A stretch of DNA of 36,648 nucleotides from Candidatus Woesearchaeota archaeon (GCA_964652735.1 CAZZCD010000003.1:1-36648), one strand, 5' to 3'. Positions 1 through 36,648 are shown, numbered from the stretch's first letter. Numbers and translations are program-made. Notes: a model not told the origin generated them from the letters alone.

Positions 1-91
1 TTTGTAAGAATGGTTGATGATAATTTGTTTCTCGCATACATGTGAATCAAAATAAAGATATATAAGATTTAATATAATCGAATATACCTAA

Positions 92-505
92 TCAAACAAT
101 CCTGAACTCTTTTCCAAAGAAATTCCTGACTATTTTCTGCATTTCCAAAAGTCTTCTTTTATTTCTTCCTATAAGTGCTGCCTTGTTGCTTCCCCCTGCA
201 ACCATCACCTCATTATCTTTTATTTCAATATTTTTGAAAGTAACAGGACTGACAACAGCTTTTATAAAAATTTCCACATCACTAATTCCTTTAGGAGATT
301 CAACAATTTTTATTTTTTTACCGAGAATTCCACTCATTTTTTTTATGTTTTTCCCCCTTTCCCCTATAGCTTTTGATACCAGGGTTTTTGGAACACAGAA
401 AACTATTGCTTCGTTATATCTAAAACAAAATCTTGTTCTTACATGCATTATTTTTTCAAATAAATTCAGATATCTGAGGTCTTGCATATTAATTGTATTA
501 ACCAT
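92..505 (-). CDS. nusA: archaeal NusA-like transcription factor (KH domains)
   Basis: 137 aa with two KH GxxG-like motifs (AIGERGKNI, LIGRNKRRL); lies downstream of the RNAP genes, as in the canonical archaeal operon. Confidence 0.9.
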   Translation of the reverse strand: MVNTINMQDLRYLNLFEKIMHVRTRFCFRYNEAIVFCVPKTLVSKAIGERGKNIKKMSGILGKKIKIVESPKGISDVEIFIKAVVSPVTFKNIEIKDNEVMVAGGSNKAALIGRNKRRLLEMQKIVRNFFGKEFRIV

Positions 506-626
506 CTTAAGATAAATTTCTTAGATAGATGTGTTTTATAAATTTATTGTGTTTATTAGGTTTTTAAAGAAATTAGTGGTGCGATAAGTTTATAAATTTT
601 AAAAGCATTATTTTAATAGATAAAAA

Positions 627-800
627 ATGGGCCAATTTTTACCAAACACAAAAAATATTTTTGAAGAAATAAAGAAGAATAAAGAGAGATTGGAAAAGAG
701 AGTAGAACAAGAAAATCCACAAATAACTCAAGAACAATCAGAAGTTATAGAATATCATATAAAACCTGCAAAATACAAGATATTACCCAAAAGAAGCTAA
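627..800 (+). CDS. small hypothetical protein (57 aa)
   Basis: Not in ORF track; reads MGQFLPNTKNIFEEIKKNKERLEKRVEQENPQ...KILPKRS*; TATA-like TTTATAAA upstream; fills the gap between rpoA and nusA. Confidence 0.5.
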   Translation: MGQFLPNTKNIFEEIKKNKERLEKRVEQENPQITQEQSEVIEYHIKPAKYKILPKRS

Positions 801-835
801 AAAAATAAGCCCATAATCTCGCTGTTTTATTGTTA

Positions 836-3800
836 TTACTTATTAACCTCTTCAACGAGCTTTTTTTCTGCAGTTTTTTTCTCAGATTCTTTTTTTATCA
901 ATGGCCCAACTACCTTTACGAGAAGCCCTGGAAGTCCTGTTCCGATAGGTACTGGTTGATTTAATATGATATTTTCAATAACACTTGCAAGGTAATCTTT
1001 ATTTCCTTTTATAGTTGCATTTACAAACTGCTTTACAGGAGTTTCAAAGGTAGCTCTTGCAAGTATCGAAGATTTCTGCGCAATAATCCCTATTCTTGTC
1101 ACTCCCTTAACCTCTCCTGTATTAGTCATAGCATCTGCAATAAACTTTAAGTGTCTTTTATCAATATTTAATCCCTGGGTGTTTAAAACCTCTTGAATTT
1201 CATCAATGATAAATTGTCTCGCAGCTTCAATTCCAAACACACTTGCAACTTCATGAAGGTCATTTGAAATCAGCTTTTCAGAAGCAACTTCTTTCAATTC
1301 CAGTAATTTTTTCAAACTGGTTCCAAGAGTCATAATAATATAATCTCTGTCTTTTTTCACAATTAAAATTTGTTTTATTCCCTTGATTCCGGAAATTATA
1401 GTATTCTTGAGTTTTTCTTTAAGTTTATAAATTTCCTTAAAATCCATTTCAGAAGCATTAATGATTATTGAATCTGTCTTTTCTTTTGCATCAAATTTAA
1501 GGTCACGAAGTCTGTCAATAACTTTCTTTAGAGTTATGTGGCTTTGTCTTATTCCTTCTTTATCAATTTTTATTTCTATTTTTTTATTACTAAAATCAAG
1601 ATTAATTTCAGAAGCAATATCTTTTATTGTGACTTCTTTAATTTTTTCAGCAAAAACACGGGCATCTTTTTCATTGTTATATTCTTTTTTAAGATATATT
1701 TCCATTTTTGGAGAAGATGGTTTTTTCCTTGCATCAAAAATTTCTATAAGTCTTGGCAATCCCTGGGTAATCTGCATTTCAGAAACACCTGCGAAGTGGA
1801 AAGTTCTTAACACCATTTGTGTAGATGGTTCTCCAAAAGACTGAGCAGTAATTACCCCTATCGCCTCCCCTGGCTCTAATTTTCCATTAATATGAAGTCT
1901 TGAAACATCTATGCCGTCATCCCCATATATAAACTGAATAATATTATTATTGCTGTCTCTTATTGTCCCATCATATTCTTCTCTTAAATCCTGAAGAGCA
2001 TTTGCAAGTCTTCTGTAAAGATATCCTGACTTAGGAGTTCTTAATGCAGTGTCCATAAGGGATGCTCTTCCTGTTATAGCTCCAAAGAAAAATTCATCAG
2101 GTCTCAGTCCTTTTATGAAAGGGCTTCTTATGAATCCTTTTGCTTTTGGAGATAAGTCTCCTTCTTTGAAAAATGAAAGTGTTCTGTTGCTATAACCGAT
2201 ATCCACTCTTCTTCCTTCAAGATCCTGCTGTCCAACACAGCAAGCCATCTGTGTTATGTGTGTGATTCCTCCCCCTCCACCAGAGCGAATCATATGTGTA
2301 ACAGGATTTTCCTCTGGAAATTCTTGTTTGACAATTTTTCCTATTTTTGTTCTTATTTCATTTAATACTTTCAAGATTTTAATCTCTCTTGATTCCTCTT
2401 TTGTCTTACCCCGGATTATTTCAAGTGTACCCTGATTATAAGAATTAATTATCTCTGTGGTTTTTTCCTCTGCTTTTTTAATTATTTCTTCTGACATTTC
2501 AAAAACTTTTTCTTCTACATCAAAGTCTCCAAGAGAAATAGTGATTCCTTTTTCTGTAAGATAGTTTTTCCCAAGATTAAATGCTTTCTTAATTGTTTCA
2601 AAGGCAACTGTTCTTCCAAATTGTTTATCAATTTCTTTAATTAAGACACCATCTTCATCACCAAAAAGATCTTTATCTATGATTCCTTTAAGTATTTCTC
2701 CGTCTTGGATTTTTATATTTGAATTTGAAAAATTAATTTTTGGGAGTATTTTTGAAAAGATTTCCGTCCCAAGAACTGTTTTCTTTGAAAACTGGTGATT
2801 GATTCCTGCTCTATAAAGAATCTGGTTTGCCTCTTCATTTGAAAATTCTCCAAGCCCAAGGAGATATCCTCCTGTGATGGCATCATTTATACATCCAACC
2901 CAATTTGTGTTATTTTTAGGAGAAAAAAGATTTTTTTTAACTTCAAGAAGTACTTTTGCTTCTGCTTTTGCTTCCTCTGTCTGAAGACTGTGAATATTCA
3001 TTTCATCACCATCAAAGTCAGCGTTATAAGGAGCTGCAACAGCAGGATGCAATCTAAATGTTCTTCCAGGAAGAACCTTTACATAATGAGCCATCAGACT
3101 GCCCTTATGAAGACTTGGATGCCTGTTAAATAACACAATATCTCCTTTTTCAAGATGCCTCTCTACTATATATCCTGGAATAAGCTCGCTGATTATTTCC
3201 TCTTTAAGCTCTTCTGTTATTTTTTTTCTTTTTCCGTCAGGCCTTATAATATAATTTGCTCCTGGATATTCAGCACCTCTTTTTATAAGTTTTTTTATCT
3301 TTTCAATATTTAAATCATTAACAGTTTCTGCAACAGTAACAACCTTGGCAATTTCATAAGGAATTCCAACCTCATTAATTTCTATTGAAGGATCAGGAGA
3401 AATAACTGTTCTTCCAGAATAATTCACTCTTTTTCCTGCAAGGTTTTTTCTGATTCTCCCTTCTTTACCCTTGATTCTTTCTGTAATTGTTTTTAATGGC
3501 TGTCCACTTCTATGTCTTGCAGGCGGAATTCTTGCTACAGTATTGTCAAAAAAAGTTGTAATATGGAATTGTAACAGATCCCATAAATCTTCAATAATAA
3601 CCTCTGGAGCTCCTGCATTTAAATTCTCCCACAATCTTTGGTTTGCTCTTATAATGTCAGAAAGTTTATGGGTTAAATCATCCTCACTCCTTTCTCCACT
3701 CTCTAAAATAATGCTTGGTCTTACAGTTACAGGAGGAACTAAAAACATAGTTAAAACAGCCCATTCAGGCCTGAAATTTTTCGCGTCCATACCTATTTTT

Positions 3801-4324
3801 TCAAGTTCTTCATCAAGAATATTCACAAGCATTTCCCTTATTTCTATAGGAAAAATTCTTATTTTTCCTTTGTAAAATGTTGTTGGCTTATCAAGTTTTA
3901 TTTTTTCCTGAGCAGAATTACAATGAGGACATTTTTTTGAATCTTTTGCTTTCTTAACTCTTTGGCTTGGAGTGTTTTTCTCAAGATTTTTATCAGCGAG
4001 CATTAATTTTCCACAGTTTTGGCAGAAAGACCTCAAGCAAAGTTCAATCACAGGAACATACTTCAAATGAATCACAGGTCTTGCAATGTCAATGCTTCCA
4101 GGATGTCCAAGACATTCTTTTAGCCTTCCCCCACATGTTCTGCATCTTACTCCAGGATCAATTGCTCCAAGTCTTAAATCCATCAAGCCCCCATCAACAG
4201 GATAACCATCGATATCATAAAGTTCTGGAGTTACAATCTTTGCAACAGACATCTTTTTTATCTTCTCAGGGCTAAGCAAAGAAAATATCATTTCACTTAT
4301 CTTTTTTCTTATTGGTTTAGCCAT
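836..4324 (-). CDS. rpoA: DNA-directed RNA polymerase largest subunit, fused Rpo1N(A')+Rpo1C(A'')
   Basis: NADFDGD catalytic motif, N-terminal Zn motif CRTC..CLGHPG; A' end (YGDDG) runs straight into A'' (PGEAIG..AQSFGEPSTQM..TFHFAG); start set at MAKPIRKK (4324) to avoid overlap with upstream ORF. Confidence 0.97.
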   Translation of the reverse strand: MAKPIRKKISEMIFSLLSPEKIKKMSVAKIVTPELYDIDGYPVDGGLMDLRLGAIDPGVRCRTCGGRLKECLGHPGSIDIARPVIHLKYVPVIELCLRSFCQNCGKLMLADKNLEKNTPSQRVKKAKDSKKCPHCNSAQEKIKLDKPTTFYKGKIRIFPIEIREMLVNILDEELEKIGMDAKNFRPEWAVLTMFLVPPVTVRPSIILESGERSEDDLTHKLSDIIRANQRLWENLNAGAPEVIIEDLWDLLQFHITTFFDNTVARIPPARHRSGQPLKTITERIKGKEGRIRKNLAGKRVNYSGRTVISPDPSIEINEVGIPYEIAKVVTVAETVNDLNIEKIKKLIKRGAEYPGANYIIRPDGKRKKITEELKEEIISELIPGYIVERHLEKGDIVLFNRHPSLHKGSLMAHYVKVLPGRTFRLHPAVAAPYNADFDGDEMNIHSLQTEEAKAEAKVLLEVKKNLFSPKNNTNWVGCINDAITGGYLLGLGEFSNEEANQILYRAGINHQFSKKTVLGTEIFSKILPKINFSNSNIKIQDGEILKGIIDKDLFGDEDGVLIKEIDKQFGRTVAFETIKKAFNLGKNYLTEKGITISLGDFDVEEKVFEMSEEIIKKAEEKTTEIINSYNQGTLEIIRGKTKEESREIKILKVLNEIRTKIGKIVKQEFPEENPVTHMIRSGGGGGITHITQMACCVGQQDLEGRRVDIGYSNRTLSFFKEGDLSPKAKGFIRSPFIKGLRPDEFFFGAITGRASLMDTALRTPKSGYLYRRLANALQDLREEYDGTIRDSNNNIIQFIYGDDGIDVSRLHINGKLEPGEAIGVITAQSFGEPSTQMVLRTFHFAGVSEMQITQGLPRLIEIFDARKKPSSPKMEIYLKKEYNNEKDARVFAEKIKEVTIKDIASEINLDFSNKKIEIKIDKEGIRQSHITLKKVIDRLRDLKFDAKEKTDSIIINASEMDFKEIYKLKEKLKNTIISGIKGIKQILIVKKDRDYIIMTLGTSLKKLLELKEVASEKLISNDLHEVASVFGIEAARQFIIDEIQEVLNTQGLNIDKRHLKFIADAMTNTGEVKGVTRIGIIAQKSSILARATFETPVKQFVNATIKGNKDYLASVIENIILNQPVPIGTGLPGLLVKVVGPLIKKESEKKTAEKKLVEEVNK

Positions 4325-4325
4325 T

Positions 4326-4721
4326 TTATTTTTTAGGTTTAGGCATATTGAAGAATTTAAATAATTCCCCATTAAATTTTAATCTATCTTTACTAGAACA
4401 AATAATAGTCAAAAAGATTTTTTTATCTCCTAAAAACAAATCTGCTCTAATATTTACATTATACCCTTGAATTTCATCATGTTCATCTTTAATTTTTTCA
4501 AAATTTATTTTTCTATATTCTAAATTATCTTTTTTATCTTCATATCCTTCTTCAAGGCATAACTTTATTTTCAAAACTTTTGATAAAATCTCTGAAAGTT
4601 TTTCTATAACTTTTTGTTTTTTGTCAAAAATGTAATAATTAAAATCTCTCTCGTTTCCAATAGAGTGAAGTATAAATTTTTTCTTACTGGTTTTTCTTTT
4701 TATAGTTTTTTTGTTTTTCAT
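4326..4721 (-). CDS. hypothetical basic protein between rpoB and rpoA
   Basis: 131-aa ORF separated by 1 nt from each RNAP gene; no recognisable motif. Confidence 0.75.
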   Translation of the reverse strand: MKNKKTIKRKTSKKKFILHSIGNERDFNYYIFDKKQKVIEKLSEILSKVLKIKLCLEEGYEDKKDNLEYRKINFEKIKDEHDEIQGYNVNIRADLFLGDKKIFLTIICSSKDRLKFNGELFKFFNMPKPKK

Positions 4722-4722
4722 T

Positions 4723-7700
4723 TTACGTGTATTTGTTTTTTAATCCAAATGTTGTGTGAATATGAAGTCCTTGAAGCTCTTCGATAAGAAGCTTGAATGC
4801 ATATGAAACCTCAACAAGCTCAACATCTTCAGTGCCACATAAAGAACAGGTTTTTTTATTCCTGATGTTATCTTCTATTGCAACAGAGCCGCAGTGAGTA
4901 CACATGGGGAGAACAACTTTATCAGAGTCATATCTTTCTTTTAAAAGTAAAGAAGCACCGTGTGCAACAAGAGCCTGCTGTTCCATTTCTCCAAGCCTTA
5001 AAGCTCCTCCACGAGCTCGTCCTTCAATAGGTTGCCTTGTAAGCAAGGCAACTTTTCCAGAAGCTCTTCCGTGTAGTTTGTTTGCAACCATATATTTAAG
5101 TTTTAAATAATATAGACTTCCGATGAATATTTTTGCACTCATCTTTTTTCCAGTAATTCCATTATACATGGTTTCTTTACCATCATATCTAAATCCAAAT
5201 TCTTTTAGCTGGTCTTCAAGTTCATCTTTACTTACACCGGAAAAAGATGTCCCATCAATAATTTCTCCTTTAAGACAGCCAACTTTTCCTGCAAGCAATC
5301 CAAGAAGATAACCAACAGTCTTTCTACTTGGAATTCCATGCGGATTAAACATAATATCAGGCCTTATTCCTTTAGAAGTGAAAGGAATATCTTCTTCATC
5401 TGCAACCAATCCAATAACTCCTTTTTGCCCGTTAGCTGTTGCAAATTTATCACCAAGTTCTGGAATTCTTAAATCACGGGTTTTTACCTGAATAATTCTA
5501 TTACCACCATCATCATCTGTAATAAATACAGATTCAACAGTTCCTTTTTCTTCTTGTTTCATAGATATACTTGATTCTTTCTTAGTTTTTATGGAAATCT
5601 CTCTTGCTTCTGACAAGAATTTTGGCGGAGACATTTTTCCAATTAAAACTTCTCCTCCACTAACATTTGCTTCAGGATAAACTATACCATCACTTTCTAA
5701 GAATTTATAACTTTCTTCTGTTTTATATCCAGAAGCATCTTTTTCAGGAATTGCTATTTCATCTTTTAAACCTCCAGCATAATTCATTTCAACTACAGAA
5801 TAAGGTTTAAAGTAAAAACTTCTTCCAACACCTCTGTCAATACTTCCTTTGTTCAAAACAAGGGCGTCTTCCATATTATAACCATCATAAGTCATAATTG
5901 CAACAATAAGATTCTGTCCTGCAGGATATATATTTAAAGTATCATAAATAAAACTTCTTACAATTGGCTTTTGCGGATATTGAAGAATAGAAACATCTGT
6001 ATCAAGTCTTATAAGATAATTTGCAGAATATAATCCAAGAGCTTGTTTTTGTGTTTTACTTCCTCTATTTAATCTTGAAGCTTCATCATGATTTCCATAA
6101 GGAACAAGCGACGTAACAACACCAAAAAGATCTATTGAATCTATTTCAAGGTGTGTATGTTCTGAAGTTAATTCATCTTCATGAAGAGCAACTAAAGCAC
6201 TTTCTTCCTCAGATGCGTCTAAATATTCTATTACCCCTTCTTTAATTAAATCCTCCCACTTTATCTCCCCCTGCTCTATTTTTAAAAGATGCTCGTTTTT
6301 CAACCTTGGAATGCCATTTTCAACAATTATTAAGGGTCTTAAAACCCTCCCTGGTTCTGTTGAAATAGGAATATGTTTGAAATGAGGATTATACCTAATA
6401 TTCATTTGTATTGGAAGTTCTGCATTCCGCCTTTTTTCTCTTATTTTTTTTACAAATTCTTCTGGGGATTTTACAGTTCCAATAAATACCCCATTAAAGA
6501 AAACCTCTGTTCCTTCAACCCCTTCTTTATCAAGTCCTCCAGACTCCATCTCTTTAAAAAATACATCTTCATCAAGGTCTGTTCTTGTTGATACCTTAGC
6601 TAAAATTGCAAGATTTTTTCTTAATCCAATTTCTGTTCCCTCAGGAGTTTCAATAGGGCAGAACCTGCCGTAATGTGTTGGGTCAAGAGTTCTTGCCATA
6701 AAGTTTTCCTGCTCACTAGGAAGCATACTTGAAACTTTTTGTAGCTGAGATATAATTGAAAGATAATTGGTTTTATCCATGTTTTGTGTAATCCCAGACC
6801 TCTCACCTGTCCAGCTTCCAGTTGCAATTGCAGACTCAACCCTATGAGAAAATAAAGTGGATTTTGCAATTATTCTTATAGAAAAAAACTTTTTCTTTTT
6901 TGTTGCTTTTTGTAGAGAATACTGAATATCTCTGATAAGAATACCAAGATTAACCCTAAATAATGTAGCAAGAAGATCTCCTGAAAGTCTTACTCTTTTG
7001 TTTGCATAATGGTCCTTGTCTGTTCTTATATTAGGATTTTCTTTTGCAATTAAAAATTGTTTTATAAGTTTACATAGGGTAACAGCTTTTTTTATTCTAT
7101 CTTCTTTTTTCTGGCCGATGTGGGGAAAAAGATAAGAATCAATTCTTTGTTTTACCCTGTCAAGGATTTCTTTTTTTGTTCCTTGAAGATTTATTTTTTC
7201 AGAAATATACATCATTGCATCTTCTCTTGTAGCAATATTTACAAATTCATAGAGGTTTACAATTACAGAATCTGTTTCTTTTCCTATATATTTTTGTATA
7301 TCAGATTCTTTAATCATTCCAAGAGCTTTAAGAACAATGATTACAGGAATATCTTTGAACTTGCTAAATGAAATATTAAAAATTCCATCTTTACCCTCTG
7401 AGATTAATATGGGAATTCTATAAGTTCCTCTTAATGAGAACAATTTCAAAGTCAAATTTCCTTTTGCATCTGTTTCTATAAAAGGCTGATTTTCTGCAAG
7501 ATCTTCTGCCATAACCATAACTCTTTCATTTCCTTTAATTAGAAAATATCCTCCGGGATCAATAGGGTCGTGATCGCTTTTTATCAATTCCTCCTTCGAC
7601 ATGCCATAAGTATTACATACATTGCTTTTTACCATGATAGGCATCTTTCCTATTTCAACAACTTCTGAATCAATTTGATCCTCTTTTTTTACAGTAATTT

Positions 7701-7977
7701 CTAAAGTAATAGGAGCAGCATAAGTCAGATTTCTCATTTTTGCTTCTGAAGGAGTGATTAATGAAGAACTTCCGTCAGCTTCTATAACTCTTGGTTTCCC
7801 CATATCTATTTTTCCAAGAGTAATTTCAAAGTCTTCAGTGCTTATTGTTTCTGAAATTTCATCGACAATTTCCTGCATTCGCTTTTCAATAAAATTATTA
7901 AAAGAAGTGATATTAGATTCAACTAAGGAATGTTCCTCCAGATATTTTTTTACAATTAAATGTTTATCTTTTTTCAT
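4723..7977 (-). CDS. rpoB: DNA-directed RNA polymerase subunit B (fused B''+B')
   Basis: CPIETPEG, GYNMEDA, GDKF..GQKG, RQPIEGRARGGALRLGEME, C-terminal Zn ribbon. Confidence 0.97.
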   Translation of the reverse strand: MKKDKHLIVKKYLEEHSLVESNITSFNNFIEKRMQEIVDEISETISTEDFEITLGKIDMGKPRVIEADGSSSLITPSEAKMRNLTYAAPITLEITVKKEDQIDSEVVEIGKMPIMVKSNVCNTYGMSKEELIKSDHDPIDPGGYFLIKGNERVMVMAEDLAENQPFIETDAKGNLTLKLFSLRGTYRIPILISEGKDGIFNISFSKFKDIPVIIVLKALGMIKESDIQKYIGKETDSVIVNLYEFVNIATREDAMMYISEKINLQGTKKEILDRVKQRIDSYLFPHIGQKKEDRIKKAVTLCKLIKQFLIAKENPNIRTDKDHYANKRVRLSGDLLATLFRVNLGILIRDIQYSLQKATKKKKFFSIRIIAKSTLFSHRVESAIATGSWTGERSGITQNMDKTNYLSIISQLQKVSSMLPSEQENFMARTLDPTHYGRFCPIETPEGTEIGLRKNLAILAKVSTRTDLDEDVFFKEMESGGLDKEGVEGTEVFFNGVFIGTVKSPEEFVKKIREKRRNAELPIQMNIRYNPHFKHIPISTEPGRVLRPLIIVENGIPRLKNEHLLKIEQGEIKWEDLIKEGVIEYLDASEEESALVALHEDELTSEHTHLEIDSIDLFGVVTSLVPYGNHDEASRLNRGSKTQKQALGLYSANYLIRLDTDVSILQYPQKPIVRSFIYDTLNIYPAGQNLIVAIMTYDGYNMEDALVLNKGSIDRGVGRSFYFKPYSVVEMNYAGGLKDEIAIPEKDASGYKTEESYKFLESDGIVYPEANVSGGEVLIGKMSPPKFLSEAREISIKTKKESSISMKQEEKGTVESVFITDDDGGNRIIQVKTRDLRIPELGDKFATANGQKGVIGLVADEEDIPFTSKGIRPDIMFNPHGIPSRKTVGYLLGLLAGKVGCLKGEIIDGTSFSGVSKDELEDQLKEFGFRYDGKETMYNGITGKKMSAKIFIGSLYYLKLKYMVANKLHGRASGKVALLTRQPIEGRARGGALRLGEMEQQALVAHGASLLLKERYDSDKVVLPMCTHCGSVAIEDNIRNKKTCSLCGTEDVELVEVSYAFKLLIEELQGLHIHTTFGLKNKYT

Positions 7978-7979
7978 TT

Positions 7980-8186
7980 TTATACCACAACCCTGTAATA
8001 GAGATTGATTTTTCCTCCCTCCTTCCTTTCAATCTTAATCACATCTCCAATAACACATCCTTCAGGCAGGGCAGGATCATTAGATAGAATCTTTGGCAAT
8101 TGTGCCTTAGAAATATTAAATTTTTTCAACAACTCTTGAGTCTCTTTTTCTTTAAGCTTTATGTGTTTTGGCTGTAGAATGTGCAT
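7980..8186 (-). CDS. rpoH: RNA polymerase subunit H (Rpo5)
   Basis: HILQPKH, QLPKI..DPA, GDVIKIER, YYRVV; first gene of the RNAP operon. Confidence 0.95.
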   Translation of the reverse strand: MHILQPKHIKLKEKETQELLKKFNISKAQLPKILSNDPALPEGCVIGDVIKIERKEGGKINLYYRVVV

Positions 8187-8369
8187 CTTTAGGAGGGGGA
8201 AGTTGCATAGTTATGAGTAACTTTAATAACTTTCCAATAATAAAAGATTGTCGATTTTTGTTTAAAAATCTTTTGGTAGGGCTGGCTTTGTTTAAAAAGT
8301 AGGAAAAATGGAGGACTTTTTAAACAGATAGAAAATTAATTAAATAGCAAAAAATTTATTTTAAGACTT

Positions 8370-8424
8370 GGTTAGGTAGGGTTGGGTAATGTGGGGTGTG
8401 GTAATGTAAGGTAAGGCATGGCTC
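8370..8424 (+). repeat. degenerate tandem pentamer array, 11 x KGYNN
   Basis: GGTTA GGTAG GGTTG GGTAA TGTGG GGTGT GGTAA TGTAA GGTAA GGCAT GGCTC; G at position 2 and a pyrimidine at position 3 in all units. Confidence 0.85.
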
Positions 8425-8443
8425 ATGTGTTTTTTAAACAGAA

Positions 8444-8800
8444 TTATTTTACGATGCCCAAAGTTAACATTTGTGCCCTTATGACTAAATCAACTTTAAA
8501 GGATAATTCTGGAAAATCCTCTTTTATTTTATTCCATATCCACATTTCTTCCTTAAAATAAGGCATAGGATTCCCTTTATCTTTCTCTTCTAATGATTCT
8601 TTTTGGTCTATTCCGAAGATTCTATGATAAGCTTCATGTATTATCAAGACTTCAATTGATTCTAAAGGATTTTCTCGCCCAATCCATATTTCTTCTGGTT
8701 GAAGTGAAGCACCAGAACCATCTCCAATAATAACGGGGAGATTAAAATTATACTTTTCTTTAAGTCTTTTTTTAGCAGATTCTATTTCTTTTTCCATCAT
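8444..8800 (-). CDS. small zincin-like (HExxH) protein
   Basis: LIIHEAYHRIFG with downstream EE as a possible third ligand. Confidence 0.65.
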   Translation of the reverse strand: MMEKEIESAKKRLKEKYNFNLPVIIGDGSGASLQPEEIWIGRENPLESIEVLIIHEAYHRIFGIDQKESLEEKDKGNPMPYFKEEMWIWNKIKEDFPELSFKVDLVIRAQMLTLGIVK

Positions 8801-8967
8801 ACCTTAATAGGTTCTTCCAATTTAAATTTTGCCTTAATACCCAATTCACACAACCATTCACCCGTGCGAAGAAAGTGGTTTAGTTAACATAATAATTTAA
8901 GGATTGTCGAGACTGAGTGTATTGATTTTTCCATAAACTTTATAAGTTAATAATTCAAAGCAAAATC

Positions 8968-9612
8968 ATGAAGTCAATGATAACTAAAGGATGGGATATT
9001 CCTAGAGGGGAATCTGGAATTATAGTCCATAAGAAGGTTGTGCCTGGAGCTAATGTAGAGGAAACTATCCAGAGATGCCTAGTTTTATATGAAGATAAAT
9101 TGCGTGCAGATTTGAATTCAGACGATAGTGAAAATAGAGAATCGGCAATAAAAGCACTTGAAATTGAAGGACTATTGGCAAGACATTCTGATGTTTTTCT
9201 ACCAAACAGATTCAAAGGAAAGGGTTATAGCAGATTAAGTGCTGTGTATGCTTTTCCATTCGAATTTCCAGAAAATTGGTGTTATCCAAATCTCGTTCCT
9301 GCAAATAGAAGTTTTGCTAAAGGTGAAACTGTTATGAGGATGAGGGTTGATGGGTCTAGTGCATTAGTACTTCCTATGTATAAAGTAGATTTCTATTATT
9401 GGGGGAATAATTCTCCTAACGGCCAAAGAGATACGGGAAGGATTAGAAAGTATTGGGAATCGGCAGTTTCTCTTGATGAATTTAACCGAGATTTTGCAAA
9501 TCCCAGTAAAGGAGAGTATATATGGTATTCTAAAGATGGCCGTGTTGAAAAGCCAGAAGTAATAATTCCTGAATGGGCTTTGAGAAAAATCTCTTTCGTA
9601 AATGCTCACTAA
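8968..9612 (+). CDS. hypothetical protein, possibly ADP-ribosyltransferase-like fold
   Basis: 214 aa with TATA upstream; IIVH ... RLSAVYAF ... YWESAVSL ... PEVIIP pattern; fold assignment is inference only. Confidence 0.55.
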   Translation: MKSMITKGWDIPRGESGIIVHKKVVPGANVEETIQRCLVLYEDKLRADLNSDDSENRESAIKALEIEGLLARHSDVFLPNRFKGKGYSRLSAVYAFPFEFPENWCYPNLVPANRSFAKGETVMRMRVDGSSALVLPMYKVDFYYWGNNSPNGQRDTGRIRKYWESAVSLDEFNRDFANPSKGEYIWYSKDGRVEKPEVIIPEWALRKISFVNAH

Positions 9613-9635
9613 AAAAGAAGGAGGGAGCTTATTTA

Positions 9636-9941
9636 TTATTTTCCATAATTCAAAGAAACCGGTTTAGAAGCATCTAAATCAGGCTTTTTTCTTAAAAAAT
9701 CTATGATAAATCCTGCAAATCCTAAAACAACCCCTATTGCAAGTCCCAAAAGTAAGCCTTTGATTATTACAGCAAAAGATTCTTTAAAATAACTAATAAA
9801 TAAATTTACAGGATCTTTGAGAATTTCTGAGAAATTATACTTAATAGAAAAATCCAGGGTTGAAAGGAATAATAAGCCAACAAAAAATCCAAACAGCGTT
9901 AAGAGTGATGTGAATGGAAATTTTTTAATTATGTTCACCAT
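9636..9941 (-). CDS. small membrane protein (2 TM segments)
   Basis: Two hydrophobic stretches; ATG lies 5 nt after the tRNA-Lys 3' end. Confidence 0.7.
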   Translation of the reverse strand: MVNIIKKFPFTSLLTLFGFFVGLLFLSTLDFSIKYNFSEILKDPVNLFISYFKESFAVIIKGLLLGLAIGVVLGFAGFIIDFLRKKPDLDASKPVSLNYGK

Positions 9942-9946
9942 TTAAA

Positions 9947-10020
9947 TGGCCCCGGAGGGATTTGAACCCCCGACACCTGGATTAAAAGTCCAGTGCTCTA
10001 CCAGACTGAGCTACGGAGCC
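9947..10020 (-). tRNA. tRNA-Lys(UUU), intronless, CCA not encoded
   Basis: GGCTCCG TA GCTC AGTCTGGTA GAGC A CTGGA CTTTTAA TCCAG GTGTC GGGGG TTCAAAT CCCTC CGGGGCC A. Confidence 0.97.
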
Positions 10021-10103
10021 GTAAAAAATTAAGTGGATTTGTGTTTAAAAAATCTTTCTTTAAGCCCAATAATCTTTATATACCAATTCTTCAAATAATT
10101 TCT

Positions 10104-11627
10104 ATGATGTTTGTAGGAGGAATATATCATGGGAAAAATAACAGAAGATATCTTTCTATTTATAATTTCCAACAGGATATCTATATTAAACCTCCTGATT
10201 CTTTTGGAGATATCCAGCATATAAGTCATTTTTCATATAAACGTGGAGGTAAAAAGGGGGGAGGAGATGTTTTTCTCATCAATGAAATTCCAGATAAACC
10301 TGAAGTTAGCATAAACAAAGAAATAAAGCTTATAGAAAATAGAGTACAGATAGGTGAAAAGGAATACAATCAATCTGGATTATTAGAAATAGTTCCTAAG
10401 AGATATGACATTCAACACCAAATACTTGCTCTTCCTAGAGAAATAAGAGAAGAAGTAATAGCAATGTCTAATGCAGATATTGCTTACTTTTGTGGAGATG
10501 AAATAGCAAAAAAACACCGGGGCTCAAAGATAGAAATTCTTGAAACAATTATCCCTAAAACAGAAGCCAAGTATATCAAACCTGAAAAAATGCTGACTGG
10601 AGGAAAGCAAGAATTTGTGCCTTCTTGCAAATTGCAGGCAAATATAGATTTTGGGCAAGGGTGTATTTCTGGTTGGATTCCGATTAAAGATGCGTCATTT
10701 GATGGAAAATTTTTTACAGGCTATCTTTCTTCTCCAAATAGTGAATGTACTTATTGCTATGCAAGAGACAAACATAGATGTTTTTCAAAAACAATTTATG
10801 AATTTGATAAACAAAGACTTATTGAAGAATTAAAAGGTGAATGCAGGTTAGATTTTGGTGATTGGGAAACTAAACTTGGAAGACCTGTAGATATTCTTCG
10901 TTTTGGAAAAAGAACAGAAACAGGTGCTCCTTTTACAAGAAGACAATTAATAGGAACATTAGAAGCAATGATTGAAACAAGAACAAGAGGAATAATCCCA
11001 ACAAAATATCTAGAGTATAACAAAGAAACTGAAAAACTATTAAAAAAAACAAACTCTGTTGTTTTATACAGTGTAGGAGATTTTGATGAATTTGAAAAAG
11101 GAGCTTGTACGCATGGATGCAACAATGGCTTCCGACTTGAACAAGCAGTTAAATACCATGAAGCTGGTGTAAATTCTTTACTTTACCTGCATATTATTGG
11201 ACATAAACCTCCTGGCAAAAGAGAAAATGAGATTCTTAAAATTGCTAAAAAACACAATATGAATATACAACTTCTTCCTATGAGATTTCCTAATAGAGAT
11301 TTAACCAAAAGAATGACAGGGCAGACATGGAATCATCTTAAAGGAGGTTCAAAAAGAGCATGGAATCAATTCATACTTCCAGCACATGGTGATTTTGGAA
11401 GTTATGTTTTTAGAGAAAACATGCTTTGTCTTGAAAAGGTTCATTCATCTTGGCTAGAGATGATGGGTAATAATAATGGAAAAATACGTATGTGCCATCA
11501 TACATTAGAAAATACTTATTGTGGAGGATGTTTCCAAGCTAAAGGAGAAATTTCAGACCCCCCATCACAAAATATGAAAAAAATTTATACAAGATCCAAA
11601 AGACCTAGGAACAGAAAAAAATCATAA
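10104..11627 (+). CDS. atypical radical-SAM-like Fe-S protein (spore photoproduct lyase/Rv2578c-like)
   Basis: GQGC-x27-CTYCYA, then LRFGKRTE and C-terminal CHH..YCGGC; start moved to MMFVGG (10104) because the track start overlaps the tRNA and a TATA lies about 25 nt upstream. Confidence 0.6.
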   Translation: MMFVGGIYHGKNNRRYLSIYNFQQDIYIKPPDSFGDIQHISHFSYKRGGKKGGGDVFLINEIPDKPEVSINKEIKLIENRVQIGEKEYNQSGLLEIVPKRYDIQHQILALPREIREEVIAMSNADIAYFCGDEIAKKHRGSKIEILETIIPKTEAKYIKPEKMLTGGKQEFVPSCKLQANIDFGQGCISGWIPIKDASFDGKFFTGYLSSPNSECTYCYARDKHRCFSKTIYEFDKQRLIEELKGECRLDFGDWETKLGRPVDILRFGKRTETGAPFTRRQLIGTLEAMIETRTRGIIPTKYLEYNKETEKLLKKTNSVVLYSVGDFDEFEKGACTHGCNNGFRLEQAVKYHEAGVNSLLYLHIIGHKPPGKRENEILKIAKKHNMNIQLLPMRFPNRDLTKRMTGQTWNHLKGGSKRAWNQFILPAHGDFGSYVFRENMLCLEKVHSSWLEMMGNNNGKIRMCHHTLENTYCGGCFQAKGEISDPPSQNMKKIYTRSKRPRNRKKS

Positions 11628-11942
11628 AAAATTCTTCAACTTTTCTTCAAATTCTTCTATAGGTCTAGAACCTACAAATTGCTCAATAACTTTCCCCTTT
11701 TTCAAAAGAACAAAATTAGGAATAGAACTAACATTGAATTTTTGTGCAAGCTCTTGATTATCCTCGATATTAACTTTCCCGAATTTTATTTTTCCTTTGA
11801 ATTTTCTGCTCAGTTCTTCTATCACAGGAGTCATCATCAAGCAAGGCATACACCAGTCTGCATAAAAATCCACAAGCACGAGCTCCTCTTTTGTAAAATT
11901 ATCAAATTCCTTACCACTTAATTCAGTAACATTTTCTGCCAT
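11622..11942 (-). CDS. trxA: thioredoxin
   Basis: VDFYADWCMPC, SSIP, 106 aa. Confidence 0.93.
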   Translation of the reverse strand: MAENVTELSGKEFDNFTKEELVLVDFYADWCMPCLMMTPVIEELSRKFKGKIKFGKVNIEDNQELAQKFNVSSIPNFVLLKKGKVIEQFVGSRPIEEFEEKLKNFL

Positions 11943-12030
11943 TTCAGTAAAGAATTAATGATATTTATAAAAGTTTTCTTAATTGCATTATAACATAAGC
12001 GAGAGTTATCCTCCAAGCAAGGTTAATATT

Positions 12031-12750
12031 CTATCTTATTTCGCTTTGCCGAAGATATTTAATTGCTTCCCTCTGTGCTTTTTCCATCAGGTCTTTAGAA
12101 GTTTCAGGAAATTCTTCAAGTCGAGGATTGATTAATTCTCCTTGTCTTGGAACAAAGGGTTGTAGATAATATCTATGGGTGCTGTCTCCTGTAACTTCAA
12201 CAATCCATTTTGCAATGGCTTCAACTTCTTCAGGAGTCATAAAATCAATCTCTTCTCTTATAATAGGAGCAATAGTTGTCCTGAACTCATAAGCTGGAAA
12301 TTCTTTAACTATTTGAAAACTTTCTTCAATATTTTTAAGATTTATTCCAGAAATTCCTGTTACTGCTTTATATAATTCCTTAGGTGCTTTAACATCCATT
12401 GCAACATAATCAATTAAATTTTCTTCACGCAGTTTCTTTAATACTTCTGGATTGCTACCGTTTGTATCAAGTTTGACTGCTAATCCTCTCTCTTTTAATT
12501 TTCTTACAAAATCCACTAATCTAGGTTCAAGAGTCGGCTCTCCTCCACAAAGAACCACCCCTTCAATCCACTTCTTTCTTGAGTCTAGATAATCAAAAAA
12601 CTCTTTTTCATCTCTCTCCTCCCTACTTGTTAAAAGGGGCTTTGCATGGCAGGCAGGACATCTATAATTACAATCTGGGAAAAAAACCACTGCAGAAATC
12701 TTTCCAGGATAATCTATAAATGATTCTTTTAAAAATTCCCCGATTTTCAT
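12031..12750 (-). CDS. nrdG: anaerobic ribonucleotide reductase activating enzyme (radical SAM)
   Basis: CNYRCPACH, GGEPT, KLDTNGS, AMDVKA, EFRTT; near nrdD. Confidence 0.92.
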   Translation of the reverse strand: MKIGEFLKESFIDYPGKISAVVFFPDCNYRCPACHAKPLLTSREERDEKEFFDYLDSRKKWIEGVVLCGGEPTLEPRLVDFVRKLKERGLAVKLDTNGSNPEVLKKLREENLIDYVAMDVKAPKELYKAVTGISGINLKNIEESFQIVKEFPAYEFRTTIAPIIREEIDFMTPEEVEAIAKWIVEVTGDSTHRYYLQPFVPRQGELINPRLEEFPETSKDLMEKAQREAIKYLRQSEIR

Positions 12751-12751
12751 T

Positions 12752-13018
12752 TCAGTTGAATTGGTGATTTAATATTTTTTCTCCTTGAGCAATCACCTCA
12801 ATTTTAGACTTACTTCTTCTTATCAAGACAGGAAGAACAATTCGTTGATCATCTCTTTCTATATCTTCTTTTACATCTCTTAAAATAGCAGAAAAAGACT
12901 TTCTTCCAGCACTTGCTTCTAATCTAGATTCAGAACAAACTATCTTTGCTTCTCTTAGATAAGCTTTTACTTTTTCACATATTCCACAATTTGGCAGAGT
13001 GTATAATTCATAGTTCAT
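12752..13018 (-). CDS. glutaredoxin/NrdH-like redoxin
   Basis: LYTLPNCGICEKVK..L and LPVL; 4-nt overlap with nrdD. Confidence 0.75.
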   Translation of the reverse strand: MNYELYTLPNCGICEKVKAYLREAKIVCSESRLEASAGRKSFSAILRDVKEDIERDDQRIVLPVLIRRSKSKIEVIAQGEKILNHQFN

Positions 13019-15093
13019 GTTTGAAATCTTTCCCTATGGGCAAATTCTTCTTTTTTTCCTTTGTTCCAAGTGTTAATCGGTCGCAGATAACCAACAATTC
13101 TATCATAAATTTCTGTTTCTTCTCCACAATCTAGACAAGCTTCAACTTTCCCTGAAAGATAACCATGATTAGGGCAAACACTAAAAACAGGAGTAATACT
13201 AAAATAAGGGAGCTTGGTTTCTGTAGCAATCTTTCTAACAAGATTTTTTGCAGTTTTTCCATCAATCCTTTCTCCTAAATATGTGTGGAATATTGTTCCT
13301 CCTGTATAAAGAGTTTGAAGAGATTCTTGATGTTCTAATGCAGAGAATAAATCTTTTTTAGAATCAACAGGCAATTGGGTTGAATTTGTTAAAAACGGTT
13401 CATCACTTCCAGAAGTATGAATATGTGGATAAAGTTGTTTATCTAATTTTGCAAATCTATAAGAAGTTGATTCTGCAGGAGTTGCTTCTAAATTATAAAG
13501 ATTACTTGTTTCTTTTTGATACTTTAATGCCCTATTTCTCATAAAATTAAGAACCTTTTCTGCAAAAGCTTTTCCTTCAAGGGTAGAAATATCTTTTTTT
13601 AAGAAATTTACACATGCTTCATTCATTCCACAAAGCCCAATTGTGGAAAAATGATTTTCAAAATGTCCTAAATAAGATTTTGTATAAGGCACAAGACCTT
13701 CTTCAAGAGTTTTTTTAATCACTGCTCTTTTAATTTCTAATGATTCAGAAGCCACATCCATCCATTCCCCAAGTTTCTCTAAAAATTCCTTTTCATTGTT
13801 AGCTTCATACCCAATCCTATTCATGTTTATTGTAACAACACCAATACTTCCTGTAGAATCCCCAGGTCCCCACATATTTCCAGGCCTATTCATTAATTCT
13901 GTTTGATCTAAATTAAGTCTACAACACATTGCCCTAATTGATTTAGGATCTAATCCAGATCCAATATAATTTTGAAAATAAGGAATTCCATACTTTCCTG
14001 TAACTTCAAATAATAAATCTGAAACTTCAGAATCCCAAGCAAAATCTTTAGTTAAATTATATGTTGGAATTGGAAATGTGAAAATTCTTCCGTCTTTATC
14101 TCCGTGCATCATGGTCTTTAAAAAACCCAAATTAATCATATCCATTTCTTTTTGATATTCTCCATATGTTGAATCTAATTCTTCTTCACCAATAATTGCT
14201 TTTTTATCTTTCAAATCTTTTGGAACAGTTAAATCAAAAGTTAAATTTGAAAAAGGAGCTTGCCAACCCCAACGAGAAGCGACATTTAAGCTATAAATAA
14301 GATTTTGCATACGTTGATCAACTTTTTTTTGATTAAGATTATCTTTTCTTACAAAAGGAGCTAAAAACGTATCTACAGAAGAAAATGCCTGGGCTCCTGC
14401 AAATTCTCCTTGCATACTTCCAATATAATTAACCATGTGAGGTATAATTGTATCTAGGTGCTTAGCAGGAGAGCTCTGAACCCGCTCACGAACCTTTCCA
14501 AAACCTTTTTTTATTAATTGTTCTAAAGAATGACCACAACAATAAGCAACAATAGGAAAATCCAAATCATGAATATGGATAGAACCATCTTCATGCAAAT
14601 TTTTTATTTCTTTATTATACATATCGTTTAATGCGTATAAATTAAGAATTTTTCCTGCAAGATTAGCATTTAAACCTTGGAAAGTTACTCCTCCTTGGTT
14701 TGCATTTTCAGAAGAACTTGGATCTTCTTTCTCAACAAATCTTTTAACAAGATTGTTAGAAAACTTAAGTATAGCTTGTTCAGAGCGGCCCATATCTCTG
14801 AATTTTTTATGGGCTTTTCGATAAACACTATATTTTTTTTGAGTTGAATTATAGCCAAGACCCCTCATAGTGTCTTCTACAATATTTTGTATTTGTTCAA
14901 CAGTTGGATGTGAAACATCACCAAACATTATTTTTAAGGTATTAACAACCATATTAGAGACTCCTTGAGATGCAGAAATAGGATCTCCTTCAAACAATTC
15001 ATCTGCTACAAAAGCTTTTTTAGCAGCCACCGTGATTTTTTCAGGAGTAAAATCTGCTATAGTTCCATCTCTTTTTGTAATTTGTTTAATCAT
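13015..15093 (-). CDS. nrdD: class III (anaerobic) ribonucleoside-triphosphate reductase with ATP-cone
   Basis: ITKRDG ATP-cone, IHIHDL, AMCCRL, LEATPAES, CPNH..CLDC Zn site, RIVGYLRP glycyl-radical motif. Confidence 0.96.
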   Translation of the reverse strand: MIKQITKRDGTIADFTPEKITVAAKKAFVADELFEGDPISASQGVSNMVVNTLKIMFGDVSHPTVEQIQNIVEDTMRGLGYNSTQKKYSVYRKAHKKFRDMGRSEQAILKFSNNLVKRFVEKEDPSSSENANQGGVTFQGLNANLAGKILNLYALNDMYNKEIKNLHEDGSIHIHDLDFPIVAYCCGHSLEQLIKKGFGKVRERVQSSPAKHLDTIIPHMVNYIGSMQGEFAGAQAFSSVDTFLAPFVRKDNLNQKKVDQRMQNLIYSLNVASRWGWQAPFSNLTFDLTVPKDLKDKKAIIGEEELDSTYGEYQKEMDMINLGFLKTMMHGDKDGRIFTFPIPTYNLTKDFAWDSEVSDLLFEVTGKYGIPYFQNYIGSGLDPKSIRAMCCRLNLDQTELMNRPGNMWGPGDSTGSIGVVTINMNRIGYEANNEKEFLEKLGEWMDVASESLEIKRAVIKKTLEEGLVPYTKSYLGHFENHFSTIGLCGMNEACVNFLKKDISTLEGKAFAEKVLNFMRNRALKYQKETSNLYNLEATPAESTSYRFAKLDKQLYPHIHTSGSDEPFLTNSTQLPVDSKKDLFSALEHQESLQTLYTGGTIFHTYLGERIDGKTAKNLVRKIATETKLPYFSITPVFSVCPNHGYLSGKVEACLDCGEETEIYDRIVGYLRPINTWNKGKKEEFAHRERFQT

Positions 15094-15107
15094 TTTAATT
15101 CTTTCAT

Positions 15108-15542
15108 TTATAACTCTCTTAATTCTTTTTTAAAATCTTTAATGTCTTGAAAATCTCTGTAAACAGAAGCAAATCTTATGTATGCAACATTATCCAGTTT
15201 TTTTATTTTTTTCATGATTAACTCTCCAATAGTATAACTCTTTAGCTCTTTCTTCCCTTTTTTCCTCAGTTGTTCTTCTATTTCATTTATCATCTTTTCA
15301 ATCTTTTCCTTAGAGATAGGTCTTTTTTCAAAAGCTTTTTCAATTCCTGTTTCAAGTTTTTCCCTTGAAAACTTTTCACGTCTACCATCTTTTTTTATTA
15401 CAAAAAACTCACTCCGACTTATTTTTTCATAAGTGGTGAATCTCTTCTTACATTTTAGACATTCTCTTCGCCTCCTTATTCCCTCAGGAGATGGTCTTTT
15501 ATCAGTTACTTTAGATGCACCAGTACAATACGGACATTCCAT
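15108..15542 (-). CDS. nrdR: transcriptional repressor NrdR
   Basis: MECPYC..IRRRRECLKCKKRFTTYE Zn ribbon, ATP-cone, VAYIRFASVYRDF; true start at 15542. Confidence 0.95.
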   Translation of the reverse strand: MECPYCTGASKVTDKRPSPEGIRRRRECLKCKKRFTTYEKISRSEFFVIKKDGRREKFSREKLETGIEKAFEKRPISKEKIEKMINEIEEQLRKKGKKELKSYTIGELIMKKIKKLDNVAYIRFASVYRDFQDIKDFKKELREL

Positions 15543-15545
15543 TTT

Positions 15546-15592
15546 ATACCATATATAGTATGTAAAACCTGTAGTATCCCAACAGATTGTAG
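15546..15592 (-). promoter_or_regulatory. tandem NrdR boxes
   Basis: Minus strand ATACTATATATGGTAT (15546-15561) and CTACAATCTGTTGGGA (15577-15592) resemble the acaCwAtATaTwGtgt consensus and are 31 bp apart; TATA (TTTAAATA) near 15620. Confidence 0.8.
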
Positions 15593-15721
15593 AACCCAAA
15601 ATAAAGACTTATTAAGTATTTAAAGATTTATGTCTACTAAAATATAATAACAGAACACACAATCCAAAACAACTTTTATAAACTATTTTTTCTTACATAT
15701 TAAATATAAAAAGAGGTCGAA

Positions 15722-15946
15722 ATGGCTTTAGAAAATCTTATCACAACAAACATTTGGCTAATTTATTTATTGGTGGCATGGGAAACTGCTTGGACAGGAA
15801 TAGCTATGTGGAAGTCTGCTAGGAGAAAACATCTGATCTGGTTCATAGTCTTCTTTTTGGTAAGTTTATTAGCAATTCCAGAAATTCTTTACATCTTTGT
15901 ATTCTCAAAGATGAAGAAAAAGAAACCTGCAAGGAAAAAGAAATAA
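15722..15946 (+). CDS. small membrane protein, DUF5652-like
   Basis: W..W.GIAMWKSARRKHLIWFIVF..LAIPEILYIF pattern, basic tail. Confidence 0.75.
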   Translation: MALENLITTNIWLIYLLVAWETAWTGIAMWKSARRKHLIWFIVFFLVSLLAIPEILYIFVFSKMKKKKPARKKK

Positions 15947-16040
15947 TTCTGAAATGGGCGCGGAGTTCTTGTGCAAAAAAGAATCATCCCAAAAATTAGA
16001 GAATAATAATATTTAAGTAGTAAGAGAGGAACAAGGAAAT

Positions 16041-16472
16041 ATGTCAAACTGTTTATTATGTGAGATAGATCCTGCAACAAATAATACATTCATTAGAGGA
16101 TATGACTATTGGAATCTCTTATTAAATTTTAAACAACCCACACTTGGTAGTAGCTTAATAGTCTTGAAGAGACATAAAAGTTTTCTTTCAGAAATTACAG
16201 ACCAAGAAGCACAAGAGAGTATTAAAATAATTAGAGAATATGAAAGAGCAATAAAAGACTCTTTTAATCCAAAAATGATTAATCATTTAATGTTAGCTAA
16301 TACTGTTCCCCATGTTCATTATCATTGTGTTCCAAGATATGAAAATACAAGGTCATTCGCAGGACAAGAATGGATAGACTCTAATTATGGTTCTTTTCCT
16401 TTTCTAAAAACAGATGAAAAAAACCAAGGTCTTTTAAGTGAGATAATTTTTAAGATTAGAAAGAAGTTGTAA
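16041..16472 (+). CDS. HIT (histidine triad) family hydrolase
   Basis: CLLC, Q..LG..LIVLKRH, NTVPHVHYHCVPR. Confidence 0.9.
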   Translation: MSNCLLCEIDPATNNTFIRGYDYWNLLLNFKQPTLGSSLIVLKRHKSFLSEITDQEAQESIKIIREYERAIKDSFNPKMINHLMLANTVPHVHYHCVPRYENTRSFAGQEWIDSNYGSFPFLKTDEKNQGLLSEIIFKIRKKL

Positions 16473-16485
16473 AAAATAAAGTAAA

Positions 16486-16557
16486 TGGGCCTGGAGGGAA
16501 TTTAACCCCCTTCTCTCCGGCTGGAGCGGAGTATAATAAACAGTATACTACAGACCC
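16486..16557 (-). tRNA. tRNA-Trp(CCA), intronless, non-canonical D and T loops
   Basis: GGGTCTG TA GTAT ACTGTTTA TTAT A CTCCG CTCCAGC CGGAG AGAA GGGGG TTAAATT CCCTC CAGGCCC A; acceptor, anticodon and T stems pair; TATA upstream. Confidence 0.85.
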
Positions 16558-16594
16558 TTATTTTTATTATATAGATTTAGTTTTTAAGCTTTAT

Positions 16595-17320
16595 CTATCC
16601 AATTTTTTTTATCTCTTCAATTTCATCACCAGAAATAGCAGCGCCTTTATATTTCACAGCATAAAGAAGGGCGTCGAGGACATTTCTATCCTTTAGTTTT
16701 ATAAGGTTTTTTTTGTAAGCAACATAAACAAGTTCTGCAGACCTTATTATTCCAAACCCCTTAAAGAATTTCAAATTATCCTGCTTAATGCTTATTTGAG
16801 TGTGAATCTTTTTTTCTAAAATAGATTTAAGATTCTCTGGTTTTTCAACAAGCATCCTTGTTGTTCTTTCGTCAACAACAATCACGTTTTTTATTTTCTT
16901 TTGAGTTAAAATTCTACTTAAAGCTAAACAAGAAGTTTCCCCCATATCTAACAAATGGATAGCTTTTCTAGTTCCTTGGAACGAGGAGTTTGCTATTTTA
17001 AGAATTTTATTTCCTTGATTTGTAATTTCAGAATCCTTTATTCCAAGAGAAGAAGGCATTTCCAAAACCCCTTCATCAAGAAGCTGTTTTAATTTTAAAG
17101 CTTCAAGCCTAAATCTCTTTATTTTCATCGGAGTATCAATAATCTCTTTTTTTATCTCAGAAGTTACGAGAAACTTTCCTTTGAATATTTCCTTAAGTCT
17201 TTTTATTATATCAGTAATTCCATTCATTGAAAAGCTTATCAATGCCCCAGAGTCAAAGATGATTGCCTTGCTCGTTTGTTTTGAATCACTTATTTTTTGT
17301 GTTTGTTTAGTCATTTTCAT
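16595..17320 (-). CDS. PIN-domain protein
   Basis: IIFDSGALI, EIKKEI, DMGETSCLAL, VVDER acidic motifs. Confidence 0.75.
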   Translation of the reverse strand: MKMTKQTQKISDSKQTSKAIIFDSGALISFSMNGITDIIKRLKEIFKGKFLVTSEIKKEIIDTPMKIKRFRLEALKLKQLLDEGVLEMPSSLGIKDSEITNQGNKILKIANSSFQGTRKAIHLLDMGETSCLALSRILTQKKIKNVIVVDERTTRMLVEKPENLKSILEKKIHTQISIKQDNLKFFKGFGIIRSAELVYVAYKKNLIKLKDRNVLDALLYAVKYKGAAISGDEIEEIKKIG

Positions 17321-17877
17321 CCAAACATCTCCATCGCGATGTTAATTCTTGATTTCACGTCGACAGTTTTAGCTTCTGGAACATCTGCATATTTTCCTTT
17401 ACCAGCATATTCTGCTAATTCAAACATTGTGACTCCAAGAAGATTTGCAGTTTTTTCCATAGAAATCCCATGCTCATAAATTCTTGAAGCCTTGTTAATA
17501 CTTGCAGATCTAAAAACATCTTGTATATAATCTTTAAGTTTTCCAGAAACCGTTCCTATAGAATTCCTTATGAGTTGAATATTTTTACGATAAGCTACAT
17601 CATCTTTTCTTTTGATTGCATCTATTATTTTATCTATAGAATCAATATAAATTTTGTAAAATTCATTCCAGCCAGAAAGCTGTTTGTAATCTTCTCTTTC
17701 AATAATTTTGCTTAAAGAATAAACAACTACTGCAGCAGCAATATTATCTGGGTCATGAGTTAAAGCAGCAGTATTTGTAGTTTGATTACTTAAACTCCGT
17801 ATCTTAGCAGCATCTCCTTTTAAAACAGCTTCTTTTGTTCCCTGAAAAATCCTTAGAATATTATCCCTCTCTTGCAT
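17317..17877 (-). CDS. helical protein with C-terminal HTH (UPF0175-like), coupled to the PIN gene
   Basis: YEHGISMEKTANLLGVTMFEL; 4-nt overlap with the PIN ORF. Confidence 0.65.
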   Translation of the reverse strand: MQERDNILRIFQGTKEAVLKGDAAKIRSLSNQTTNTAALTHDPDNIAAAVVVYSLSKIIEREDYKQLSGWNEFYKIYIDSIDKIIDAIKRKDDVAYRKNIQLIRNSIGTVSGKLKDYIQDVFRSASINKASRIYEHGISMEKTANLLGVTMFELAEYAGKGKYADVPEAKTVDVKSRINIAMEMFG

Positions 17878-17984
17878 GTTATATAAAATTAAAAGGGCTT
17901 TTTATATTTATTTGGAGAAATCATCTTCTTTAATACAAAAAATCCGCGAAATCATCACCTAAATCCAAATCCTGAAGGGCTTAA

Positions 17985-18317
17985 TTAACAAAAAGTTATA
18001 CCATATCTTACGCCATGTTCTATTGAGAAATTTTGTAGATAATTATCAATTAAATTTGAATATCGTGTATCTGACATAAACGTAGGTTCCACCCGATTAT
18101 GGTGAACTCTTATAGCTGCAACTAGCCATTCTCCGGATAAGAATCCTTTCTTTCTGTAAAAACTAATGATAGAATTATCATCTTTTGCTTTAAATCTGAA
18201 TTTTCCATCATGAAGAAATTCTTTATTTAATTTTTCAACTAAACGAGATGCTTCATCCTTTAATTTTTCTTTTAATTCTCTTTCTTTTTGTTCTAATGAT
18301 TCTAATTTATTTTCCAT
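17985..18317 (-). CDS. hypothetical protein with N-terminal coiled coil
   Basis: Start set at MENKLES (18317) with TTTATAAA about 25 nt upstream; the longer track ORF overlaps the divergent gene. Confidence 0.65.
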   Translation of the reverse strand: MENKLESLEQKERELKEKLKDEASRLVEKLNKEFLHDGKFRFKAKDDNSIISFYRKKGFLSGEWLVAAIRVHHNRVEPTFMSDTRYSNLIDNYLQNFSIEHGVRYGITFC

Positions 18318-18378
18318 ACAATTAATCATTAATGTCCTATTTATAAAGATTTTTATAAGCTCTTCTTCTATACAAATC

Positions 18379-18750
18379 ATGAAAAAGGCTGTTCTCGACA
18401 CAAGTTTTATCTTAACTTGTGTGAAACAAAAGATAGATTTTCTTGACGAAATTAAATTTATGGGCATGGATGTTTTAATTCCAGAAGAAGTCTTGAAGGA
18501 GATTAAAAAAATAATAAGCTCTGGAAAAAAACTTCATTTTAGGGAAGATGCTAAACTTGCCTTAAAAATACTTAACAAAAACAAATTCAAAAAAATTAAG
18601 CTTGGTACAGCAAATGTGGATAAAGGATTAGTGGATTTTGCAAAGAAAAACAAAGGTGTTATTGTTGCGACTTTAGACAAAGAATTAAAGGAAAAGATAA
18701 AAAAACCAAAACTTGTGATAAGGGGAAAAAACAAGCTTAAGGTTATATGA
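18379..18750 (+). CDS. Fcf1/Utp24-like PIN ribonuclease
   Basis: VLDTSFI, PEEVLKEI, VD, VATLDKEL; usual position upstream of rpoE. Confidence 0.85.
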   Translation: MKKAVLDTSFILTCVKQKIDFLDEIKFMGMDVLIPEEVLKEIKKIISSGKKLHFREDAKLALKILNKNKFKKIKLGTANVDKGLVDFAKKNKGVIVATLDKELKEKIKKPKLVIRGKNKLKVI

Positions 18751-18794
18751 TTTTTTATAATAATTTTTATATATATCTGTTTGCATAAAAATTT

Positions 18795-19178
18795 ATGGGT
18801 GATTTAGATAAATTACTAGAAAAAGTAACAATAGAATTTCCCACCCCGATAATGGCAGAAGAAATTGATGGAGATTTAATTAATTACTTAAGAAAAGAAA
18901 TTCCTTGTGAGATTTTATATGGGCTTATCCGTGGAGAAAAGGAGAGTATTTCTTTTAAAGGGAATATTACAAGATCTCTTAATTCATATATTACAATACC
19001 AAATTTAAGCTTTGCAATTAATGGTTATCATTTTGGTTCTGAACTTCCGATTTTTTTCTTTAACTCAATTAAGATCAAAATTCTAAAATATGATGGTATT
19101 GAGAGAAAAGGACAATTAAAACTTTTCAGTGAAGTAAAGCAAAAAATACAAGAATATTTCTCTCAGAGAACGGGATAA
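18795..19178 (+). CDS. hypothetical protein
   Basis: 127 aa with own TATA; sits between the PIN gene and rpoE. Confidence 0.7.
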   Translation: MGDLDKLLEKVTIEFPTPIMAEEIDGDLINYLRKEIPCEILYGLIRGEKESISFKGNITRSLNSYITIPNLSFAINGYHFGSELPIFFFNSIKIKILKYDGIERKGQLKLFSEVKQKIQEYFSQRTG

Positions 19179-19221
19179 TTTATAAGAAGCTTTTTAAATC
19201 AATTTTACTATTTTTTAACTA

Positions 19222-19836
19222 ATGTTTTATTTATCAGAAGTTGAGGATTATGTAAGGGTTGAGCCAAAATTATTTGGTTTGCCTACTATGGAAGCTGTTG
19301 ACCAGCAATTGAAAGAAATTTATACTGATTATTATGATAAAGAACTTGGAAATGTTATTGCTGTCATCAGTGTTTTAGAAGTTGGTGATGGTGTTATAAT
19401 TCCAGGAGATGGAGCAGCTTATTATAATACAAAATTTAAACTACTTGTTTGGAAACCTGAAATGCACGAGCTGGTTTATGGAATAATCTCTGAAATAACA
19501 AATTTTGGGGCATTCATCAACCTTGGTGTTATGAAGGGCATGATTCATATAAGTCAGACAATGGAAGATTATGTAAGCTTTAGCAAGACAAATACTTTGA
19601 CTGGAAAGTCAACAAAACGGTCGTTAAAGCAAGGAGACTTGTGCTTGGCAAGAATAGTAGCTATAAGCCATAAAGGAGACGAACCTAAGATGGGATTAAC
19701 AATGAGGCAACCAGGTCTTGGAAAAATTGAGTGGATTAAAGAAGACCAGCTTAAAAAAGAAAGAGAAGCAAAAAAAGTAATAAGAGAAGAAAAATCTGTG
19801 AAAAAAACTAAAGAAAAACCAGGAAAGAAAAAATAA
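19222..19836 (+). CDS. rpoE1: RNA polymerase subunit E' (Rpo7)
   Basis: VRVEP, IIPGDG, FGAFI..GMIHISQ S1 domain, MRQPGLGK. Confidence 0.95.
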   Translation: MFYLSEVEDYVRVEPKLFGLPTMEAVDQQLKEIYTDYYDKELGNVIAVISVLEVGDGVIIPGDGAAYYNTKFKLLVWKPEMHELVYGIISEITNFGAFINLGVMKGMIHISQTMEDYVSFSKTNTLTGKSTKRSLKQGDLCLARIVAISHKGDEPKMGLTMRQPGLGKIEWIKEDQLKKEREAKKVIREEKSVKKTKEKPGKKK

Positions 19837-19837
19837 A

Positions 19838-20026
19838 ATGGCAAAACAAAAAGCATGTAAAATTTGTAACATAATTTATGAAGGAGATAAATGTCCTAAA
19901 TGTGATTCTAAAGAATCAACTGAAAGTTTTAAAGGAAGAATTGTTGTTCTTGATTCAAAGAAATCAGAAATAGCAAAAAAACTTAATATAAAGGAAAAAG
20001 GAAATTTTGCAATTAAAACACGATAG
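19838..20026 (+). CDS. spt4: transcription elongation factor Spt4 (RpoE'')
   Basis: KACKIC..CPKC..SEIAKKL..G.FAIK. Confidence 0.93.
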   Translation: MAKQKACKICNIIYEGDKCPKCDSKESTESFKGRIVVLDSKKSEIAKKLNIKEKGNFAIKTR

Positions 20027-20040
20027 GAATATTTTTTACA

Positions 20041-20463
20041 ATGCAACTTAAAATAACTGAAGAAAAAGAAAACGCCTTATTTAATAGAAAGGAAGTCAAA
20101 GGATTTATTGAAGCAGAAATAGTTCCTAGCCGTGTTGAAACCTCAAAAATTCTAGCTGAAAAATTTAAAGTTCCTTGGGAAAATATAAAGATTAAAAAAA
20201 TTGTTGGAAAATTCGGTTCAAAAACATTTAGTGTTGAAGCAAATATCTATTCCTCAGAACAAGATAAAGACAGCATAGAATTAAAAAAGAAAAAAGAAAA
20301 AGCACCAGAAGAAATAACTGAAGAAAAAGCAACTGAAGAAACCCCTGCTAAGGAAGCACCTGAAGAAGCAACTCCAGCTCCAGAGGAAAAACCACAAGAA
20401 GATGTTAAAGAAGAGGAGCCAAAAGAAGATGAATTAAAAGTTGATGAAAAGACTGAACAATAA
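20041..20463 (+). CDS. rps24e: ribosomal protein S24e with acidic low-complexity tail
   Basis: N.LFNRKE, PSR, GKFG, ANIY; operon position; E/P/K/A-rich C-terminal extension. Confidence 0.85.
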   Translation: MQLKITEEKENALFNRKEVKGFIEAEIVPSRVETSKILAEKFKVPWENIKIKKIVGKFGSKTFSVEANIYSSEQDKDSIELKKKKEKAPEEITEEKATEETPAKEAPEEATPAPEEKPQEDVKEEEPKEDELKVDEKTEQ

Positions 20464-20466
20464 AAA

Positions 20467-20688
20467 ATGCCAAGGAAAATAATAAAAAAAGGAAAAAAAC
20501 CACATAAAAACAAGCCAACCAGCAAGAAATATACAAAATATAAGATTGAAGGTGATAAGATTACAAGAGAAAGGTCATGTCCAAGATGTGGACCAGGAAT
20601 TTTCGTAACAAATTCCCTTGGCAGGGTTTATTGCGGGAGATGCCACTATACTTCTTTTGATAAAAACGAAATTAAGAAGACTAAATGA
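20467..20688 (+). CDS. rps27ae: ribosomal protein S27ae
   Basis: CPRCGPG.F..R.YCGRC Zn ribbon. Confidence 0.93.
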   Translation: MPRKIIKKGKKPHKNKPTSKKYTKYKIEGDKITRERSCPRCGPGIFVTNSLGRVYCGRCHYTSFDKNEIKKTK

Positions 20689-20744
20689 TGTTGTGGTAAA
20701 TGTTATATAGTAAAGTTTATATACTTTGAAACTTTTAATCTATT

Positions 20745-21935
20745 ATGGAAGCCATAAGTATTTCGAAATTTCCTAAAAATAAGATATATATTTTATTAAA
20801 CCAAAAATATAGAGGGGCTTTACTTAAAGAATCAATGCAAAAATTAGGTTCTAAGAACTATTTTGAATTATCAAGATGGATTAATAAAAATTTTAAAACA
20901 AAATTTAATGGAGGAGATATAAAATACTGGATAGAAGGAAAAAAGTTAGATAAGAGAACTGGAAAAACACACCCAAAATTTATGCCCCTTTGGTTGATGT
21001 TAAAATTGGCAGAATTAAATAAAGAAAAAATAGTAGATTTACAAAAATATATTATAGCTTATAGGAGCGGAGGAAAGGGGTTAATAATTACAAACCCCAT
21101 AATCCCAATAAAAGTCACTCCTGAATTAGAGAGTATAGTGATTCATATGTTTGGAGATGGAGCAGCAGGAGATTTTACTCCTTCATATACCCAAAAAAAT
21201 AAAAGGTCTTTTAATAATTTTATAAAAAAACTTAAAAATTGTTTTGGAGAGTTTAACAAATCAATTTACTTCACACAAGGAAAACACCAAATAAAATTCC
21301 CAAAAGCTATTACAGATGTTATTTCTGAATATTATTCTATCAAATCATATAGATCTTATGATTTAAAAATACCTGGAAAGATCTTAAAAAGAAGTAAACA
21401 ATATAAATTAGCTTGTATAATCTCATTTATTGTTGATGAAGGATATGTAAGAGATGTTATTATTTTTTATAGTTCAAATCAGTTATTTTTATCCCAAATA
21501 AGACATTTGGTTTTAGATTGTGGATATTCTTGCTCTGAAATTACATTTAATAAAACATCTGGAAGCTATATATTCGCTCTTAAAAACAAAGATATTATAG
21601 GGTTTTATAATGATGTTGAAAGGCTTTCAAAAAAATTTCCTACTTGTAACCTTTCATTTAAGAGAGAAGATATAGAGTTTATCGTAAGAAGAACGACAAA
21701 GAAGAATCCAAGAAAGAATAGATGTATAGATTCAATCATATTAAATCTTTTAAGAAAGAGAGATTTGACTACTAAACAAATATCAAAAGACACAGGATAT
21801 GCACATTGTACTATACTACATCATTTAGAGAAGCTCTATATTCTACACAAAGTAAAAAGAAAAAGACTCAAAACTGGAGCTTATATTTGGAATTCTGAAT
21901 TCCAAAAAAAGAAGGAAGAAGAGATTTCAAAATAA
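20745..21935 (+). CDS. free-standing two-motif LAGLIDADG endonuclease-like protein with C-terminal HTH
   Basis: IVIHMFGDG and IISFIVDEG motifs; C-terminal LTTKQISKDTGYAHCTILHHLEKL; no intein termini. Confidence 0.8.
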   Translation: MEAISISKFPKNKIYILLNQKYRGALLKESMQKLGSKNYFELSRWINKNFKTKFNGGDIKYWIEGKKLDKRTGKTHPKFMPLWLMLKLAELNKEKIVDLQKYIIAYRSGGKGLIITNPIIPIKVTPELESIVIHMFGDGAAGDFTPSYTQKNKRSFNNFIKKLKNCFGEFNKSIYFTQGKHQIKFPKAITDVISEYYSIKSYRSYDLKIPGKILKRSKQYKLACIISFIVDEGYVRDVIIFYSSNQLFLSQIRHLVLDCGYSCSEITFNKTSGSYIFALKNKDIIGFYNDVERLSKKFPTCNLSFKREDIEFIVRRTTKKNPRKNRCIDSIILNLLRKRDLTTKQISKDTGYAHCTILHHLEKLYILHKVKRKRLKTGAYIWNSEFQKKKEEEISK

Positions 21936-21943
21936 TTCTTTAA

Positions 21944-22258
21944 TTACTTAACTATTAACTCCAACCCACTTTTAAATAATAAATAAGTTCCTTTAGCTAG
22001 CATAGTATTATAAATTCCTAAAATTCCTAAATTTCCAACCGCCTTCATTTTCTCTTTAAGACTTAATTCATCAAAATGAGCATCCTGATTTTTTTGCTTA
22101 ACAAAGGAATATTTTATTAGTCCCCAAATTGGAATAAAATTCTCTCTCTTTAATTTGAATTGATTATAAACACTTGTTTCTTCCATTTTAATCATAAACC
22201 CTAGGAGTAATTCTTGATTTACTATGAAACCCTTATTTAATATCCTATTTTTGATCAT
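21944..22258 (-). CDS. hypothetical protein (start may be 22186)
   Basis: ORF with FIPIWGL and a hydrophobic C-terminus; no family recognised. Confidence 0.55.
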   Translation of the reverse strand: MIKNRILNKGFIVNQELLLGFMIKMEETSVYNQFKLKRENFIPIWGLIKYSFVKQKNQDAHFDELSLKEKMKAVGNLGILGIYNTMLAKGTYLLFKSGLELIVK

Positions 22259-22622
22259 CTCTGACTTTTTTAATTACTTCTACATATTCTAAACCTTTTT
22301 TTAATGTTTCATAGAGACCAGAAAGATGATTATGACCCTCATCTAAACCATACTTAAATTCTTCAGAAGCATATTCCAAATTAGGGATTGTTACTAGAAT
22401 TTCAAATTGATTTAACAATCCTAGAACACTATTTTTCTTAGATCTATACCAAGAATCAAAAGCTATGTCATCCATTTCTAATATTTCTTCAATATCAGAA
22501 CGAATAGCATTTTCTGGAGGACGCCAAGGCTCTCTTCCTTCCTTAGGAGGCCTATTTCCTTTTGTAATCCCATCAATTGCAGGGTATTTCTCAGAAAATT
22601 CAGGATATTCTTTTATTTTCAT
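22245..22622 (-). CDS. hypothetical protein
   Basis: 125 aa, TATA about 25 nt upstream. Confidence 0.7.
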   Translation of the reverse strand: MKIKEYPEFSEKYPAIDGITKGNRPPKEGREPWRPPENAIRSDIEEILEMDDIAFDSWYRSKKNSVLGLLNQFEILVTIPNLEYASEEFKYGLDEGHNHLSGLYETLKKGLEYVEVIKKVRDDQK

Positions 22623-22730
22623 TCAATTTGATTCAACTTAATATTTATAAAGTTAATTATTTTCTATTGATATCTTTCTATTGGTAGATAAGAATTCCAC
22701 TTGTCCGGGGTTTTAAAGTATTTTCATAAA

Positions 22731-22785
22731 CCCTGGGATAGATGTTTTAGGCAACAAACAGCAACCTAAAACCTCTATCCTGGGG
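22731..22785. repeat. 21-bp inverted repeat with 13-nt loop
   Basis: CCCTGGGATAGATGTTTTAGG / CCTAAAACCTCTATCCTGGGG: 18 Watson-Crick pairs, 2 G-T pairs, 1 mismatch. Confidence 0.85.
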
Positions 22786-22909
22786 AAAAAGAGGTGATAA
22801 GAATTAAAAGGTCTTCTAGTATATAAATCTTTCGTTCTTGTTACTCTTGAAAAATGACAGCCGATAATTATACTAGAGTGGTAATTAAATTCTCTAAATT
22901 TACAAATCA

Positions 22910-22953
22910 TTAGGCACTACAAAGAAGATTTAAATATAGTTTTTAGGCACTAC
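22910..22953 (+). repeat. 11-bp direct repeat TTAGGCACTAC x2
   Basis: Copies at 22910-22920 and 22943-22953, 33 bp apart, upstream of the scpA TATA. Confidence 0.75.
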
Positions 22954-23007
22954 TTAAATCTATTTTATCTACATCAGATTTATAAAAACCACCTTCTTTT
23001 ATATTCA

Positions 23008-23892
23008 ATGGATAAAGAGGGAAATAATAATCCAAAACAAGAGCAGATTCACGACATTTTGTTCAATAGAGAGATTGGATGGCAGGAAATTATTTATGAT
23101 TTGATTAATACAGAGCAGTTAGATCCATGGGATATAGATATTATAATCCTTACAGGCAGATTTCTTGAACGAATTGATGAACTTGAAGAGGCAGATTTCT
23201 TTGTTTCAGGAAAGGTTCTTCTGGCTGCATCGCTTTTACTAAGAATTAAGTCTGAAGTTCTCTTAAATAAACACATAAAAGACATAGACGAGATTTTATT
23301 TGGGAAAGAAGAGGAAAAGAAAAATGTTTTTGAGAGAATTGAACTTGATGAGGCAATTCCAGAACTGATTCCTAAAAGTCCTATGCCAAGATTCAAAAAA
23401 GTAACTCTTCAAGAGCTTATGGATTCTCTTAATAAGGCAATTTCAACAGAACACAGAAGAATTAAAAAAGAAATAATAAATAAGAACGCTCTCAGAGAGT
23501 CCTCTTTCTCCTTACCAAAAAAAGGGTTTAGTATAAAAAATAAAATAAGGAAGATTTATGAAAATCTTATGAAACATTTTAAAGAGAACGAGAAAAAGAA
23601 AAAAGTTTCTTTTACAGATTTTATAGGGAATGATAAAGAAGAAAGAATAATCTCCTTCTCCCCTCTCCTCCATCTTGATCATCAGAAAAAAGTCTGGCTT
23701 GAGCAGGAAGAACACTTTGATGAATTTTATATCTGGCTTAAAGAGGTTTATTTTAAACACAATCCAGACCCGTTCGCAGATTTGAAAGAAGAAATTGGGG
23801 AAAAAATAGAAGAGCTGGATTCGGAAAAAAAGAAGCGGCTTGAAAAAATCAACAAAGATTTTGAAAATCCCTTAGGTAGTTTGTTTGACTGA
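23008..23892 (+). CDS. scpA: segregation and condensation protein A (kleisin)
   Basis: LDPWDIDI, SGKVLLAASLLLRIKS, KVTLQEL, F..LLHL...V.LEQEEHF. Confidence 0.9.
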   Translation: MDKEGNNNPKQEQIHDILFNREIGWQEIIYDLINTEQLDPWDIDIIILTGRFLERIDELEEADFFVSGKVLLAASLLLRIKSEVLLNKHIKDIDEILFGKEEEKKNVFERIELDEAIPELIPKSPMPRFKKVTLQELMDSLNKAISTEHRRIKKEIINKNALRESSFSLPKKGFSIKNKIRKIYENLMKHFKENEKKKKVSFTDFIGNDKEERIISFSPLLHLDHQKKVWLEQEEHFDEFYIWLKEVYFKHNPDPFADLKEEIGEKIEELDSEKKKRLEKINKDFENPLGSLFD

Positions 23893-23993
23893 TTATTATT
23901 GATGTTGGGAAAATCCTAATTAGGATATAATCTTTCTATCACTTATGAACTTGTACTAACAATTCTTAAAAACTCTTTCTCACTTTGTTCTTC

Positions 23994-24662
23994 ATGAAAT
24001 TAGGTGTTTTATTTTCAGGAGGGAAAGATTCTTGCATGTCTACCTGGTTTGCAAAGAAGAAAGGAAATGAATTAACATGTTTGATAACCCTTGAATCTGA
24101 AAATCCAGATAGTTATATGTTTCATACACCTTCTATTTCTAAAACAAAACTTCAAGCAAAAGTTATGAAATTGCCGTTGATTGTTAAAAAAACAAAAGGA
24201 GTTAAAGAAGAAGAACTTAAGGATCTTGAATCTGCAATTAAAGCTGCAATTGATAAATATGAAATTGAAGGTATTGTTACAGGTGCATTGCATTCAGAGT
24301 ACCAAAAATCAAGAATAGAAGATATATGTAATAAGCTTGGACTAAAATGTCTTAATCCTTTATGGCACAAGAACGAATTCAAATATTTAAATGAATTAAT
24401 CAAGAACAATTTTGAAGTTATTATCACAGGTATTGCAGCGCATCCTTTAGATGCGTCTTGGCTTGGACGAAGAATTGATAAGAAGTTTGTAAAAGATATG
24501 AAGCATCTTAATAAAAAATATCAAATTCATCCTGCAGGAGAAGGGGGAGAATTTGAAACCTTTGTGATAAACTGCCCCTTATTTGAAAGAGGATTAAAAG
24601 TAACAGGTGCAAACTTCACAGGGGAAAAACATTCCTGGAAGATGGAGATTGAGGTGGGATGA
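23994..24662 (+). CDS. dph6: diphthine--ammonia ligase
   Basis: LFSGGKDS, SYMFH, GALHSEYQ..R, PLW, GEGGEFET. Confidence 0.92.
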   Translation: MKLGVLFSGGKDSCMSTWFAKKKGNELTCLITLESENPDSYMFHTPSISKTKLQAKVMKLPLIVKKTKGVKEEELKDLESAIKAAIDKYEIEGIVTGALHSEYQKSRIEDICNKLGLKCLNPLWHKNEFKYLNELIKNNFEVIITGIAAHPLDASWLGRRIDKKFVKDMKHLNKKYQIHPAGEGGEFETFVINCPLFERGLKVTGANFTGEKHSWKMEIEVG

Positions 24663-25492
24663 TGAAATCGCTTGGAAAAATATCTTTAGTAACTTTATTA
24701 CTGTCTGTTTTAGTTTCTCCAATTAAAGACGCCGAAGAAAATTTTATTCAACAAATAGTTATTAATGATGAAGTCCAAAAAACATCAAAAATTAATCATG
24801 ATATTTCTTCACTTATAAATTATCTCGAAGAAAAAGGTTTTCAAATAAATGATTTACTACAAGACCCAAGATTTGAAATCTATAAGGGGATAAGAAATAA
24901 GTTTATATATTCTGCAGAAAAAAAATCCCAAACCCTTGAAGAATATAAAGAAGCATTAGGATATAAATATATAAAAAACAACATATCTGATTTTATTAAC
25001 AACAATATTAATCAATTAATAATAGCAGAGGAAGCTTACAGGATTTCTAAATATATTACTTCAGCTATAATTGGAATTGAGTCTGATTTTGGTAAAAAGA
25101 AAGGAGACTTTAATCCATTTAATGCTTATGTTTCAATGTATGCAGATAATTACAAAAAGGAATTTGCAAGCACACAACTTGAAGAGTTGTTAATTTTCTG
25201 TGAAAAGAATGAAATTGATGTTTTAAGTTTAAAATCAAGTTATGCAGGAGCTATTTCATATGCACAATTCCTTCCTTACTCATTAAATAGATGGTTTATA
25301 GGAAATGATTTATATGATATGGATAACAATATTCTTTCAGCTGCTAGTTATCTTTCATACTTTAAAAAAATAACAGGAAGCCTTGAAGAAGCTATTTCTG
25401 AATATAATCCAAGCGAGCTTTTTGTAAAAACTGTTTTAGATCTTGCAAAAGACGCAGAAAAATTATACCCCTGCCGAGAATTGAACTACTAA
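24659..25492 (+). CDS. secreted lytic murein transglycosylase, MltB/SLT_2 family
   Basis: N-terminal signal-like segment; AIIGIESDFG catalytic Glu; SSYAGAISYAQFLP, D..S.ASYL, YN.S..V..V. Confidence 0.85.
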   Translation: MMKSLGKISLVTLLLSVLVSPIKDAEENFIQQIVINDEVQKTSKINHDISSLINYLEEKGFQINDLLQDPRFEIYKGIRNKFIYSAEKKSQTLEEYKEALGYKYIKNNISDFINNNINQLIIAEEAYRISKYITSAIIGIESDFGKKKGDFNPFNAYVSMYADNYKKEFASTQLEELLIFCEKNEIDVLSLKSSYAGAISYAQFLPYSLNRWFIGNDLYDMDNNILSAASYLSYFKKITGSLEEAISEYNPSELFVKTVLDLAKDAEKLYPCRELNY

Positions 25493-25503
25493 GCCATCAC
25501 AAA

Positions 25504-25893
25504 TTAATCTTCTTCAAAAATAGAGACTAAACAATGACCACAGACATAACCCTCTCCTTTAACATGATGTAATTTTGTATTATATTTTGGTTTAACATTA
25601 GAATCTTTTATCAGGAAGATGCCTTCTGTTGTTGGAACTACTGGATTACGTGATTTATTAATTTGATAAGGATTTAACCAAGGAGAAATAACGCTACAAG
25701 GTATACAATTAAATGCAAAAGGAGTTGGAAATGTAACTGGATCATGAAAAGAAGATCGATTCGCCTCAAGACATTTTCTTTCCTCTTCTCCAGCTTCTTT
25801 AAGATATTCATTCCAATCTTTTTGTGTTATTGTTAAAAATTCTTTTAGTTTTTGGTTATCTGTTAAAATTTTTATTAGTTCTTGCTTCTTCAT
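25504..25893 (-). CDS. hypothetical protein, possible Zn finger
   Basis: CIPC and CGHC pairs. Confidence 0.65.
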   Translation of the reverse strand: MKKQELIKILTDNQKLKEFLTITQKDWNEYLKEAGEEERKCLEANRSSFHDPVTFPTPFAFNCIPCSVISPWLNPYQINKSRNPVVPTTEGIFLIKDSNVKPKYNTKLHHVKGEGYVCGHCLVSIFEED

Positions 25894-25933
25894 TAATTAA
25901 TGATTCAAAATATCTTTTTAAGAATTATTGTGA

Positions 25934-26350
25934 TTAAATATTGAATTTATTCATCTTTTCAATTATTTTATCTCTGTTATCTTCTTTGGATTTTATTCTT
26001 TTAAACTCTTTTTGAAATTCCTCAAAGTTATCTAAAACACTTTCTTTTATAACATCAATTTTTATATTTCCATATCTACAACCTATCCAGCCTTTATTTT
26101 GTAATTCCTGATAATAATGAGAACCAATATATAACAAGTATGTGTTTTCTTTTATCTCTCTACTTATTTTGCCTGAAGATTTTCTCTCTAATGTTTCTTT
26201 ATCTATACCAATATTCAAAGAATGTCTTTTTCTTATATCTTGAAAATCAAAAATCTTTCCTTTTAGAGAAATTTTATCTAATTGCCTTGCTTCAGCACCA
26301 CTTAAGAAAACTTTAATATCTCCATCATTATTAATTATTGAAGCTAACAT
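25934..26350 (-). CDS. hypothetical protein
   Basis: 138 aa with own TATA. Confidence 0.7.
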   Translation of the reverse strand: MLASIINNDGDIKVFLSGAEARQLDKISLKGKIFDFQDIRKRHSLNIGIDKETLERKSSGKISREIKENTYLLYIGSHYYQELQNKGWIGCRYGNIKIDVIKESVLDNFEEFQKEFKRIKSKEDNRDKIIEKMNKFNI

Positions 26351-26399
26351 AAAAAAAGGATTATGGGGTGATTTATATAAATTTATACGTTAAAATACC

Positions 26400-27524
26400 C
26401 TAAATCCCAAAAACACTTTCCCTTCCTGTTTTCATATCTTTAATTTTAAACTTCTTTGCTTTAACTTCTTGACTTCCCACAAAAACAACTTTCTGAAAAT
26501 TACAAGAGTTTGCATAATTAAGGGCCTTTGAAGGTTTTCCGTAATAAATACTTGCGATCTTTCCTTTTTTTCTAAGTTTTTGTGCTAATTTGATTGCCTC
26601 TTTATCTTGTTTCAGTGATATTATAAGAGTTTTTTCATCTTCTGATTTTATTTTTGAAACAAACACCAATCTTTCCAGACCAAAAGAAATTCCTGTTGCC
26701 TGAACCTTATCTACCATATAGCTTCCTCCACCTGCAACAGAATCTTTAGAACCAACTTTAATTTCAAAAACACTTGAATTATAATAAGTTAATCCTCTTG
26801 ACAGCGAAGGAGAAAATACAACATTTACACCATAGTTTTTACAAAATCTTTTAAGTTGCTCAATCTCTTTATATGATTTATATTTTTTAAAGTAAGATTC
26901 TGGTTTTTTAATAATACCCATAACCTTTTCAGCTCTGATTTTCTTTAGATTTACTCGAACTTCTTTTTCAGGAAGTTTGCCAAATTTATCAATTTCTCTG
27001 ATTGTCTGCTCTTTGTTTTTAATTTTTAACTCATTAAATATTTCATTTAACAGCTTTCTGTTATTGATGTAAATCTTTGGCTTAATCCCACATCTTCCTA
27101 ATATTTCAGAAACCATTGCAAGAATTTCTGCCTCCTCGCGTATTGTTGAGCCTACAACATCTACATCACATTGTGTAAACTGCCTAAATCTATTTGCAGA
27201 AACAGGCTCGTCCCGGAACACTTCTCCAATCTGATATCTTTTATAAGGAAGTTTTTTGTTTTTTGCAAGTCTGTTCAATTGAAATGTGAACTCATATCTT
27301 AAAGCAAGCTTTCTTTTTCCTTTATCTTTAAGTTTAAAAATATCTGAAATAACTTCATCACCAGCATTTTCTCCTTTAACAAATTCTTCATATTCTATAA
27401 TAGGAGTTTCAGCAGACTCAAATCCATATCTCTCAAAAGTCTCGACTAGGATTTTCCTAATTTCTGCCTTTTTTCTGGCTTCTTCGCCAGAATAATCTTT
27501 AAAGCCTTTTACTGTTTCTTTCAT
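26400..27524 (-). CDS. hisS: histidine--tRNA ligase (compact)
   Basis: KGFKDY, TPIIEY, ALRYEFT, FRDEP..RFRQFTQCDVD, RGLTYY, GISFGLER. Confidence 0.93.
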   Translation of the reverse strand: MKETVKGFKDYSGEEARKKAEIRKILVETFERYGFESAETPIIEYEEFVKGENAGDEVISDIFKLKDKGKRKLALRYEFTFQLNRLAKNKKLPYKRYQIGEVFRDEPVSANRFRQFTQCDVDVVGSTIREEAEILAMVSEILGRCGIKPKIYINNRKLLNEIFNELKIKNKEQTIREIDKFGKLPEKEVRVNLKKIRAEKVMGIIKKPESYFKKYKSYKEIEQLKRFCKNYGVNVVFSPSLSRGLTYYNSSVFEIKVGSKDSVAGGGSYMVDKVQATGISFGLERLVFVSKIKSEDEKTLIISLKQDKEAIKLAQKLRKKGKIASIYYGKPSKALNYANSCNFQKVVFVGSQEVKAKKFKIKDMKTGRESVFGI

Positions 27525-27934
27525 TTTTTCTCATCCAATTTTTTAATTAAAGCATCAACTTTTTCGATTATTGATTTTATAATTCTTTCATTCCCTTTGT
27601 TATCAGTTCCTTCAAGCACATCTTTAATTTTCCAAAAACTCACTTTATCTTTGTACCATTTATAATTAAAAATTGTTTTAGGAACATCATCTGCAATTAC
27701 AATTATTCTATCTTGTTCTTTCAGCATATCCATACTAAGTGTTCTAGGTTTTCCAAGTATATTGATATTAAATCTTTTTGCCATTTTAACTTGATATTTA
27801 TCTAAAGGAAGAAAACCTTTGATCAATCCTCCACTTGTAGCTTTAATATTTTTATTCTTATTCATTTTTTTGAAATAAGCTTCAGCCACCCTGCTTCTAA
27901 ATCTATTGTATTTACATATAAACAATATTTTCAT
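27521..27934 (-). CDS. low-molecular-weight phosphatase / ArsC-like protein
   Basis: ILFICKYNRFRS (C-x5-R-S), W.I.D; AGGAGG Shine-Dalgarno; 4-nt overlap with hisS. Confidence 0.85.
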   Translation of the reverse strand: MKILFICKYNRFRSRVAEAYFKKMNKNKNIKATSGGLIKGFLPLDKYQVKMAKRFNINILGKPRTLSMDMLKEQDRIIVIADDVPKTIFNYKWYKDKVSFWKIKDVLEGTDNKGNERIIKSIIEKVDALIKKLDEKK

Positions 27935-27951
27935 TTTTCCTCCTTTGAAAG

Positions 27952-28023
27952 GGTGGAAGGAGGGAATCGAACCCTCTTCTCACGGACCACAACCATGCGT
28001 ACTACCAATATACTACATCCACC
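27952..28023 (-). tRNA. tRNA-His(GUG) with encoded G-1
   Basis: G GTGGATG TA GTAT ATTGGTA GTAC G CATGG TTGTGGT CCGTG AGAA GAGGG TTCGATT CCCTC CTTCCAC C; one U-U pair in the acceptor stem. Confidence 0.95.
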
Positions 28024-28025
28024 AT

Positions 28026-28050
28026 TGTAAGGAACCAAGGTTCCTTGACA
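28026..28050. repeat. short palindrome upstream of tRNA-His
   Basis: TGT AAGGAACC AA GGTTCCTT G ACA. Confidence 0.7.
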
Positions 28051-28254
28051 CTCAACCTCCTTTAAGATTGGGTCAGGCCTGATTCCATTATTTAATTCAA
28101 ATGAAGATTGTTTAAAAAGATTAGCAAAGCTAAAGAAATCGTTTCTAATGATGCCGACAATTTCGGATCGTTTTCATAAAATCATTAAATAAAAAGGGTT
28201 TTTAAGATTAACTATCAGAGTTCAAACTACAAGAATATAAAATAAAAAATTAAA

Positions 28255-28698
28255 TTAAAAAGTAAAGGAATTTGTTTGTGAGCAAAGTGCTTCATTTCCT
28301 GATGCGTCTGTGAAATAAACAGTAAACTCTAGTTTATTCGCATTTGTAATTCCCCCCACAAATTCTTCGGTTTTTGTGTCAAGTACAGCCAAATCCTCAA
28401 ATCCATCAAGAACCCCGCTATTAGTTGTTTCATTAAACAAAGCTATTTTAACTCCATCAATTGTTTCTCCACCAGCAAGTCTTAAAGTGACAGAATAATT
28501 CCCAGCTTCACCTGTAACCGGGGCAACACTTACAGCCCTTAAGTCAATAGCAATACATTTTGTGCTTACGTCAATCTGCTCTGATCCCTCTTGGATAAGA
28601 TTCCTTACAACCACCCAGATAATACCCACTGCTACCAAAACTAAAAGAATAATTATCAAAGTAGCTACAATCGCCGACAAACCTCTTTTGTTTTCCAT
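28255..28698 (-). CDS. archaeal type IV pilin-like protein
   Basis: Class III signal peptide NKRG/LSAIVATLIIILLVLVAVGIIW; GAGGAGG precedes ATG at 28698. Confidence 0.88.
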   Translation of the reverse strand: MENKRGLSAIVATLIIILLVLVAVGIIWVVVRNLIQEGSEQIDVSTKCIAIDLRAVSVAPVTGEAGNYSVTLRLAGGETIDGVKIALFNETTNSGVLDGFEDLAVLDTKTEEFVGGITNANKLEFTVYFTDASGNEALCSQTNSFTF

Positions 28699-28766
28699 TG
28701 TCCTCCTCATTTTAAATAGTATAATTTAATCAAACAAATCTGATTTAAAAATGTTTTGTTCTTGCT

Positions 28767-29966
28767 TTAACTTTTATTAAAAGCATTTAAAAGTTTAAAA
28801 AATTCTTCTTTATCAATAACCTTGTCTGCTTCAGAAAAACCAATTTGTTCTGCGAATTTCCAGAATGCGCTTGGTTTGTATCCTTGTTTTTTTAATGATG
28901 CTATTGTTGGTAATTTCATGTCATCCCATCCAGAATATTTACCCTCTTCTATCTCTTTTCTTATTTTTGTTGTTGAAAGTTCAAGATCTTTAAATTTAAT
29001 TCTTCCTAAGAATGCTGTCCATGGAAATTTCTTTCCAAGAGCCTTGTAAATTCTTTTTTGTTTTTCTGCATTGTCTCTGTGGTCTTTTGCTCTTATAATA
29101 TGGGTCATTTTCATCTCAATGTCATCAACAGCAACAGCAAAATTCATCAAAGGCCAAACCCTATATTTGTTTCTTTGTTTTGGGTGTTTTGTCAAATTAA
29201 TTCTTGCTATAGGAAAGTCTCTCATCGCAGGATTTTTATCTTTCATTCCTGATTTAAATCTTAACACAGCTTCTCCCTCTTTAAATCCTTTATCAAGCAT
29301 ATTCTGCCACCCCACTAAATTATCTTTAACACTCATTTTTCTGCAAGGGCAGTTTTTTTTAGTTTCTACGAATTTCTTAAATTTTTCTGTAGAGCAAGTG
29401 CAGACATAAACTACATTTTTTTTAATGAGTTTTTCAGCATATTTATAATAAAGAGCCATTCTATCGGACTGGATTACAATCTCAGCAGTATTATCAAAAA
29501 GCCAGGCAGATTCTTTTTTAATCATCTCATAAGCTTTAGGATAAATGTTTTTGGGATTTGTATCTTCTATTCTTACATAAAATTTCCCCTCATATTCCTT
29601 CACAAATAAAAAAGATAGAGAAGCTGTTAATGCATGTCCTATATGTAGGGGACCTGAAGTAGAAGGAGCAAACCTCATTATAACTTTTCCTTTTTTTGCA
29701 TCAGGCAATTCAGGAAGTCCTTCACGTGTCTTTCTCACACTTATAATTTTTACCAGTTTCTTAAATTCTTTTTTCTGCTCTTCAGGAGAGAGTTCATTTA
29801 CTTCTGAGATAATCTTATTAATTTGTTTGGAATATTTTTTCACATCACCCCTCTTTAATCCTTCATTAAACAAGGCAGAAATTACAGCGCCAATTCTTGC
29901 TTCACCATCATAACTAATTGCGTTTTTCAGTGCATAAGCACGTGCCTTTTTTTCTAAATTCTTCAT
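28767..29966 (-). CDS. gltX: glutamate--tRNA ligase, C-terminally short
   Basis: RFAPSTSGPLHIGH, RIEDT, YVCTC, VWPL..F...DD, THIIRAKDH, LSTT, GWDD..LPTI. Confidence 0.92.
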   Translation of the reverse strand: MKNLEKKARAYALKNAISYDGEARIGAVISALFNEGLKRGDVKKYSKQINKIISEVNELSPEEQKKEFKKLVKIISVRKTREGLPELPDAKKGKVIMRFAPSTSGPLHIGHALTASLSFLFVKEYEGKFYVRIEDTNPKNIYPKAYEMIKKESAWLFDNTAEIVIQSDRMALYYKYAEKLIKKNVVYVCTCSTEKFKKFVETKKNCPCRKMSVKDNLVGWQNMLDKGFKEGEAVLRFKSGMKDKNPAMRDFPIARINLTKHPKQRNKYRVWPLMNFAVAVDDIEMKMTHIIRAKDHRDNAEKQKRIYKALGKKFPWTAFLGRIKFKDLELSTTKIRKEIEEGKYSGWDDMKLPTIASLKKQGYKPSAFWKFAEQIGFSEADKVIDKEEFFKLLNAFNKS

Positions 29967-29996
29967 ACCCTCAAAAAGAAAAAACCATTAATAAAT

Positions 29997-30332
29997 TTAT
30001 TCAATTCTAACATTAGACTTTTTTTCTAAAATCTCAATTCTCTGTTGTAAGTGATAAATCTGGTTTGAAAGGTCTTCAAGTTTGCTTGTTATTTCAAGAA
30101 TTCTTTTTGCAAGCTTTTTCCTTCTTTCATTAGGAGCCTTTGAAAGATCAAGTACTTCTGAATCACTCCCTGGTGAATCTGAAGATGAATCAAAAAATGC
30201 AATTGAATCTGATGATGAACTCTCAGTAGATTCAGACGAAGCCATTTGCTCTTCTTTTTCTTTTTGTTTTCTAAATCTTTCTCCAAGATCAATCACATCT
30301 TTTCCTTTTCTACCAAATTTAAAGATACCCAT
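29997..30332 (-). CDS. hypothetical protein with Ser-rich linker and C-terminal coiled coil
   Basis: LEDLSNQIYHLQQRIEILEKK heptads. Confidence 0.75.
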   Translation of the reverse strand: MGIFKFGRKGKDVIDLGERFRKQKEKEEQMASSESTESSSSDSIAFFDSSSDSPGSDSEVLDLSKAPNERRKKLAKRILEITSKLEDLSNQIYHLQQRIEILEKKSNVRIE

Positions 30333-30376
30333 ATTTAATCAAAGAGTTTGTTATTTTTAAATTTAGTTATAATGGA

Positions 30377-32104
30377 TTAATCTAAACCTTTTTGGAGAGA
30401 ATAAAATTTATAATAAAGACCCTTCTTACTCATAAGTTCCTTGTGATTTCCTACTTCTGCAATTCTTCCTTTATCTAGAACAACTATCTTGTCCGCATTT
30501 CTAACTGTTGAAAATCTATGAGCAATTATTATTGTTGTTTTTCCTTCTATAAGCCGATCAATTCCTTCCTGAACTTTTTTCTCTGATTCTGCATCAAGAG
30601 CGGCTGTGGGTTCGTCGAGAATTAATATCTCAGGATTTTTCAAGAAAGCCATTGTAATAGCAATTCTTTGTCTTTGTCCCGTTGAGAGCTTTACTCCTTT
30701 TTCCCCTACTATTGTGTTGTATTTTTTAGGAAGCTTTGAAATGAATTCATCTGCAGAAGCAGCCTTCGCTGCATTAATAATTTCTTTTATAGTGGCTTTT
30801 GGATTGGCATATTTCAAGTTATTTATTAAAGTATCATTAAATAAATTCAAATCTTGGGGAACTATTGCTATCTGATTCCTCAACCATTTTAATTGTAACT
30901 TTGATATGTCTAAACCATCTAAAAAAATTCTCCCTTCTTTTGGTTTGTAATACCCCATAATAAGTTCAGCCAGAGTTGTTTTTCCCACTCCGCTCTTGCC
31001 GACAAGAGCAACAGTTTCCCCGCTTTTTATTTTAAGATTAATATTTTTCAAAATAGGCTTATCTTTTAAATATTCAAAATCAACATCGTCAAAGATTATC
31101 TCTCCCTTGAGATTGTCTAATGTTTTATTTCCGTGTTTCATTTTTTCAGGAACAATTTTTCTTAACTTCAAAAATCTCTTAACAGCAACAACAGATCTCT
31201 TATATCTTCTGTATATGCCGCTAAAAAACCTAAATGGACCAAATGCTAAGTTTATGTATCCAAAGAACATAACAAACTGGCCCGGCGTTATTTTCCCGTT
31301 TCTTAAGAAAAATATAGCTGAACCTAATACAGCCACAAAACTAAGGCTATAAACAACTCCTTGTGCAATAGAAACTCTTTTTGATTTATCTGCAGCATTC
31401 TTAACTGCTGGAAGGGTTTTGCCAACAAGAGATTTAAAAAATCTTTTTCTCTCTTTCTCTTCCATAACAAAATTCTTGACAAGAAAAACATTGTATAATT
31501 TATCATAAACATTCCCATATTGCTTCTCAAAAACCTTGTGCTCTTTTTTTCTAGCAGCAAGTTCTGGTTTTACTAATTTAACAGTTAAAATTGTATAAAT
31601 AATAAAAGAAAAGATAACAATTAAGGCGAGCTGCCACTGTATTATAAACATAACTACAAGAGAGAATAATAACATTAAAAATTGGGGGAGTACATCAGAA
31701 ACCGAGGATATTAAATCATTTAATGACCACGAACCCCTTAAAATTTTTTGCAACACTTCCCCTTTTCGTTCTTTTTTATGAAATAAAATAGGAAGGGTCA
31801 GAAAATGTGAATAAGCTTCTGATTCGGTTTCTAAGGCGATCTTTGCTCCTAAAATTTCTCCCATAAAACCTGTTTTATTAGAAATATATGTTGATAGCAA
31901 ACTCAATACAAGCCATAAAGCAATAAGAGAGAGCAGGATATTGGTCGCTGTTTGAGTGATTATAGCTAAGTCAAACAACCTACCATAAATATAAGGAATA
32001 ACAACTGCTAAGGCGGCCCCAATGGTTGCAACCATAATAATCTTTGTTAGTTCTTTTCTGTTAGCTTTAAATATATCAAGAAAGAATTTTTTTGTATTAT
32101 TCAT
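30377..32104 (-). CDS. ABC exporter, fused permease and ATPase
   Basis: N-terminal TM helices, GKSGVGKT, LSTGQRQR, ILILDE, IAHR; ATG at 32104 preferred. Confidence 0.93.
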   Translation of the reverse strand: MNNTKKFFLDIFKANRKELTKIIMVATIGAALAVVIPYIYGRLFDLAIITQTATNILLSLIALWLVLSLLSTYISNKTGFMGEILGAKIALETESEAYSHFLTLPILFHKKERKGEVLQKILRGSWSLNDLISSVSDVLPQFLMLLFSLVVMFIIQWQLALIVIFSFIIYTILTVKLVKPELAARKKEHKVFEKQYGNVYDKLYNVFLVKNFVMEEKERKRFFKSLVGKTLPAVKNAADKSKRVSIAQGVVYSLSFVAVLGSAIFFLRNGKITPGQFVMFFGYINLAFGPFRFFSGIYRRYKRSVVAVKRFLKLRKIVPEKMKHGNKTLDNLKGEIIFDDVDFEYLKDKPILKNINLKIKSGETVALVGKSGVGKTTLAELIMGYYKPKEGRIFLDGLDISKLQLKWLRNQIAIVPQDLNLFNDTLINNLKYANPKATIKEIINAAKAASADEFISKLPKKYNTIVGEKGVKLSTGQRQRIAITMAFLKNPEILILDEPTAALDAESEKKVQEGIDRLIEGKTTIIIAHRFSTVRNADKIVVLDKGRIAEVGNHKELMSKKGLYYKFYSLQKGLD

Positions 32105-32243
32105 TACATAAAAAGCCAAAATTAATTTATAAAACTTTTTCCCCGTCGATTTTCAGAAGAAAACCTTATATGGTTTAAATCCCTCGAAACAAATAGAAAC
32201 CCCTAATCTAAATATTTATATATTTGAATATCTTTTGTTTTTA

Positions 32244-32351
32244 ATGGAAGATACCCTCCTTATGAAAAAGTCTCTTGGTGAAGAAAGAGATTTAGAATAT
32301 GAAGAGGAAGACGAATTCTTAGACAAACTTTTTGAAGATGATGAAGATTAG
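32244..32351 (+). CDS. 35-aa acidic microprotein
   Basis: Not in track; MEDTLLMKKSLGEERDLEYEEEDEFLDKLFEDDED*; TTTATATA about 25 nt upstream. Confidence 0.55.
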   Translation: MEDTLLMKKSLGEERDLEYEEEDEFLDKLFEDDED

Positions 32352-32386
32352 AAACATTTTTTAAACATCCAATCTTTTATTTTTAC

Positions 32387-33838
32387 ATGACCGCAACAAT
32401 TGAACAACTCATAGGGAAAATTCATCCAAAACTTTATGCGGACAAAGGAGCAGAACTACTAAAAAAATACGGCTCTAGTGAAGGAATTCCTGCAGAAGAA
32501 GTTGAAGAAAAACAAATATTAGAGCACTCTCTTATCTATGATTCTAGCTCAGAGACCTTAGAACCTGTTTATTTTTTTATTTTGGATTTAATGAATGACC
32601 TTGGTTTAAAGACAGAAAAATTAATTGATAATTTTACTTCATCTCCTGGCTCAGGACATTTTGCAGAGTTAGGACAGAGAGCAACAGTAATGCAGCAGCA
32701 GGGAACAAAAATTCTTTTTGACGTAAACAATGTTTTGAAAAGCGTGCTTAATATTATTTATGACTTAAAAGAACACAAAATAAGACTTCAGCTGTATGAT
32801 GATATAAAAACAGATAAAAAAGAATCAGCTCTTCTCGCATTAAAACAAGTGTGGATGGACAAGGTTGATATAAACAAGGGAAACTCAAGCATAAAAGCCA
32901 TGGCTATTGGGCAGGCTGGATTTCAAACTCTTATAGATGCTTTTCTCTTTGTTAAAGATGTTGATGATGTTAATAAAGTTGATTTAAACGACAGAGTTAA
33001 AAGAATTTTAAGAGCAAGGATACTTGAGTTTAATACTTGGCTTGAGCATTCTGAGAAAGAGTTAAGAAAAAGATACGAGCTTGAAAAAACTTATTTAAAG
33101 ACCCAGGTTAATTCCTTAAAACTTTATTCAAGATGGGCAAGACCTTATCTTAAAGCAGCACAGGAGTTAGAGATGAAGGAAAGAGGAAGAGAGCCTGCCT
33201 TGGTTAAAGCATTTAATACAATTATTCTTGAATTAACTTTATTAGGAAAAAAGAAAATCGATTTAAGAGAAGAAGCACTTTCAGGGAATCTTCCAAAGGA
33301 TTTTGAAAAAATTAAAACAAAGGATTATTACAGCTGTGTTCTTGTTAATTTTAAATTCCGTGGAATTCCGCAGAGAGTAAGTCAACAAGCACATTATGCT
33401 TTTGGAGGAAGAGCTGAAATTTCCTTTAAACCCTATGTGTTGAATGAAGATGAAATACAAAAACTTAATGAAGAACTTGAAGCTTCTGACGTTAATGATG
33501 TTCTCAGGTTGATAGAAGGTGCAACATCTGAAAGTCTTGAGCAGCTTCAGGAAGAGATTAACTTTTTTCTTGAAGAAAAAGATGAAAAAGAAGAACAAGA
33601 AAAACAAAAAGATTCTTCAAATCCTTTCAAAGCACTTATTGGAGGATATGGGGGAGAACCAACAGAGCCAAAAACAAAAGTTGCTGTTTCTCCTACTGCT
33701 AAGAAAGTTATAATGAGGCCAGAAACTTATGCTGAAAAAAATTATGTAAGAACTCTTGGAGAAGAAAAAGCAAAAAAACTTGCATTTAATCTTTTTGATT
33801 TTTACAAAAAAGCTCACGGAATGCCCAGTTATACTTGA
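32387..33838 (+). CDS. hypothetical helical protein (483 aa)
   Basis: Long ORF with normal composition; function not recognised. Confidence 0.85.
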   Translation: MTATIEQLIGKIHPKLYADKGAELLKKYGSSEGIPAEEVEEKQILEHSLIYDSSSETLEPVYFFILDLMNDLGLKTEKLIDNFTSSPGSGHFAELGQRATVMQQQGTKILFDVNNVLKSVLNIIYDLKEHKIRLQLYDDIKTDKKESALLALKQVWMDKVDINKGNSSIKAMAIGQAGFQTLIDAFLFVKDVDDVNKVDLNDRVKRILRARILEFNTWLEHSEKELRKRYELEKTYLKTQVNSLKLYSRWARPYLKAAQELEMKERGREPALVKAFNTIILELTLLGKKKIDLREEALSGNLPKDFEKIKTKDYYSCVLVNFKFRGIPQRVSQQAHYAFGGRAEISFKPYVLNEDEIQKLNEELEASDVNDVLRLIEGATSESLEQLQEEINFFLEEKDEKEEQEKQKDSSNPFKALIGGYGGEPTEPKTKVAVSPTAKKVIMRPETYAEKNYVRTLGEEKAKKLAFNLFDFYKKAHGMPSYT

Positions 33839-33903
33839 TTTTTGTCATAATTATAGAATATAAAAGCTTATAAAGTACTTATTTTACAGCTCTTTAAGAT
33901 AAA

Positions 33904-34353
33904 ATGGTAAAAAGATCCACAGAAGAATTGGAAAAAATGTTAACAGAAACAAGTGAAAAAAAGATAGCAATAGATGAGGAAGCACTCTCTTTTACTTCTT
34001 TGTCTCTAGGAAGTAGGAATCCTCCTCAAATTGAAGTTTTAACACATTATATGAGAGATATTATCCAATTATATGAAAATGCGAAAAGTGTTATAAAAGA
34101 AGATTATGAAAAAAGAAGAAAGTTATTAGATAAAGAGCTTATTTATTCTGAGTTTTCAGTTAGAACAGGCAATTGTTTAAAAATTAATGGCATAACAACA
34201 GTAAGAGATTTAGTTAGTAATATAAAAAGTGAAGAAGATTTTTTCAAATATAAAAATGTAGGTAGAAATAGTTTTGCTGAAATAAAAGATTTTTTAGATA
34301 AAAACGATTTACATTTGGGAATGGATATTAACGAATATTTAGGACAGGAATAA
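33904..34353 (+). CDS. protein with bacterial RNA polymerase alpha C-terminal domain
   Basis: EFSVRTGNCLKINGITTVRDLV..SEEDFFKYKNVGRNSFAEIKDFL..DLHLGM matches the alpha-CTD pattern LSVRxxNCL...I..v.DL...E.dll...N.G.kS..EI...L...GM. Confidence 0.88.
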   Translation: MVKRSTEELEKMLTETSEKKIAIDEEALSFTSLSLGSRNPPQIEVLTHYMRDIIQLYENAKSVIKEDYEKRRKLLDKELIYSEFSVRTGNCLKINGITTVRDLVSNIKSEEDFFKYKNVGRNSFAEIKDFLDKNDLHLGMDINEYLGQE

Positions 34354-34393
34354 TATCCAATAATTTTATATATTTCTTTAATCTAACAAATTC

Positions 34394-34972
34394 ATGCCCA
34401 AGAAAAAATCAAAAGAATCTAAAGAAGAATTTGAGGAGTTGGATAAATTATTTGATAAAGATGATGAAGTTAAGAAATCTGAACTTGAAGAAGATGTGGA
34501 ATTAAATCTAGAAGATTTACAATTTCATCAGTTTATGCAGTCTTCTGAACCTTTAGAGGACAAAGCTCCTGTTCTTGAAAGAATTGCTGGTTCTCAGCCA
34601 GGACCAGTTTTTGTCGGAGGAATACCACAAACAGCTATTAATGTTCCAGGAGAAGAAGAAAAAACAAACGATTTCAAATATGTTCCTGGGGGTGGGGGAA
34701 ATGATGAGCCAAAATATATTGCTTCTGATTCAAGAGTTTCCTCAGAACTAACTCCTGTAGATTTAATGAAAGTAGGAAGAAGACCGGCTGAACCAGTTCC
34801 TCAAGTGAATCAAGAAACATTTTCCATGCACTCAGAACCACATTTACCGACCGTATCAACACCTGAAAGAGAATTCAGGGCTGAAAGAATTGACATAGAG
34901 AAGGCAGGAAGAAGAGATGTTTTTGAAGGAGAAGATGTTAAATACAAACCAAAACTTCCTAAAAACCATTAA
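34394..34972 (+). CDS. hypothetical acidic/Pro-rich, probably disordered protein
   Basis: 192 aa with own TATA. Confidence 0.75.
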   Translation: MPKKKSKESKEEFEELDKLFDKDDEVKKSELEEDVELNLEDLQFHQFMQSSEPLEDKAPVLERIAGSQPGPVFVGGIPQTAINVPGEEEKTNDFKYVPGGGGNDEPKYIASDSRVSSELTPVDLMKVGRRPAEPVPQVNQETFSMHSEPHLPTVSTPEREFRAERIDIEKAGRRDVFEGEDVKYKPKLPKNH

Positions 34973-35044
34973 AAGTTATCTAGGATAAATTATATAAACA
35001 AAATCTTCATTATTTTTTAATAAAAAGAGGATAAAAAACACGAA

Positions 35045-36648
35045 ATGGCTGAATATAAAATAGGTGGTTATAAAATCCCAGATATTTATCAAGGAGGATA
35101 TTCAAGTCTTGATCCATCAAATAATTACATAACTGCAGGAGCTCTGGGTACGACAACAGATCCCAGAACAGCAAATATTTTACAAGAGGTTTCAACAAAA
35201 CTTTCTTCAGGAGTTAAGCAGATTGAAATTTCTGCTGTTTCTCCAGAGGTTTTTGATTCTATGCCAAAGCAGCATCTTAAAGAGGTTAATAGACTTTCAA
35301 AACTGACAGGAATAGATGTGTCTTTGCATGCACCTGTTGTAGATGTTTCTGGTATAGATCCTCAAAGTGGATTCAGTGAATCTGAGAGAGAACTTTCAGA
35401 GAACAAAGTTACAGATGCTCTTTTAAGAGCAAAAGAATTAAATCCAGATGGAAATATTCCTGTTACTTTTCATTCTGCACAAGGAATTCCTGGCTCACAA
35501 CTTCTTCCGCCTTCTGAGAGAAAAGAAGAAAAAGAATACAAAAGACTTATTGTTATTAACAAAGAAACAGGAAAACTCGCTCCTTTAGAGCAAGATATAC
35601 AATATATTCCTGGCACAGAAAAACTAGAACCAGAAAAACTTTCTCCAGAACAAAGAATTGGGACGCTGAACAAGACAGAATGGAGCAACAGAATTTCCCA
35701 ACTTATTTTTAACAAAGAAAGAGCTGATGAAGTTTTGGAAAAAAGCAGGCCTTTTATAGAGCATTTAATTGAGGAAATTAAAACAGGAAAATTCAAAAAA
35801 GAAGATTTTAAATTTTCTCCTGATTTACAAAGCGCTTATAGACACTATGAAAATGCACAAACTTATCTCCATGATCTTCACACACAAGTCTCTTCTCTTT
35901 TCAGTAGAGCTTATGAATTTGCAGATGAACATCAAAAGGAAATTTTAAAAGCATATTCAGAAAACTATGGAAAAAATATTAAAAAATCTGCTATACCAAA
36001 CCCTTATTCAAAAGACAAAGAAGCAATTCCAAATCCTTTTGCTCAAGCAAAAGCAATGCATGACTTACTTCATAATCTGGGAAGTCCAAAAGTTATTCCA
36101 GAAATGTATGTTCCTGTTGAAGATTTTGCTGTTGAAAAATCTGCCAAGACTTTTGGAAATGCAGCTTTCAATTCTTATAAAAAATTCAAAGACAAAGCAC
36201 CTACACTTGTTATTGAAAACCCTCCTGCAGGTTTTGCTTTAAGCACAGGAGAAGATATTAAGAAAATGGTTGAAGAATCAAGGAAACAGTTTATGGAAAA
36301 AGCTGTTTTAGAGGGAATGTCAAAGTCCCAGGCAAAAAAAGAAGCAGAAAAAATTATTGGTGCAACATGGGATCTTGGACATATTAATATGCTAAGAAAA
36401 TATGGATACAGCGAAGAGGAAATTGTTAAAGAAACAGAAAAAGTTGCTCCTTATGTAAAACATGTTCATCTTTCAGATAATTTTGGTTTTGAGCACACAG
36501 AGCTTCCAATGGGGATGGGGAATGTTCCTCTTAAAAAAATGATGGAAAAGCTCGGAAAAAAAGGAGTTGAATCAAAAAAAATTATTGAAGCAGAACACTG
36601 GTGGCAGCATTTTAAAACCCCTCCTTTTCAAGAGGTTTTAGAGGCAGT
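35045..36648 (+). CDS. xylose isomerase/AP-endonuclease-2-like TIM barrel protein, runs off the window
   Basis: Not in track; MAEYKIGG... with IE, SLHAP, VTFHS, LVIEN, TWDLGH, HVHLSDNFG, GMGNVP, IIEA motifs and a long helical insertion. Confidence 0.85.
   Translation, partial: MAEYKIGGYKIPDIYQGGYSSLDPSNNYITAGALGTTTDPRTANILQEVSTKLSSGVKQIEISAVSPEVFDSMPKQHLKEVNRLSKLTGIDVSLHAPVVDVSGIDPQSGFSESERELSENKVTDALLRAKELNPDGNIPVTFHSAQGIPGSQLLPPSERKEEKEYKRLIVINKETGKLAPLEQDIQYIPGTEKLEPEKLSPEQRIGTLNKTEWSNRISQLIFNKERADEVLEKSRPFIEHLIEEIKTGKFKKEDFKFSPDLQSAYRHYENAQTYLHDLHTQVSSLFSRAYEFADEHQKEILKAYSENYGKNIKKSAIPNPYSKDKEAIPNPFAQAKAMHDLLHNLGSPKVIPEMYVPVEDFAVEKSAKTFGNAAFNSYKKFKDKAPTLVIENPPAGFALSTGEDIKKMVEESRKQFMEKAVLEGMSKSQAKKEAEKIIGATWDLGHINMLRKYGYSEEEIVKETEKVAPYVKHVHLSDNFGFEHTELPMGMGNVPLKKMMEKLGKKGVESKKIIEAEHWWQHFKTPPFQEVLEA

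Follow-up and report, generated by a model that had tools for sequence, protein, structure and literature searches.

The dph6-transglycosylase locus

The window (the whole stretch of DNA that was analysed, 36,648 nucleotides) carries, directly downstream of dph6 and on the same strand, a gene for a 277-aa protein of the lytic transglycosylase type (Table 1). ORF calling returned this reading frame exactly as it had been given in a preliminary description of the DNA, and the IES, SYAGA, QF.P and YN.S motifs named there were all found in their places. The two genes meet in the sequence gaggtgggATGAtgaaa, where the end of dph6 with its TGA (24660-24662) and the start of the transglycosylase gene at the first ATG (24659) share 4 nt, in agreement with the overlap with an archaeal dph6 that had been described. 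A second ATG, at 24662, shares 1 nt with the dph6 stop, and a start at this codon gives a protein of 276 aa, which is the form held in the database (P0001). The Shine-Dalgarno-like GAGGTG within the 3' end of dph6 is separated by 2 nt from the first ATG and by 5 nt from the second one, and its position suggests translational coupling of dph6 and the transglycosylase gene. The second ATG may be the true start. The spacing from GAGGTG is better for this codon than for the first one. Judged from the arrangement of their ends, the two genes are tightly coupled whichever ATG is used.

The locus follows a conserved backbone of the form ScpA-Dph6-(variable slot)-HisRS. The transglycosylase gene shares the variable slot with an ORF of 129 aa, which is missing in a related strain from run X6, where 68 other letters take its place. 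The pilin and ABC exporter genes that had been reported nearby were also recovered, both on the opposite strand. The start of the 151-aa ORF (MRRTMENKRG/LSAIVATLIIILLVL) resembles an archaeal pilin-type signal when judged by eye, and the second ORF matches ABC_membrane and ABC_tran. No functional link of either gene to the transglycosylase was seen. A promoter and terminator scan, of a type unsuited to archaea, gave 9 sigma-70-like sites compared with 11.1 expected. None of the 16 runs listed as containing the stretch, from 7 studies, was an RNA run.

Table 1. Features of the window around the transglycosylase gene.
Feature	Position	Strand	Evidence
ScpA, left flank of the conserved backbone	23008..23892	+	Pfam; synteny
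Archaeal diphthine-ammonia ligase Dph6	23985..24662	+	TIGR03679, 276.4 bits (cut-off 197.3)
GAGGTG, putative Shine-Dalgarno-like element inside the dph6 3' end	24651..24656	+	Sequence read directly
Short-form family-3 lytic transglycosylase (SLT_2)	24659..25492	+	Pfam, PDB sequence matches, alignment, predicted model
129-aa ORF without family match, variable slot	25504..25893	-	Pfam scan
Histidyl-tRNA synthetase (hisS), convergent right flank of the variable slot	26400..27524	-	Pfam; synteny
151-aa ORF, archaeal pilin-type-like signal	28255-28710	-	Judged by eye
ABC_membrane + ABC_tran ORF	30377-32119	-	Pfam

Domain assignment, conserved motifs and N-terminus

A search with the SLT_2 profile had been proposed as a check of the assignment, and it matched the protein to SLT_2 (PF13406) with an E value of 3.6e-25 and 89.2 bits, well above the gathering cut-off of 24.3. 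The match spans residues 86-233 and only positions 43-197 of the 292 in the profile. The related profile SLT (PF01464) reached 19 bits in the region of the C-terminal helix, which is below its cut-off of 21.3. The scores with the NCBIfam MltB equivalogs were 85 bits for TIGR02282 (cut-off 281.4) and 54 for NF008029 (cut-off 449); as these lie far below the cut-offs, the protein is to be regarded as a member of the SLT_2 family and not as an MltB orthologue. We take family 3 of the lytic transglycosylases, with MltB, Slt35 and SltB1 (SLT_2), to correspond to CAZy GH103.

The sequence search against the PDB, with the transglycosylase as the query, returned SltB1 (5o8x and 4anr, E 2e-13) and Slt35 (E 4e-9). 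In the resulting alignment, the segment IIGIESDFG is placed opposite IIGVETFFG of SltB1, and the aligned Glu, E141 within IES, corresponds to the catalytic residue of these enzymes (E162 in Slt35, E135 in SltB1). The remaining motifs follow in the order SYAGA (from residue 194), QFLP (at 203) and YNPS (at 249). The columns of the Glu, SS.AGA, QF.P and YN were invariant in all 22 of the 22 aligned homologues.

The N-terminus of the protein (MMKSLGKISLVTLLLSVLVSP) has the export-like character that had been noted before, with K3 and K7 followed by a hydrophobic stretch, whose residues 8-18 have the highest Kyte-Doolittle value (2.69) of any 11-residue window in the protein. The scan of the transglycosylase sequence found no lipobox Cys before residue 181, and as the first Cys occurs only there, the protein lacks a lipobox. 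No pilin-type motif was recognised by eye in its N-terminus. Residues 1-21 thus probably form a Sec-type signal or anchor, and the term "secreted", which had been applied to this protein, could equally stand for a protein anchored by its N-terminus. The Pfam scan of 150 ORFs recovered SecY and SecD/F from the genome.

Predicted structure

The AlphaFold model of the transglycosylase (pLDDT 82.1, pTM 0.75) is all-helical and contains no beta strand of at least three residues. The best Foldseek match was SltB1 (E 5.5e-8, TM 0.70), and all eight matches at E <= 0.001 were to SltB1, Slt35, SltB3 or SltB2. Structural comparison with VIA-align gave Z 23.4 and an rmsd of 2.5 for SltB1 (4anr), with 220 of 297 residues aligned to model residues 46-271, and Z 21.4 for Slt35 (1d0k), with 222 of 314 residues aligned. 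The next family, MltF, followed at Z 13.4, the goose-type lysozymes at Z 11.5 and a Ralstonia chitinase at Z 9.9.

In SltB1 about 80 residues, and in Slt35 about 90, found no counterpart in the model, and the DFDGDG Ca-loop of SltB1 lies opposite a 7-residue gap in the transglycosylase. Slt35 has a beta domain, and the portions that are absent in comparison with this protein correspond, we assume, to that domain and to the EF-hand with its calcium site. Both the beta domain and the EF-hand loop are traits of the solved members and not of the Pfam definition of SLT_2; neither is present here. Their loss might alter the substrate, and the lysozyme-like fold also occurs in a chitinase.

The layout of the protein comprises the signal or anchor (1-21), a helical linker predicted with low confidence (about 22-47) and the catalytic body (about 46-271). 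The model thus describes a minimal catalytic body carried on a helical linker behind a Sec-type signal or anchor. As judged from the alignments together with the model, the fold is that of a family-3 (MltB/Slt35-like) lytic transglycosylase in which the catalytic Glu is intact. The designation "MltB-type" used in the preliminary description therefore holds for family and fold (SLT_2, SltB1/Slt35), but it does not extend to the equivalog cut-off, the beta domain, the EF-hand or the lipobox.

Evidence for a native archaeal gene

The source genome consists of 39 contigs with a total length of 478 kb and is 71% complete, with 0.46% contamination. The 36.6-kb contig has a uniform GC content of about 0.3 and carries genes for Rpb1, Rpb2, Rpb7, S24e, archaeal Dph6, aminoacyl-tRNA synthetases and NrdD. 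The transglycosylase gene itself has a GC content of 0.273 (9th percentile) and a GC3 of 0.176, both within the spread of 347 genes, and its codon-usage distance falls at the 38th percentile of the same set.

Within the genus, Dph6 is encoded in 37 of 42 genomes and SLT_2 in four, with the reading frame open in all four. The 30 dph6 loci fetched from the genus included those of all four carriers, each with SLT_2 directly downstream on the same strand. The other 26 loci were without SLT_2; hisS was found within the fetched 1.5 kb in 12 of them and lay right behind dph6 in three. Identity of the genus copies of the transglycosylase is down to 49-62%. Moreover, a contig of 2,747 nt assembled in another study, from run X6, covers positions 23910-25333 and so bridges the junction between dph6 and the transglycosylase gene, with about 5-6 differences per 100 letters and a 30-nt insertion in the linker region. 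Among the runs compared (X1, X3, X5 and X6), it alone bridges the junction: the short contigs from X1 and X3, at 99-100% identity, do not cross 24368-24709, and X5 covers 24060-24456 only. The holder runs are labelled as marine sediment or marine metagenomes.

The closest named homologues among the matches listed are bacterial (Balneolaceae), as would be the case if a bacterial gene had been fused to an archaeal contig during assembly or binning. Such an artefact is hard to reconcile with the overlap with an archaeal dph6, the identical gene order in four genomes, the bridging of the junction by an independent contig, a GC content inside the genome's own range and the presence of archaeal genes on both flanks of the 36.6-kb contig. 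Synteny, the independent contig and the native composition together exclude a chimera, so that an artefact has a negligible probability and is already refuted as far as sequence data allow. The earlier argument against contamination, based on the overlap, is thereby extended by the dph6-SLT_2 order in four of four carriers, the bridging contig, and the native GC content and codon usage. On the sequence evidence, the transglycosylase gene is native to the archaeon and inherited with its chromosome.

Relatives, distribution and phylogeny

Of the 1,716 candidates from the word-based search, 589 were homologues with E <= 0.001, and the best 120 of the 589 were examined. These included proteins from metagenomes (64-84% identity), many from Balneolaceae (about 50-60%) and one from a MAG named "Nanoarchaeota archaeon" (54%). 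When cluster representatives were searched exhaustively, only 23 clusters lay at E <= 1e-30, with 135 at E <= 1e-10 and 1,410 at E <= 0.001. The subfamily is narrow. In the collection of named genomes, 152 stretches contained a relative; among the best 80 of the 152, which were kept, 78 were labelled Balneolaceae, Balneolales or Bacteroidota/Bacteroidetes, one was a Nanoarchaeota MAG, and one was a 3.9-kb contig labelled Methylophaga whose copy is nearly identical to that of Aliifodinibius.

The gene was matched in 106 of the 121 Balneolaceae genomes sampled, nearly always at E <= 1e-92 and with a single match in all genomes but one, and the short form was the only SLT_2 match in the three Balneolaceae genomes checked (3/3). 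In the archaeal order, 13 of 301 genomes were above the cut-off, with matches in 11 of 122 genera, and in the phylum-wide sample 10 of 400 other genomes matched, all of them from the same class. Several of the order-level archaeal copies are distant, long-branch SLT_2 proteins.

A patchy distribution of this kind (4/42 in the genus, 13/301 in the order), together with the place of the gene in the variable slot that dph6 and hisS enclose, would also be expected if the gene were a functionless relic of lateral transfer, neutral or already decaying. We consider this improbable, as the frames are intact in all four genus carriers, the copies have retained every catalytic motif while diverging to 49-62% identity, the composition is fully ameliorated and the coupling to dph6 is tight.

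A phylogeny had likewise been suggested as a check. The quick tree, based on 109 rows, left many forks open. The careful tree was built from 58 rows and 278 columns, with bootstrap values that were not fully settled (correlation 0.989). It joins the window copy, its close relatives from metagenomes and the copy of genome G041 in one clade (support 100/99), whose sister group is a clade of Balneolaceae (82/86). At the base, in no resolved order, come the copies from G014, G020, G301 and the other Nanoarchaeota MAG, and the class-level archaeal copies are found lower down, in a clade of 46 rows (97/91). When the careful tree is rooted, the named sequences around and below the Balneolaceae clade are all archaeal. 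The phylogeny thus recovered a sister relationship with the Balneolaceae.

Forcing the genus copies to be monophyletic costs 18.9 log-likelihood units, with a borderline p-AU of 0.067 at which monophyly is not rejected; together with the slot that these copies share, the result agrees with a single gain in the genus and later losses. A tree that splits the named archaeal sequences from the Balneolaceae and the far outgroup was rejected (p-AU 0.0044), for a group that was chosen post hoc and includes long branches. An old inter-domain transfer is clear from these comparisons. The tree leans towards Balneolaceae nested among the archaeal copies; the prevalence of the gene (106/121 Balneolaceae vs 4/42 genomes of the archaeal genus) leans towards a bacterial origin. 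It is a tentative and rather doubtful proposal that the short form is an old family of the archaeal lineage and that the ancestor of the Balneolaceae received its only family-3 enzyme from such an archaeon. Were this so, a core wall-remodelling enzyme of bacteria would be of archaeal source, and a long physical association between the two would be implied.

Murein-related genes in the carrier genomes

Five carrier genomes were searched for genes of murein metabolism (G000, G014, G020, G041 and G301), of which G000 is 71% complete and the others 71-87%; families not found in them may therefore be situated in unassembled DNA. Mur ligase (Mur_ligase_M) was found in none of the five, while the control genomes, two archaea among them, were matched. 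The genome of the window yielded no match to transpeptidase or SEDS. As no murein-synthesis genes were seen in the archaeon, the substrate of a murein transglycosylase would have to be bacterial walls.

The scan with Pfam took in 150 + 50 of the 506 ORFs outside the window, and single families were searched besides in six frames. The families Hemolysin/TlyC, M23, NlpC/P60, CHAP and Amidase_3 were tested within the Pfam-scanned ORFs only. PF01464 (SLT/GH23) had no match elsewhere in the genome of the window, and no further murein-lytic family was recognised by Pfam among 50 of its predicted exported or anchored proteins, which include one Peptidase_C25, two Peptidase_M10, one PKD protein and numerous large proteins that matched no family. 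With no other recognisable murein hydrolase in this genome, a dedicated attack toolkit is not evident, and the presence of the gene in only 4 of 42 genus genomes indicates that the lifestyle of the genus does not depend on it. The genome also encodes the peptide transporter CstA, glycosyltransferases of the GT2 and GT4 types and a polysaccharide flippase-like protein.

These gene contents bear on two other uses of the enzyme. In the first, the archaeon would scavenge nutrients, taking up anhydro-muropeptides from dead bacterial walls in the sediment with no living partner involved. A tiny genome of 478 kb, which must import many building blocks, would suit such a life, as would the exported proteases (the Peptidase_C25 and the two Peptidase_M10), the CstA transporter and the origin of the holder runs from marine sediment or marine metagenomes. 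However, the enzymes that handle anhydro-muropeptides, NagZ/GH3, AnmK and LD-carboxypeptidase, were each found in none of the five carriers, incomplete as these genomes are, and Amidase_2 was matched in only two of the five, in G020 on the same contig as the transglycosylase about 11 kb away, and not in the genome of the window. Scavenging is therefore an unlikely explanation, although it is the least unlikely of the alternative functions.

The second use would be directed at the archaeon's own glycan or at another GlcNAc polymer (chitin-like or a surface glycan), for example in the remodelling of the envelope for pili or division. Substrate recognition may differ where the Slt35 beta domain and EF-hand are missing, the fold is common to goose-type lysozymes and a chitinase, and the GT2, GT4 and flippase-like genes would be in keeping with a surface polysaccharide. 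Nevertheless, the murein-transglycosylase motifs are invariant between the archaeal copies and those of the Balneolaceae, which are bacteria with murein, and carriage by 4 of 42 genomes ill fits a housekeeping role in the envelope, just as the Mur ligase result in five of five carriers speaks against a wall of the archaeon's own. Pseudomurein, moreover, is without the MurNAc C6-OH required for the 1,6-anhydro product. We regard a target of this kind as slightly less probable again than scavenging.

Proposed role of the transglycosylase

The best explanation of the available evidence is a native, exported, minimal lytic transglycosylase that acts on bacterial murein, to which we would give a probability of about 0.65. 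With neither a wall of its own nor a recognisable recycling route in the archaeon, action at the surface on bacterial murein is the best reading. The two carriers that encode Amidase_2 possess a further murein enzyme, which is in keeping with it. The enzymatic activity, the substrate, the location after export and the ecological role are what we infer, as follows. The gene probably shares a transcript with dph6, a housekeeping gene, and its translation is probably coupled to that of dph6. Its product would be exported by the Sec system and then either released or kept on the cell surface by the N-terminal hydrophobic segment and the short helical linker. Outside the cell, Glu141 would serve as the single acid/base, and the MurNAc-beta-1,4-GlcNAc bond of murein would be cleaved to leave a 1,6-anhydro-MurNAc end. 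Where the archaeon touches a bacterium, be it host, prey or competitor, the bacterial sacculus might thereby be thinned or opened, and possible purposes of this would be attachment, entry, killing or nutrient release.

Comparison with known systems

The archaeal transglycosylase shares with MltB/Slt35 of E. coli and SltB1 of P. aeruginosa the Pfam family, a common fold of about 220 residues (Z 21-23), the aligned Glu and the E-S/T, SYAGA, QF.P and YN motifs. It is, however, about 80 residues shorter than these enzymes, has no lipobox, and belongs to an archaeon in which murein genes were not found. The short form of the Balneolaceae (Rhodohalobacter, Fodinibius, Aliifodinibius, Gracilimonas and Balneola) is closer, at 45-60% identity over nearly the full length, and agrees with the archaeal copy in size (about 255-300 aa), motifs and N-terminal signal. 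In the Balneolaceae the enzyme is near-universal and presumably acts on the cell's own wall, whereas it occurs only sporadically in the archaeal genus, where the cell offers no wall of its own as a substrate.

Murein-cutting enzymes in archaea without murein are among the few sequence hints that some ultra-small archaea live on or from bacteria and not other archaea. The general picture is already in print and is unchanged by the present enzyme. What is added is a small, easily expressed single-domain enzyme of minimal architecture, in contrast to the giant GH23 proteins, with which the hypothesis can be put to a direct laboratory test. Further additions are the sister family in the Balneolaceae, pointing to an old inter-domain transfer, and the fixed chromosomal slot between dph6 and hisS, in which the gene is present or absent among congeners and which offers a natural ecological comparison.

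The preliminary description had mentioned similar enzymes in DPANN, and the accessible parts of the literature agree with this (PMC8204110, PMC9723730, PMC10936187, PMC11537232): enzymes of these archaea that cut murein as transglycosylases have been described there before, most of them large GH23 proteins. In the parts of PMC8204110 and PMC9723730 covered, the DPANN transglycosylases are likewise read as acting on bacterial murein; the latter describes GH23 enzymes in five Woesearchaeota MAGs as "vampiristic", and the theme is repeated for large GH23 proteins in PMC10936187 and PMC11537232. The giant transglycosylases of Woese- and Pacearchaeota (fam00969), as far as the accessible text describes them, come from the same archaeal group, have bacterial murein as their proposed target and share the lysozyme-like superfold. 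They differ in being of the SLT/GH23 type and up to 3,000 aa long, compared with SLT_2 and 277 aa here. The covered part of PMC12352652 follows the same concept of archaea without murein that encode enzymes against bacterial walls, and reports that 175 of 3,706 archaeal genomes encode homologues of peptidoglycan hydrolases, prominently in Nanoarchaeota, as well as the killing of bacteria by archaeal enzymes of this type; its main text contains "transglycosylase" once and "SLT" nowhere. No published description of the small SLT_2 type in these archaea was found in the main-text part of the literature covered. In public annotation, such proteins carry the name "lytic murein transglycosylase [Nanoarchaeota archaeon]".

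The dph6-hisS slot and putative murein-directed enzymes

The 129-aa ORF that adjoins the SLT_2 transglycosylase gene had no family match in the Pfam search. In the related strain whose contig, from a sequencing run of another study (X6), bridges the dph6/SLT_2 junction, this ORF is absent, and 68 different letters replace it between window positions 25459 and 25946. The slot between dph6 and hisS is therefore variable even among close strains.

The congener G020, which also carries the SLT_2 gene behind dph6, has an Amidase_2 match about 11 kb from this gene on the same contig, and the frame that contains it is a second murein-directed enzyme of that genome. In the tree of homologues, the SLT_2 protein of a 3,889-base contig from a MAG labelled Methylophaga (L077) was nearly identical to the copy of an Aliifodinibius genome (L070); this short contig was probably misbinned.

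Features identified in the window, elsewhere in the same genome (G000; stretches L145 to L161) and in G020
Feature	Location	Strand	Basis
Rpb1 domains 1 to 5, single 1,178-aa ORF	window 836-4372	-	Pfam domain matches
Radical-SAM activase-like ORF	window 12031-12750		domain match
Anaerobic ribonucleotide reductase NrdD	window 13015-15093	-	domain match
NrdR-like repressor, zinc ribbon and ATP-cone	window 15108-15599	-	domain matches
129-aa ORF	window 25504-25893	-	ORF call
Pilin-like 151-aa ORF, start MRRTMENKRG/LSAIVATLIIILLVL	window 28255-28710	-	N-terminus judged by eye
RNA_pol_A_CTD (bacterial RNA polymerase alpha-subunit C-terminal domain), 149-aa ORF	window 33904-34353	+	E 9.4e-14
Intein and LAGLIDADG insertions in eRF1 and a helicase	L145:8617-10998, L148:602-4135	both +	Pfam
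Giant open-ended ORF, >3,151 aa, Hint/intein modules	L146:1-9454	-	Pfam
520-aa ORF, Asp/Glu racemase domain (residues 1-132), then class-I Trp/Tyr tRNA-synthetase domain	L147:4154-5716, contig C2	-	Pfam
Giant ORF, 2,184 aa, predicted exported	L161:2403-8957	-	ORF and export prediction
Amidase_2 (N-acetylmuramoyl-L-alanine amidase family) match within 397-aa frame	G020 contig C6, 88201-88542		profile match

Other genes of the window

In most archaea, the largest RNA polymerase subunit is split into A' and A''. Here, all five Rpb1 domains lie in one ORF, so the subunit is unsplit. Besides SLT_2, the RNA_pol_A_CTD ORF is a further bacterial-type domain on this archaeal contig. The NrdR-like repressor gene is located immediately upstream of the NrdD gene on the same strand, and a radical-SAM activase-like ORF is also present. 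The N-terminus of the pilin-like ORF resembles the class III (pilin-type) signals of archaea; KGQ/hydrophobic starts were also observed in several other ORFs of the genome (L155:3951-4739, L161:8954-10780 and L163:11919-13146).

ORFs elsewhere in the genome

The 520-aa ORF may represent an unusual fusion or a read-through of two genes. The open-ended giant ORF adjoins a Laminin_G_3 protein of 1,055 aa, and the 2,184-aa giant ORF had no Pfam match. In addition to the intein-bearing genes, this genome of only 478 kb contains several free-standing LAGLIDADG ORFs.

Follow-up and report, generated by a model that had tools for sequence, protein, structure and literature searches.

A bacterial-type RNA polymerase alpha-CTD encoded as a stand-alone gene in a woesearchaeal chromosome

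We analysed a stretch of DNA of 36,648 nucleotides from Candidatus Woesearchaeota archaeon (GCA_964652735.1, CAZZCD010000003.1:1-36648), hereafter the window. On its plus strand, at 33904..34353, an intact ORF with an ATG start and a TAA stop encodes a free-standing alpha-CTD protein of 149 aa, as delimited by the ORF call and Pfam. Upstream lies a gene for a 483-aa protein (32387..33838, plus strand) that is native to the genus and matched nothing in Pfam, NCBIfam or PHROGs. Downstream lie a gene for a 192-aa protein, also without family match (34394..34972, plus strand), and then a conserved gene with a product of more than 534 aa. The window further encodes an Rpb1-type Rpo1 (1178 aa), Rpo2, Rpo7, the ribosomal protein S24e, a diphthamide synthase and other housekeeping genes, as well as a NusA-like KH protein. 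A 307-aa ORF elsewhere in the genome was identified by eye as TFB. Together these genes confirm a preliminary description of this DNA, made from the sequence alone, that had placed it in an archaeal genome.

The assembly was obtained from a metagenome and comprises 478 kb in 39 contigs, with a completeness of 71% and an even GC content of about 0.30. The host appears to be a DPANN-type archaeon, given the small size of its genome and its gene content. We detected no sigma-70 in this 71%-complete genome; the sole PF04545 signal above the cut-off was the 307-aa TFB ORF, with one sub-threshold frame of 164 aa besides. The preliminary description had raised the possibility that the contig is chimeric at this place. 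This is not the case: both flanking genes are found in synteny elsewhere in the genus, and the two junctions are spanned, with 0 differences, by Logan contigs of 839 bp (33500-34338) and 749 bp (33848-34596). These contigs stem from two runs of one sample, probably the source of the window, so that their assembly is independent but their sample is not. The 11 runs listed for the stretch include no RNA run.

The C-terminal part of the 149-aa protein is a true bacterial RNA polymerase alpha-CTD. RNA_pol_A_CTD (PF03118) was the only Pfam family matched at E ≤ 1, with an E-value of 9.4e-14 and 51.3 bits (gathering score 23.8), and the match extends over residues 66-132 of the product and positions 2-66 of the 67 of the model. 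In a six-frame scan of the genome the same ORF scored 53.3 bits. The domain proper (34099..34299, plus strand) was recovered by Pfam, the six-frame scan, PDB sequence matches, AF2 and Foldseek. At the same Pfam threshold we found no match to the alpha-NTD families (PF01193, PF01000), to generic helix-hairpin-helix (HhH) families (HHH_5, HHH_2 and others) or to Sigma70_r4 (PF04545). All of the 39 PDB sequences matched at E ≤ 0.01 were RNA polymerase alpha chains. The NCBIfam models of RpoA aligned approximately residues 45-145 to the final 100 positions of alpha, and the best of them gave 70.2 bits against a whole-protein cut-off of 302. We rejected an identification as full RpoA, because the alpha-NTD is absent and the equivalog cut-offs were missed. 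The NCBIfam model PRK07758, a 95-residue "hypothetical protein", was matched weakly (15.5 bits, cut-off 115).

An AF2 model built from a 20-row alignment reached a mean pLDDT of 86.6. It consists of two long helices (residues 3-36 and 40-75, pLDDT 63-95) and, after them, four helices packed into a compact domain, the alpha-CTD (residues 71-140, pLDDT 95-97), with helices at 86-94, 100-106, 110-113 and 121-133. Every match listed by Foldseek against the PDB was an RNA polymerase alpha chain. The model superposed on isolated alpha-CTD chains with an rmsd of 1.0-1.4 Å over 65-69 columns, and with a TM-score (target) of 0.74-0.92. The titles of these entries mention AT-rich DNA (9zum), CAP plus DNA (1lb2, 3n4m), sigma region 4 plus an UP element (3n97), and also Spx and NusA. 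Hence, profile, PDB sequences and fold all uphold the earlier reading of the last 70 or so residues as an alpha-CTD, and all rank this family above the generic HhH alternative that had also been named. Such generic archaeal domains, for example the HhH2 tail of an XPF/Hef-type nuclease at L002, have the HhH motif in common with the alpha-CTD and cross-match PF03118, but weakly (19-20 bits) and at model positions 32-67 only, against 51 bits and positions 2-66 for the 149-aa protein. A homodimer prediction with two copies (alignment A2) scored 0.02, against a mark of 0.42.

E. coli rpoA, taken from NC_000913.3, served as the reference to which we aligned the protein and numbered its contact residues. 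Both DNA-contact motifs singled out in the preliminary description, SVR..N and N.G..S, are present in this alignment, as S85-V86-R87..N90 and N118-V119-G120..S123. The residues of E. coli alpha that are kept are R265 (here R87), N268 (N90), C269 (C91), N294 (N118), G296 (G120), S299 (S123) and E302 (E126); we counted K297, the counterpart of which is R121, among the kept positions. The counterpart of K298 is N122. A lysine stands at this position in at least 90% of 20 aligned homologues, and is also retained in P0004, the only orthologue that we found (see below). The DNA-binding ('265') determinant of E. coli alpha comprises R265, N268, C269, G296, K298 and S299. Five of these six residues are present (R87, N90, C91, G120 and S123), and the sixth, K298, is a residue important for UP-element binding. 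By profile and by predicted fold the protein belongs to the alpha-CTD family, and it has five of the six residues of this determinant. It is acidic, with a pI of 4.9 for the domain and 5.25 for the whole protein; judged from the sequence, this charge and the K298N change speak against strong DNA binding. Contacts of E. coli alpha with sigma or activators include D259, E261, E286, V287, G315 and R317; the equivalents of E261, E286 and G315 are retained, and the other three are changed (D259Y, V287E, R317D).

What the protein shares with bacterial RpoA is thus the sequence family and fold of the alpha-CTD, the LL linker segment ahead of it, the C-terminal tail, and most of the residues that contact DNA. 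It differs from the bacterial domain in the asparagine at position 298, in an insertion of two residues in the loop at residues 105-109, in the lack of an alpha-NTD, and in its setting, an archaeal host with an Rpo3/Rpo11-type enzyme and with no sigma-70 detected in a genome of 71% completeness. Since no alpha-NTD is attached to it, it cannot assemble into RNA polymerase.

The N-terminal part has two predicted helices on the plus strand. Helix 1 (residues 3-36, 33910..34011, AF2 secondary structure with pLDDT 63-79) is acidic (pI 4.9), has no detectable relatives and is missing from P0004 (alignment A3). Helix 2 (residues 40-75, 34021..34128, pLDDT 81-95 in AF2) contains a block, QLYENAKSV at residues 55-63, in which nine of nine residues are identical in P0004, although the alignment as a whole is only 48% identical. 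The C-terminal end of this helix merges into the LL segment that resembles the linker of alpha. From about residue 219 of E. coli alpha onwards the two proteins are colinear without gaps, which alone is not significant, and residues 44-65 align without gaps to the last helix of the alpha-NTD and the linker (MAFFT, phmmer). We considered from this colinearity that the ORF might be the 3' third of an rpoA gene and its N-terminal part a remnant of the alpha-NTD, and rejected the idea as unsupported: residues 1-65 and 1-77 alone had no NCBIfam match at E ≤ 10, hhalign gave a probability of 0.1 for the alignment with the alpha-NTD, and tblastn at E ≤ 10 found no match to this part among 43 bacterial rpoA loci. 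Residues 1-75 had no usable match in the ESM Atlas either. The description of the protein as free-standing, with a helical N-terminus unrelated to alpha, is consequently apt: residues 1-72 have no detected similarity to the alpha-NTD or to any family.

The C-terminal tail, DKNDLHLGMDINEYLGQE (34300..34350, plus strand), resembles the extreme end of many bacterial RpoA (alignment A1). For example, the ORF ends in ...LHLGMDINEYLGQE, and the full-length RpoA P0073 and P0106 end in ...GLHLGMDLNELVGD and ...GLYFGMDIGELEQE, respectively. The pattern [LF]GMD[IV]N[EK]Y retrieved mostly rpoA loci of Bacteroidota, Ignavibacteriota, WOR-3 and allied groups. As had been remarked before, no export signal is visible in the 149-aa protein, which is hydrophilic and acidic, and neither is a hydrophobic segment (the maximum Kyte-Doolittle mean over 19 residues is 0.38).

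The TATA-like box that had been noticed ahead of the ORF is indeed present, as the octamer CTTATAAA at 33867..33874 on the plus strand, preceded by AAAAG and placed at -37 from the ATG. The motif [CT]TT[AT]TA[AT]A starts at -45 to -25 in 12 of 36 genes of the window, against about 3% expected per gene. This motif was defined post hoc, from the very upstream regions in which it was then counted, and the count therefore speaks for consistency but does not prove a promoter. The downstream 192-aa gene has a TATA-like box of its own (34365..34372, plus strand), 29 nt ahead of its ATG and conserved in relatives. The composition of the alpha-CTD ORF is host-like (GC 0.264 and GC3 0.153, against 0.265-0.364 and 0.157-0.298 in the other genes of the window), and its TATA-like motif is of the host type and probably acts as a promoter.

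Comparison with relatives delimits what was inserted. Of the 42 genomes that represent the genus, 38 carry the 483-aa gene, with 66-83% identity for the main matches, and the order of the 483-aa, 192-aa and >534-aa genes is conserved. In two related loci, L018 and L024, the stop codon of the 483-aa gene is followed by 36-38 nt (36 in L018) that carry the promoter of the next gene (TTTTATATATTTCTTTAA in L018, of which TTTTATATAT is common to L024), and then by the ATG. In the window this promoter sequence of the 192-aa gene comes after the stop codon of the alpha-CTD ORF instead, which places the insert at about 33839-34357. Hence, a single-gene cassette of approximately 520 bp (33839..34357, plus strand, right edge within about 5 nt), made of a putative promoter and the ORF, separates the stop codon of the 483-aa gene from the promoter, conserved in relatives, of the 192-aa gene.

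The same spot varies among relatives. In a tblastn comparison of 11 loci from relatives, the 192-aa gene follows the 483-aa gene in nine: the two genes abut in five, with gaps of 17-83 nt, and are separated by unrelated ORFs in four. Other genes follow in the remaining two. None of the 11 loci carries the alpha-CTD gene. One of them, L023, has at this spot a two-gene pair, and the larger product contains the motif HPFSDGNKR, which we take to be Doc/Fic-like. Around the insert we found no integrase and no partner gene, and a search for flanking repeats gave only short, AT-rich, chance-like matches. In two sequencing runs (X3 and X5), relatives that are 90-99% alike cover the flanks and not the insert, save for one short X5 piece, and one X5 contig departs from the sequence of the window at 33843, just past the stop codon of the 483-aa gene. 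This coverage fits a variable spot, as weak evidence. That one gene alone was inserted, at a spot that varies, and that the 400 other genomes of the family gave no orthologue, indicates that the gene was acquired, as the preliminary description had it. Horizontal acquisition and insertion are well supported.

Relatives of the whole protein are rare. We scanned a library of 1.84 billion proteins at E ≤ 0.001 and obtained 2109 matches. Among the best 150 of these, P0004 alone shares anything N-terminal of the linker. It is a protein of 116 aa, 48% identical, encoded on a metagenome contig of 944 bp and belonging to a cluster of one member. It keeps the fold-critical and DNA-contact residues; given the short contig, its gene call may be cut short. 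A word-index search at near lengths returned only the 149-aa protein itself. The 400 other genomes of the family gave no orthologue, their best match being restricted to the CTD (42 bits). Pattern scans found no relatives in IMG/VR viral contigs and no orthologues in JGI metagenome contigs, and none of the PHROGs families was matched at E ≤ 0.01.

The domain itself is less rare in these archaea. Ten of the 301 genomes scanned in the order had PF03118 above its cut-off, as did 18 of the 401 in the phylum sample (G000 included), and to call it unique would be an overstatement: the alpha-CTD recurs sparsely, in several architectures, in this archaeal phylum. Among the at least 36 congeners scanned only one (G178) had the domain, in a different protein of 195 aa. 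The order has small proteins with this domain alone (L008-L013) as well as three proteins in which Sigma70_r4 is fused to an alpha-CTD (L003, L006 and L007). In the wider library we found arrays of up to 11 alpha-CTD copies, and fusions to TPR, T5orf172, PIN_2, ResIII, Sigma70_r4 and, in metagenomic sequences, a HEPN-like domain.

We built a tree of the domain from 201 alpha-CTD rows and 85 columns, using a quick method. The query fell in no supported clade, and the archaeal alpha-CTDs were dispersed over the tree: their 7 rows took 6 changes, where shuffling gave a mean of 6.9. The nearest named rpoA loci, 40-48% identical and from a sample that is biased because it was chosen by the tail pattern, belong mostly to Bacteroidota, Ignavibacteriota, WOR-3, Marinimicrobia and allied groups. 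The best PDB scores were to alpha chains of organisms that we take to be Firmicutes-type. Tree, loci and PDB matches gave no supported placement of a donor lineage, and we name none.

The free-standing and multi-copy alpha-CTD proteins of metagenomes, mostly of unnamed origin, likewise use the domain as a portable module outside RpoA (e.g., P0121 with 106 aa, P0138 with 108 aa, P0007 with 2 copies and P0002 with 11). Some of them are similarly short and have a single domain, but their N-terminal parts are unrelated to that of the 149-aa protein, which has helix 2 in common with P0004 alone.

The sigma fusions of the same order (L003 with 426 aa, L006 with 429 aa and L007 with at least 337 aa) join Sigma70_r4 to an alpha-CTD in three genomes, without sigma region 2 or 3. 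Two of them adjoin genes of archaeal type: FEN1, a family B DNA polymerase and Trm5 in one case, TrmB in the other. They resemble the 149-aa protein by their C-terminal alpha-CTD and their archaeal chromosomal context, but they have the helix-turn-helix of Sigma70_r4 and a long N-terminal region, neither of which is found here. The tree does not place these alpha-CTDs in one group (the 6 changes for 7 rows are like those of shuffled rows). We discarded the idea that the protein is a member of these fusions, as it has no match to PF04545, and we found in its own genome no partner of a split sigma region 4 fusion (the L006 query matched the alpha-CTD part alone).

These observations have some precedent. 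Sigma-70-type genes have been described in Woesearchaeota by Castelle et al. 2021 (PMC8204110), who ruled out mis-binning, and according to the parts of that article we cite, DPANN archaea keep parts of bacterial transcription factors beside TBP, TFB and TFE. The terms "alpha subunit" and "RNA polymerase" do not occur in its main text. A 2026 review on alpha-like subunits (PMC13374769), in the part we cite, describes the alpha-CTD for bacteria alone and RpoD/RpoL for archaea. Full-text searches, which covered main texts outside the subscription journals, found no paper that deals with an archaeal alpha-CTD or with free-standing proteins of this kind.

What does such a protein do in an archaeon? 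The domain cannot work in the bacterial way, because the host lacks a bacterial polymerase and no sigma-70 was detected in it. The explanation that we prefer, and that we hold to be evenly poised between true and false, is that an acquired accessory gene now makes a small cytoplasmic DNA-binding or adaptor protein. We favour it because the fold and most of the DNA-contact surface are intact, and because sister genomes fuse the same domain to sigma region 4.

The preferred explanation can be put as a series of steps. Horizontal transfer would have brought one ORF with a host-type promoter, about 520 bp in all, into a variable intergenic spot. Its product consists of two long N-terminal helices, a linker-proximal segment, a complete alpha-CTD and the C-terminal tail of RpoA. 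The alpha-CTD would act as a self-contained helix-hairpin-helix module that reads the minor groove of AT-rich DNA via R87, N90, G120 and S123, R87 (the counterpart of R265) being the arginine that inserts. The block QLYENAKSV of helix 2 may give a second contact, either by self-association or with a partner of the host. The data show the identity and predicted fold of the domain, its retained contact residues, the insert with its boundaries, the archaeal setting, and a promoter motif and composition like those of the host; from these we infer expression, DNA binding, partner contact and the direction of transfer.

Several features go against a DNA-binding function, namely the asparagine at N122 in place of K298, the acidity of the domain and of the whole protein, and the absence of helix 1 from the only orthologue, although the call of the latter may be shortened. 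DNA need not be the main ligand, because the alpha-CTD is a hub of protein-protein contacts in bacteria, as the PDB titles that name CAP, Spx, NusA and sigma region 4 illustrate.

The alternative that survives best, which we regard as unlikely but as one to be reckoned with, is that the gene is a neutral passenger: a recently captured 3' fragment of rpoA, open and perhaps transcribed, that has no function for the archaeon and is destined for loss. Its presence in only one of 401 genomes of the family, at a spot where relatives have unrelated cargo or nothing, would be natural for such a passenger, and so would the loss of the lysine at 298. The tail and the position of the stop mimic the end of RpoA, with an alignment free of gaps from about residue 219 of E. 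coli alpha. Yet a fragment without function would not be expected to have a host-type promoter motif and host-like composition, nor residues 1-72 without detectable similarity to the alpha-NTD. Moreover, P0004 retains the core of the domain together with an identical block of nine residues outside it. Since P0004 is only 48% identical and nevertheless keeps the frame, the core and this block, its divergence points to persistence under constraint, which would speak for a function of the protein.

The variability of the spot might also suggest an accessory hotspot, in which the alpha-CTD gene would be a conflict or mobile-element gene with a role in defence, counter-defence or addiction; it might, for instance, bind DNA or a factor of foreign origin. 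We find this improbable. It is consistent with the presence of other cargo at the spot in relatives, such as the two-gene pair of L023, and with the metagenomic fusions of alpha-CTDs to T5orf172, PIN_2, a ResIII helicase and a HEPN-like domain. However, the protein matched no PHROGs family and had no relative in the scan of viral contigs, and the insert is accompanied neither by an integrase nor by a partner gene or flanking repeats.

A more specific form of the DNA-binding reading is that the protein serves an archaeal polymerase, in trans, as its alpha-CTD. With the block QLYENAKSV it would dock on RNA polymerase, TFB or TBP, and with its C-terminal domain it would read AT-rich DNA that lies upstream of the BRE/TATA. 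We consider this very doubtful. If it were true, an archaeal promoter would gain an input of the bacterial UP-element style, and together with the sister fusions this would amount to a layer of gene control made of bacterial promoter-recognition heads.

The preliminary description had also offered the idea of a decoy that acts on a bacterial partner, which would fit an MltB gene. In this reading the free alpha-CTD would titrate activators, NusA or UP elements of that partner, alongside an MltB-like lytic transglycosylase. The genome does encode an SLT_2/MltB-like protein (24659-25492), and the alpha-CTD stands close to its bacterial counterparts (40-48% identity to the named rpoA loci), with the equivalents of E261, E286 and G315 kept. 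But this gene lies 8.4 kb from the alpha-CTD ORF, in another transcription unit, and SLT_2, which is present in 4 of 42 genomes of the genus, does not co-occur with PF03118 in any of the three other carriers (genomes that are 71-84% complete). The proposed link to MltB thus found no backing. Furthermore, the 149-aa protein has no signal peptide or hydrophobic segment, the window contains no visible delivery system, and several contacts with activators or sigma are altered (D259Y, V287E, R317D). There is only a slim chance that the protein is such an effector.

An artefact of assembly or binning, with bacterial DNA misjoined into an archaeal contig, might be feared in a metagenome assembly of 39 contigs and 71% completeness, but is scarcely credible given the native syntenic flanks, the neighbour's promoter that resumes straight after the insert, the host-like composition, and the two other assemblies, albeit of the same sample, that bridge the junctions with 0 differences.

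The alpha-CTD is a textbook bacterial device, which reads UP elements and receives the signals of activators, and to our knowledge archaeal and eukaryotic polymerases have been described as being without it. Here, this standard bacterial domain is retained as a stand-alone gene in an archaeal chromosome. Such a copy, equipped with a promoter motif and with the correct predicted fold, shows that the domain can persist without its polymerase, and the sigma region 4 fusions show the same. The gene and the fusions extend the mosaic of bacterial transcription parts already known in DPANN archaea (PMC8204110).

The gene is today a rare accessory insert with one known orthologue, i.e., a well-documented oddity, and the fusions of sigma region 4 with an alpha-CTD in sister genomes are perhaps the more rewarding lead. 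If the protein did bind DNA, it would be a very small, portable reader of AT tracts, and a test case for transcription modules that cross the boundary between domains of life.

The free-standing alpha-CTD gene is inserted into a three-gene block that is kept across the genus. The block encodes proteins of 483 aa (window 32387-33838), 192 aa (34394-34972) and more than 534 aa (35045-36646), and the three genes are lineage-specific. The 483-aa and 192-aa genes gave no match in Pfam, NCBIfam or PHROGs, and in the third gene only the C-terminal end had a match, to a TIM-barrel model of the xylose-isomerase-like type.

Within the genus, the gap between the 483-aa and 192-aa genes (window 33838/34394) forms an accessory-cargo hotspot. 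We compared the same position in 11 loci from relatives' genomes (L017-L027). The gap lacked cargo in five of them, and other genes follow the 483-aa gene in L017 and L020. Single ORFs of 70, 165 and 164 aa occupied the gap in L019, L026 and L027, respectively; by eye, the 165-aa product is presumably CYTH-like. The cargo of L023 was a pair of ORFs of 70 and 113 aa, the larger product carrying an HPFSDGNKR motif that we take to be Doc/Fic-like.

Elsewhere in the window, the SLT_2/MltB-like lytic transglycosylase (24659-25492, plus strand) matched the Pfam profile with 89 bits and TIGR02282 with 85 bits, the latter under the cut-off of the model. The start of this gene overlaps the end of a diphthamide synthase gene, and SLT_2 is sporadic in the genus (4 of 42 genomes). 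Rpo1, whose A' and A'' parts are usually encoded by two genes in archaea, is here a single ORF of 1178 aa with both parts in one frame (836-4372, minus strand, Rpb1 domains 1-5). The anaerobic ribonucleotide reductase NrdD is encoded on the minus strand with an adjoining NrdR (13015-15599), and its activase lies at 12031-12750. This NrdR, a bacterial-type repressor with a Zn ribbon and an ATP-cone, is a further bacterial-style regulator in this archaeon.

In three genomes of the same archaeal order, we found proteins some 430 aa long in which Sigma-70 region 4 (35.9-59.8 bits) is followed by a C-terminal alpha-CTD (55-84 bits). These fusions, identified by profile matches, are all on the plus strand (L003 436-1713, L006 433-1719, L007 2-1012), and none of the three contains sigma region 2 or region 3. 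They are composites of the two bacterial readers of promoter DNA. Two of the three fusion genes have archaeal-type neighbours (wider loci L083 and L084), i.e., FEN1, a family B polymerase and Trm5 at one, and TrmB at the other. The "sigma-70" counted in Woesearchaeota (Castelle et al. 2021, PMC8204110) may correspond to this composite.

Apart from the gene under study, PF03118 was found in only one of the scanned genomes of the genus, G178, in a different protein of 195 aa (L010 1111-1695, plus strand, 30.5 bits). Since its alpha-CTD is divergent and its N-terminus unrelated, the sequence points to a separate acquisition or to rapid divergence. Among the library matches listed, the proteins P0002, P0003, P0009, P0149 and P0016 showed arrays of up to 11 copies of the alpha-CTD in single proteins, and fusions to ResIII helicase, T5orf172, PIN_2 and TPR repeats. 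Hence, the use of the alpha-CTD outside RpoA is much wider than in the textbook picture.
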